Positions 1-64,000 of a stretch of DNA of 64,000 bases are shown piece after piece. The notes below the pieces were generated by a model. It saw nothing but the letters and a program-made list of their open reading frames with translations. It was not told the origin of the DNA and ran no database searches. The first letter of the stretch is position 1. Each line of letters begins with the position of its first letter. Source of the DNA: Auanema rhodensis (taxonomy: Eukaryota > Animalia > Nematoda); contig OZ059894.1 in the NCBI GenBank assembly GCA_964057225.1, forward strand, positions 9,424,001-9,488,000, given 5' to 3'. The position numbers and the translations under genes are program-made.

Positions 1-2785
1 CCTTTCGCTTGTTTTAACACAAAGTCCCGGACAACATAAGGATTGCAGTCAACTAATGTCCACATTATCTAAAAAAAACATAGACATTTAAAAATTAATA
101 GAGAATATAACTTACATCAACCATGTAAGATCTTGTAATTGGGTCAGATGATCTCATACAAGGCTCAACGGTGCTCAAAATATCAGCGTTAAAGAATGCT
201 TGAATGACATTCTAAACAAGAAACATATAAAAACCTTCAAAATTATTAATAATACCTTTGCAACTGTATCTTTCTGATGAGAAGCAGGCTGACCAGGCTG
301 CACATGGGTTAAATGCAAAAACTCTCTAAGAAAATGTACACAATCACGCCTTCGGGCTACAGCTGTTTTAGCACATTTAAGTTCATCGAAAAGATCTTTC
401 ATAAACTTCTTATCTTTCTATAAACAAAGATGATTCAAATATAGATGAAAATGTTTATTTACCTGTAGCGCGGATGATATTTCTACCCGTAAGAAAAACG
501 CATAACTGTTTAAAGTTCCTGTTAAATTTTCTTCAAATAGAGAAGGAGCGGGTATGCACACTTCTTGAAGATATTGTATCCTGTAGGCTTTATGTATTTT
601 ATTTCTAAAGTTTTTTAATTAGATAGCCAAAATGTAGTTGATAACTTACTTTACGTCAGGATCTGAAATTTCCAACACTTCTTTGAACTTAGCTTGCTCA
701 TATAAAAATTCTCGATGCCTCCTAGGCTCATCATAGGTAGGATCGTATTCCAACATACCAATAATTTCTTTCATGTAACGATCATCGAACACGTACTACA
801 ATATAAAGCATAGTTAAGATATTTAGTGAAATGATTTACCTCCATAAAATTCAGATCCTGCTGACCACTTCTATGCATTAAAATAATATTCTTAGCAATA
901 GTATACAAACAATGAAGCCCGTCAGTATTTTCCAAATCTTCACACATCTTGAAAACTTCTGCTAACTTAGGCAAAACACTGAAAATCAAAAATAAAAATC
1001 GTAATACCCAAACGTTAATTACCCCTCTGATTCCAATATCTTGCACATTTTATCTCTTAAATTAACTGTTGACATATGATTAGTTATTATATAGTCAATC
1101 TCTCCTAAACGTCCCATTTCGATGGGGGGTAGGGCTACACGGCCTGAAGAGGAACCTTCTGAAAGTTCTCCTTCGTCAAGCTCATCAAACCCTGCATCCT
1201 AAAAAAGTAATAAAAATTAAATTCATATGTCAGTATCAAACTCACAGCATCACCCGGGTCCCTGCCTTGAACTTCACAAATTTTCGCCCAAATCTCTTCG
1301 CACCCGGATTTTTCTTGGAAACTTAACGCTAGATCACAAGTTTCCGATTCTGACCAAACTATCAAAGTTTCCTGTAAAACAAAGTTGTATGAGCTAAATT
1401 ACAACAAAAATTAAAAAATATGTAATATATAACACACTCGTTCCAATGAACTCTCTAATACCCCTTCAGTTACGTAAAGTGCAATGTCAGTGCCTGCCAT
1501 GTAACATGTGTAGTAAAAAAAACAGATTCCAAAAATTACTAAAGTGATTAGATATATTAGGGGGATTACTGTTTAAGAAAATTCAGAGAATAAACGAAAA
1601 ATACACAGTAAATAATAGGAAGACCCTTTAATGCAATAAGATAGGACGTGGGCCTGCATCACGAGTTGCATAACAAAACACCGGGTACATAATCGATAAA
1701 GAGCGCACTTCGCACAAAACAAAATGAAGCGAAAAACTCCGAAACCGGATTGAGGCTAAAGAAAAGCAAAAACATTACGATATGAATACGCCTTGAGAAA
1801 TTACCAAATGATAGCGATATCAGAATGATACTTATGCACTAACAACTAGCCCCCCCCCCCATCGCGCATAAGCACACGTGATAAGTTCTCAACAAAATAA
1901 TGTTGACAGTATATCAGCAGAACTACTTAAACCGGAAGTAAAATATGCTTATAGAATAATTAAAAACACAAAAGATTTGCACGAGTAATAGAGATTAAAT
2001 TCAAGGAAAAATGTATGAGTGAGAAATTACGTCATTCAGACTGGTGAGGATAAGAACATGTCATAGCAAGCCTTATGCGGATTTGCACTCATAATAACTT
2101 CAATGGTATGCAGAAATAGTTTAAAAAATCAATATAATATTTCGAAAAAGTAAAAAAAAAAAGAAGGAAAAACTGATTCTAACCTGTTGCTTCTGATAAA
2201 CAGTATCCATTAATATTTTTGATTCCAATACATTTTTTTCTAAAATCAGTTGATTAAAACTGTAAATATCAGAAATGACGAACCTGTTGTTTCCAGTTTA
2301 ACAATTATAACAAAGGATTTCTGTTGACCAGGAAGGGGAACACAAGCAACATGTCCCGTACCTCTATCGTCCCATACACGCTGCTCACAAAGTACGTATA
2401 ATTTTACTCGATTTCTTGAATCCTAAATGTATTAAAATGAAGTTGATTACTAAGAAATATCTATTTACTCTATCAATATCATAGTCATCCAATTGGTTTG
2501 GACCCGGAGTGATAGGCTTCCATTCTTCCTCTTTTTCTTTTTCAACTTTAATACCGTTCTCACCATTCACTTTAGTCGGCTCTTCTTCTTGAGTTTGCTC
2601 TTCTTTGCCGATGGACTAAAATTATGAAACATAACAAAAAATAAAAGAAAACAACATAAACTGCAGAAATACTAATCAGAATGATATTATGACCGGAAAC
2701 GTACCTTATCTTTGACATATTCTTCAACAGTATTCTCATTCGGAGACTGATCTTTCTCAGCAATAGGAATTTCTACGTCCGACAT
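1..2785 (-). CDS. smk-1: SMK-1 / PP4 regulatory subunit 3 (PPP4R3), 5' part; gene runs off the left edge
   Basis: ATG at 2785 ([11 protein letters not shown]). Spliced exons give [24 protein letters not shown]|[36 protein letters not shown] (EVH1-like N-terminus) and [24 protein letters not shown], all typical of SMEK/PP4R3. Confidence 0.93.
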
Positions 2786-3382
2786 TTTACGTTTTACTCG
2801 GCTCAGCAGAACATCTTAAAAATAAAAAGTAAAATCATAAACAAAAATTACAACATATCACAATTCTGACGTAGGCAACATAAAAGTCATCATATTGAAT
2901 TATGCAATAATAATAATTTTTATATAATTAAAAGCTTCCTAATTTGAATGAGCATTATAATTTTTTAAAAAATATATAGAAAAAGGAACAAGAAGACCTT
3001 AAGTTTTTTAAAAAATAGCAAAAACGCCGTTTCGCAAAGCTTGCCAATTTGTTCTGGTAGAGCGCCAAGTCCATTCCCAGCCGCGTCCTGGCACGATTGT
3101 TGACGTCATTTCACGTCCAAGGTTACGGTAGTCATGCAAGTGATTCATGCGACCAGAGTAAGCTTGTATGCTTAAGATTGAACTCGTTATTGTTTTAAAA
3201 CTGGAAGTAAATTTTTGGTAACCAGTTTTCTTAATAATTTCAACGTTTCAATTTAAAAATGGTTTTTGTAATCAATATTTCGAAATTTAAAAAATTTATT
3301 TTTAAGCGGTATTTAGATGCATTTTTTTGTTTTTATTTAGTATCATTTTGAAAAATGTATTTGTTCTGTTTTCAAGGAAACC

Positions 3383-4325
3383 ATGAGGAGAATGTTCGGC
3401 TCAGGAAAAAAGGAGCCTCCTCCAGATTTGAATGCAGCAATTCAAAATGTTGAAAGCCGTTGTGATAGTATCGACAAGAAAATCGCTAAGGTACTCATTA
3501 TGGTGAAGTTTCTCTCTTTATTTTTTGTTTAAGCTTGATGCTGATCTTGTGAAACTTCGTGACCAGATGTCGAAAATGAGAGAAGGCCCTTCTAAAAATT
3601 TGGTCAAACAAAAAGCTTTAAGGTAACTGTTATTTTGAATAACGTATGGTTATTGAACATTACATACTAGAATCCTCAAGCAGAAGAGAACTTATGAAGG
3701 CCAGAAGGCGCAGCTTGATCAACAAGCCTTCAATATGGATCAAAGTAATTTTGCAATTCAGGGAATGAAAGATAACCAGGTATTATTAAGATTTGCGTAC
3801 TTCCTATCAATATTATCTGTTGACAGGTTACAATTTCTGCTATGCAAGCGGGACTCAAATCACTTCAACAGGAACATAAGAAAATGGATATTAACAAAGT
3901 TAGTTCAATTGCCTTAATTGGTGTTAAATGGATGTGTACTCAACTGACAATTTTAGATTGAAGACTTGCAAGACCAGATGGAGGACATGCTTGATTTGAA
4001 CAATGAGATACAAGAAGCTATGAGTCGTCAATACGATACACCAGATGTGAGCATCTTTAATTAAAAAAATTAACAATATTTCAATTTAGATTGATGAAAC
4101 TGAATTAGAGGCGGAGCTTGCTATGCTTGGTGACGAGCTAGACTTAGGTGAAACTGACTCGAACTTCTTAGATGAAGCTTTGAATGCACCTGGTGTGCCC
4201 GAATCAAAACCTCAGAGCAATAAGGTATTTCTCATAGTTAAAAGTTAGCATTGTTATTCATATGCTTATAGGTTTCTGAGGGTTTGGAAGTTGATGAGTT
4301 CGGGTTGCCTAAGATACCAGCTTGA
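3383..4325 (+). CDS. vps-60: Charged multivesicular body protein 5 (ESCRT-III, Snf7 family)
   Basis: [65 protein letters not shown]...[11 protein letters not shown]...[12 protein letters not shown]. Canonical short introns. The C-terminal DEFGLP is typical of CHMP5. Confidence 0.95.
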
Positions 4326-4405
4326 ATAACTTAGAATGATTTTATTCTGTTTACGGTGATGTACATACATGCGCATTGATTTTTTTTACAATGTAAATAT
4401 TTAAT

Positions 4406-6010
4406 TTATAGCTTTGATATAAACGAGTCATGAATCACGAGGTTTCTTACATTTTTTATGTCATCTATTGATTTTGAACCTAAACATGCATTGTTTTTAA
4501 AAGTTTTCCTTATTCTTCACCTGTTAGTCTCATTGTGCGACTGAATTCTGTATTTAAAATGTCTAGTACCTTTGTCACACCCTTCTCTCCCTAAAATGAA
4601 AATTTCTGAGAAAACTGTAAAGCTTCCAAACATTGACTGCGAGCCCCCATAAAATGGGTCTGCCAACAAAAACGGCGCGTGCACCCAGGGCTATTGCTTT
4701 GAACACATCTCTGCCATTGCGGATACCACCGTCGAGGAAAACCTAAATTTGGAAGAATTGGTTCAAGATATATGAAGGAAATAGACCGGAATTTTCCCCT
4801 GAACGGCCTTCATGATCGATGGTAATGCCTCAATCTGGAAATGTAAGCCGGATTTCAGAAAATTCATAGTAGCTATACCGTCGAGATACAATCATCCAAT
4901 TGCCGGCCACCATGGTTTGAGATTATAATCCCATCGACTCTATGTTTTACAGCCTCTATGGCATCATCTGCTCTTACAATTCCTTTGAGAATTACTGGTA
5001 AAGGTGACACTCTGTCAAAACTTTGGTCAACTAAAGCTCAAAGTTGATAGATCTAACCTTTTTAAGTAATCAACTGTTTCCCAATTTAACGAGCTATCAA
5101 TTTGTGTTGTGACGTAATCCATGAATCCAGAGTTTCCCATTGTAACATTTGGCATATACTCTTGACTTTCTGATGTGAAATTTGCCAAACTAATCTATTA
5201 TTATTGAAAATAAATTGTTTCATCATGTTATACCGAAGAGGTTTGGGAAGAGAAAACCCATGACGTAGATCTCGTAATCGTCTACCCAGCACTGGAGTGT
5301 CCACTAAACTTCCAACATAAGTTACGACCATTTTAGAAAGTTTATTCCTCTTTACCTGTCAATACAATTGCAGAACATTTTGCTTTCACTGCTCTTTTTA
5401 TCAGCATTTCTGTCATTTTCTTGTCATTATAAACATAAAGCTGAAGTTAAAGATAACGTTTTAAAAGAGGTAGTTTTGATTTTGTCACACCTGGAACCAA
5501 ATAACTCCGTTATTTTTTGACACCTCATCAGCAACTTCCTCTAAAGGGACTGTTGACCATGAACTGGCGATCATTAATGTTTTCATTTTAGATGCAGCTA
5601 ATCATAAAAACGTAAATATACAATACTTTCAAAACAAAAACCTCTTGCAGTGTCCAGTTCACCATTAGAACTTGCCATCTTCTGGAAAGCAGTTGGTGCT
5701 ATTCCGATAGGAAAATCAAACTTTTTTCCAAAAATATCAACTGAAGTATCAATATGTGATACATCTTGAAGACATCGCGGTATTATAATAAATCTTAAAT
5801 AGGTCTTTGAGGATTCTTAAAGATTTTTGGAATAACTTTTCAAAAGCCGATTCGTTACGTACAAGTGTACGTTCATCCTCCGCAGCACCATTATAATAGT
5901 TAGAAGCTAATCTTGAAAAGGATTATTTGCAAAGCTGTATAGAAAGCTTCAAACCTGGGCAACTTCAATACAGCTTCTTTCTTGAAGTCGTCTAGGGTTA
6001 GGTAAACCAT
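4406..6010 (-). CDS. FMN-dependent (S)-2-hydroxyacid oxidase (HAO/glycolate oxidase), peroxisomal
   Basis: [13 protein letters not shown]...[11 protein letters not shown]...IGIAPTAFQ...[12 protein letters not shown]...[10 protein letters not shown]...[26 protein letters not shown]...; last exon ends FISKL* (PTS1). Confidence 0.93.
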
Positions 6011-6866
6011 TACGAAAATTTGAAGAAGGTCTTATTGATGTGATATCACTTGTCAAGCGGTAAACAACATCCCATCTTGATCATGTGGGTTACAAACATG
6101 CGCATATCCCCGTTTTGCACCCAACGGGGTCAGACATACACTTGAATTTTCAAAAAGGGATTGTTATTATGAATTAAGATATCTTCATTATTATTAAACG
6201 TAACTCACAAGCATCAATATCTACTAATGCTGAAGTAAAAAAAAAGAAAAATTATTGAATCTGTGCAAAGAAAATGAAAGAAAGGTCATTCTCAGTGTAT
6301 ATTCTTTGTTTCCTTCTTCTAACAGAAAGATACGTCTTTGACTGTTTCTATGGTAAGGATGGGATACGCCCATGATCTTCGTTTCCTCAAAATTTCTATT
6401 TTCTTTTCGCTCGGATCTTCTCGTACCGCTAGAAGAATGTAGTTATCTAGCAAATAGTTAACAAATAGTTAAGTGAACTATGTCCATATGACATCCACCC
6501 ACCCTTTCTCATCATCGACATTCTTAGTCTAGGCTTATCAATTCTTTTCTATAGCAGACGTTGTAGACATTTCACTAATTAGTTATGAACACTTGTTCAG
6601 ACAGCCTTTTAAATCAAACTGTCAACCACTTTTACGTGAACTTTGATTGCGAAATATGTGCCCGGCTAGAGCTCATTGGTTTTGGACGACGAAATGAAAG
6701 TGACAGCTGAGTACTTTCTCGAAGTATCGGAATTACAGTCTATAACAGAATAAACGGAGGAATATTTATAATATCGTTAACCGCTTCAAATGAAAGAAAA
6801 ATATAATACAACAGTAATTAATGGCAAAAAAACATGAAAAATTCCTGAACCGTGATGATTAAAGAG

Positions 6867-12129
<5,263 letters not shown>

Positions 12130-15100
12130 GACTGTAAAGTTTTAATATAACTTCATCAATAACATCACATGCTAAGATAATTAGAGGGAATAACGAATGT
12201 AGAACGAATGAGCGGAATATGAATAGAACACTCTACTCTGAACTACAACGCACGAAAATCGCAACATAACACATTCATGAGAAAGTCGAATGAAATAGAG
12301 AAAAAAAGAAATTTTCTCAACACATATTTATGCGAGAGACCTTAGGCGGCCGACAATAAACGGCAAGAGGCCGAATCTGAGGCCGAGAGTCAGCTGATTG
12401 GCCAGAAAAGTAAGCCTAAGCTACGCCGCCTGGTGACGTGAGTCTGCTGTTGTGACGAACAAAGTAAGAGAGACACAAGAGACAAGCGAACGAAAATGGA
12501 ACAAAATGGAATAGTTGGAAGGTATAAGATGCAATACACGCTATACAAGGTGTATTGGCTAGCAAAATCTCCTTTTTCGTAATAGAAAAATGCTTTTGAA
12601 TAGAAAATAGATTGCTGCTTGGGAAGGAAATAGAAAAGGTGAGTGAATGAACAGCTAGCTGAATAAGTGTGCTGGTGATCATAATGATCAATACAAAGAG
12701 AATGAACGAACGATAAAAAGGGAAAAACTGAGTAAGCGATTGTTCTTAACGGACGTCAACGCAGACGACCTCGAGTAGAATAAATGAAAATTAACGTTAT
12801 TGGAGATGAAAGATGAGAAGATTAGATGGAGCTAGACGATCAAAGGAGCACCAGACCAACTGTCTCTGTCATCTGACAAATGAGTTGTAGATCAAAAGTA
12901 ATGATTATAAAATAAAGAAATAGATATGTGATTGTGGTTAGCTAGTTCTTCATGCTCTTAGTAAAATTAATATTTGATGGAGACAATGTGTATTGCTTTA
13001 TTCGTAATTCAATGACGGAGATGGATGACTACATCATGACTAAGCAAAACATAAAACAGCGACTTTTGGATATAAAAGACAAAGCTGGATTGATAATTAT
13101 CGAATTGGAAAGAATTTCTAATGTGCTGCACATGGCTAAATGATTTAGAACATGAGAAAAGCAAATCAAAAGAATTGTATTAGGATTGGCTCAAACCTTT
13201 ATCGCGGCTGACATATAATCCCGAGACTCGGGAGTAGAAAGAATATCCTATTGCAATTATAACTGCCAACCAAATATGGCAAAAATAATAGCTCGAACAT
13301 CAGTTACATGTATCTCCATGTACGTGTACATGTACCTTCTGAGATTTGATGAAAAATTGATAACACAGCAGAAATTGAATAAAGAAGCCTGAGTAGGCAT
13401 GCGACAACACTACTACTAGAGCAAGAGAGGGAGCGAGAGGATTTACTAGGAGATAGTGTGAAGAATGTGTCTTGAGACAATCGGATTAGAAAAACAAATA
13501 GCTTTTCGAAACTGGATATAACCAAACGTAGAAAAAATGAAACAGATAATATATATTCCTTGTGTAAATCCCAGAAAAACGACATTATAAGATGAGCAGT
13601 TTACAGTAAACTGAATATAATGAGGAGAAATCTTCATTACAGATGTGAATTGCTATTGGAAACAAGAGGAGGATAATCATTGGAGAAAATGTATGTCATC
13701 AGCATAATAAACATACAGATACTCCATATATGAGCAGCAGATGGTATAAAAACGTAAAATGGGCAGTTATTGATTGTTAACACACTGTCTTGTGTTTTGC
13801 TCTAGTTGTCTAGGTAGAACGAAAGAGTAAGTGAAGGAGTGAGAGAGAGATAGAAACAAGTAGAGCAAGAGAAACAGTATATTTGGAAATATTATGAAAT
13901 TAGAAGAGATATATTATCGTCTAGTGAATAAATGTATCTTGCCAATTTGAAATACAGTCGATATGGCGTTTGAGGAACGTCTCTCTGAGATGTATCTGTC
14001 ACAATCCACCACAAAAAGCATTTTGTTGTCTAAGACTAAAAGATAACTAAAACATGAGCTCCCATTCCAAATGAGGATTATATGTTTCCAGAAAGAAAAT
14101 TTTTCAACCATGTGTGAAGCAACGCTTCCGTGTCCTGTCTTTAGAAATTACATCATCCCAAGGGGGTCATTTTTAAGAATAAATGCGATATGTGGCTACA
14201 TTAAGCTGCAAATTTGGGAAGCAGATTCGAGAAAGCTTTGATCTTATTCTGCTTAAATTTAGAAATAAGCTTATTCACCCATATACATATGAATAGTTGA
14301 AGTTATTCAAATCATTGATTAAATTTGATTGTCATATTACGTTCATGCGCACTGTAAACCCTTAAACCTAAACTTGAAATGGAACAATCCTTGAAACAGA
14401 AATGGAACAATCCTTAACAAATAAAAAGAACAAATTCTTCATGTACTAATGATATTATGAGCTCTACTGCTGATGGCTTGGCCTATGGTGTAAATAATCG
14501 AAATATATAAGGTTCAATTCACACTCCTATTTGCATTCTTCGTATAGTCTTTTTCATTAAGAATCATATCAATCGATATTATGATTGACTATCATATTCG
14601 ATTGGGAAATATTGTGTTTCATTTGTTTGGTTTAATCAATTTACAACAATATATCTATCATAGTTCTATAATTTTGTTTGATTAAAGAAAAAAACAATGG
14701 AAGGTACACCTAAAGAACTCTTTTATCTTATTTTTCTTAAACGAAGAAGATGACAACTGCTAAATGCTATTATCATCAGTATTAGAAACGACTATTGACC
14801 AGTTTGTTGTTATCACATAGACGGAGATAAATCTAAGACATATCAATGAATAAGTACTAAGTACCGGCCAGTACTATTCAGTTATTTGGAAAAAATAAAA
14901 AACAAAAAAGAATTACAAACTGTTTAATCAGAAGCGTACCTGATACAGACATTCTTAGACAGCATAAGATGAAGATTAGGCATTAGTACTAACGCAAAGT
15001 TTACGTGAAATATTCTCACGTGTTAATTATGAATGTTAAGTAAAAATTCTAATTACTATTAGCTTTGATAATGAACATAAAAAACTTATTTAAAAATTCA

Positions 15101-15533
15101 AATAATAATAATAATAAGCGTAATTAAAGTTGTAAATGAATAAAATATAGAGCATTATGCTCATATAAGTTTTAACTGAATGAAAAACGAAAAACTTGAA
15201 AATATAGTGTGAGGAGCTGATCAAGACTGGCCAACTATATGCGATTTATCGTTTGGCCCGTCAAGTGTGTACTTCCACTCATCTCAAAATAAACAGAAAA
15301 CTTTACTGGAAAGACGATTGCTTTTTTTAAAAAATCATGATTTTACAAGCTGATTTCAACAAATATTTCAAATAAAAACTTAAAATTTGCAGTTATATGA
15401 TGTTTTATTTAAATTGTCAATTGATGATATATAGTATTAAACACATATCAGAGTCATGATAGAGATAAATGAGAAAATTCTTCTCAATTCTTAACTTTTA
15501 AAATTTTATTTCGCAAATATGCAAACTATAGCC

Positions 15534-17019
15534 TTAGGCCCAATCCACAAACTTTTTACAGTTCGTCAAAAACTGTGAGCAGCGAATAACATTGAAGGTG
15601 TCACGAGGGTTTGGAAATGGATTGCACACCTGGAAATAACTTGTTGTGATGCTCTCTGTTTACGGGTGTTAGCTTGCAGAATATGTAAAAGATCGGAAGC
15701 ATTGTCTTACCTTTCTAGCCTCGTCTACTATATCTTCACATCGCTTCAAGGAAGATTTGGGTACTGTTGTCGTAGTCTCAGAAACTGTACTACTTGCAGG
15801 CTGAGCTGGAGTTAACTCAGGCAGACAGAATTGCTCAAAAGCATAGCAAAATTGAGTATATCCCTCGTTGATATGTTCAGCCGTGCAATATTTTGGATAT
15901 TTGCTGTAGTATCTGAAAACATAATTGATATTAATAGGAAAAATCAATAATCTTCTGATTTTTCAAAATAAATCTTTAAAAGAACTGTTAATTGCGACCT
16001 TTGACAATAAGAAATCACGGGAATAACTCCGGGTGTAGCGGAACAGGCGCTAGGATAAGTCTGACAGAAAGGAATCTGGAACAGAAAAAATGATCGGGTT
16101 TTCCTTCTATTTCTGGAAGATTCGAACGTTTTTTGGTGCTTGGCTTCTAAGAAAATTTCGTTCGTAATACGTATATAAGTGTAAATGATTTATCGATAGA
16201 AATGTGAAAAACCTCAGTTTTCAGTACAGATTCCCCATGACAATTTCGAACAAACCGTTCCCTTTCTATGACACAATATTCACTGACAAACACTAAAACT
16301 GAACTCTGAAAAATATTTTTGGTTCATAACTCGATTTAACAGTTGAAGCGAATGTTTTTAATCAAAACCGAACCTTGTCTTCAACCGTTGGATGACTTGA
16401 ATTACTGCTTTCAGGCCCTTCTTTCTTCGTAACTTCTTCCTTGTTATGTTCAGTTTCCTGACTAGCAACAGATGGCTACAATGCAAAATTCTATAAAGGA
16501 AACTATGAAAACGAGGCTAAACCTCGTCCACTTTAGAATGAGATGGTTTCGGTAGGCGAATCAAGTTCCCTCTAGTTTCAGTTGTTGCTTCTTCCGAGGC
16601 AGTAGTATCGACCGTTTTTGGAATCGTATGTTCAGATGGTTCGATCAACTCGGAATTCTCCAGATCTTCTTCAGACTGGGAAAGTAATTTTTCTACAGAA
16701 TATCTTGCTTTCAGCTGTTTCCCACTAAAAATCAAATCTGACTACCTTTTTGTTCGGTACTTTTAGGTACGGGCGTCAGCTGTGGGGGTGTCACCAGTGC
16801 AACATGTTTGATGTCCTTAGCCGGCACTGGTGGAGGAACAACCTTGAAATCTTCACAAAAATCCAAAGTAGGCCTACGAGCACAGGCTCTCTAAAAGTTG
16901 ATGATCACTAGATCAAGGAAAAACCAAACCTGAATCAGAATAGAACGGAAACGATCCTGGCCCGAAATACCTTGAAAAGCTATACATAGCAAAAATGCAG
17001 CAGCAAGGAGACAATGCAT
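15534..17019 (-). CDS. Uncharacterised secreted Cys-rich protein with a Pro/Thr/Glu-rich linker
   Basis: Signal peptide MHCLLAAAFLLCIAFQGISG; RACARRPTLDFC; low-complexity middle; C-terminal Cys modules (KYCTAEHINEGYTQFCYAFEQFC; RCEDIVDEARK/VCNPFPNPRDTFNVIRCSQFLTNCKKFVDWA*). Confidence 0.8.
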
Positions 17020-17527
17020 CACACGTCTCCTTCCTTCACACTTGATGATAGAAGAACAATCAATGATCTCATCCCTATCATCCTGTTCTGATGTCGAGAA
17101 AGAGGCGAGAAAGAAGAGAGAAAGAGACAAAACACCCCCCCCCCCCACCCCAAATAAGGCCTTCAATGTGCAGGGCGTCTTTATTAGTTAAAAGTAAAAT
17201 GTACAAAATGCTTAATAGCATGCAAGAGCTGACTAATAATCACAAAATTACCACAAATATACACGATACAATGAAAGAAATCAAGGATATACACACTAAT
17301 GCACATTATCTAAGACTAAAGTTGAAAGGCTGTGAACTTGGCAAATCAGCGGCGCTTTAAACCGTTAAATTTAAAAGTGATTAGGACCAACTGGTTAAGA
17401 ACATAATACAATAAAGGGAAATCAAAGACATGACCAGTAGTTAAAAAATGATTCGAAGTCATATGCTATAAAATATGTTCACCACAAATGACGAATTCGA
17501 GAACATCCCTGAGAACGCAACTAGAAC

Positions 17528-19265
17528 CTAACTCGTGGAGTGACTAAGTGGTGGGAATTCTCCAGCATCATCCGTAGCCAAAGGGTTTCCATCGTGGATG
17601 TTATTTTGGCCTGCAAAACAAGATGTTAACAAGTGATATATCTTCATATTAGTGCGTGCCTGGCCCTGTGTCAGCCCTAGATCCAATACGTTGTTGCTTG
17701 ACTAGATTACATTCGCCACCATCAGACTCTACCTTATAGCAATACAAGAAACCATCAGTTGTAGCAACCAAAAGATAGGTTTGCCCGTTGATACTGCAAA
17801 AAAAAACGTTTGGCCTGGAGATTTTGTAAGTTGTAATCTGTCTTACGTTGGCATCGCAGCTATATTTTTCTTATCATCACTACCCGGCAATCGAGCAGTT
17901 GCGAAACTTCTTTCAACGGTTATCAACTCGTTCACCTGAAGTAAAAAATACTTACAGAAAAACTAAAACCAAATGTGAAATACCTGGGTAGGTAAGTAAC
18001 TAGAAGCGGCCTGAGTAAGATATCCAAACCAGCTATTGTCGTTTACTGGTTCCCTAGAGAGTGGGATCATACAAAATGATAAACTTCATATAAAAAATAC
18101 CTTTCAGCTTCTTGCTGTTTCTCAAGTTTGAACACATGAACAGTTTCAGTATTACTTGTGGAACAAAGATACGAAGAATCCGAAGAAAACGCCAACGAAT
18201 GAATAGTAACACATCTAATGATAAAAGTACAAAAATCAAAAAATAACTGTATAAAACCTTGACATTCCTCTCCTAAATTCAAACAGTTTAGTGCACTGTG
18301 GTACAGAAAACACACGTATAACCGTGCCCTTAGTGCTAGCAGTGGCCAAGAGAGTGCCTGAAGTGAAGAAACATGAAACTTATTCGGTAACCCTAATGTA
18401 ATACCTTCTGCGTTAAATTTAATCGCAGCTAATGGAGCATCATGAGCTGCAAAGCTATTAATAGCTTGAAGATGCTGAGCATCAAATATATTAACCTGGA
18501 ATAACAAAAGGAATGAAGTTCTATGGAATATTGATTACTTACATTTCCCGAATCAACCTCGCCTGGGTAAGCTAAAAGAGCATTGTTACCAGCAGATAAA
18601 TCCACAAGACCGAATCTATTGAATGGAGTATCCACAATTGAATGAAGCAGCTAAATCAAGCGATCAGTTCAAAAACTTGTCAAAACTAATTACCTTCATC
18701 TCTTTCAAATTGTATATACTAATAAGATCCTCAAAACAAGCAACAACCCTCTAAAAATTAAAATTATACAAGTTTATCGAAAGCATTTCTCTAACCTCCC
18801 TATTTAATTTGACATTAAGAATTGGTTTATTGAATTTTAAATCGACAATGATTTGTTTAGTAGCGGTATGGTACACGTGTAGAACACGTCGATCCTTCTG
18901 AAACAGTTAAAAAAATGAAAATGAAAAGAAACTAAATAAAATACTTGGGACACAACAACAATTAGTGAGGATTGAAACAATCGTTCAACGATAACTGCTT
19001 CTCTAAGACCTGAAAACACAAAAATGATAATCAATGATTACAAAACAGGTAAATAAGATAACTCACAAGATGACATATCGCGATTAAGAGGAGATCCGAA
19101 GTTATTTTCCAAAACATCGGAGACGGTATATAAGTTATAACCATCGACATGACCAACAGCAAGAGACCTATAGCATAAATTAAAGATTTATATGAAAATT
19201 TTATAAACATACTTAGCGTCCTGGTTAAAGCTGACAGTCAATAGATGGTCTACCTCCTCGTCCAT
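17528..19265 (-). CDS. atg-18: ATG-18 / WIPI1-2 PROPPIN autophagy protein
   Basis: [16 protein letters not shown]...[10 protein letters not shown]...[12 protein letters not shown]...[17 protein letters not shown]...FEFRRG (phosphoinositide-binding motif)...[11 protein letters not shown]...FPPLSHSTS*. Confidence 0.95.
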
Positions 19266-19659
19266 GTCTTTTAATCTAAATGAGGATTTGGTATGCAGCA
19301 ACAAATAACGTTATAACGACAGAAGGTCAAACAGTACAAAGAAAAACATAGTAAGGACAACATCGCTCGAAATCAGCTGATTTGGGCGTGGCTTGTATGC
19401 AAGTAGTGCATGGTTTCACATTATAAAGCAAACAAATAGCATTTGACTTGGTTTTAGATAATAATTTTCTGTTTCCAAACTTATCACAAAATATTTTCAT
19501 GCGATTATAATGATTTCCACCTATTTCTTGAGATTTACCCAAATTGTTGTTCAAATATATTAACTTAAACATGCTATTTACGTCAATAATTGTTGTTTAG
19601 CCATTAGTCATACGGGGCGTGTTTTGTTCATAGCAAGAATCAATAACTGCCAACTAAAT

Positions 19660-21012
19660 ATGCGCTCAGTTGTGATTGTCACTCTCTGTTGTTTGGTATA
19701 TACTGTCATGTCTGGAATGGTTGGTGGTTGGACTTCCCAGAATGCTTCTGATGCCGAATTCATGGTGAGATTAAATATTCATTTTTAACTGTCATGCCTA
19801 TTATCCAGTTCTCTTATCTATTTATCAGTATTTTTTTAGGATAAAGCTTGGAAAGCTGCCAAGGGTGTAAATGATGATGCTTCCAATTCTGGACCTTATC
19901 ACATGATGCCAATCAAAGTGAGTTAGCTTGATTTTCACATTACATTATAGCCACATGACGCTGCTGAAGGGTGTAGTAGAGGAAACATATTTATTGATTG
20001 AAAGCATGAGTTCTGTGTATCGTAGTAAGAGAGAAAATGTAGAAGTAAATAAGTAAGACTAAAAACAATCGATAATGGTGATGAGATCATAGGAATTGCT
20101 TGAGTTGAATATTTGGAATCTTATTGGTTAGTGTCATCTGATCAACGAGAGAAGAGTGTGAATCTCCAGATGGCATCATGATGCTGTTCGCCAATTTAGA
20201 GTTTTGTGTCACTGGGGGGACAACTGTAGTAGCAGTAATATCGTGATTCTTGATGATCAGGATGATAGTAGCTCCACCCAACATACCAGCCCATAGTACC
20301 CAGAAAAGCACAATTGCTCCATACCTGAATTGAGGGTAAAAATGTGATTAAATCTTCTGAATCTACTCACCTAATTATAAATCCTGTTCCTTTGCTACGA
20401 ATTTCTGTTAGCTCAGTCTGGGAATATCCAACGTTGAAAGGAATGTTCTCTTTAGAATCCATAAATTGCTGCCTAAGGGTAAAGAAGATGAAACTAAAAA
20501 GAAATAGAAAGCGTCTTCTTTAAATATTTCTTGATAAGACGGACTAATTTCTCCGTTTTAATCAGACCAATGTTCATACAGTTCACTTTTGCTCCGAAAT
20601 TCGATATTTACTGAAAAAAGTCAAATATCATTATTTACTGAAGATCAAATAAATTCTTAAAACTTTGCCTTTGCAGGTTCTTTCCGCTAAGTCTCAAGTT
20701 GTTGCTGGAACTCAATATGAATTTGAAATTCTATTCGGAGAATCTACTTGTAAGAAGGGAGTAAGTGGTAATGCACTTGGAATTATATAAAATCATCGTT
20801 TAAGGAAATGCAAGCCACTGAACTGTCTTCTGCAAACTGTCAGTTGAAGGATCAACCAGCTCGCCATGTAACTTATGAAATAATAGTTTTCTGTTTTACC
20901 GTTTTATACCTTTCAGATCTATAATGTTATTCTGTGGGAAAAGCCATGGGAAAACTTCCAACAATTCACTGTAAAGAAGGTCCGTAATGTTGAGCCAGCT
21001 GAACAGTTCTAA
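19660..21012 (+). CDS. Cystatin (type 2 cysteine protease inhibitor), CPI-1/CPI-2-like; cystatin A
   Basis: Five exons: signal peptide, [40 protein letters not shown]...NC, EKPWENF. Intron 2 (19918-20676) is enlarged. Confidence 0.93.
20080..20616. repeat. Direct-repeat copy 1 (~540 bp; partner at 24006-24545)
   Basis: Read-off comparison shows near identity at offset 3926. Confidence 0.95.
20087..20462 (-). CDS. Nested 109-aa single-pass membrane protein, copy 1 (in cystatin A intron 2)
   Basis: Exons 20462-20371 and 20324-20087 with a 46-nt GTGAG..TTCAG intron. [74 protein letters not shown]...KQFL*. AG acceptor 10 nt upstream of the ATG; AATAAA on the minus strand at ~19990. Confidence 0.75.
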
Positions 21013-21617
21013 CTGCTCAATAATCCGTAGATTCAACAACAATATTGAATTTCTCATTTGATATTTGTTTTTGTCGTTGATAAACCACGTCTAGAAATGT
21101 TGTAAATGTGTGTAAATCTCTTCTTCCATATATAAAATTCCCATTTTATGTAACCGAATAAACATTTTGTATATATTTTTTGTATTGTTGTAGACTTTAA
21201 ACGATGGACAGGTTTTGCTATAACCTATTCAAGTTTGATACAAACTTTAAATATCATGAATATGGAAAGCCAACCTATTTTTGAGTGAAATAATTATATT
21301 TAAACACATTTCGAACGAGAAAAAGTTTATGTATGCTATATGTTCAATATTTTATTGAAAAATTGTATTTGTTTACTCATTTTTTGTAATAATAGTAAGA
21401 TTGATATGGTTTGATTTGAAGAGAAAGTAGAAATTAGAAAGAGAAAAGTAAAATTAAAGTTTTGATGATTATAGATTCTTATCAAAAAAAGTTATTCTTT
21501 GTAAATAAACAAAGATTATTTGGAGATCAAAATCCTCTATATTAGTGAGAAATGTCATTGAGATTTTCAGTCTGTGCCGATTCACTGCGTTGAATCTTCA
21601 CTTCTTCTCTATCGAAA

Positions 21618-22135
21618 ATGAAATTATTCATCTTTGCCCTCATGGTTGCTGCCGTTGCTGGAAGTTTAGTTGGTGGATGGACTGAACAAGACGCTTCTGA
21701 TTCCAAGTACCTTGACATGGCTTGGGGAGCTAGTGGTGAGATCAATAAGGAACACAGCGGAGGAGATAAAGCTCTTGTTCCCAGAAAGGTATCACACTCC
21801 CAGTTGACCTAATAGATTTATTGTTTTTATTGTTCAGATCATTACCGCCAGATCTCAAGTTGTAGCCGGAGTTAACTATGAAGTTGAGGTTGAAATGGCT
21901 GAATCCGACTGTTCGAAGGTAATATTTGTCAATATAATTCTTCATAAAAAAGAATAATCTTCCAGAATGACGTGCCCACTGCTGACAAGTGCCATCCAGA
22001 AGATAACTCTGAAGGATACGTAAGATCTTTTCAGAAGATGAAACCTCTTATTTCTCATTTCAGGTGTACACGTTCCGTAAATTCGAACAACCCTGGACTA
22101 ATACTGAGGAATTTTCCGTCGTTAAGAAACCATAA
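21618..22135 (+). CDS. Cystatin B
   Basis: Four exons: MKLFIFALMVAAVAGSLVGGW...PRK/IITARSQVVAGVNYEVEVEMAESDCSK/NDVPTADKC.../VYTFRKFEQPWTNTEEFSVVKKP*. Confidence 0.92.
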
Positions 22136-23659
22136 TTCACCTGAATTATATTTGTTTTTAACTATTTCATTTCTTAATAAATATTCCCAATATTAAAAAA
22201 ATTGTAAATAAAACAAAAGAAGTTGACAAAAGAAAAAACAAATTCTGATCTAATGTTTGAATCTTCTTGTGTACCTAGGCGTAAGTCTAGCAAAACACGA
22301 AACAAGTTTTTTTAAATCCACAAATTAACTTTTCCGTCTGTCCGTTCGTTCGTTCCATTCAAATTTTATTTTTATTTTCTAATGTTATGGACAACACAAG
22401 CTTGTTGTTTGTTTTTAATATCTAGATAGTACCAGTAAATTTCAGATTTTATTGAAAAGAAAATGAACAGATGATTTCATACAGAAATAACAATTTTATT
22501 TCAAAAATATAAATAAATTTATGAACTTTGTTGTAAAAGAACAAAGAAATTTGGTAATTTTCGAATAGAATTCATTAACATCTGGACAGATAACATAACA
22601 GTTCGTTCTCAGTTCATCGTGAATGGTTGTAAAATTGGTTGTAACTTTTCTTGTACAACGTGTTACATGACTAATTTGTCAGATCACAAAGATTAATTTC
22701 AAGTTTTTCATTTAACCAAGTTTGTTTTTGATCAAAATTGTTTTTAAAAAACTTTTTATGTATCTATGACGTCCGAAAGTATGGCACAGCTAATTGAACT
22801 AAATATCGTTTCGAATAATTGGTCTATAGAATCAATCGGGCAAACACGCAAGTTATGCCATGATCAAGTAAAGTTCAGTTCAGTTCATAGAACAGATGGT
22901 AAATAACTAGAAATATTGAAACAAAACTATGAGGAAGGATAATCACTTCACAGCAGAGGAATAACCTGCTGTGTAAGTAAGCTACTTTCCTATGCGTTTA
23001 ATACGTTAACTATACAAAAGCACTGGATGTCCATTAACAGTGAAGCACAGAAGATTCGAACTCATGATTCTTAACAATGATTTCTTGAAATCCTATCAAT
23101 AAACTAAAATTTTCAGAAGAGTATTACTAAAGATTAAGAAAAGAATTACATATCATCACCAGTACTAGAAAGAAAGAAAATACCTCTGTGATAAACTTGT
23201 AAAGTTATGTCATCACAATAATCTTCACTGGTTATCTGATCATAGTTAGTGTATGATACTAATGTTATTACTATTTCATTGGTTTCAAACTAGTAACGAG
23301 TTTGTATACCAGGAACTAACACGTTGTGAAAGAAATCTAAACATAAACATTATTTTTGTGTTTAAACTATCTAATATGTAACAGGAATATATATTTTCAA
23401 ATCAATTTAAGTTCAATTTAAGTTTATTATCAGCATTTTGGTTGAAAAGGATTTTTTTTTTAAATTCATAAGTACATTGGACTAATTATGGGCGGAGATT
23501 TTAAAATTCTGGTAATAACATAGTCTGGTATGAAAAAATGCTTAGGCTATATGCTGTCATTTGAATTCAAATAATTAATTCTCTGAAAAATTATTATCAA
23601 TCTTATCGTTTTATTTTAATTTTAAAATTTTCATTGTTCACAGGTTAATAAACTACAAA

Positions 23660-24918
23660 ATGAAATTATTTATACAATTTATGGTCTTAATCAATTTCAT
23701 GATAAATGTGAATGCTGATTGGCCTATTACAAGTTTTGGTAGCCCATCACGTATGAATATCTCAAATCCTTTAATTATGGTAAAGCAATAAGATTCATAT
23801 TACAGCATATTTGTAGAAATATTTAAAGAAAATAGCATGGAAAGCAGCAATGAAAGTGAATCAAGAAGATCAAAATAATACTTACAGCTTGATACCTTTC
23901 AAAGTAAGTTTGACTCTATTTCCTCAGAATATTTATTGATTAAAGAGTTGAAGCTTGATATTCCCGTAACAGTTGGAAAGAGAAATAGAAATGAATAATC
24001 ATTATGATGAGATCATAGGAATTGCTTGAGTTGAATATTTGGAATCTTATTGGTTAGTGTCATCTGATCAACGAGAGAAGAGTGTGAATCTCCAGATGGC
24101 ATCATGATGCTGTTCGCCAATTTAGAGTTTTGTGTCACTGGGGGGACAACTGTAGTAGCAGTAATATCGTGATTCTTGATGATCAGGATGATAGTAGCTC
24201 CACCCAACATACCAGCCCATAGTACCCAGAAAAGCACAATTGCTCCATACCTGAATTGAGGGTAAAAATGTGATTAAAGCTTCTGAATCTACTCACCTAA
24301 TTATAAATCCTGTTCCTTTGCTACGAATTTCTGTTAGCTCAGTCTGGGAATATCCAACATCGAAATGAATTCTCTCTTTATAATCCATGACAAGAGGTCT
24401 AAGGGTAAAGAAGATGAAACTAAAAAGAAATAGAAAACGTCTTCTTTAAATATTTCTTGATAAGGCCCACTAATTTCTCCGTTTTAATCAGACCAATGTT
24501 CATACAGATCACTATTGTACTTCCAAAATTCAATATTTACTGAAATAAAACGAACAGTTAGATCATTCAGAATTATCATTTTCTTGCAGGTACTCGATGC
24601 GTATTTTCAAGTAATTGCTGGTTCTCTGATTAAGCTTCAGGTCTTATATGGGAAATCAAACTGTTTGAAAACAGTATGGCTGTTTACGATCACATTCTTC
24701 ATAATAAATAAATTTCAGGAAGTTGATACTCTAGAAAGGTTATTCCTCTGCTCCCCAAACATTGAAACAGATCGTCAAGTCGGTATAATATTATCCGTTT
24801 GCAGCTAGACATTTTTTTATAGATTTACAATGTGACAGCAATCGAGCAAACTTGGAACAACTTTCAATCGATAAGAGTCTTCAAAATCCGAGACGTATCC
24901 ATTTCTGAAATATTATAA
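23660..24918 (+). CDS. Divergent cystatin C
   Basis: Five exons with the same intron positions as cystatin A: MKLFIQFMVLINFMINVNA.../KIAWKAAMKVNQEDQNNTYSLIPFK/VLDAYFQVIAG...SNCLKT/...LCSP.../IYNVTAIEQTWNNF...SEIL*. Intron 2 is 23904-24589. Confidence 0.85.
24006..24545. repeat. Direct-repeat copy 2 (partner at 20080-20616)
   Basis: Near identity to 20080-20616. Confidence 0.95.
24013..24388 (-). CDS. Nested 109-aa single-pass membrane protein, copy 2 (in cystatin C intron 2)
   Basis: Exons 24388-24297 and 24250-24013. [18 protein letters not shown]..., otherwise identical to copy 1. AATAAA on the minus strand at ~23932. Confidence 0.75.
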
Positions 24919-25570
24919 ACTAAAAAAGAAATCTAATGTTTTGTTTTGTGAATATTCTGTTTTATCATAAGACTAGCGGAATAAATGATTAAATATAAAA
25001 TTATTAATCTTTTTCATCATTTTCTATGATAATAGAATATTATATAAGTTTTTGTTTTATAAATATTCATATCTCCTAGCAGGTTCACACTTATCGTAAG
25101 TACAAAAGATGTGCTGAAGAGAATTAAAAATGAACCTTATTCTTCACTCATCATTCATCAATTTTATACAAAATATGAATAATTTAGCTTTTATCGATTT
25201 CCCTTATATGATTATTAAATTTAATACCAATTCAGAACATATTCTTTTTTATTTTAAATCATTTTTAACACAAAAATAATGAACTTTAAGAACGTGCCAT
25301 TAAAAATGTAGTACGTAATGTGCATAGGCTGAATAAAATATTTTAAGTTGCATCTGATGCTGACGTCAATGACCGTATTTTCAAATCGTTTTTATGTAAA
25401 ATACATTTTTACTGTTTTTCATATTGTCGTAAGCTGGAATAGTTCTTTCTTATCTTTTTTATGGGAAAACATTCAAGCCTTTAAAGGTTTTTTTTCGGAG
25501 TCTGACGTCTTTTTGTGGAATTGCCCTTGTTTCACATTATGAATATTATTTTATGTTTTGCAGGTAGATC

Positions 25571-26952
25571 ATGTTGAGAAAATTAGTAGCTTCTAGTCAT
25601 AAATGTTTGAGTAACCGTCTTTTTTCTGCAGCAGCTCCTGCTTCTTCCGGACAAATTGATAAAGAAGTAAGTATATAACTAATGATAAATCTTTAAATAT
25701 TCTGGACTTGTTGATATGTTTTTATTATATTTGTCTCAGGCTCTGATGAAACTTAGAAAAAAAACAGGATATAGTTTCATCAACTGTAGAAAAGCACTTC
25801 TTGAATTTGGTCCCAATCGAATGGATGAAGCTGAAAAATGGCTTAGAGAGTTAGCTCAAAAGGAGGGATGGGCCAAAGCTGTAAAGTAAATTTGATTTAA
25901 TATTAAAATAAAACTGTATTTCGTACTTCTAGATTAAGTGCTCGTGAAACAACACAAGGATTAATGGGAGTTGCTGCTTCTGGCTCAACTGCCGCTCTGC
26001 TCGAGTTAAGCTGTGAAACGGATTTTGTTGCCCGTGGTGATAATTTTAAAGCTCTGGTTGTTTTTATAATTGTTTTTGAGAGTTCATGCTAATGATTTAC
26101 AGCTTGAACAACTTACGACTGTTGCTCTGAAATCCACAGCACAATCTTCGTTGAAAAAAGATGCTTCAAAAATTACTCAAGTAAACTTCGGTATTTTCTT
26201 TGAAGTTATGAGAAAAACTGATTTGTTTGACAGATTTGAAGGAATTGAAAACAAATGAGAACAAAACATTGGAGGAAGTTGTTGCTCTATCTGTTGGAAA
26301 ATTAGGTGAAAATATTACCGTGAAAAAGGCTCTCATTCTTGTTGCTCCTGAAGGATCAACATTATATTGCTCTTCCCATCCTAAGGGTTAGATTTTTGTT
26401 AAATTTCTTTATTTATTTTTTTCTTCAGATGGAACAGATGATGTTAATATGGGACGATTTGTTTCAGTTGTTGCATTGAAGAGAGCAGAGAAAGAAGTTT
26501 GTACTTTTCCGAAATTTTTGAATATTTTTCATTGAAGGGGCTATTCCCGACTGAAAAACTAGCTAATCAAGTATGCCAACATATCATCGGAATGCGTTCA
26601 GAATCAGTCGGTGAACCACCAAAGGCTGTTGCCAAGGTTTTTTCTTAATCGATGCAGATTAAGCTGTTATATCTTACTTGATTATAGGGGGATGTCAGCT
26701 CTAAAAAAGAGGAAAATGGAGATAAAGATGAATTAAACGATTTCTTCCAAGGACAAGTATATCTCACATTTAAATAAATTTAAATACGAAAATTGTTTTT
26801 AGACAACGACTATCAATGATGATGAAACATCTCTTCTTCGTCAAGCTTTCATGCTTAATCCTTCTCAAACTGTTCACGAGTACTTAAACGGTCATGAAGC
26901 TAAAGTTCTTGATTTTGTTAGATGCCAACTTGGAGGTGAACGTGATGATTAA
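25571..26952 (+). CDS. tsfm-1: Mitochondrial elongation factor Ts
   Basis: Basic transit-peptide-like N-terminus; [20 protein letters not shown]; QGLMG; [11 protein letters not shown]; GKLGENI; QHIIGM; LDFVRCQLG. Confidence 0.94.
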
Positions 26953-28719
26953 AGTTTAATAGTTTTTATAGATTAGTTATATTTGTTAGTTGTTATGCAA
27001 TTGTTAAACTTTTAAGTTGACATAAATGAATTTTTAAAAAAGCAAATGTTTTAGTTGTTGTATGCTAGATATACATCTTTAAGGCTTGAGAAAGTTCACA
27101 AGATGATGGAGTTTCAAAATTAATTAAGCTTTTAAGTTTTAGTACTACATAAGCTGGAAGAATACTTCACCTTTGATTTATTTAAGTTGGAGCGTTCACG
27201 AAAAAGGGAGAGAACCCGAAGATTTAGTAATGTTGTCGGCGGCCAAATGTCTCATATCGATTCCTCCATCTCTCACTCCTCCCCTTTCTGTCTCCAATCT
27301 TTTATGGCTTCAGAAGCTTTTCCATTCACATTTTAACAGTTAACTATTTTTTTTCCATTATAAATGTTGTTCATTCAGTAATTGTGTATGAGAAAAATCA
27401 AAATTTCACTGAGATCTTTTTAAATATTAAATATATTTCTATTCTAGAGATTCTAATTTCATTGTCATTTTTCTGAAAACAAGGTATTTTACCAAAGGTT
27501 TATGAAGATTAATATTTGGCAGACAATAAACATCCAAAAGCTTCTTATCTAAATCTAGCAACGAGAACTTTTCATTATCATTTTTTCTGATTTTCCCTTT
27601 TCAGAGAAGAATAGTCTCTGAAAGATTAAACCTCAGAGAGATGTAGGGAGGAAGGAGGGGAGAGAGGGTACAAGAGATGTTGATGAAGGAAAAGGTGAAG
27701 AGTGACAGGGAAACAAAGGGAATAAAACCTCTGAAAGAATGCTTCGCTGCAGCAACTGCTTGTCAGTTATTTTCCCAGTGTCGCTTAAAGTTTTTCCTCT
27801 CTCCGCATGCTCGATATATGCTTACTTCTGAGATACCTTCTCGTTTTTCCTGTTTGTATTCCCAGAACACGTAGAGCTAGAGCGTTGGCGTCTTCTTGCA
27901 ATTTGCAATCTATATATTTCAAAATAAACCTGTTAAAGAAGTCAATTCCATTTTGAAGAACTCTCATGCATGTTCATCAAGTTGCTCAGAACTGATTTGA
28001 AAGGTAAACTTCGTGTTGTCGTCGGCTGTTCTTATCTTTGATGAAAGCCTCAATGATCAGTTTACTATCTTGAGATAATATGATTCATCAAACGGATTAA
28101 GTTTACAAATAGTGAAATTCAGTCGTACGTGAATGACGTCGATGACGTGGATAACATTACCACGTGAACTCATTTATTGAGCAGACAGGGCAAAGAGCGG
28201 TTGTATGTCATAAGCGTATATCTTACAAAGCATACTCTATCTGTTTTTCTCGCGAAATTCGGCACCCACCCCCGCTAGCTTTTAATTGTTTTTAGTTGTA
28301 CTATATATAAGCTTACATTCATAATTTTTATTTTCTGTCTATCTTCATTCATCGTTATCGTCGAGTTCGTTTCCTTGATCAAAGAATCTATGTGTCTTTT
28401 TTCTTTCATCTCCCCTGGTATATGTAAATATAATTGAAAATATATTAAAGTTAAAGCATAATCTATATACTATGTAAATCTATCCATTTATATTTTTCAC
28501 TTCCGGGTTGTCAGAATCTTATTGTTGTATATGTCAATTAGAATTTGCTATTCCTTTTTCATTTTCATTAACTTTTTTTCTTATTTAATCGTATAATGTT
28601 CATATTTGTTCTCTAACCTAACCGAATTTCTAAACATTGATATAATCTTCTGAAGGTGAAGCTTTGTGCTTTTGCTCTACCACCGGTATGCATCAAGTGT
28701 GTTTCTGTGTTTTCTATCA

Positions 28720-28757
28720 GTGTGTGTGTGTGTGTGTGTGAGTGTGTGTGTGTGTGT
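28720..28757. repeat. (TG)n microsatellite
   Basis: Direct reading; one interruption. Confidence 0.9.
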
Positions 28758-29613
28758 TACCTGATCTCAACGTTACTCTCAAGATTCTGAATTTGAGCCA
28801 TAAAACATTTCTTTTTCTGGCTCAAGCTTACTGCTGGTTCTGCATATTTTGTATAGAGGATGTGGACAAATCTATTTTTTTTATGTTTTTAAGATAAATT
28901 GCAAAACAATTAACAAGAAATGTATATATCTTATTCTGATTTCACTCTAAGTAAAGTTCAAGGTGACTTAAGCGATATTACAAAGTTTCTGGCAAAGTAG
29001 GAGAAATGCACAATTCGAAATAACAAGCTGAAACGAAAGATTATGGACTGCAGATGAATAACATCTCAGTGGCATATAGGCTTGCCTACGTATGTATGTC
29101 CTCCCACATAGCTATTATTCCGTTTTTTCACATGTCATTTAGCAATCTCAAACTTATTTTAAACTTTTTTTCTTAATATAGTATGTATGAGCAGGTTTTG
29201 TGCATTTAGGGAGCATGATGAAGGATTGAAGGGCAAGGGCTAAGACTAGAACGAGAGAAAGAGAGGAAGGGAGGAGCGGAGAAGCGGATGAGGGAAAGAG
29301 TTTTGAACAGTTAGTTGGCTGAGTCTCCCCTAATACTGAGTGCTTTGTGAACACGTTATTCAACAACGTATCAGCATGAGGAATCCTCAAATTGAGTTTC
29401 ACTTATCGCTCAAACACCACACCGTGTTGAGGTCTAGAAGGAAATTCAGAATACTTCTTGCAAACTTCTCATTATTGACGGTCCGATTATTTTATTTTTG
29501 GTTTTAGTTTCAATATTGCTATTGAATTTTCAATTTTTCTTCATATATCTCTTATGTAAACTGTCCTTATCTTTCATAATTTTTACTATTTTTAATTATT
29601 TTCAGAGGTCTTC

Positions 29614-30203
29614 ATGATCGTGAACGTCTGTGCATCCAGCCGGAATTCTCGAGAAAATGTGAGTTTTCTTAATTTATAACATAATAAATATTGAATAGAA
29701 GTTTAATTAAAATATGTTCAATCATTTCAATCATTTAATTTTCTAAAATTCTTTCTATCTTTTCGTTCTCGCTAACGAAAAAAAAGAAAGAAATGAAGAT
29801 GTTCTGCTCTCATGATGCACCAACCTATTATTATCAAGTTAATATATATTATTTTGTATTTAATCATTTATAAATATAATATAAAACATTAAAAAATATA
29901 GAAAGTTCTTATTCTTATAATGAAATTCATACTTTTTTTTCAGTTTTGTCAAGTGTACTACTATCTGGATGAAGAACAAAGTACATCAACATCAGATAGA
30001 AAAAAGACTTCTGATATTAAAGTGGAAAAAAGTGAAAACAATGAAATCAAAAAATTACAAAAAAATATTCATAAAGTATGTTTCATCGTTGTCATAGATT
30101 ATTAAGAAACTTGAATATCTGATTATAGATCGACACCGATAAACCGTCATTTTTAAAGAAATTGTTTGTCAAAATGACATCCATGCGACGTGTGCTCATC
30201 TAG
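29614..30203 (+). CDS. Small orphan protein (~83 aa, 3 exons)
   Basis: TTTTCAG 8 nt before the ATG. MIVNVCASSRNSREN/FCQVYYYLDEEQSTSTSDRKK...NIHK/IDTDKPSFLKKLFVKMTSMRRVLI*, phase-0 GT-AG introns. No recognised domain. Confidence 0.5.
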
Positions 30204-30564
30204 TTAAATATTATTTCAGCTCTAACAAAAACTTTTTTTTATGAATATAAAACTTGAAGCTTTTTTTTATCATCAGAGCTGTGATTTCTAACAAATTGCC
30301 CACAAGAATCCCCCTTCTCTCTCTCCCTTTATCTCGTTTTTCTTTCTTCTCTCGTCCTCTCTTTCTAATAACCAACATCATTTTTAAGATTGTACATTGT
30401 ATTATTTACTGCACTTTTTTCAATTTTTGTACATTTCTCTGTAACTTTGTAATCATATACCCACTGGTTTTGGAAAATTCTCAAAAAATAGTTCATTGAG
30501 TACTTTTATATATATTTTATTGAATTTGTACATGATCTCTCCCTACCGTGTGCGTTCGTATGAT

Positions 30565-30566
<2 letters not shown>

Positions 30567-30597
<31 letters not shown>
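30567..30597. repeat. (CT)n microsatellite
   Basis: Direct reading. Confidence 0.9.
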
Positions 30598-30600
<3 letters not shown>

Positions 30601-33600
30601 ACTATTATCAACCTCTCTATCTAAATGCCTACATATACATATATCTCTCTCTCTCCCTCTATCTCTCTCCCTGTGTATGTTTAAAGGAAATAAATAAATT
30701 TCTTTCACTATATTCTTTTCTTTATTCCATTTCAGCTTATGAATATCTTTTTCAGTTAAAGCTTTAATGGCCTAAATGTCGTTTTCTAGCGTGACGTCGC
30801 ATATGAATGCTAAATTAAGACATTTGATTTGAACCTTTTTTTTTCATAAAAGGAAGCCATCCATTAGGAAGTTTTCAACGTCACATTTCCTTCATTTTTT
30901 GTTAATTCAAAACGATGTTGCAATACTAGTGAGGGGGATGAATGATAAAATTTATTTAGAAACATGCCTAAAGGAATAATAATCGTTATTCCCGTTTTCC
31001 TTATTAGGGAAGAAATATGCTTCTAGAGATGTTTCTTCGATGAGTTACCGCTAAACAAGGTTTAGAGATAATGAGTCAGCAACGTAACGAACTTATGAAT
31101 ACGATTGTTAAATGTCTCAGCTATTAAAGTGAAATCAGCGTACAATAATAAAACATGAAATTAGAGTGCAATTTGATAGATAAATACATGAAATGAGAAA
31201 GAAACACCGAATTTACAATGTTTTCCCTCGGTTTCTTTCGTTTCTTGGAACATTATGACAGATATGGCACAAGCAAGGTGAATATGAAATGATGAACAAG
31301 AAGCTGGCAAAGAATGAACAAGTGAATGATGGTTTATACAACTTCAACTGTACTGCTGCATCGTGCTGCAACTGCTGTTACTGCTGCTTCTGCTGCTGCT
31401 GCTGCTGCTGCTGCATCTTCTGCCATAGCTATAGAACAATACTGTGTGTGAATCGGACAGTCTAGGATGTTTTCCCTTCGTTTACAAACATTTACAAGAA
31501 AGAATTATCAAGGGCAGAAAGAAAAAGGAAGAAAGTTATAGTCTCTTGACCATTTACATAATGTTTTTGATGTTAATAAACATGCTTTTCATAGCATGAC
31601 TTATTTCAGCTTTTTGTTATTCTCGTCTGTTGAACCATCTTCTGTTCGTATACAACATCGATGCCTTCTAGTTGTTATTGTTGATGTTGTTTCTCACTGA
31701 CTGTCTTTGATTTTCCTGTTAAAACTCTGCACCCTAGTTCAATGGCTTGATTGTCCTTTTCTTAGTTAGTAGTATTGCTTTTTTGCTTACACAGTGTTTG
31801 TCTCTTACTTCTTTAATATACACTCGTCTATCTTTCTCTCTCTCTCTTTCTATTCCTCTCTCTTAACCTGTAATCTTCTATCTTTCACTCTCACTACGTT
31901 TACCATTCTCTCATCTATTTATGAACCTTTACTAACAGTTCAAGAAAGAGCATGATTCAAACAACCCACCGTAACAATAGGTCGATTTGCTAAGAATAAC
32001 AGTCACTTCACTCTTATATATAAGCTGTTAATTTCTCTTAAAACTCATTCATTTACCGTTTTCCATTCAAACTATATTTCATTTTTCTATTTCTTTTTCC
32101 CATTTATTCACAGCCAATATTCATGTTTCAATCAGTCAGTACACGTAGCATGCACGTGGTTAGCATGTCATTCACGTGTACGTCGACTGTTATTTCATTC
32201 ATAAAATCTATGATGAACGGTTGTATTTTCGTTTATTTTTTTATAAAAAATTGTCGTCTCCCCTTCCTTTAGTAATACAGTTTATGAAAAATGTGTTTGA
32301 AATTGCCAAGAATAGTGAATGAGCAATATAGGGCGAGTTCCTCGTTTTTTCTTTCATTTTGTCCTTCACACGGAAAAATAAATAAACCACATCCTTAAAC
32401 AGACTATTAGACGTCTAAGACATTTTTTTCCCATGCTTTATCTCTAGTATAAGTAGCATTTAAAACTTTTGAACTTGAGCCTATTATTATTTAGAAATTT
32501 TAATGACCTTCTCTTAACATTTGATTCTGCCAAATAGTTAACAGGTTCCATCTTTGCACCACGGACACTGGTACTAAAGAGATTGTAAACGGGAAGGTAG
32601 AAAGTGAGAAAGATTGAGATGCAGCCAAAATGCATTTCTACAGACTTGATTGATTTGGTGAATAAGAAGAGATTGAGAGTGAGAGAGAGAGAGAACAAGA
32701 GAGAGAGAGAACTAGTAAATACTGCTTAGCTAATTGCCTATAGGTCAGTTAATAGAATATAAGTTGAAAAAACACTACTTTCTGCCATTTCTTATTCATT
32801 TACTTGGTTCACAGTCCATAAAAGCTTCTCCTCTTCCTTATTCTTCTTCCAGTATTTGAGTTGAACATGTTTTATCTCAGTTTTTCCCACTTTCTGATAA
32901 TCTATGAATCTTGCAAATGAAGCCTCAAAAAAGTAGAAAAACACTAGCAAAACATCAATATGCTATTTCATCTTGTAGCAGTTATGACTTGCATTGGGCG
33001 ATCTCTCAATTAGCGTACTAAGGTCGAACATTTACTAAACTTTCAGTTTTCCCCAACAGTTTTTGCACTCGTTTTTCATTTTTTTTATCAACACGAAAAC
33101 AAGAAATACGATTTTGCGGCTTATATATAGTGTCTTCGACCTCCCAACACGTAATTAGAATCTAATTTCACACATGTTATACGGAGAAGACTGTGATACA
33201 CTATTTGGGAATCTGCAATCATAAAGCTTTTCCCTCAAACCTTAAGAAAAGTATTTTTCTTCTGAAAATACTTTTGACTTTCATATGATTTGCTAAAGAT
33301 GAATTATGGTTTAATGAATATAATCTCATAGCATACTTGCACGTGTTCATTAAGCTTAAAGTGCTTGAAGCATGGATTCAACACCTAATTCATAAGAAAT
33401 TTCTTAGAAAACTTTGATATTTGTTTATGGCTCTACCTAATTTTCCTGTAAAATATTTAAAAATCTTGTTGCTTTTGTCAAACAGTCTGGTCTGGCTCCT
33501 CCTTTTTTGTTGTCGAAAAGCGGAGAATGAGGCGGAGCGAACAGTAGCAAACTTAGGCCCTATCCGCCTATCCGACTATATACTAAATTCATTTCCATTT

Positions 33601-33727
33601 CATTCTTAGGTCGTTTATTTAAACGATTTCTTTAATTTTTAATTTTATTATGCCATCAACAAGCATAACATCTTTGATTTGGACTCATGACGTCTTGAAT
33701 TTCCGTTCATAATTTGTTTGTTTTCAG

Positions 33728-36700
33728 ATGTTTTCCCTTATAGTTTTGCTGTTTCCGCTTGTCGCAGGTATGTTTAATGTTTGAAGCCAAAGGCTTCTCC
33801 AGCATGTCTTGTGTTTTGGATTCTACTTCCTCTACTTTCTATCAGATTTTGACTGATCAAATAACTTTATTTTTCAGCTTTACCAGTTGATCTTAATGAT
33901 AAGAAGTGCACAACATCATGTATGAATAGTTATACTAATGAAGTTGCAAATGCTCCTGTTGTTTATGAATATCAAAACTTGACTGACGTCGATCAAAGCC
34001 AATTGTGCAAGTAAGTTTCTAAAATTTATTTTTTTCCTTTTCTTTTCAACGAACATTTCTCTTAAAATGCTCAACGATCATATGTATTTACGTACAAAAT
34101 CTTGTACTATACCGTTGTCGTCGAACAAGGTGACCTGAAAATATTTTTATAAACAACCAGGCATATGTATGTCTGAATTGAGAAATTTTCGACGAAAGAA
34201 GAAATATAAAGATTGGGCTACTCGTGAAACAAGAGCAAACTTGATCTGACTACTGTTACTGTCAGCACAACTTTGCAATCTATTGTCTTTCATAAGGTCT
34301 TGTCTACTCATCAAATTAAGATATTTATAGCCAAAACGAGTGCCCGGATAACTAACTTCACCTTTCATTTGATACAGCATAATCAGAAAGTTCTATCTAT
34401 TAGTTTCGCCATTGGTAGTTAGAGTGCATCTAAAGGAAACAGAGACAGTACTAAACCGGATAATTGATAGAGAGAGAGGGAGAGGGAGAGAGAGAGAAAT
34501 ACAGTAACAGTATTGTTCATGAAGAGAATAGAGTAGAACAGACTGTTGACGTCATCAATCCAATTCACTAGTTAATGTATGAAGTTACAATGATAATAAT
34601 CGATTGTAGACATCGAAATATCTGGATTTTCTATGAATTAAGTTACATATATGTACACTGAATGTCCATTCGACTGTAACTAGTTCATAGAAAAGTATTT
34701 GAAAATTAAGGAAAAAACTCTTTTTTTGCCAACTTTAATGGATAGAATTTCAAATTTTGATTTTCAGCTATGTTAAGAAGATGGTCATCTGCAACGGTAT
34801 GTGCCCTGATGAGATCACTGATGAAGACAAAGCTGAAGTTGCTCGCAACTTCGCTTTAGCTTATCTCTGCAAAATGCATAAGAACTCTCGTAAGTTTTTT
34901 TCCTAATTATTTAACAAGCAAAACTAGTTTTTGTCTGATAAAACCTCAAAAAATCCGTAAATGAAGGCTATCTGGCAGGGGGATGATGGAAGAAACGAGG
35001 GCTTGGCGATAGAATGAACAGTTGTCTGTCTCCTCACACTTCTTCAACGACCATCACCGAACTGACAACAGTCAGTCGGCCAGCCCCAGCCCTAAGACAT
35101 TAGAGTTTATAAACAAATGAAAACAGTCTCTTGACCTTATATGGTTTATAAACAAAATATAAAAATACATAGATACATAGTATATAAACAGAATAACTTT
35201 TCTTCATTTCTTATTTCTTTTAAGTTTCGGAGATTCTTGATGTTGTCGGGAACTTGCCTACTTCTGCTTATGGAGAATGTGCCAAAACTTGTCAAATGAA
35301 GGATTCTTGCGAGTGAGTTCAGACAGCTTATCTTTGAACACAAACGGCTTTTTCTTCCTAAAAAAAACTTGGAGACAGATGATCACCACAAGCTATTTTC
35401 AGGAAGCAAACATGCTTCAAGGATTGTTTGAGACACAATTATGTTCTTTGTGATATGGAAACTCCATGCATGGTACGTATTCAAGCATTTTAAAACTGTG
35501 AATACATTACATGACGCTATCAGTTTGTAATGAAAACATGAATAAGGATTTCTTATTCCTTTTGACTGGGTCCTAACACGAAATGGTCATGTTTGATGTT
35601 TCAGAACTTAATCACTGCTGAAGTTTTCATTCGTAATTTCCCATTCGAAAGTAATTCAAAGAATGCTATGGAGCTCACAGAACAAACTGAGACACACATG
35701 GATCATATTCCTGAACCAAGCATGTGTATTACCAGCTTGGTAAGTTTTTATTTAACAGCATTTGTAACATCTTTTGAAATATTGGGTCAATGTTCTAATA
35801 TCTAATAATGAAGTAAGAACAGATCAAAGTTGAATAGCCTAAAGTGTCAAAATAAACATGGCGATGTTCTCTATTGACCTTAAATGGCCAACTTTTCGGA
35901 AATGGTTGATCAAACATCGACAAGGAATGATCAGCAGGTGGTGAGCCACGAGTTTGTATTTGTCTGAAGCAGTTCCTGAAAGAAAAAAAAACAGAAACTT
36001 TGTCGGCTTGATGTATGAGACTTACTGGACCAGTCTTGCTTACGACTGTTTTGAAGCGCAAAAAAACGAGAAGTTCCTTCTCTATCTTCCTTGTCCAGTT
36101 GCACAAACTATGAGCAACAGGCGATAGAAGTTAAAGAACTGACGAACATGCGGAATATTTCCAACTAGAATGACAAGCGTTCTTTCATATATTAGAACAG
36201 GCTACTCCAACAATCATCTTACCAAACTCATATTTCATTCAGCTTTTCCCTTATGAATATCTTTTAGATTTCCGAAAAATCTCTCGATGTTCAGGATGAG
36301 GTTGAAGCTTCTGGAGAAGAAGAGGTATTACTACTTCGTGAAAACAAGTTTTTACAAAAATCTTAATTCAGAAAGACACTTCCACAACTGATTCCGATCC
36401 ATTTGTCCCAGCAGGAGAACTTGATGTAGGTAGACTTCTTCAAAGAATCAAATCCATCACTCTTCATCTTCGCCCTATACAAGTAAAGAAATAATCTTTG
36501 CTTTTGCTTGTAAACGGCAGCTTAGATGTACTTTCTATTCTAGAAAAAAGAAAGATCTTATCGAAAAACAGGGAAAAAACTTCGAAAAACGTCATTGTTT
36601 TTCCTTAATAAGTAGTGACAAAGCCAAATCATGCATATTATGAATACCATATGGCTAACTATGTGCTAATAATCGCTTGAGAATTGGCCTAACTTCTTCT

Positions 36701-37698
36701 AACATTCTTCTAAATATTAGACTTACTTAGCTAACAATTAATAAATTCTAGAAAACAACTGGAGATAACGCTAAATTAGAAGTTGACGGCTCTACTGATT
36801 CTAAGACTATCAGCATTGTTAGTGGTAACACTGAGCCAGAAGAGACTGCTGTTGATCAGGTTTGTCAGCTAATAGTCTGAGATACAATTCTCAAGCTTTT
36901 CCTTATTCTAGGAGCCAGATACTAATGAACGTTCAACTACTCTCGCTATGATTGTCGACAAAGTTTCTGGAGAAGCTACTGTTGAAATTTCTGCTTCTAC
37001 TCCAGAATCCGCTATGGAAACATCTACTTCTACTCCAGAATCCACTGGGGAAACGTCTACTTCTACTCCAGAATCCACTGGGGAAACGTCTACTTCTAAT
37101 CCTGAATCTAGTGTGGAAACAACTGGCGAGAGTTCCACTGAGGCATCCGTTAGTGAATCAACTGCTGAAATTTCTGATGTTGAGCCAGTATACTATTATG
37201 ACGATGAGCATAGCAAATCTGTAACATCTGAAAGCTCAAACAACCTCAATGTTCAAGCTGATGCTGCTTTTGCCGTCTCTGACTCTGCTCTAGCTGGACA
37301 AAAGGAAGTTTCACCAACTGAGATCACCGTCGAGAAAACAGTAGACGATTTCGAAACGACCGTAGAGCCAACTGAAGAAGATTCCGACGTTATCGTCACT
37401 GAAGTCGACTCTACCACTGAAGAGACCAGCTCAGGAGCTGAGGATGTTGAAGACGTAAGATACGAAATCTCAGAAATCAAACTAATTTCCAACATTACAG
37501 AGCTCTATGCCAACCATCATTGTTGACGACAAGAACGATATGTTAGATAGTAACCGCGTTGACGGCGGAGAAACAACGGTAAGACATGAATCAAAGCTTC
37601 ATCTCAATATGAGCCAACTGCTTTTTCAGAACGGAGTTGGATCAACCATCATCGGTTCCGTTGCTAGTTTGATATTTGCTTTGGTTCTACTCCAATAG
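33728..37698 (+). CDS. Cell-surface or secreted proteoglycan/mucin-like protein: Cys-rich (CPG4-like) N-domain, S/T/E-rich stalk, hydrophobic C-terminus (probable GPI signal)
   Basis: TTTTCAG|ATG; MFSLIVLLFPLVA/ALPVDLNDKKCTTSCMNSY...QLCN/YVKKMVICNGMC...YLCK.../...ECAKTC...SC/EKQTCFKDCL...C; EASGEEE; STSTPESTGET repeats; ends NGVGSTIIGSVASLIFALVLLQ*. The domain name is inferred from Cys spacing only. Confidence 0.8.
36990..37125 (+). repeat. 33-bp coding tandem repeat (~4 copies; STSTPESTGET)
   Basis: tctacttctactccagaatccactggggaaacg repeated with variants. Confidence 0.9.
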
Positions 37699-38122
37699 AC
37701 GAAGCTGCCAGTATGATCCCCATGACGCCATAACTTTAACGATGAGGATATGAATAACATGATATTCAATCTTCAGAATATTCGTGTGAATTTGTCTCAA
37801 AGTTTTTTTCTTAAGAATTGCTTGTACAAAAGACATAATTTTAATGTTTTTAAATATTTTATATTAATATATAAATATAAAAATTTATAAATTATATGTT
37901 ATATATCTCAAATTTGAAAAACAAAAAAAAAAGTGAATGCACGAAATATAGCTAAGACAATACTGAAAAATGTTTCCTAAATCAATTAATTCTCTATATA
38001 CAGTCTGCGAGTTAAGATTTGCAAGTCCATACACACCTTGTGAGAACAGTTTCTCTCACATATTTCATCTATTTTCGTTGTATTAATTCATAATATTTCA
38101 AAAACGAAGTCGTATCTTCGCA

Positions 38123-39869
38123 TCAGAATTTTCCCAACTTCCAAGCTTTTGACAAGTTCTCGAAATACATTTGCTCTCCAACACTCGATATCTCAATGCC
38201 CAGCACATTCACCACTTTCGGTAACTTCTTCTCGCGTGCCCCAACAGTTGATGCGATGCTGAGGGAAGCTGAAAGCCAAACAAAACTGTTTCTCAGCTTG
38301 TTTTCAATGAAACTACCTTGGCATTGATTATGTACTGATCTTCGAGATTTTCTCAATTTAGCTGGAATGAGATATCGACGATATGCTGTATGAGTTAAGC
38401 CTACAGCCAATGGTGTAAGCAAACCAAGAAATAGATAAATCTGGAAAAATGATTCAAAATAACAATGAGAATGAGGTGAGAAACGAACAATTATTCGAGC
38501 AAAATTCAAATATGCTATAGTCTCAGTATAACATAACTGTGGATAAAGCAGTTCAATAATCAAGGAAAAGTTGTTTCCCAGAAATAATGTACAAACTTGC
38601 ACAATTGAAATTGGTAGAATCATACTGAAAGCTATTAATTATAGAAAGACAAATATCAATTTTATAATTTATAATAGTAAAATAATATACCGTAATGCCC
38701 GAATATTTTCAATAACTTGATATCTTCCAGATAATGTTTCACCAGATCCAACTAGTTTGATAGTAACACGACAATTATGTAAAAGAACTAATGATAATAT
38801 CTGAAAAAGAAGATTTTCTGTATTTTTAAAATTTTATTTTCAAAAAAAAAAAGAAAAACCCACGAGAATAGTTATGCCGTAAACTATAAATCGAGCAATC
38901 AGTTGATAGACTATTGGTAAGAAATACAATGAGATTAAGTAGACAAACTGAAAATATAATGACTTTAGAATGTAATTTCGTATTTCACTTTCTGTTTTGT
39001 TTTATACAAAAATTCTTTTTTTTCTCTAATTTTTCAATTTTTTTTTCAAACTTAGGTTGCACATGAAAAGCCGCCTGACTTAAAGACATATGCTTGTTCG
39101 CAGGAAAAATAAGTAATGACAAGGAAAGACAAAAAATATTTGATTATATACTATCTCAATGTATATAATTCCAACATCATAACCTTTTTAAGCTGTAAAA
39201 AAAAGTTGAAAGAAGGCATAAAACATACTGTAAAAGGCTGAGACAGAATAGCAATTTTCCATATTCGAGTATATTCGTATTTTCGTCGAAAAATGGTAGC
39301 AAATACACGTTCAAAAACACAACAAAATAACATTGCTTGTGAATAAACTGTAATAACTTGAAATAAGATTGAAGTTATAGTTGTAAAAATTCAAAAATAA
39401 GTTTAATAATGTCATTAAAAGCATAATAAGCTAAGCTTAAACTTCAAATTCATGATTATATTACCTTCTAAAGCAAACATTATATAAATGAAGATAAGAT
39501 TAAAAGAAGTATTATCTATTATTTGAAAAATAGAATAAATTAATGTAACAATATAAATAAGTGTGTTACTACAAAGAATAGTTAGTAGAAATATGCTGAA
39601 ACAAACGTATTTTCATTCAAATCTTCTGAATATCAACACAACAATAACGACAAAGATCAAATATATCTCAGCTTGCTGGCTTGCTTGCTGGCTTGCTAGC
39701 TTGCTTGAGGATTTAGAAAGTAAAAGTTAATTTACCTATAAAATGGATGAAAAGTAGCAAATAGATTCCAATGTATATGAATTATACGTAGATAGAATGA
39801 TACTGTAATAATTGCCACAAAAAGTACAGAAATATCTCCTCCTAGATTGAAAACACAATTGCTCATCAT
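38123..39869 (-). CDS. Nematode serpentine chemoreceptor (Sra superfamily; srab/sre-like)
   Basis: Hydrophobic exons; FHP after TM1; FERVFATIFRRKYE after TM3; LSGRYQVIENIRAL before TM6; C-terminal YFENLSKAW. Confidence 0.82.
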
Positions 39870-40237
39870 GTTGAACTGAAAACTTATTTGGATATATTAA
39901 GAAGAAGAAGAAGAAGAAGAAGAAGGAAATATGAATTTTCAGACGAAATTATAAAATTAATAAAAAATGTTTTAATCTATACATATAGAGAGAGAGATAT
40001 ATGAAAAGACTTAAGACAATCAAAATAATTTTCTAAAACTATTAATAAATTCAATCAAAATCAAGAATAATACTGAATTGTGTGGTACAAAACAAAGAAA
40101 AATATAATTTTCAAATAATTAGAACTACTTCTTACTAGATTGGATCATACTCGACCATTTATATTTGTGAAGAAATGAAGTAATGGAAATGAATCTACAA
40201 TCCTTTTCACATAATCATTTTTTGATGTAGAAACAAC

Positions 40238-40240
<3 letters not shown>

Positions 40241-40287
<47 letters not shown>
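40241..40287. repeat. (GA)n microsatellite
   Basis: Direct reading. Confidence 0.95.
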
Positions 40288-40289
<2 letters not shown>

Positions 40290-42132
40290 ATGTCTACTTC
40301 AACCAACAAAAAAAATAATTGTATAATACGATAGATTCAAACTAAAATGTTTAAGATTACGATTGAGTTGAGAAGAGATCAAAAAAGAAAAAATAACTAA
40401 TTGAAACGTTGTGCATGGATGTATCATAATTTTTTTTGTTCATAACTACATTTATATGAATAGTATGAAATGAAGCTGATTGATTTGTGATGTCTTCAAA
40501 CAATATAATCTGCTCACTATAAATATTTCATGTTGTAGTTGCATCCCTTGTATTCTTTTTTTATTTCACAAAAAAAAAAAGAAAAAAAGAAAGAACCACA
40601 TTGATATTCTCATACAATATACATAGATATCTATGTATATACTCTATATATAAGATACCTTTTCATCTTTCTCTCTCTTTTTTTTCAAAATATAATCATT
40701 ATAATTCATAAAACGACGACAAACAAACTAAAGCAAAATGGTCAAAAAACAAAAAAATGCAGAGAAAAGGCTTGAATCTGAAGCGTTTGCCTGTGAAAAG
40801 AGACATGATTGATGAAGAAGGATGTTGTGTAGTTGTTTAGTATTGTTTCTGTAGTTTTTGATCAGTAATACTAGATGATAATAGAAAATATCCTTCTATT
40901 TATATCTTCAAATACATATACATATATATGTATTTTCATTATTGAGTTCAATGATTTATCTTTTTTTTTTTCAATAAATATTTAGTGAAAAGGCCGAAAA
41001 TTGGATTATATACATGTCTATGTAGATATTATGTACCTAAGAAACTTACATATTTCAACTCAAAAAGCTGTTGGTGTTGAAGAAAAGAAAGTTTTAAAAG
41101 TTTTAAAACTTGAACAGATACAGATGTAGATATATACATATATAGAAATGAAATGAAATTGTTAATAAATGCAACCGTTATCATCAAATATGAACTATTA
41201 AATGAACATTGCTCGTATGGTAATTTCACGTAATTTCTGACGTGAACGACAAGTGAAATGATTTATGCTAATTATATTGTTGACTGTTTAGAAATGTAGT
41301 AGCAGAAAGCAAATGTTTCCTAACAATTGCTAGATGATTGGAGGATGAAGAATTTTTTTTTCTTTTTTTTCGAAGAAAACGGCAATGACGAAGAATGTTG
41401 GAAGCACGTTCATACGCGGCTTTTTTTTCCTTGGCTTTCTTGAATGAAAGTCTGATTGAATATCTCTGTCTACTCAATAATTATTTCAAATTACTTCTAT
41501 TTCTGAAAAGAGATTAAGATATATGTGTGTCTGTGTCTGCTTATATGTATGTATGTATGTATGTATATGTAGATAATGTGCAAAAAGTATAAATTCACAT
41601 AGTTAAAATTATGTGAAATTCATAAATGACATCATTTTTAATATTATTTTAATGTTTTTCTTGGCATTTTGTATTTCATTATACGAATATACATAATTAT
41701 ATATATAGTACATATGTATATAAATATAAATATATATATATATATAATTTTTTTATTTAGATTTTGATTTTGATTTTGATTTCGAGTTTGATTGCGAATT
41801 TGATAGCTGATCACGTATTTCATTTCATGGATAAGCTATGCAACGATTGAATTATTTATTTGTAAACGGCATGTTAAGTCAAATTAATTTATATTCTTGA
41901 TCTTGTAACATAGCATATTTAAGCAAGATTCTGATTGAATTTGGATAAATTATAGAAGACAGTTTCTTTTTCTTTTTTTTTATTGAAAACTTGAATTATT
42001 TGAAAGAGAAATTAGAAAAAGCAGCTAAACATTATTACACATGTTTTGGTGTTATTATTCTATAAATTATCAAAAATATGAAAAACAGCGAAAAAAAGAA
42101 TATAAATTCTTATAAGAGACAGATAGAGAGAC

Positions 42133-42134
<2 letters not shown>

Positions 42135-42179
<45 letters not shown>
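42135..42179. repeat. (GA)n microsatellite
   Basis: Direct reading. Confidence 0.95.
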
Positions 42180-42183
<4 letters not shown>

Positions 42184-42400
42184 CGGAGTACAATCTTATT
42201 TGTCCATTTATGGAAAGAGACGGGATTATGACAGTTAAAAACAGGGAAAAACTAATATTTTGTTTGAAAACATTTTGTTTTTTCCAAGTTTTTTTAAACA
42301 ATTTTATTGAATTATAAGAAATAAAATGCTTTTTAATGAATATATTGAATATATGTTCCAAATCTGTTCATAGGTTGATATCAAACATACTAAGTGACTA

Positions 42401-45400
42401 CTATTCAGTGATTATCTCCAGATAGACTCGTCCTTCTTCCTGTTTACGATAGCATTTGTACGTCTTAATTATGAATTTATTTCTCAAAAATGAAAAGTGG
42501 TATTTACCTGATTCTCAATTTTTACTTCTGTATTCACTGCTACAGCTGTTTCATCTGAGATTAAGCAGTTCAGAATTACAATAGCACCGGTCGAGGTGCA
42601 TTTTTTGGTGAATCTGTTCTCTGATATCCAACTGAAATTGATGTTTAAGTTCTTGATAATATGTGAATGTTTATTTGTGTTTTTTCGTGAAATTTTCAGT
42701 TTTATTATGCTTTGTTCGATATAAGAAATCACAATTTTGCTTTCAAAATAGAAATTAATTAAAAAAACAGTTTTCAATTTTGTTTTTTAACCAAATAAAA
42801 TTTAGAAAATTCTGTGTTTATAACTCACGTGTCCTCTACTTGATATACTTTTCCTTTGCTAGTACAGGTACGTGGCTTCTTTGGCTCTTCGTGTTCCTCA
42901 CTTTCATCAGCTGGTTCAAGAAGCTAAAAACTGCTTTATAAACTGGATTTGTTAAGTGGTTAGTCAAGTTAGTTGATCAGGCTGAAATGTTAGAATGCGT
43001 TAGAAACAGATGATATAAGCCTCATAAAAGCTGGGGGACATACACACTTTGCTATAGCTTGTTAGATAATTCAGGTAAAAACGAAATTAGAATAGTTCGT
43101 CTTTCGTTTAGCACGAACCTAACTCACTTTTCCCAATGAACGGAACCGCTTAAACATTGGACCAAGGACGTCGACTGGACGTAACTGTAAGCAGATTTTG
43201 ATGCAAAAACCGACGAAGAGTATAGAATGAAAGAAGAAGGATTGAAAATTTTCATTTATCTTTGAAATCAAATGATTTTCAATTTTCCTTTGTTTCTCTA
43301 TCTGAAGCTTCTACCCCAAGCACTTTTCAAGAAAAACATCCCAACGGTTTCGATGAAAATCATATGAAACTCACGTTATCTAATCGGAAAGTACTGTTAG
43401 AAGGTAAAACCTCACGGTTAATACTGACAGTACCATTGTCATGTTGACGACAACTGCAAGAATCATAAAGCTTTAGCCTCATCTTAACATTGCAACTTAC
43501 TTGTAGACGATACCACTCAGTTGAAGACTGGCATTCAAGTTGACGGAAATTCCAGCATCTGTCAAGCAATTCTTAATGCGAACACCTTTGTCAGTACATT
43601 CCTTCATGAAGTTACGCTCCGATATCCAGCTATCTCCTGAATAAGCTTTTGAAGAAATTGGCAAGCTGATCGAACGTACCAACACCATGTCCTTCACATC
43701 CACTAGTCGAATCAAATGAATATGTTCTTCTAATTTCAACTTTGCCATTACCCATAGAAATGCATTCATAAGTCTAAAAATGAGGTAAAGATTTATATTT
43801 TCAAATGGCATAATAATTGTTTTTTGATTTATAAACGTTGATGTTATTTATAGATATTTGATGACGCCCAAAAGAAAAGATGAAAAAGAATCTTAATAGC
43901 TTGCTAAGATATCATATCTAAAGTTAGACAAACATACAAAGTTCTATCTATTTAATTTGATATAAAAGACCTTCTATATTAGGTGTGATCAATCATCTAC
44001 AAGCTACTGGTTAATGACCGTCAATGCAGGGGTCTTAACTGATCTCAGATGCAATTGAATTGGTTTCTTAATGAATGAACCATATCAGTAAACATACAAC
44101 ATAGTTCTAAAAGCAAATGTATGTTCTCATTGAACTATCACCAGTTTCTTTAAAGATTAGTTGTAACCAACTGAAGAAATATCTGAATGAGCAAGAAAAA
44201 ACTTTTTTTTTACTTCAAAGTTGATGATGAAACATGGTGAAAGGGAAATGAAGATAGAATGAACAATTGAAATTTTGATTAAGCATAACACTCAACGCAT
44301 GAATACAACCGCTCTCTATGTAAAACATTCACGAAATAAACAATCGTATTACGTGAAATACACGTGAAATACACGTGAATCATTGCCACATATTGATTGA
44401 TTATAGTTCAAATTTCATGTCAAACTGATTATATGAATTCTGATTGAAAAAAAGTTCTTTTTTGGCATGATGATACTAATCGTGTATTAAGGAATAGAGA
44501 TGAAAAAAATAGAAAAAAGAACGAATGAAAAGTTTTTTTTTCATGTCATAGAAGGGAAAAAATTGTGCCAATCAAATGATAAAGTTGTCTATTATCATCG
44601 TCATCATTATATCTATTAATAGTCTTATATATATTAACTAATTTTTATTTTTATTTAGATTGCGGAACATTTTTTTTTCTCAAAAATCGTGTATTTCTTG
44701 ATTTGTCACAACCATATTTCATTTCCAGATACGCTATCCATCCCTCCTCGATCTTTCTCTCCTCCCTCTGAAATCTCTCTCTCTCTCTGTCTCTCTCTCT
44801 CTCTCTCACTGTTTCTTTCTCTCTCTATCTCCCTCTTTTTCCCATTACTTTTGCTTCTTATTATTTTTGGCTGAACATCAAATTCTGCATGTTTGAAAAT
44901 AGAAGATTAATTAATTTTTTTGTTTAAAAATGATTTTTTTTCAGAGAAAAGGATACATTTTGGGAGAAGTCTCACAAGCATCACATGATATGAAATTATT
45001 TTGAGAAATAGACAGACGGAAATTTCTATTTCCTGTATCTTCTCTTTGATTTCTTGAATTTTTTTTGAAATTTTTAATTTATGAAGGGATGTACAGTAAC
45101 TCGTTTGAAGTGAAACATACCGTATTGGCTTCTAAAATTTTCTTTCCTGGCTCTACGACAACTCCATTCGGTGTTCGACATCCGATGACCGACGTTGACC
45201 AGCCATCTTTGGAGACGGTGCATCGCATGACGAACGTGGATCTAACGACCTAAAATTCAAAATCATATGATACACCAATTTCATAATTGATTTCAAATGG
45301 ATTTCATGATTTTTTTTCTCATTTCTCAAGGTATTAATCAAACATTATGAGTGTCCTATATGGTAAGAATAAGCGGGTTTTTTCTGATAAAATGGCAAAT

Positions 45401-45812
45401 TCTTTTCTACAAACGGTACGGCTTCTCTGAAAAGCCGAATGAAACCTGTTCTGTGTAAAAATGACTAGTCTAACTGTAGCTTTTCTATCTATGAACGGCA
45501 GACAACTCATTAACTGCTATATGGTTTAAAAAAAATTAAAAATTAATTAAAAATCTTTTTTTTTTTGGTCATCAAATCAAATATGTGGACATTTCGATTC
45601 AAATAGTTTCACTAAAATGAGAGGATAGGTGGTAAGAGAAGATCAAAAAATCAAAATGACCTCGACGGTTTATACGTATGTATGTGTCTCAGATTGTACT
45701 TGAAAAATATAAAAAAACATACCCAAGTATCTCCATTATCGTACTTATCGCCCTTGTAAGTGCAACCAAAAGCTGATCCAATAAAGGCGAGTAATAGAAG
45801 ATTTTGTAACAT
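42401..45812 (-). CDS. Secreted protein with three MIG-18-like (fibronectin type I-like) Cys modules
   Basis: MLQNLLLLAFIGSAFG-CTYKGDKYDNGDTW/VVRSTFVMRC...IGCRTPNG.../TYEC; CEGHGVGDSWISERNFMKEC...NCL...YNC; CTSKGKVYQVEDTWISENRFTKKC...NCL.../TYKCYRKQEEGRVYLEIITE*. The linker exons are uncertain. Confidence 0.82.
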
Positions 45813-46385
45813 TTTCTTAAATAAATAAACACTAATTAAAGATATATCAACAAGTTATTCCAGAAAAATTAGCAAAAATGAATTAAATTGGAAGTTAAGA
45901 AAAAAAAAAGAAAAGTGAATGTTAAAGAAAAAACGGGCGTGATATCGGAGCGATAATGCAAGTAATGTAGATCTTTTTTTTATGAAATCGACAAGATGAA
46001 TCGAAAAACAGCCTGATAAGTGGTGGATTGGTTGAGTGTTGATGAGATAAGTAGAGTTTTCAAATACTTTTTATTATCAAAATGATCATGGTTGGATGCA
46101 TGTTAGGTGCTTTATGGTTCATGAAGACCAGTGGTTTGGGTTGAAGTGGACTGATTGCTTAACTGCTGGCAAAGATATTAATGTTGAAAGGGGGGGGCTG
46201 CTTTTAAAGATCGAAAAGCAATCTCTGAAAGTTTCAAGGGACAACTTTTGACCGGAGAAACAAAGGAAATGGTAAGTATGATGAGAAAGTGAGAGAAGAC
46301 TGTATCCACATAGCCTCGTTATGAATCAGAAGAAGACGGAGAAGAACAAGAGGAAGTAAGAGACGAATATGATGATGCAGATGTT

Positions 46386-46484
46386 GAAGAAGAAGAAGAA
46401 GAAGAAGAAGAAGAAGAAGAAGAAGAAGAAGAAGAAGAAGAAGAAGAAGAAGAAGAAGAAGAAGAAGAAGAAGAAGAAGAAGAA
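46386..46484. repeat. (GAA)33 perfect trinucleotide repeat
   Basis: Direct reading. Confidence 0.97.
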
Positions 46485-48655
46485 GGAGAAGAAGAACGAA
46501 AGGAAGAAGAATGAAATGAGAAGTAAAATAAGAAGTAGGAGAAGAAGAAACCGATTACTGAAATGATCAAAGTGATAGAAATGGTTGAAAATCGAATTCG
46601 ATGAGGTTTTGCAAAAGTGAAGTCCAAACAATTTCGGAACAGTTGACGTCAGAATGTGACGACATTTAGAGAAACAATTCATCAGAATGTCGGGAAGAAG
46701 ATATTTACTGTATATGGTTGGTGAAAGCCAAGATGAAGATAAGAAGAAGGAGACGATAAACGAATTCAAAATCAAAGGTGACGATGAAGCCAATTGCAGT
46801 TAGTTGGGGTGCATGTACGATGAAGACTGATGTCGACATAAAGACTGAGAGCGAACCAAATGAGAAAAATAGAGAGAAACCAACGAGTATTTTATTGAAC
46901 AATGATGATATGGTTTGAAGACGAGTGGCCAGGCGCTTTCGTTCCCATCTTACCCTCTAGTCACCTCGTAATCATATGGTAGAGTGATGGAAATAGAATC
47001 GAAACATACAGATAGAAAATTTCAACGGGGAGGGCTACTGCAAGTTCAGTCTTTAAAGATTTTTTCGAAAATATTCATGGTGAAGCACATGCCACAAAGC
47101 GTTAAGCTTGACAGACTGAAAGATAGTTGGGTTTGTGGGTGTTCTCTATTCGCTATGACTTCTGATACTAGCGACGTCAGGGTCGGCTGCAGCATCAGCT
47201 ACTATTACGGGCGATAGAGATGACGACAACGACGACAAAAATGGTACTGCTGTAACAGATGAAAGGAGTTTTTCTGAACATTCATGGTTTCATCGTCACA
47301 TGGACAGCTTGATTGGACGATTTTCGAAGAACAGTCGAGCAACTTTGCATCTTGTCAGGAAGTGTTGCGGACTGAAATAGGCGTTAACCATTTTCAGAAT
47401 ATAGCTGTACACTGTCGTTTCACTACTATACAATTAGATTGACAGTATCAGAAGAAACACAATAATTTATAAAAATAAAAAGTTAAATTTTTTTACTCCA
47501 GAACAGTTGGTCTTCCTTTTATAATAACGATAGCAAATTAGACCGTAGGACATGATAAAGTGCGAAAAATCTTGTTAGAGCAATTTGGAGAGATATCTAA
47601 CAACTTCTTCTTCGTTGTGCTGAATGGATTGCTGACGTAGGCTGATCACACCAACTTATCAAACTTTCATCCTTTCGGCTCTTCTTCTTGGCCTCGAATC
47701 ATACCAGTTTTAGAGATATCCAGCAAAACGATTTCGATGAGCGCTCTTCGTGGCCCCTATCTGCAACGGAAAAAAAGGGTGAAAACTATGTTTAGATGAA
47801 AGCAATGAATTATGAACCTTTAATGAAAAGAAAAACAGATCGAAGAGCAACACGGTGGTTCGTAAATAATTGAATCAATGAGTAAAAAGTGTTTAGAATG
47901 GTTGAAGTTTTCACCAAAGTCATAAACTTCTGCAATCTTTTGTGCGTTGAACTGTTGACGGTTTTGCGAAAAATGTTGGATCCTGTCGTGACACGTTCAA
48001 AGATTGAACCGAGAATGCAACAAATGTAATATGACTATCAATTTCTGATACATATATTCACTTTTTAATCCTCAAAAAGCCCTTGAAACAGTGTAACACA
48101 GTTTCTTAGTCACGAGGATGTGGCAAAAGCTGTTAAATATGAAGCTCATACACTTCTAATCTAAAAGTGCAGCACCAACAAAGACACCGAAAGTATGGTT
48201 TCGAACATTAGCCATTTGATGATTCTTTGAAATCAGTAATATCAAAAATATTTGAGCTCATTACGCTTCAGGGCGATCAAAGAATTTCTATCGCTCAGGG
48301 TCATGATAGTTCTGGCCGCACCCAAGCTATCAATAATCCCATTAGAGAAGAATTCATATCAAAGTTGTGTAGCAAAAGATCATATCTGTATCTGAACTTA
48401 AAAAGTTGATCAACAAACAAGACATAAAACTTCATATAAAAGCAAAAAATATCACATATGAACAATCACAAACTGACTTTTTCGGCAAATAAAGTCTCCT
48501 ATGAGGCAGTTTTGGGAACTGTCAGGCTTAAGAAATTAAGAGGGCATTATGAGATTATGCCTGAGAACAATTGATTAATAAGTTAAGTGAAAAATAAATT
48601 ATAAAATAGAAATATGGTAAAACTCTACATACAAGTAACTGAATAGGATATGGCA

Positions 48656-51600
48656 CTACCGATTCAATGCTTCCGTATGACAATTATTACAAGTTCGTAC
48701 TGGGTTCTTGCTGCTCGCGGTCCTAAAACTTGCGCTCAAATCACAAAATATAATAACTAATCCTACCTGACAGTCTTGTCACTACATTGGGAACAGAAAA
48801 TTAAACCACAAATACGACAGTGGTGTTTTCTAACTGTTAAGGTAAACGTCTTTCCGCAATCCGTACAGTTGACAGCAGCGGAATCATCCAACCACTTTCG
48901 TGTCGTATGCTTGGACATATCCATCTGAAACAAATACTCTGCGTGCGATCATTCAGAAGAGTTTCTCACTTGTAACGACTGATTAGCTCTTCCAAGCTCA
49001 TGCATAGCGGCCATACAATCATCAAATCTTCTTTTATTTTCAATGGATCGTTCCCGCTCGAAATCAAGATCACTTTCAGTTTTAAGACAACGCTCGATAA
49101 GAGCATTCTTCTCATCTTCCCACGACGAATACTGCTTTTGAAGTTCTGAAAAAGAAAATCATATGTTCACAAGTAAGAGATAGTTTTAAAGAAACCTAAA
49201 CTCTGAGAAGCTAGTTCTTCACTAGTTTGCTTCCACTTAGTAACATCAGCTTGTGCGGCGTCCAACTAAAAAGGATTCATTTCTATTCTATTTCTGATAA
49301 ACTTAGCTTACCTCAGACTCCAAAGATTGAATCGATCTCTTATGCTTTTGAATCGCAGAACTCATTTCTTCCTCCTTCTCAGCATAAGCAATCTCCTTTT
49401 CACTTAGACTGTTCTCCAACTTGTCAATAGCAACCCGTTGCTCAGAGATTTCCTTGTCCTTCTCACTTTGAATTTCCTTAGCTAATTTCTCGAACTGAGA
49501 ACATTTTCCTTCCAACTAGAAATTATTTTGTAATAAGTAGCAGAATATCCTAAATAAAACCTTTCGAGCATGATCAATCTTTTCTCCAAGTTCTTTTTGC
49601 ACACTTTGCAACTCCTTTGCTTGAGCTCTTATTTGCTCTTGACTTTCAGCGAGTTCTTGCTTATATGAGCCTTCTGTCTCCCGAATCTTCTTCATTTCAG
49701 AATCTTTTTCAGCTATAAACTTGGACAATTCCTCAATTTTAGATGAAAGACTCTGAATAAAAAGTAAAATATAACACAAATAAATGAAAATAAATATACA
49801 TTTCCTTCTTCTTGGAGAACATTGATGATTTGGTTAAGATCAGCTTCACGTATTTTAAACTGTTCCTCCTTTTCTCTAAGTTCTAAACAAAAGAATTTAA
49901 GAATAAATGAATTCCATGCCATAATTACCTGTCAAAACTTGATTCAATTCATCGTCTTTCATTTTAAGGTTCTCAGAGAGCTGTGTTCTAACGCTTTCCA
50001 TATCATCTAAGATATCCTTCTGACCAGCTAATTCACATTCAAAGGATGACTGCAAAAGAACAAATTTAATTCATCTTTTAACTAATCTACATACAATTCT
50101 CTCATTGAAACTGTTAGTTTCTCGATCCTTTTCAGCTAACGACGATTGCAAACGAGCCATGTTTTGCGAAATTCGGAACAAATCCTGAAACAAAATGCAT
50201 GAAAGAAAATGTGAAATTACCCAACTTCGTCTTTTTGTTCTAGTTGCGCAAGCAAATCTTTCTTTTCCAAAGCATGCTTTGCAATTGTATTGTCTAAATC
50301 CAATTGAAGTGTACAATGTCTCTCTTTAGATTCAGCTATTTCTTCTTGGTGAGTAACCAAAACAGTTTGTAATTCCTAAAATTGCAAACATAAATGGAGG
50401 AGGATCGTTAAGGATATTTTACGTTTTGTTGAGAAAGCAACCGTTCATAGCTTTCAGTATTATTAGTGCAAGAGGATTGAAGTTCAACCTTTTCTTCTTC
50501 CTAAAAGAAATTTTTCAATTTCTGTTAATCATAACAAATCGAACCAAATTCTGTATAGTCTTCCTCAATTCTTCCGATTTCTTCTCCTTATCATCTAAGG
50601 TTGTTTCCAATTCTGTCAGTCTAACCATTAGTTCGTTAATAGTGGAATCCATATTAGCAATGCGACTCTGAATGAAGTAGTACAGTTCATATTCCTTTTC
50701 AAAGTAGTTACCTCTTTGTTTTTCTTATCGTTTTCTTCCTCCTCTAACTTCTTTTTGAGCTCCGCTAGATTCGTTAGTAAATCCTGGATGGAACAGTTTA
50801 ATAAGTTTCATTATGAAGGGTAGCATTACCTCATTAGCTTCTTGGTTCTTCTCCATTTGCTTCAAGAATTCATCTTTTTTACCATTCCAATGTTCTTCTT
50901 TATCATTCATTTCTGAATACAGAAATAGAAATAAAACAAAAAACAATGAAAACCTTTAACAACAGCAGCTAATTCATCATCTTTCGTTTTCAAATCTTCG
51001 GCTAACTGAAATAGCAGCTTAAAAAAAGCAGAATAATTGCTCAATAGGGGTAGACTGTTAGTCTAAGCACAGCTAGTTCACCTCAGGGGACCCAAGCAAA
51101 GGAGAACGTTTGGATTATATAAACAGTACTAGGTAGCTATAAGCATGCAGAATACAAACCTGACTTGCTTCCGCCTTCAATTTCTCTAAACAACCGTGAG
51201 TCTCATCAAGTTTCTGCTTCAGCTCCTTTTCTGACGTACTTGCAGATTCCCTAGAAAGCTCAGAGTTCTGCAGCTGCTTCTCCTGTAATATAGGAAGCTG
51301 ATTTCAGTAAGAAATAAAAAACAAACCAAAGCCCGAGCTTTTGACTCCGCATCTTCTAAGTGCTTCACAGATTCTTCAATTCGTTTCTTAGATTCATCAA
51401 GATGAATCTCCTTCTCCCGAATGAGTCGATTCTTTTCTTCCAACGACCCATGCAACTCTTCTATCTGAGTTTTCAGCTGTTGAGCTCCAGCCTCTTTTTG
51501 GAGAACCAGTTCTTTGAGCTTATTAACCCGTTCAGCTGCTTTTGCTCTTTCTTCATCCAACTCTTTTTCCATTTCAATGAAACGTTCCGACTATAAAAGC

Positions 51601-54234
51601 AGAATAAGAATGAAATAAGGTATTAAGGTATTAAGCCATACTTTTCGACTAAGATCATTTTCTGATTCTTTAAGGTTTCGACGTAATTCTTCAAGATCAG
51701 ATTCAGTTTTCTGAACCTTTTCATTGATGGACTTCTCCTTTTCTCTATGCTTCTTTTCGATATCCTCAATCTTTGACGAATGCTCTTCTTTCTTAAAATC
51801 AATTATGAATATGTTTTATTCTTTTAGAAACATACGATTTCTTTGATTGAAGTGGCTAAAAATGAGATCTCTTCTGATAATCGTTGCTTCTCCGTTGTTA
51901 GTTGATCAATCATCATTTTCGCTCCTCCTTCCCCTTCCACAATCTAATTAATGGATAATACAATTGACAAAACTGTTCGAGATTCGCCCACCTTATCAGC
52001 TAAGTTTTTCGTATTTGATTCCAATGAGACAATCTGCTTGGTCAAACCTTCAGAAGTGGCAACTAACTCAGAACGTTCACTTTCTGATTTGAATAGTAAG
52101 AAAATGAATAAACAAACAGTTCTAATACCTAATTTCTCCAATTTCCGTCTGCATTCTTCTATTTCACCTTGGACGGAATGCAACTGATCATCCTTCGACT
52201 GTAGAGCAGAATTCTGAAAATATCCATTCAATGGGCAAAGTAAAATATAAATATTTGCCTTTTCATTAATAAGTGATCGTTCTTGTTCCAACATAGACCC
52301 AAGAGATGCAACTTCATTAGTCAAATCCATATTAGATAATTCCAACTTAAGAAACCGGATCAATTTGTTACAACGTTCCTGATTACTTACGCTCTTTATC
52401 ACTTCCATTTGTTTTTGTTGCTTTTCCTCAAACCCGCTCAGGTCAGCATCATATTTCTTCTTGTCTTCAATCATCTAATACAGAAAAAGGTTAATAACAT
52501 TGTATGAACTATCTACAACCTTCTGCAATGTTTCTTCTAGCTTCGACAGTTTGAGCATATTTTTTTCATTTAATTCATGAGAATCATCAATTTCTTTGGA
52601 TCCTTTGTTAACCACTTCTTCGAGCTGCTTTATTTTCTCTTGGCATCGAGTAAGTTCAACCACGTTAGCGTCCAATCTTAATTTGTTTGGGTAAAATATA
52701 TTATTGACTTAATTAACACCTTGATTGGAGCTCAAGAATACGGTTTTCACGCTCAGTGACCATTTCTTGAGCAGAAGTCAATTCTTTCTTAATATTCTCA
52801 TATTGTGTTCTATTATCATCCAACTGATTATTGAGGCCTTCTATGATGGAATTACTTCTAGAAATCAAAAATTAATAGAATTTACTATCGATACCCATAC
52901 TCAGAAGAATTTTGAGATTTCTCAGTCAGCTGCTTCTTCAGGTTTTCTAAGACACAGTTCTCCCTGAAATAAATATAATTCAATAACCATATTTCAATAT
53001 ATGATACCGTTCTCGTTCCATATTCAAATGCCGGATAGAAGTTCTGTGTTCTTCAATTTCAACATCTTTTTGTTGAGCAATATCATCCATCAATTTTTGA
53101 GCATTAACCAATTCAGTTCTTAATACAGCCACATCGTCTTCACTCGGTCTAATAATAAAACATTAATTTAATTTTACAAATTAATGCCAACCTTTGATCA
53201 AGAGTTTTATTTAATCGCTCTACTTCTTGGTTCAATCGATCGCATTCCACCTCACTATTTTTGCTTTTCTCATTCAGCACATCTCTTTCATTCTGTAAAT
53301 TATGATTTATTTCCGATAAACGAGCGATTGAAACTTTGAAAGATTCATTTTCATCCATCAATTCTCGGATCTGCTGGCTTTGTTGCTTTAATTTAGCCAT
53401 TATGTCATTGCGTTCACGAGACATATTTTCCAGTGATCTTTTGGCCTGCGTTGACTCTTTTTCAAACTCTAACATTCTTTGAGTAACTGAATAATGAAAG
53501 ATACTAAAAAAATATAGAAATACTATGTACCCATGCTTTTTCCTGCTTCAAGGACTTGAATTTGTTGCATAAGATAAGGAACTTCTTCTGTTGGGACATC
53601 TGTTGCCTGTGCAACAACTCCTTGAATTCTGTCCAACTCTTCCTGAACATTGTTTTTAATGAACTGAAGAGAATGATAAGTTATACCTTCAGTCTCAAAG
53701 AGAATGTTTTTTCTTCCTTGAGTTGCAGTTTGAGTTCATCAATCTCATGTTCTTTAGTTCGAAATGCTGGAGGGGATGTTGGTGCACCTACATGAAAACT
53801 TTTACAAAACACATTATATAATATTTCTTACTATTCAGAGAATTGTTAAAATTGGGATTTTCAAGGAAAGATGGAGAACTCTAGAAAACAAATGTTATCT
53901 GTAATTTTTTATATTAAATTTCCTTACTGCATTATTATGTTCACGATCAAAATGAGACGATAACTGATCAGGCGAACCAAAATGTGTCATGCAAATAGGG
54001 CATAGGAAGCCTTCAATTTCACCATCCTAGAAAATAAACAACTAAATAAAATAGGAATTGAAACAATAACCTCATTTGGTTCAGGCAGAAATGATTCATC
54101 TCGTGCGCTTCTATCGCTCACCGGAGATAGTACACCAGGAAGCTGAAAGAGAGATTAAATAAATATATAAAACAAATCCAAATAAGAACCTCGTTTGCCA
54201 CCTGGGAAACTTGTGCTTTTAACCTTTTCAGCAT
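48656..54234 (-). CDS. eea-1: Early endosome antigen 1 (C2H2 zinc finger, long coiled coil, FYVE)
   Basis: N-terminal EGFLCPICMTHF...HFDREH; multi-exon coiled coil; C-terminal KWLDDSAAVNCTDCGKTFTLTVRKHHCRICGLIFCSQCS...PVRTCNNC. Confidence 0.95.
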
Positions 54235-55843
54235 TGTATTTATTTCATAACCCGTTTATTCAAAAAATTCTAAAAAATATCTGAAAAAATATAAATAAAA
54301 AAATATATATGACGATTTATGAAATCTGCAACCAATTGTGAGAAAAAAATAAATAAAAATGAATAGTTATGAGTTGACGTGTACATGTTTACGTGAACTT
54401 TTGGTAATTTTATGAAGTAACTACAACTTCTCATATACAAAATCAATTTAAAAAGTACAGTTTTAAATAATTACTAAGGAAAACTGAAATAAAATTTTAA
54501 ACATTCAAAAATCAAACGTAACCATATATGATAAATCATGGTCAAGGCATATCCGGTTGGTGGATGGAACAAAAGAGATTTAAACCTAAGAAATCCAGTG
54601 TTTATTGGCCAAAACCGATTGATTTAGTCAACCTGAACTTCGTGTACAGATCCTATTTAAGCGTATAAATTACTATTCTACTCGAAAAGCTTCCAAAAAA
54701 AAAATTAAAGTTGAAAATAAGGCTGAATACTCAATAACATGCCGCCTTCGCGTGCGGCGGAGCGTGTTTTTTCAAAGATATAGTATTTTTTTGTCATCTA
54801 AATGAGTAAATGAATTAATACAATTGATTTGAGTGAATTAATATAATTATAAACTTTTGTTAATTAATGCTAACAATTAAATTCGTGGAATAATGCGTGA
54901 GCAGGTTGTTGTTAATGTTAAAATAATCATATATTTTGTATTTTACACATTTAATCAATATATGAACTTGGAAAATGGGAATGATTATAGAAAATTATAT
55001 ATTATAGTTTACACAAATTGGATATTTATGCATTATTCAAATAGAATAACTGAAAATAACTACTGATAAATGAACTACAATCAAGATAAAAAAGATAACA
55101 AAATAGTAAAAGAAGAATTTAGAAAAGAACATTTGGAATTGAATTTGTACACGATATGTATTAAACTTATTTCCTTGCAATGGCTAGGAAATACATTGAT
55201 TTACCCTGGTTACCACAACACGTATTAACTTTGTTTTACGATTCATTCTAATGATTTTAGTGATGTTATCGAATATCCAAGTATTGAAAGTTATTCTTGA
55301 TACTACTACGCCATTTTATAGTTATTCTTAATACTATGGCGTATTTGAAGGCTTCAGGTTTAAATATGACGAATAAGTTGTTTATTCAAATCGTAAAGAG
55401 GTTGCATGAGATAATATATTCAAACCTAAAATGATCTGAAAAACAATCAATAATTATCACTCAATGCGTGATGAACAGGTTGGATAAATTCTAGAAATCT
55501 TCGTAAAAACGAAATGAAGAAGAAACATCTAACCAGTTTTGGCCTTTATCTTTTGAAGCTCGCTGAAGAAAGGGGAGATAAAAGAACCGTGTTGTTTCGA
55601 CAAGCTTGAAAGTCGTTTGTCATTAAGACCAAAGTTATTAGGAATACATGAAATTATATGAGAGATATCTTTAATTTCATAAACATGTGGCGAGAGATCA
55701 TTGTAGAAGAGGATGTGAAGCTTAGATGAATGAAGATAACACTTAAGTTGTTAAACCGAATACAAAAAATTGTGACTATGTCTATGTAACCGACAAAGAA
55801 GCATGCACAATGTACTATCAAAGTTTTAAAACTTGTTCACATG

Positions 55844-55885
55844 CATTACGTGAAACACGTGAAACATTACGTGAAACACGTGAAA
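55844..55885. repeat. 21-bp tandem duplication containing four ACGTGAAA motifs
   Basis: cattacgtgaaacacgtgaaa occurs twice in tandem. Confidence 0.85.
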
Positions 55886-56706
55886 CAGATTTGGTGAAAA
55901 TACGTCAACTTCGAAGAAGTCGTGTGTTGATCGAACAAGAGTTTAAGATAACTCTCTAGAGAAGGAAAGATAAAGAGTCTGACTATATGAGACGCTGCTC
56001 AAACCGTGACTATAAGCGAACTCCACCACTAACTGACCAACCGAAATCATTGAATAAACAAAGTGAACATAGTGTAAACAATGTATTCATTTGCACTGAA
56101 CTCTGTACATCATCAATTCAACTTTTCCTCATTTCCTATGAGAGTATCTTCATAAAAATTGTGATCAATACCAAATTGAAAGGTTCATCTTGAATTCCTT
56201 ATGCAGATTTTCGTTATCAATACTCTGTGACCTTTGTTTTTCTTACTTTTAATTGGGGGCATGTTTTTTTTTTCATTTTAACAGTAAACGACCTCTCGTG
56301 CAACGTGTAGGTCATCTCACACTCGTAATTATTATCAGCGTTTTTTCATTCTTATGACCTAGATCTGAACTTAGAAAATGGAAGATGGAATAAAGAATAG
56401 TCTAAGATCAAAGCTTTTTCTGGTGTTTGATAAATCGCAACCCTGTGAAGTTTCAGACAGACAGTAGAATCCGGAGTCGGAGATATTTCGAACTAATGAA
56501 GAGGATTTTGCAAAATGAGAACGATGTGCTAAGAAGCGTAAAAGAAAAAAGAAAAGCAAGACAACCCCGGAAAAAGGAAAACTTGAACATCGAGAGTGAA
56601 TAGCATGCGGTAGGAGAGAGGGCGGGGGGAGGAGTTCGTAAGGATGAACAACGGGTCTGGACCTGATCTAGATGGATCTTAGTTGCCAACTACCTTCGAT
56701 TAGGGG

Positions 56707-56713
56707 TATATAA
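56707..56713 (+). promoter_or_regulatory. TATA box of cationic peptide gene 1 (equivalents at ~57567 and ~58778)
   Basis: GTATATAAG ~65 nt upstream of the ATG. GTATAAAT and CTATATAAG lie ~45-50 nt upstream of the next two genes. Confidence 0.7.
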
Positions 56714-56774
56714 GGCTGATCGAAATGCTTAGAAGACAGAACCAAATCGGCTTCGTCTACTCTTCTAATTCACC

Positions 56775-57133
56775 ATGAAATTCATCGCTATCTGCCTCAT
56801 CTTCGCCCTCATCCTCACCATCTTCGCCGGAGTCAGCGAGGCCAAGCCACACCACGGAAAGCACGCCGCCGCTAGTGAGTTTCAGCCTATTACTACTTCT
56901 TCTCCTTCTACTTCTTCTGCATCGACTTTTACAAAACATCTAAAAGCATTTAATAATTTCAACTCATAATCATCTTTCCAGGACGCCACGCTGCCGTCAA
57001 GGCCCACAGCGGAAACCACGCCGCCCCACACCGCAGAGCCGCTGCCAAGCACGCTGGAAAGCCAAAGCACGCCAGAAAGCCAAAGCACGCCAGAAAGGCC
57101 TCCAAGAAGGCTGCTCCAAAGAAGCACCACTAA
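56775..57133 (+). CDS. Secreted Lys/His/Ala-rich cationic peptide (83-aa precursor)
   Basis: Two exons, phase-1 intron: MKFIAICLIFALILTIFAGVSEA-KPHHGKHAAARRHAAVKAHSGNHAAPHRRAAAKHAGKPKHARKPKHARKASKKAAPKKHH*. Strong C-ending codon bias; AATAAA at ~57204. Confidence 0.88.
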
Positions 57134-57615
57134 ACAGTTACCAACCAACCTAACTTATTTATCTGAGCATTTTTTTCGTCATTCAATGGCTTAAAGAGTT
57201 TCCAATAAACATATTTATGACATCCAATTGTTCATTTACATCGAAATCAATCGAAATACAGCAACACAAGCAATATCATTCAGATATATTTGAAAATTTC
57301 TTTTTCAAATTATCTATTCTACGAACAATGGATGCACGACCAGCATCAACCTTTTCTCACAAAGACTTCTCAGAAAGACAGAGAAACACAGCATGGATAG
57401 TCTTCACAACAGGAAAATAATTTTAAAATTCTTTAAAACTTTTAAAAGCGTCATTGGCTTCTTCTCTTCTGTGTAAAATTTGATTCAAAAGGTTAAAAAA
57501 ACGATAAGAAACGGGTTGTTTACATATAGTTCGCCCAAGAACGACCCGTAATGTGTAGATCACCAGTATAAATACGTACTAAGTCAGAAGTTACAACAGC
57601 TTCTATCAGATCATC

Positions 57616-58017
57616 ATGAAATTATTCGGAACTATCAGCCTTTTGGTTATTCTCATCCTCGCTCTTGCTATTGGTAAGATTTTTAGATTTTCAATTTCGA
57701 CTTCAACAACGCTTAGTTGACCTGAAAAGACAATATTTCTCAAAAAAAATGATCTTGAAAAAGAGAGAAAGATTTAGTCGAATCATATTCATGTTATCTA
57801 AGATTCAAATCACATTTCAGACACAGCTGAAGCAGTCCGAGTTCCAAAACCAATTCGTAATGCACCACGTAAGTGATAAAATTTATTTTATATCCTTTAT
57901 TCTTCTAAATTCTATTTTAATGGTTTGATTCTTATAGGCCAGGCAGCAGCACGTGTTCAGAAACAAAGTCGTACGGTCAAATCGAATGCACGTCGTGTAA
58001 CCAATCGTCTTGGATAA
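57616..58017 (+). CDS. Secreted Arg-rich cationic peptide (61-aa precursor)
   Basis: Three exons, phase-1 introns: MKLFGTISLLVILILALAIDTAEA-VRVPKPIRNAPRQAAARVQKQSRTVKSNARRVTNRLG*. Confidence 0.82.
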
Positions 58018-58821
58018 ATTTGAAATGAAATGAAATAATTGATTCATCGATGTAAACAAATTCAATTTATTTTGTATATTATTACTTTCTTGTAATTACA
58101 TTTTGGAAATAAACGATTTAAACCGTGATATCACGTTGTATCATTGATTGTAAACCTATACCGAATTGCATGAAAACGGAGCGCCGAGTTGGCCCGCATA
58201 CTACTGACCTCACAGCGGAATAGGAATGACATCATGTTGAAACAGCTTATCTATAAATGTTTTATCTGTTATAGCATCTTGAAAATTCAAATTTTCCCTC
58301 CCAAAAAAATTATTTCAAATTTCAATTGAGATCACTGTTCTTGTTCTGTGACTTCTTGAGATTTCCTGTTTCTAATAAGGTTTTATGGATCATTATGAAA
58401 AAGGAAAATCGAAAAATATCGGAGAGATTTCGAAGAAAATCAGGGACTTCGATGACAATTCAGCATTTTTCGATCAGAAAGATTGAACCCTTTAAACTAC
58501 TGGTTGCAAGCCAGACCGAGAAAAACGTGGTTGATTGAGAAGTCGTGGTGATGAAGATCTTTAACCTTATAAAGCTTTGTATCAAAAATGATGAAAATCA
58601 GAGATCATTGTTTGTTAGCGAAGTAGAAACAGATCATCTATTTCTTCATTAGCAAAAGAACAAAACCATATCATTTCAACTTTGGTTCCATTTGTTCTTC
58701 TAGCTGATCATCCTATTATTCGCTGAATGACTTGTGATAAAGCTCAACTTTGGGTGGGGCTTCTGGGTTTCGAGTCCTATATAAGAAAAATCCTATCCAG
58801 TAGATTCTAACACAATCAAAA

Positions 58822-59162
58822 ATGAAACTCCTTGCTTGCATTCTCATCCTCGTTGTCGTATTCGCTGCCCTTACAGGTTAGAGTCGAAATATCAAGTTGT
58901 TTCTGTCTAACTGTTAGATTGCAGAAGCCAAGAAATACGGAAAGCACGGAAGATACGGAAGACACAGCTCATCAAGCCATCATCATTTCGGAAGAAGAGG
59001 TACGATTTCAAGAAAATTTTCTACCAGTTAAACAAGTTTTTTTTATTACCAGGTCCACCATCTCGAGGACATTACCATTCTCTTCCACGTGGCGGATATC
59101 ACGGACCATCCCGCGGAGGACACTATCATGCTCCACCACGCGGATTCCACCATTTCGGTTAA
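58822..59162 (+). CDS. Secreted His/Gly/Arg-rich cationic peptide (79-aa precursor)
   Basis: Three exons, phase-1 introns: MKLLACILILVVVFAALTEA-KKYGKHGRYGRHSSSSHHHFGRRGPPSRGHYHSLPRGGYHGPSRGGHYHAPPRGFHHFG*. Confidence 0.85.
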
Positions 59163-60544
59163 AACTAAAGAAATAACGGCTTAAAATCAAAATATATAGA
59201 TTTATATAATTAACTTTGAATTATGTTTTAAGGTTAATGCTTTATACATATATACATAATGGTCAATTTTAAAATTTATAAAGTACGTGCTACCTCTATA
59301 ATATCCGAAGACAACTTTTTCTATTTGCATGTGTGTCATATATATAAAAAATAAAAGATTTATTATAATAAAACAATATTTCTATATATCTATTTGATAT
59401 ATATCAATGTAAAATGTAACATATTATATAAAAAATAGTTAATAGAAACCATTTTCAATCGCCTGTTATGGTTGAAACAAGTTTTATAACTTCATTTTCA
59501 ATGAAAAGGTTTAATGAACAATTTTCAATGAAAATTTGTCTGAGAGAAAATTATAGAAAAAAAAAACGTTGAAATCAGTGAAAAAACAGAATTCTGCTGA
59601 GCGTCATGGCTATGTTCATCAATCTTTTTGAATTTTTTTTTGGTGGGTGGAGAAGGTGAGATGGGACGAAACAATGAAAATGGAAACATTTTCATTGTTC
59701 CATATGGTGAAGTAACTTAACAGATATTGGAATTTCTTAAAGTTATTTGAAGTAATAAACATCCAATGATTGAGTTATAGAAAAGAAAATGAAGATCTAA
59801 CTAGTCGGATTACAAGATGACTTTGGTAGATTCCGAAACATCATGTTAAAACGGGAAAAAGCTGCCATGTAAACAGGAAAACACGATAATCATCGTTTGT
59901 CTGTTAGCTAGAACGATCCGATAGCCATAGGTCATAGGTATAACCAATTGAAAACAACAATCATGAAAGATTATTGGAAAAAAAGTTGGAAAAGTTGGTC
60001 AAGTTGTAGATATTACATCACACAATTCAAAATATTAAATCAATAATTTGTGATTAAAAGATAAATTGCATCGCTTGGCAAGAAGGCTTTTTCGCCTTTC
60101 GACTGCATATGCATGTCGTTTATGATGTCGAATTCATTTAATCTATTCCTGTTTGGACGATCCGTTATCGCTTTTACTCTTTCCTTGAACATTAGCATCT
60201 CTTTTTCTCTCTTTCCCTCTGTTTATACCTCTTTATTTCCCTTTCTCTCTTCTGTAATCTCTTATTCTAACTAACCTCTACCTCTCTCTATCATCTCACC
60301 AAACTACTCTCACCTCTCTATATATGTCTTGTAATTTCTTTTTTCCCCTTCTATCGTTCTGAAACTCTCTCTCTGTACACTTGTCAATCGTATTTCCCAT
60401 CATACAGCTTAGTTTTCAACAGCCTTCTAGCCTAATCACCGATTGACGATTTCATCTTCTAAGCTTCATAATAGCTTTCTCTTTTGAATTCTTTCATCTC
60501 CGTTCAGAATTTCTGCCTCAAATAGAACACTAACTCCAGATATA

Positions 60545-61356
60545 ATGTTCAATTTACTGATATTTGTCGTCGTTTTCAGTATCATCCCAATATTGGTTAG
60601 TTTCAATCTTTTTGATTCTCATTTTATATCCAAAACAAGATTATGAATCAATGCTTCTGTTATGAGTTTTTCGATTCCATATTGTGTTCTTTTCGAAATA
60701 AAAAAAAGATTTTCAAGTATTTCATGATATAAACTCTGATTTTCTGCTTTTAGCAAGCCGAGAACCGTGTTCCTTCCTTGTCAGATATTTCCAATATCAA
60801 CGATCCTGTTTTGAATGAGGTTAGCATCATCACTAACATCTCCTATCCATTTTCTTTTGATGATTCCTTCAGGTTTTTGCCTCATCTAAATCTAATATTC
60901 CCCGAGAGGATGATGAGCCTATTCCGATGATAGACACTCAACCTACATCCATTCAAACATCACAGCAAACAGTTAGACCAACTGCCAGCACATTCAGATA
61001 TACACATCCTCAAGGTAATCAGATAAGCAAAAACATGACATAAAGATAAAGGCTTACATTTCGCAGGTGAAATCCCTATCACCCGACCAGATTCTCTCGG
61101 ATCATCAATTCCTCCGTCAACACCCGATAGCTTCAGCCAGCTAGTCACAACAGGAGCTAATGTGTTTGCAACTGGAGCAAATGCCTTTTACAGGTATTTC
61201 GTTGCTTAAAGCAAGCGACATTCAAGCAACATCTACGATCTTTGATGTGAGGTTTTCAATTACAGGGGAGCAGCATCAGTAGGACAAGCTATCGGCATCA
61301 ACGATTACAACTATCAGATCCCTCTGGTGAATCAAGCTGCAGCTTTATTTGGCTAA
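60545..61356 (+). CDS. Uncharacterised secreted protein, Pro/Thr/Ser-rich with a Gly/Ala-rich C-terminus
   Basis: Five phase-consistent exons: MFNLLIFVVVFSIIPIL/QAENRVPSL.../VFASSK.../GEIPITRP...GANVFATGANAFYR/GAASVGQAIGINDYNYQIPLVNQAAALFG*. Confidence 0.78.
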
Positions 61357-62661
61357 CTTCTCATCATTTATGATTCTGAAAAATCCCAGACGATGTATTT
61401 CTTGTTTGCAGCATCTTAGCGCTCGTTTTTCAGTTCTCACGTTGATTTCTGTACATAGGAACTCTTAATAAAATCTTTTTATTTCAAGTTAATTATTCGA
61501 AATAGTTGAGAACGACATGAAGAAGACGATACAATATCAGATTTCTCATCACATTTAAGTAATATTATAAGAATTAACACAATAACCAATTCTAGTTAGA
61601 TATAGAGAATCAGCTGGATTCTTATCTGGTACTCAAGATCCACTTCAATCCCTTGGGCCTTATTAGCTATAGTCTTCAATTCTTTAATGAGATTGTTATT
61701 TCCTTTTATTGTCTTTCCACAATATAATATATTCAACGAGTTAATAGGTGAAGAGATGCTTCCCATAAACTTTAATTTTGTTTGGAAAGTAGTGGAGATG
61801 ATTGTCACATGCATGCGTCACATCATATCATCAGAGATAGACATGATTCATGCAATTCATCTATTAGCATCGGCTTTGCAACAAAGTTATGAAGATCTGA
61901 AGCTTTGTCTGATATCCGAAACATGAAACCATTATTGTTTCTCCAAGATTTTTGACTCCGCTCAGGCTACTTGACACATATATCAAGCTTAGGCTTCTTG
62001 AACAAACTTGTATCTTCGTATTCACTGTCTCATCTATCTCTTTTAAAATTTTAAAATAATGATAGGTCGAAGCATTTTGAACCAATTGTAATGCTGTGGC
62101 CCTGATTGACTTGAGTCACATGGCCTATACTAAGGGAAAGGCTCGCTGGGCTGTTGATCACAAGAGAAAATTAAATGTTGCAACACAGAGAGACTCAAAG
62201 AAGAGGATAGTTGCGAACACAAGTTCAATTGAATACGCATGAGGAATGACATTCATCTGATCTTATCATATCCCTCAAATCCTAGCACTGTGTGATTAAA
62301 GTCATCTAATACGCTCGAGGCATTTCCCAAAGACAATAAATCAAGAAATGTAAAGTGCCAGAAGAGTAGTCTGTCTATACTTGCGTATGTATAACGTTCC
62401 TAAACTAAGTTAATAATTTTTAATAATTTTTTCAAAAAAAAATTTAAAAAGTTTGAGGAAATAAATTTTTTTTCACAATATTTTTCAATCTTAAAAATAT
62501 TATTTCAATAATACTCATCAATCAGAATTAGAGAAACTCACGTGTCATATGCCACGCTTATCACGTTCAGTAACTGACGTCATTTCTTGTCGACGAAACA
62601 AGGATGAACGGTTGCTATCTCTTCAAATCTCAAACTATTATCTCATCCCACCTCTTTCCTG

Positions 62662-62699
<38 letters not shown>

Positions 62700-64000
62700 C
62701 TTTATATGTTTTTCATGTTTAACCTATCAGCCATTACATCTTCAGCAAATTATTTTCCTTTATTTCGCATATAGCATCAAACAAGCCCTATAACAAGCAT
62801 CAAACTTGAGTTTTAAAAATAATCGAAAAGGATTTCATGAGCAGATATTTGATTTTGGTTGCCCTAAGTACAAAAACGTGAACAAAGAGAAAAACAAGCA
62901 AAACGGAACGGACATTTAAAACAATCAAAACGTTTTCATCCTTAGCATGTTCTAACCTATGAAATGTGACTGCTGGGGACATATGGCTGTATGACTCTTC
63001 TTAGTAGATGACTCGACTACAGAAGACGCAATGAATAAGAGAAAGAGCAGCTGTTTTCAAAGTTCAAATCACTTTTTTAACATTGAAAAGAGACAATTCT
63101 GGCTTAAGAATGTTGATGAGTTACCTTTGATCAAGATGTTCGGTGAAAACATTACAAGATGTATCATTAATTATTTTCATTTTTTGATCATTTATCCAAA
63201 TTCTGTGCGGGTTTAGTGCACTCTTTTCAGCCAATTTCTTTATTTTTTCACATCTCCTGATGTACTACTTTCATCCACAAACTGATATGTAAGACAAATT
63301 CGTCTTGTTGGAGGAAAATATTCTTAAATCATATGTATAAATATAGATTTACATATCTATAATATCTATAAAATAGATGAAGACATGAATGAAAGACATT
63401 AAATCATTGGTAAAGTCACGAAGAGATAAAGCCAGGCATTTCCCTCCATCACAGACAGCTTAAATGGTCTTAAAGGGGGCCATAGAGGAAGAGATAGATA
63501 GAGAGAGAAAGAGAGAGAGAGAGAAACGTACAAGGAGTGAGAACCATCCATTTTTATGAGGAAGCCATCACCATATTTCTTATATGATCCACCGAAATTC
63601 TCTTTTCTTTGAAGCACTTCTTTCATTTTTAGAAGATTTGAACCCGAAACGTTTACAAACTTGAAAACAATTTTATAGTTCAAACCAAGTTTTATTATTA
63701 TTTTCCAAAAAAATCAAATAAAAAATCAAATAAGAAATGTTTTTTTAGAATCCAAATCCTTCATGAAAACTTTTCAAATAATATTATTATTTCATAAATT
63801 ATTATTAGTCTTTGTTTTATAATCAACACATGTAATCAAGTTTATTACTATTCAAATATAGTATAAACCATACATTTAGATAATTAACTATACTATATAG
63901 TATAGAATATCAAATATTTAGATATTATACATAGATAGTTATCTGACATCATCTATCAATCTTGAATAATAGATTATGAAAGTGAAATTTAGAATTCAAA

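Follow-up and report, generated by a model that had tools for sequence, protein, structure and literature searches.

An antisense gene nested in two diverged cystatin genes of Auanema rhodensis: probable homogenisation by gene conversion

Two cystatin genes of Auanema rhodensis, lying in a 64-kb stretch of DNA that was analysed as a whole (the window), carry in their second intron a nearly identical minus-strand gene, here called the passenger. The host genes, cystatins A and C, encode proteins that are about 35% identical and have reached synonymous saturation (pS 0.74-0.76), while pS between the passengers is 0.013. With a probability of roughly 78%, we read this as an old duplication of host plus passenger, after which the passengers were homogenised by interlocus gene conversion and the hosts diverged. 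The original prediction, made from the sequence of the window, had favoured this reading, had called the two hosts very different proteins and had proposed comparing synonymous divergence of hosts and passengers; the values above agree with it, and the reading fits every test applied. The mechanism is ordinary and the novelty modest, and current understanding is not overturned. The locus would be a clean natural case in which concerted evolution is limited to a nested gene and the host paralogues are free to diverge. It suggests that a small constrained island within saturated surroundings is open to conversion, and that dating such a duplication by the identity of its paralogues would go badly wrong.

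Host cystatins and antisense passengers

The features of the locus, numbered from the first nucleotide of the window, are as follows.

19660-21012, plus strand: cystatin A, cpi-2 orthologue, 141 aa (splice-consistent ORF model)
19660-19764, 19840-19917, 20677-20760, 20805-20867 and 20917-21012, plus strand: exons of cystatin A (4/4 junctions in RNA contigs)
19918-20676, plus strand: intron 2 of cystatin A, 759 nt, housing passenger copy A
21618-22135, plus strand: cystatin B, 125 aa, four exons (ORF model and RNA junctions)
23660-24918, plus strand: cystatin C, divergent paralogue, 144 aa (ORF model)
23660-23779, 23829-23903, 24590-24673, 24719-24778 and 24823-24918, plus strand: exons of cystatin C (ORF model)
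23904-24589, plus strand: intron 2 of cystatin C, housing passenger copy C
20087-20462, minus strand: passenger A, predicted R01B10.3-like SLC3A2_N mini-protein, 109 aa (model and translation)
20371-20462, 20325-20370 and 20087-20324, minus strand: passenger A exon 1 (92 nt), intron (46 nt, GT..AG) and exon 2 (238 nt including stop)
24013-24388, minus strand: passenger C, 109 aa (passenger A coordinates plus 3926)
24297-24388, 24251-24296 and 24013-24250, minus strand: passenger C exon 1, intron and exon 2
19990-19995, minus strand: poly(A) signal AATAAA of passenger A, inside the conserved context TTYAATCAATAAA
23932-23937, minus strand: poly(A) signal AATAAA of passenger C, in the same context
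20473-20619, minus strand: promoter and 5'UTR block of passenger A
24399-24548, minus strand: promoter and 5'UTR block of passenger C, pairing with 20473-20619
20519-20526: TATA-like TATTTAAA, passenger A promoter block
20533-20538: GATA site, passenger A promoter block
20551-20565: motif CTGATTA.AAACGGAG, passenger A promoter block

Cystatins A, B and C are members of the cystatin family (PF00031) and, by sequence, predicted inhibitors. Against the Pfam Cystatin profile (gathering score 22.2), exon 3 of cystatin A scored 26.8 bits and exon 2 of cystatin B 30.6 bits. Exon 3 of cystatin C alone gave no Pfam match; the full-length protein scored 97.6 bits (E 3e-32) with a local HMM of eight nematode cystatins from which it had been left out. 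The hallmarks of the family (QxVxG loop, second-loop Trp, N-terminal Gly and a signal-peptide-like start) were found in the hosts. In cystatins A and B the motifs are QVVAG and PW, and a GG lies close to the N-terminus; cystatin C has QVIAG and TW, with the N-terminal GG replaced. Cystatin A is 74% identical to cys1 of Auanema sp. JU1783, 69% to a Necator cystatin and 60% to C. elegans cpi-2, and cystatin B is the orthologue of JU1783 cys3 (support 98/97).

The large intron follows PIK in cystatin A and PFK in cystatin C, and its junction in cystatin A (19917/20677, GT..AG) was present in 4/4 RNA runs. RNA junctions of cystatin C were seen at 23903/24590, 24673/24719 and 24778/24823, that is, at three of its four introns. 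A spliced junction for its intron 1 (23780-23828) was looked for in the RNA contigs and none was seen, so this boundary is that of the ORF model. All other listed host junctions in the three cystatins were confirmed by RNA contigs. Cystatin B has at the homologous site a 49-nt intron without a passenger, as had been described from the sequence.

Both passenger copies are real, expressed and spliced on the minus strand; the minus-strand junction of passenger A that the original prediction had proposed to look for was seen, and so was that of passenger C. The RNA contigs show CT..AC at these junctions when read along the plus strand, equivalent to GT..AG along the minus strand. That of passenger A (20322/20369) was found in run X2, in a contig covering 20017-20322 and 20369-20456 at a depth of 139. 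That of passenger C (24248/24295) was found in runs X3 and X4, the X3 contig covering 23877-24248 and 24295-24419 at a depth of 113. These spliced contigs carry copy-specific flanks and come from different RNA runs. One contig of run X1 is chimeric between copies A and C, as expected since de Bruijn assembly crosses identical sequence. RNA contigs also suggest read-through of passenger C across host exons 1-2.

Nesting across nematodes

In C. elegans cpi-2, C. briggsae, Necator americanus and Auanema sp. JU1783 too, the cystatin intron between ...PIK and QVVAG houses this gene in antisense; inspection of cpi introns in related rhabditids had been proposed together with the prediction. Incomplete loci in three further strongylids (H. 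placei, C. oncophora and A. ceylanicum) fit the same arrangement, and the intron position is fixed in at least seven other species. The nested locus of Auanema sp. JU1783 is syntenic, with PROPPIN and cathepsin F. In C. elegans the passenger is R01B10.3 (NP_504566.1, UniProt O61974), antisense in intron 2 of cpi-2 (R01B10.1) as in the window, and its last intron has the same position and phase. No paper mentioning R01B10.3 was found in the library searched.

Regulatory elements are shared as well. The GATA site and an AACGGAG motif are conserved in Auanema sp. JU1783, and in C. elegans and C. briggsae too a GATA site is present, 91-93 nt before the ATG. Both passenger copies and Auanema sp. 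JU1783 share the poly(A) context, the remaining 3'UTR being random. As host-guest arrangements go, the pair of cpi-2 and R01B10.3 is unusually old, being shared by Caenorhabditis, strongylid parasites and Auanema. Because the nesting is common to the species named above, the pair predates the A/C duplication, and with an ancestral nesting any host duplicate carries a passenger by default. Two copies evolving in concert were seen only in the window genome.

Mosaic identity and the origin of the two copies

The passenger copies are a mosaic of blocks with different identity. The most similar block is the following.

20079-20432, minus strand: core tract of probable conversion in copy A, pairing with 24005-24358 of copy C

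This core has 1 mismatch in 354 nt (99.7% identical) and extends, inner intron included, between codon 11 and a point 8 nt beyond the stop codon. It accords with the original description of a near-identical two-exon antisense gene in intron 2 of both hosts. That description is also matched by the gene models, in which the 238-nt exon 2 is identical and the 46-nt inner intron differs at one base (20353). The longest run of identity is 274 nt (permutation test, p<1e-5); 20072-20371 and 23998-24297 are 99% identical across 300 nt, and the blastn block 20079-20619/24005-24548 is 95% identical. Six differences in exon 1 give four amino-acid changes, all in residues 3-10, and the two proteins are 96% identical, against 51% identity to the passenger protein of Auanema sp. 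JU1783, whose genome has a single passenger.

Upstream of the core, about 150 bp had been described as nearly identical. A homologous block does lie there, but it is only 93% identical and is set off from the core by a diverged patch of 40 nt (20433-20472) with about 67% identity, or 73% over 48 measured columns. In this patch the 5'UTR of copy C is closer to that of Auanema sp. JU1783 than is that of copy A. The 3' flanks were correctly described as diverged except around AATAAA: the 3'UTRs are at random level outside the poly(A) context.

Beyond the passengers little similarity is left. For the upstream and downstream host flanks and for the passenger 3'UTR, alignment scores do not exceed those of shuffled sequence (z between -1.8 and 0.3); the small introns of hosts A and C exceed them marginally (z about 2, up to 2.1), and no trace of co-conversion was found in the flanking host exons. 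Over about 113 near-neutral sites the core holds 1 difference (Poisson P about 0.01 under a common age of 6-7% divergence), so core and promoter block are unlikely to be of the same age. A complication for the conversion reading is the one-third-diverged patch between the two homogenised blocks, which requires two separate tracts or a local complex mutation. Since copy C has its own fully diverged 3'UTR and the poly(A) context of the family, its passenger would have been in the intron long before the last homogenisation. The mosaic of core, promoter block, patch and 3'UTR points to repeated interlocus conversion between old paralogues and fits neither a mobile cassette nor a recent copy.

We propose that an ancestral cpi-2-type cystatin already had the antisense two-exon passenger in the intron before the QxVxG exon. 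Cystatins A and C, which belong to an array of three secreted cystatins, would have arisen by a tandem duplication that took in both host and passenger, and cystatin B would have lost the passenger or never have had it. The hosts, small introns, flanks and passenger 3'UTRs would then have diverged to saturation. The passengers, 3.9 kb apart, in the same orientation and constrained by coding, may have kept enough identity for continued interlocus (non-allelic) conversion. The 354-nt core would be the last tract, and an older event would have left the promoter block. In Caenorhabditis, there are documented conversion tracts that take in short introns and are favoured between same-orientation paralogues 1-8 kb apart, and the ORF and intron of col-12/col-13 are 99.5% identical with diverged flanks (PMC3966223). 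As in the window, the col-12/col-13 and hsp-16 modules (PMC3966223) have a near-identical ORF and short intron within fully diverged flanks; the paralogues share one orientation at a distance of a few kb, and their tracts measure a few hundred bp. Unlike these, the converted units of the window are nested genes, and the diverged "flanks" are exons of the opposite-strand host paralogues.

The nearest competitor of co-duplication and conversion, which we consider improbable, is that cystatin C at first had a short intron at the site, as do cystatin B and the cys2 and cys3 genes of Auanema sp. JU1783, and acquired the passenger of A afterwards, e.g. through conversion or repair anchored in the homologous flanking exons, the copies then being kept alike by conversion. 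It fits the situation in Auanema sp. JU1783, where the one passenger lies in the cystatin A orthologue and the other two cystatins have introns of 58 nt and 42 nt at the site; orthology of cys2 to C would imply that a passenger was lost or gained in one lineage. It fits also the intron of cystatin C, which outside the homologous block consists only of about 100 plus 41 nt, and a protein tree that leaves cystatin C unplaced on a very long branch (2.23 substitutions per site). Neither (A,C) (AU p 0.36) nor (C, JU1783 cys2) (AU p 0.43) was rejected, so that this tree does not date the A/C duplication relative to the split from Auanema sp. JU1783. However, inheritance is more parsimonious because the nested pair goes back to the ancestor of the entire cpi-2 lineage, and the flanking host exons bear no co-conversion trace. 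The random-level divergence of the copy C 3'UTR, with the poly(A) context still kept, means that any acquisition would be ancient and that later conversion would still be needed for the core.

A recent duplication of the whole unit, with very fast divergence or decay of host C and a passenger frozen by purifying selection, seems very improbable. The long branch of cystatin C and its weak expression (RNA contig depth 5-14) would suit it. But selection on the protein cannot hold a 46-nt intron and all synonymous sites, nor does selection explain the simultaneous randomising of the synonymous sites, small introns and flanks of C together with the passenger 3'UTR. Moreover, the ORF of cystatin C is intact, QxVxG and Trp are both kept, and its splicing is correct at the three introns given above.

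We give hardly any credence to the idea that an RNA function, as antisense regulator of host pre-mRNA or source of small RNAs, keeps the core in place of conversion. The passenger is indeed antisense to host pre-mRNA and copy C may read through host exons 1-2, but with the Auanema sp. JU1783 orthologue protein identity is only about 50% and synonymous sites are saturated, so the sequence is under no long-term constraint at the nucleotide level. Equally hard to credit is a mobile cassette (the homing-like alternative of the original prediction) or an assembly artefact: two near-identical copies within 4 kb and the chimeric X1 contig might suggest either, but no terminal inverted repeats or target-site duplications were found at the copies, as first reported, blastn and tblastn detected no third copy in the 64-kb window, the intron position is the same in at least seven other species, and copy-specific transcripts occur in separate RNA runs.

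The passenger protein

Although the protein had not been recognised from the window, it is assigned here as the orthologue of C. elegans R01B10.3, an uncharacterised SLC3A2_N-domain protein, and is not an orphan. A family HMM (alignment A3) built without the query scored 62.6 bits (E 1.6e-21) for the passenger A protein and 62.3 bits for that of passenger C, and phmmer with exon 2 found the Auanema sp. JU1783 member at E 4e-10. Against Pfam SLC3A2_N (PF16028; gathering score 27), window exon 2 alone gave 21.6 bits (E 1.8e-4, membrane helix only), and orthologues of the R01B10.3 family gave 34-46 bits, above the gathering score. The passenger protein is predicted to be small, to cross the membrane once with its N-terminus inside, and to end in a short tail that is disordered and rich in Thr; its C-terminus is 54 residues past the helix, and the tail has pLDDT below 50.

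The SLC3A2_N domain comprises the cytoplasmic stub and membrane helix of the CD98/4F2 heavy chain. Human CD98hc (4F2hc, SLC3A2) is the heavy chain of heteromeric amino-acid transporters (e.g. PDB 6IRS, 6JMQ, 7B00). Its cytoplasmic juxtamembrane segment plus TM1' matches the family profile without gaps (E 3e-8); the human protein has about 630 aa, against 109 aa in the window. An SLC3 heavy chain in the defined sense (CD98hc, rBAT, ATGP) was rejected as an assignment for the passenger, which has neither the glucosidase-like ectodomain nor the neck cysteine. There is no cysteine in all 109 aa, the equivalent of Cys210 being Asp59, so that a disulfide to a light chain is not possible.

Four CD98hc TM1' residues pack on LAT1 TM4, namely Met196, Leu197, Ala200 and Ile203 (bioRxiv 10.1101/577551). 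In chained HMM alignments all four are identical in the window protein (M45, L46, A49 and I52), and Phe189, Trp190 and Trp193 are also retained. R01B10.3-type proteins retain precisely those heavy-chain helix residues through which the transporter light chain is contacted in the human LAT1-CD98hc structure, which offers a directly testable idea for an uncharacterised conserved nematode microprotein: it may pair with SLC7 light chains.

A wider proposal, which we hold to be doubtful, is that cystatin and SLC3A2_N stub form a host-guest unit selectively maintained across clade V nematodes. The stub would be an ectodomain-less "mini heavy chain" pairing non-covalently with SLC7-type light chains (AAT family) through the TM1'-TM4 interface, and antisense nesting would couple its expression to that of the cystatin. 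If so, the stub could be an escort, or a competitor of ATGP heavy chains; the nesting and the conserved GATA-type intronic promoter would couple it to an inhibitor of lysosomal cysteine proteases, linking proteolysis control and amino-acid transport, and conversion in the window genome would preserve a doubled dose.

The R01B10.3-type genes differ somewhat in structure. Those of Caenorhabditis and the strongylids possess one more coding exon at the 5' end, and their Thr-rich tail is short (84-104 aa), whereas the passengers of the window and of Auanema sp. JU1783 start at the equivalent of the second exon and have a 50-aa tail.

Host cystatins and the nested minus-strand genes

With 33.7% GC the window is AT-rich, and its introns are short, as is typical of nematodes. 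Splice-consistent models gave three predicted secreted cystatins on the plus strand, and intron 2 of two of them contains a mini-gene on the minus strand, which we call the passenger.

Cystatins and passengers in the window
19660-21012, plus strand: cystatin A, 141 aa (QVVAG/PW), splice-consistent model
20087-20462, minus strand: passenger A, in intron 2 of cystatin A; exon 1 of 92 nt, intron of 46 nt (GT..AG), exon 2 of 238 nt with the stop
21618-22135, plus strand: cystatin B, 125 aa, splice-consistent model
23660-24918, plus strand: cystatin C, 144 aa (QVIAG/TW), splice-consistent model
24013-24388, minus strand: passenger C, in intron 2 of cystatin C; exons and intron of the same lengths as in passenger A

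The exons of cystatins A and B surpassed the Pfam Cystatin gathering score, and cystatin C scored 97.6 bits against a cystatin HMM from which it had been left out. The large host intron is 759 nt long in A (after ...PIK) and 686 nt in C (after ...PFK), and in both genes it lies directly 5′ of the QxVxG exon. The model of cystatin B has a 49-nt intron at the homologous site, as the original prediction had it.

A direct repeat (20072-20371 and 23998-24297, 99% identity) was widened by alignment to 20079-20619 and 24005-24548 at 95%. Together with the gene models, it confirmed that both introns hold the same minus-strand two-exon gene for a 109-aa protein with a single transmembrane segment. Alignment also bore out the earlier reading that exon 2 is identical in the two copies and that the inner intron differs at one base; six differences in exon 1 alter residues 3, 6, 8 and 10. 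No third copy was found in the 64 kb by DNA- or protein-level search. The single hydrophobic stretch of the protein is at residues 37-55, with basic residues N-terminal to it; the tail is Ser/Thr-rich and cysteine is absent throughout. AlphaFold2 modelled exon 2 as one confident helix (pLDDT about 85) with a low-confidence tail.

The corresponding locus of Auanema sp. JU1783 is syntenic, with PROPPIN and cathepsin F on the same side, and shares 67% nucleotide identity with the window across 2.9 kb. Its three cystatins are cys1, the orthologue of cystatin A (74% identity, identical exon structure), which carries the sole passenger of the locus; cys3, the orthologue of cystatin B (support 98/97); and cys2, which has a 58-nt intron at the passenger site and may be a cystatin C orthologue whose passenger was lost. 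Cystatin C was left unplaced in the cystatin tree (long branch; AU tests non-significant), and AU tests were uninformative on the date of the A/C duplication relative to the JU1783 split. Neutral sites had reached saturation in paralogue comparisons as well as in those across species. Cystatin B (21618-21788) has no first intron, while cys3 and cystatins A and C have one; by gene structure this is an intron loss in the window lineage.

Identity of the passenger protein and age of the nest

A word-based homologue search with passenger exon 2 gave no match, and Pfam gave a sub-threshold match (21.6 bits) to SLC3A2_N, the cytoplasmic stub and membrane helix of the CD98/4F2 heavy chain. Exhaustive phmmer matched the passenger to short nematode proteins, and profile searches extended these to a family in JU1783, five species of Caenorhabditis and ten strongylids, with members of 84-104 aa annotated SLC3A2_N domain-containing. 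Since this family was revealed by exhaustive phmmer alone, after the word-based search had failed, the reading of the passenger as an orphan was rejected. In C. elegans the family is represented by the uncharacterised R01B10.3 (NP_504566.1, O61974); in the searchable literature library, nothing relevant turned up for R01B10.3 or for nested cpi-2. Orthologues of the passenger scored 34-46 bits, over the Pfam SLC3A2_N gathering score. As a test, the spliced window passengers were compared with a local family HMM from nine orthologues and scored 62 bits (E about 2e-21). The protein, at first not recognised, was thus identified by phmmer and the family HMM as an R01B10.3 orthologue.

The family profile matched human 4F2hc/CD98hc structures without gaps (E 3e-8) over the cytoplasmic juxtamembrane segment and the membrane helix. 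By two chained gap-free alignments, window residues M45, L46, A49 and I52 correspond to Met196, Leu197, Ala200 and Ile203, which are TM1′-TM4 packing residues in the LAT1-CD98hc cryo-EM structure (bioRxiv 10.1101/577551), and the disulfide Cys210 of CD98hc aligned to passenger Asp59. The passenger is therefore predicted to be a heavy-chain stub without ectodomain or disulfide, and, lacking both, it does not qualify as an SLC3 heavy chain. Judging from the conserved residues, it may work like the heavy-chain membrane helix; this transporter-partner hypothesis is testable and is counted among the new points. The nearest Atlas cluster, a weak lead at a score of 0.77, groups 59 proteins from arthropods, about 132 aa in length and annotated SLC3A2_N domain-containing, so ectodomain-less heavy-chain stubs may occur outside nematodes.

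In genomic look-ups, C. elegans, C. briggsae, N. americanus and JU1783 each had a family member nested antisense within a cystatin gene. The C. elegans nest is on chromosome V, in cpi-2, with the Per1 and JAMP genes as its neighbours. In H. placei, C. oncophora and A. ceylanicum, partial loci were consistent with the same nest. Public models that misfitted homology were replaced by guided splice models, and in the remodelled hosts the nest always lies in the intron after ...PIK, ahead of V..QVVAG. In C. elegans and the window alike, the last passenger intron splits an Arg codon just 5′ of the helix, and its phase agrees. On these gene structures the nesting is ancestral, and the cystatin/SLC3A2_N-stub nest across clade V is a new, descriptive point.

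At the JU1783 locus (L001, 9322-10705), the passenger is annotated as 85 aa with its real exon 1 (9931-10022) missing; the homology-guided model has 110 aa. Two cystatins were annotated with non-homologous splice sites: that of L001 changed from 152 to 141 aa on homology-guided modelling, and that of Necator (L006, 6367-10104) from 122 to 143 aa.

Transcription and candidate promoter

RNA contigs were taken from four runs (X1-X4) of one 2019 study on a single organism. They matched every modelled host junction but one: cystatin C intron 1 was not found spliced in the contigs of the four runs. The weak GTCGGT donor of cystatin C intron 4 was used. The passenger intron reads CT..AC on the plus strand, indicating that the spliced RNA is minus-strand. 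Such contigs were found for passenger A in X2 (20017-20322 joined to 20369-20456, depth 139) and for passenger C in X3 (23877-24248 joined to 24295-24419, depth 113) and X4. Since each contig has copy-specific flanks, the RNA data establish, without reliance on the genome assembly, that both copies exist and are expressed. In X1, one contig joined exon 2 of C to exon 1 of A, a chimera that is expected assembler behaviour over identical sequence.

Contigs of X1 and X4 with the passenger-C splice extend unspliced beyond AATAAA (23567-24248), covering the start of host intron 2 and exon 2, intron 1 and exon 1 of cystatin C. These contigs point to antisense read-through that extends the 3′ end of passenger C across the host 5′ exons; as they are strandless, they could also come from host pre-mRNA. 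Cystatins A and B had depths in the thousands in X1 and X3 and 10- to 100-fold less in X2 and X4, and passenger-specific contig depths did not track those of the hosts.

On the passenger strand, CTTATC at 20533-20538 and 24459-24464 is a site for GATA factors. It occurs 76-93 nt upstream of the passenger ATG at five loci, namely both window copies, JU1783, C. elegans and C. briggsae, and hints that the host intron contains a candidate promoter driven by a GATA factor and possibly intestinal. A further motif, CTGATTA.AAACGGAG, is common to the window passengers and JU1783.

Mosaic identity and probable gene conversion

Identity between copies A and C (coordinates of copy A, minus-strand gene)
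20079-20432: core, 353/354, reaching from codon 11 across the inner intron to 8 nt beyond the stop
20433-20472: patch, about 67%; 73% across 48 columns, 20431-20478
20473-20619: promoter block, 93%
Stop to poly(A) signal: 3′UTR, not above shuffled (z 0.3)

The 3′ flanks have diverged save near AATAAA, as originally described, where the context TTYAATCAATAAA is common to A, C and JU1783. Host flanks up- and downstream aligned no better than shuffles between A and C, and short host introns were marginally above them (z about 2); the upstream region of cystatin A is still clearly alignable with JU1783 (z 10.8). The pS was 0.76 between hosts A and C and 0.013 between the passengers. Against JU1783 it was 0.64 for cystatin A and 0.74 for the passenger.

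The mosaic identity and the ancestral nesting support the reading preferred from the outset: a host already carrying the passenger would have been duplicated long ago, after which interlocus gene conversion would have acted repeatedly on the passenger only. The core has one difference at about 113 near-neutral sites; with 93% in the promoter block and 99.7% in the core, one event alone is improbable (Poisson P about 0.01), so at least two time layers are visible. The ancient 3′UTR of C, with the family poly(A) context, indicates that the passenger was in the intron of C long before the last event. Such geometry is documented for conversion in Caenorhabditis, with col-12/col-13 as the classic parallel (PMC3966223). 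Likewise, the window copies are 3.9 kb apart in the same orientation, and the tract spans a few hundred bp with a short intron within.

Purifying selection cannot hold the intron and every synonymous site identical, and the orthologous JU1783 sequence shows no constraint at the nucleotide level. A recent duplication of the whole unit cannot randomise all surroundings of the core. The homing-like cassette first offered as an alternative was rejected, since the orthologous position is fixed across species, just two copies lie in the window, and neither terminal repeats nor target-site duplications were found at them on re-examination, as at first reading. An assembly artefact was rejected in view of the copy-specific expressed transcripts. 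With these eliminated, the old duplication of a passenger-bearing host with repeated conversion remains. The mechanism itself is already known; the new points are descriptive, among them concerted evolution confined to a nested gene while its hosts diverged.

Between the homogenised blocks, the patch (20433-20472 against 24359-24398) has 13 differences in 40 nt. It comprises codons 1-10 together with the 10 nt of 5′UTR before them, and the amino acid is altered in four of the four changed codons; a diverged patch of this kind calls for either separate tracts or a complex local change. The 5′UTR of copy C, ACCTCTTGTC, is like that of JU1783, AACTCTTTTC, and that of copy A, GGCAGCAATTT, is unlike it.

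Follow-up and report, generated by a model that had tools for sequence, protein, structure and literature searches.

The window analysed here is a stretch of 64,000 nucleotides from the free-living rhabditid nematode Auanema rhodensis (contig OZ059894.1), in which three predicted mini-genes lie on the + strand at positions 56775-57133 (G1), 57616-58017 (G2) and 58822-59162 (G3). On their upstream side, the nearest neighbour mentioned is a coiled-coil gene at 51.2-53.6 kb. By locating the landmarks and translating exon by exon, we reproduced exactly the three models of an initial annotation of this DNA, in which each gene had a TATA box, a leader ending in x-E-A and phase-1 introns. The list of open reading frames that accompanied it fails on this trio, as had been pointed out, and all three genes are cut or misframed there. 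G1 has the TATA box TATATAA (56707-56713) 68 nt upstream of its ATG, and consists of 83 codons in two exons, 56775-56874 and 56982-57133. The first exon encodes a predicted signal peptide of 23 residues (56775-56843) ending in SEA, followed by 10 residues of the 60-aa mature part and the opening base of an Arg codon that the intron divides. After a phase-1 intron of 107 nt (56875-56981, GTGAGT..TTTCCAG, GC 0.33), the second exon, with a GC content of 0.62, encodes a tail rich in His, Lys and Ala up to a TAA stop, and includes an 18-nt tandem repeat (57047-57097, 2.8 copies) that encodes K-H-A-R/G-K-P units. A poly(A) signal, AATAAA, lies 71 nt past the stop (57204-57209).

G2 and G3 each have three exons. 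In G2 (61 codons), the TATA box TATAAAT (57567-57573) is located 49 nt upstream of the ATG, exon 1 (57616-57673) encodes the hydrophobic core of the signal peptide and ends in phase 1, exon 2 (57821-57868) encodes the leader end (..TAEA, to 57834) and 11 mature residues rich in Pro, Arg and Lys, and exon 3 (57938-58017) encodes an Arg-rich tail that terminates in N-R-L-G-stop, with AATAAA at 58108-58113, 91 nt past the stop. The leader comprises 24 residues, ending in AEA, and the mature part 37 aa. In G3 (79 codons), the TATA box TATATAA (58778-58784) lies 44 nt upstream of the ATG, and exon 1 (58822-58876) again encodes the hydrophobic core and ends in phase 1. Exon 2 (58925-58999) contains the leader end (to 58929), K-K, and a stretch rich in Gly, His, Tyr and Arg that closes with HHHF-G-R-R, with a 9-nt repeat at 58935-58962, and exon 3 (59053-59162) encodes a tail rich in Gly, His, Tyr, Pro and Arg that terminates in F-H-H-F-G-stop. 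Here, the leader is 20 residues long, ending in TEA, and the mature part 59 aa. The nearest AATAAA (59350-59355) is found 188 nt past the stop and a TATAAA variant at +115, either of which may serve. All five introns of the trio are of the GT..AG type and in phase 1, and they measure 48-147 nt.

The signal peptides were judged by a crude test of n-, h- and c-regions combined with the -3/-1 rule. The proposed cleavage sites of all three genes satisfy this rule, as do earlier sites after GVS (G1), ALA (G2) and VFA (G3), with whose use the mature N-terminus would retain one or two acidic residues. When both strands of the window were scanned with crude criteria, 12 signal-peptide-like ATG starts emerged. 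A TATA box occurs within 120 nt of only 4 of them, namely the three starts of the trio and one that lies in another secreted-looking gene. The pairing of signal peptide and TATA box is rare within the window and marks secreted genes.

As read from the DNA alone, the three predicted models look like real genes, based on the GC contrast between exons (0.38-0.62) and introns (0.19-0.35), on the fact that each later exon prolongs the odd composition of the preceding exon, and does so in the predicted frame alone, on the poly(A) signals, and on the extreme codon use of G1 (AAG 13/14, CAC 12/12, GC3 0.75). In actin pieces from the same genome, GC3 is 0.47, and C-ending codons are favoured for Lys, Phe, Ile, Tyr and Thr, but not for His or Ala. 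Compared with actin, the codon bias of G1 fits high expression, and amplification of the 18-nt unit may account for part of it.

The initial annotation had proposed a conserved signal region typical of one gene family, and this part of the claim did not hold. The leader exon of G1 could not be aligned to the leaders of G2 and G3 and has no match in the genome apart from itself, and the leaders of G2 and G3 share 8/17 identities, which is little above what is shared with the leader of an unrelated cystatin in this window. What is common to the three genes is the phase of all introns and the x-E-A leader end; G2 and G3 also share the three-exon plan, from which G1 differs. No word of at least 8 nt is common to the three promoters, and GATA sites are not enriched in them, thus nothing points to joint immune regulation. 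When leaders, promoters and mature parts were compared, no similarity indicative of a single family was detected, so that descent of the trio from one gene is not supported by these sequences.

Relatives were sought in several databases, with the exons searched separately rather than as joined spliced proteins, which lowers the sensitivity for such short queries. In Pfam, five exon pieces gave no match beyond a chance match of a leader to DUF2512 (E 0.22), and G1 exon 2 was without a family at E up to 10. Three exons searched against PDB sequences at E up to 10 gave no match either. Word searches of a set of 5.8 billion proteins, with the exons embedded in their stop-free open frame in order to keep full-length kin in the length range, were blank for G3 exon 3, G1 exon 2 and G2 exon 3. 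A full HMMER search with G3 exon 3 (35 aa) returned three matches, which were rejected as unrelated tandem-repeat translations in which many weak stretches had been summed. No neighbour of G3 was found in the ESM Atlas, and the only neighbours of G1 exon 2 there were clusters of the bacterial acid shock protein Asr, with a weak score of 0.75 that is within the range of shuffled proteins. Metagenome scans for G1 and G3 yielded no relative. Within the genome itself, every exon and the 2.5-kb DNA match themselves alone, and a search for further members in the window and 10 kb past each end found none, hence the three are single-copy genes. The lineage-specific origin proposed earlier fits this absence of relatives in every search that was run, as far as queries as short as single exons can tell.

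The mature parts of 60, 37 and 59 aa were counted to contain no Asp, Glu or Cys, as had been stated before, and with 19 (G1), 11 (G2) and 11 (G3) Lys and Arg residues they carry charges of +19, +11 and +11, respectively. Otherwise, their compositions are different, G1 being rich in His, Lys and Ala, G2 in Arg, and G3 in Gly, His, Tyr and Arg (13 Gly, 12 His and 5 Tyr). There are 12 His residues in G1, none in G2 and 12 in G3, and those of G1 and G3 occur in repeated H-A-A and H-H spacings. The predicted structure of G1 exon 2 shows two short helices followed by coil (pLDDT 73), and that of G3 exon 3 is coil throughout (pLDDT 70). For every mature exon, the maximal hydrophobic moment stays inside the range obtained by shuffling that exon, and the mean hydrophobicity of the mature exons is very low (-0.12 to -0.55), thus the commonest design of antimicrobial peptides (AMPs) is absent. 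The predicted peptides are hydrophilic, non-amphipathic and mostly coil, and so not classical lytic peptides.

We compared these properties with those of known peptide groups. The lack of Cys in all three mature parts leaves no Cys framework of the ABF/CS-alpha-beta, nemapore, diapausin or macin type, and no mature exon has a hydrophobic moment above shuffles that would indicate a cecropin-type amphipathic alpha-helix. By the rule used by Irvine et al. 2023, glycine-rich secreted peptides (GRSPs) have a signal peptide, a precursor of 200 aa or less, more than 17% Gly in the mature part, and a known C. elegans GRSP as one of their best BLAST hits. On the crude test, all three predicted proteins carry a signal peptide, and with 83, 61 and 79 codons they are within the length limit. 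G3 also qualifies on Gly (13/59, 22%), whereas G1 (3/60, 5%) and G2 (1/37, 3%) fall outside. No match of G3 to a known C. elegans GRSP was found with the 35-aa exon 3 as query in the word and full HMMER searches. Like the GRSPs (NLP-24 to -33, CNC and FIP/FIPR), the trio consists of small, Cys-free, secreted, low-complexity proteins encoded by short TATA-type genes that often adjoin. However, G3 differs in lacking YGGYG/GGYGG repeats and in the dominance of His (20%) and Arg beside Gly, and the members of the trio, unlike those of GRSP clusters, are not paralogous copies of each other. In the translations of G3 exons 2 and 3, GGY occurs just once and YGG is absent, so the NLP-29/CNC motif is missing, and the reported absence of both YGGYG repeats and Cys frames was borne out.

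Among other small secreted peptides, the composition of G3 exon 2 and G1 resembles that of histatins, human salivary peptides that are short, secreted, Cys-free, unstructured and non-lytic, rich in His, Lys, Arg, Gly and Tyr, and sensitive to pH and metals through their His residues. This likeness is one of composition only. Histatins form a family of vertebrate genes that cannot be related to the trio by descent, and they contain some Asp and Glu. Asr (PF06392) is, like G1, an exported, disordered polycation rich in Lys, His, Ala and Pro, but the score that links them is at chance level, and the neighbourhood reflects composition only. A bacterial origin of G1 is ruled out by its intron, its TATA box, its AATAAA and the lack of an HMM match. 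The FIPRs, small low-complexity secreted nematode peptides that were once taken for AMPs, proved to be components of the C. elegans pharyngeal cuticle (eLife 2022). FIPR and NSPB peptides are, like the trio, short, secreted, of low complexity and nematode-restricted, and several of them were named for a link to infection before they were located to a cuticle, but they have other residue biases, form multi-copy families with a conserved consensus, and gave no match here. The initial annotation had overlooked this precedent, as well as the position of G3 inside the GRSP composition group and the amidation-type ends of G3 and G2.

The reading that we prefer, to which we assign a rough probability of 0.38, is that the trio consists of distinct, single-copy, TATA-driven genes for secreted disordered polycations, which most likely act outside the cell by binding polyanionic surfaces. 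The sequences show the anatomy, composition and single-copy status of the genes and the lack of relatives and of amphipathic helices, whereas expression, secretion, the cleavage sites and any activity are inferred. Each gene would then yield an intrinsically disordered polycation free of Cys and acidic residues, which would bind by charge. The envelopes of microbes, inside the gut or at the surface of the body, would be the most plausible targets, and an antimicrobial role is plausible. The mode of action would be non-lytic and akin to that of histatins or the nematode glycine-rich secreted peptides. At acid pH, the many His residues of G1 and G3 would bring the charge to about twice its value, and they could provide metal sites. 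A gain of charge at low pH by means of His is a described AMP principle (histatins, nematode caenopores).

The same properties could also suit components of the extracellular matrix, such as the pharyngeal or body cuticle, the surface coat or the eggshell, in which the peptides would be deposited and retained through charge, His-metal bridges or Tyr cross-links, in the manner of the small FIPR and NSPB peptides. Small, secreted, low-complexity, disordered peptides with TATA promoters would be expected in such a role, the Gly, His and Tyr content of G3 would suit it, and the short secreted low-complexity peptides FIPR-4 and NSPB-12 localise to the pharyngeal cuticle (eLife 2022). Sequence similarity to any such family was, however, not found, G1 and G2 are almost without the Gly, Tyr, Gln and Cys of the kind used by those families, and the genes are single-copy rather than part of expanded families. 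A structural role is the most probable of the alternatives, but we regard it as rather unlikely.

The ends of the peptides bear on another role. HHF-G occurs twice in G3, first followed by R-R and then by the stop, and these two motifs hold all three mature Phe residues, while K-K directly follows the leader; G2 ends in R-L-G-stop, with R-R six residues ahead of the terminal Gly. If G3, and perhaps G2, were precursors of amidated neuropeptide-like peptides, cuts at K-K and G-R-R together with the terminal Gly would release two peptides ending in His-His-Phe-amide from G3, and the end of G2 would become Asn-Arg-Leu-amide. This is improbable, since acidic spacer peptides are absent, there are only two copies of the motif, the second G3 product would consist of 35 low-complexity residues, G1 has no such end, and no relatives are known. 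Moreover, the codon use of G1, and partly that of G3, suggests bulk expression and not expression in a few neurons.

At least one of the models, G2 above all, might be no functional gene at all, but a chance coincidence of an ATG with a hydrophobic stretch and sequences resembling splice sites, or else an untranslated gene that is either young or decaying. The codon bias of G2 is weak (Fop 0.48, GC3 0.28), the G3 donors GTTAGA and GTACGA depart from the consensus, and no exon is matched by any public protein, including an identical product of annotation or transcript assembly. Against this, the three models are adjacent and each combines a TATA box, a leader and a downstream AATAAA, their clean GT-AG phase-1 introns are of a size typical of nematodes, the composition matches across exons, and the codon bias of G1 would be hard to obtain without selection or expression, and we therefore judge this explanation very improbable. 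The least probable role is that of G1 and G3 as secreted His-rich binders or buffers of metal (Zn, Ni, Cu) or haem, or as Asr-like, chaperone-like polycations in acid stress, for although each has its 12 spaced His residues in 59-60 mature residues and Asr clusters are the sole language-model neighbours of G1 exon 2, a score of 0.75 can be reached by shuffled proteins, PF06392 is unmatched at E up to 10, G2 lacks His, and metal binding does not require the heavy Lys/Arg load.

A bolder form of the defence reading is that G1 and G3 would found a nematode host-defence class outside the five recognised groups, consisting of linear, Cys-free, non-amphipathic, His-switched peptides whose charge would about double in an acid gut lumen, and that G3 would in addition be cut to two His-His-Phe-amide peptides. 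This combination we consider doubtful.

Lineage-specific small secreted peptides are numerous in nematode genomes and the function of the trio is putative, so the practical weight of the locus is modest. It does show how very small spliced genes for secreted proteins can escape gene callers. The five groups of the nematode defence repertoire were found mainly by homology, an approach that is by design blind to such orphans, and if the peptides described here are expressed and active, they would extend this repertoire by His-rich peptides of a non-glycine, non-cysteine kind.

Three adjacent predicted genes on the + strand, here called G1 (56775-57133), G2 (57616-58017) and G3 (58822-59162), were modelled by reading positions 56000-60000, scripted location of starts, splice sites and stops, and translation of each exon. 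G1 (exons 56775-56874 and 56982-57133) has 83 codons, with a predicted signal peptide, or leader, of 23 residues ending in SEA and a mature part of 60 aa. G2 (57616-57673, 57821-57868 and 57938-58017; 61 codons) has a leader of 24 residues ending in AEA and a mature part of 37 aa, and G3 (58822-58876, 58925-58999 and 59053-59162; 79 codons) a leader of 20 residues ending in TEA and a mature part of 59 aa. All five introns (48-147 nt) are GT..AG and phase 1, the ATGs of G1, G2 and G3 are preceded by TATA boxes at distances of 68, 49 and 44 nt, and AATAAA follows the stops at +71, +91 and +188, respectively. Asp, Glu and Cys are absent from all three predicted mature parts. The mechanical ORF list cuts G1 and G2 short and has G3 in the wrong frame. 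The descriptive items of the initial annotation, from the TATA boxes, leader ends and exclusively phase-1 introns to the mature lengths, missing residues and ORF failures, are therefore all correct. An antisense ORF of 88 aa (56882-57148, - strand) spans G1 exon 2; it arises as a side effect of G1's repetitive GC-rich codons, and a prokaryote-style gene caller could choose it over the true gene.

The assembly comprises 180,911,798 bases in 112 contigs, and a 2026 preprint describes Auanema rhodense as a three-sexed, free-living nematode with a germline assembly of 180.9 Mb. GC content in the window is ~34% and its genes are intron-rich. The sole Rfam match within it is a tRNA gene (10501-10572, + strand, 67.7 bits). 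Upstream, the trio's neighbour is a multi-exon coiled-coil gene (51219-53650, - strand) with Glu/Lys/Leu-rich heptad-like exons; no exon was evident in the 4.8 kb downstream of G3. Elsewhere, a 192-aa open frame at 36948-37526 (+ strand) with Ser/Thr/Glu-rich repeats of the T-S-T-S-T-P-E-S type looks like a mucin-like exon, and a homopolymer tract of ~100-150 nt (~46326-46793), where a - strand ORF reads a run of ~50 Phe, adjoins a GC-skew spike at 46-48 kb.

We consider G1 very probably a real gene, G3 nearly as probably, and G2 rather probably. GC content is 0.38-0.62 in the trio's exons versus 0.19-0.35 in introns and 0.21-0.33 in 3' flanks, and in the predicted frame downstream exons keep the unusual composition of upstream ones (H/K/A-rich in G1, R/K-rich in G2, G/H/Y/R-rich in G3). 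Codons and residues were tallied exon by exon and the tallies added up. Codon use in G1 is extreme (AAG 13/14, CAC 12/12, GC3 0.75); stop-free actin pieces from the same genome, used for comparison, have a GC3 of 0.47 and favour C-ending codons for Lys, Phe, Ile, Tyr and Thr, with no such lean for His (CAT 6, CAC 5) or Ala (GCT 19, GCC 5). Amplification of an 18-nt unit (57047-57097, 2.8 copies) may lie behind part of the G1 bias. In G2 codon bias is slight, and two G3 donors are off-consensus. When the window (64 kb) was crudely scanned on both strands, 12 ATG starts resembling those of signal peptides came up; only four had a TATA box within 120 nt, and the trio accounts for three of these. 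The fourth belongs to a spliced, secreted-looking low-complexity gene at 7476-8055 (+ strand), 49 kb from the trio. An intron splits its leader, a very Tyr-rich stretch ends in Y-Y-G-K-R (an amidation/dibasic type site), and a Gln/Pro-rich repeat (QGQPQ..LQPQ) follows; by its sequence it looks like a neuropeptide-like precursor or one of the nematode glycine-rich secreted peptides (GRSPs).

Exons were searched one by one rather than as joined proteins, which lowered sensitivity, and the queries of 25-49 residues could reveal close relatives only. No relative of the trio exons was found in Pfam or among PDB sequences, nor by word searches with G1 exon 2, G2 exon 3 and G3 exon 3, whose query lengths brought full-length kin within reach; nor did these word searches turn up any protein, identical or similar, that came from an annotation or a transcript assembly. 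Metagenome scans with G1 and G3 exons found no relative, and searches of the trio's own genome with its 2.5-kb DNA and with four exon pieces gave self-matches only. A full HMMER search with G3 exon 3 against 1.84 billion representatives gave three matches (E down to 2.5e-14), rejected as translations of unrelated tandem repeats; such 'significant' values arise because many weak stretches sum up, a trap for low-complexity short queries. Since the queries were short, 'orphan' here means without a close relative in the searched data. Nematodes commonly have small secreted peptides that are orphans.

The initial annotation took a conserved signal region to mark one family, and this was not supported: a single family is not shown by comparison of the three genes. 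The G1 leader exon does not align to that of G2 or G3, the G2 and G3 leaders share 8/17 residues (an unrelated cystatin leader in the window shares 5/17 with G2, by eye), and the 400-nt promoters have no common word of at least 8 nt and GATA sites at background level. In the two-exon G1 the intron follows the cleavage site. G2 and G3 each consist of three exons, their first intron lies one or four codons ahead of the presumed site, and both end in Gly. The likeness of G2 and G3 in leader, layout and last residue therefore makes an old duplication possible, and G1 may be merely a neighbour. Uniform phase 1 and the common x-E-A end are suggestive, but were spotted after the fact. Phase-1 introns are commonly found near signal-peptide cleavage sites.

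The mature parts are predicted to be hydrophilic disordered polycations. G1 has 17 Ala, 13 Lys, 12 His, 6 Arg and 5 Pro with one large hydrophobic residue, G2 has 8 Arg, 3 Lys, 5 Val, 5 Ala and 3 Pro with seven, and G3 has 13 Gly, 12 His, 8 Arg, 7 Ser, 6 Pro, 5 Tyr, 3 Lys and 3 Phe with four; the mature exons have mean hydrophobicities between -0.12 and -0.55. For G1 exon 2, AlphaFold without alignment predicted a pair of short helices followed by coil (pLDDT 73), and for G3 exon 3 coil throughout (pLDDT 70). An amphipathic membrane-lytic helix was rejected, given the predicted coil and helical hydrophobic moments whose best values were not above shuffles. From residue counts we infer that between near-neutral pH and pH 5 the charge would rise from ~+19 to ~+30 in G1 and from ~+11 to ~+22 in G3, because each has 12 His.

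The best-supported reading, with a probability of about 0.38, is charge-driven extracellular binding of polyanionic targets, most plausibly microbes swallowed or carried by this bacterivore. Action would be non-lytic, as in histatins and GRSPs, and tested GRSPs reportedly act without membrane permeabilisation; His would be the switch that responds to pH and metals, and this principle has been described in histatins and caenopores. Somewhat unlikely, though next in order, the peptides would be matrix components; peptides like FIPR-4 and NSPB-12, which are short, secreted and of low complexity, reside in the C. elegans pharyngeal cuticle. Processing into amidated peptides is distinctly unlikely; consistent with it, G3 has HHF-G twice, once ahead of R-R and once ahead of the stop, with K-K after the leader, and G2 ends in R-L-G-stop, features that the initial annotation does not mention. 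That the trio, G2 above all, are not functional genes is slightly less likely again. Metal or haem binding, or a function like that of the bacterial acid shock protein Asr, is the least probable; the only Atlas neighbours of G1 exon 2 were bacterial Asr proteins, at a weak, chance-level score of 0.75.

G3 stands on the margin of a group that is known but loosely defined: it has a predicted signal peptide, at most 200 aa and >17% Gly, the operational rule for GRSPs, but differs from known members in lacking similarity to them and YGGYG repeats, the latter as initially claimed. G1 and G2 fall outside all five recognised nematode AMP groups. What most deserves a bench test in the trio is the His-rich composition, together with the twin HHF-Gly sites.
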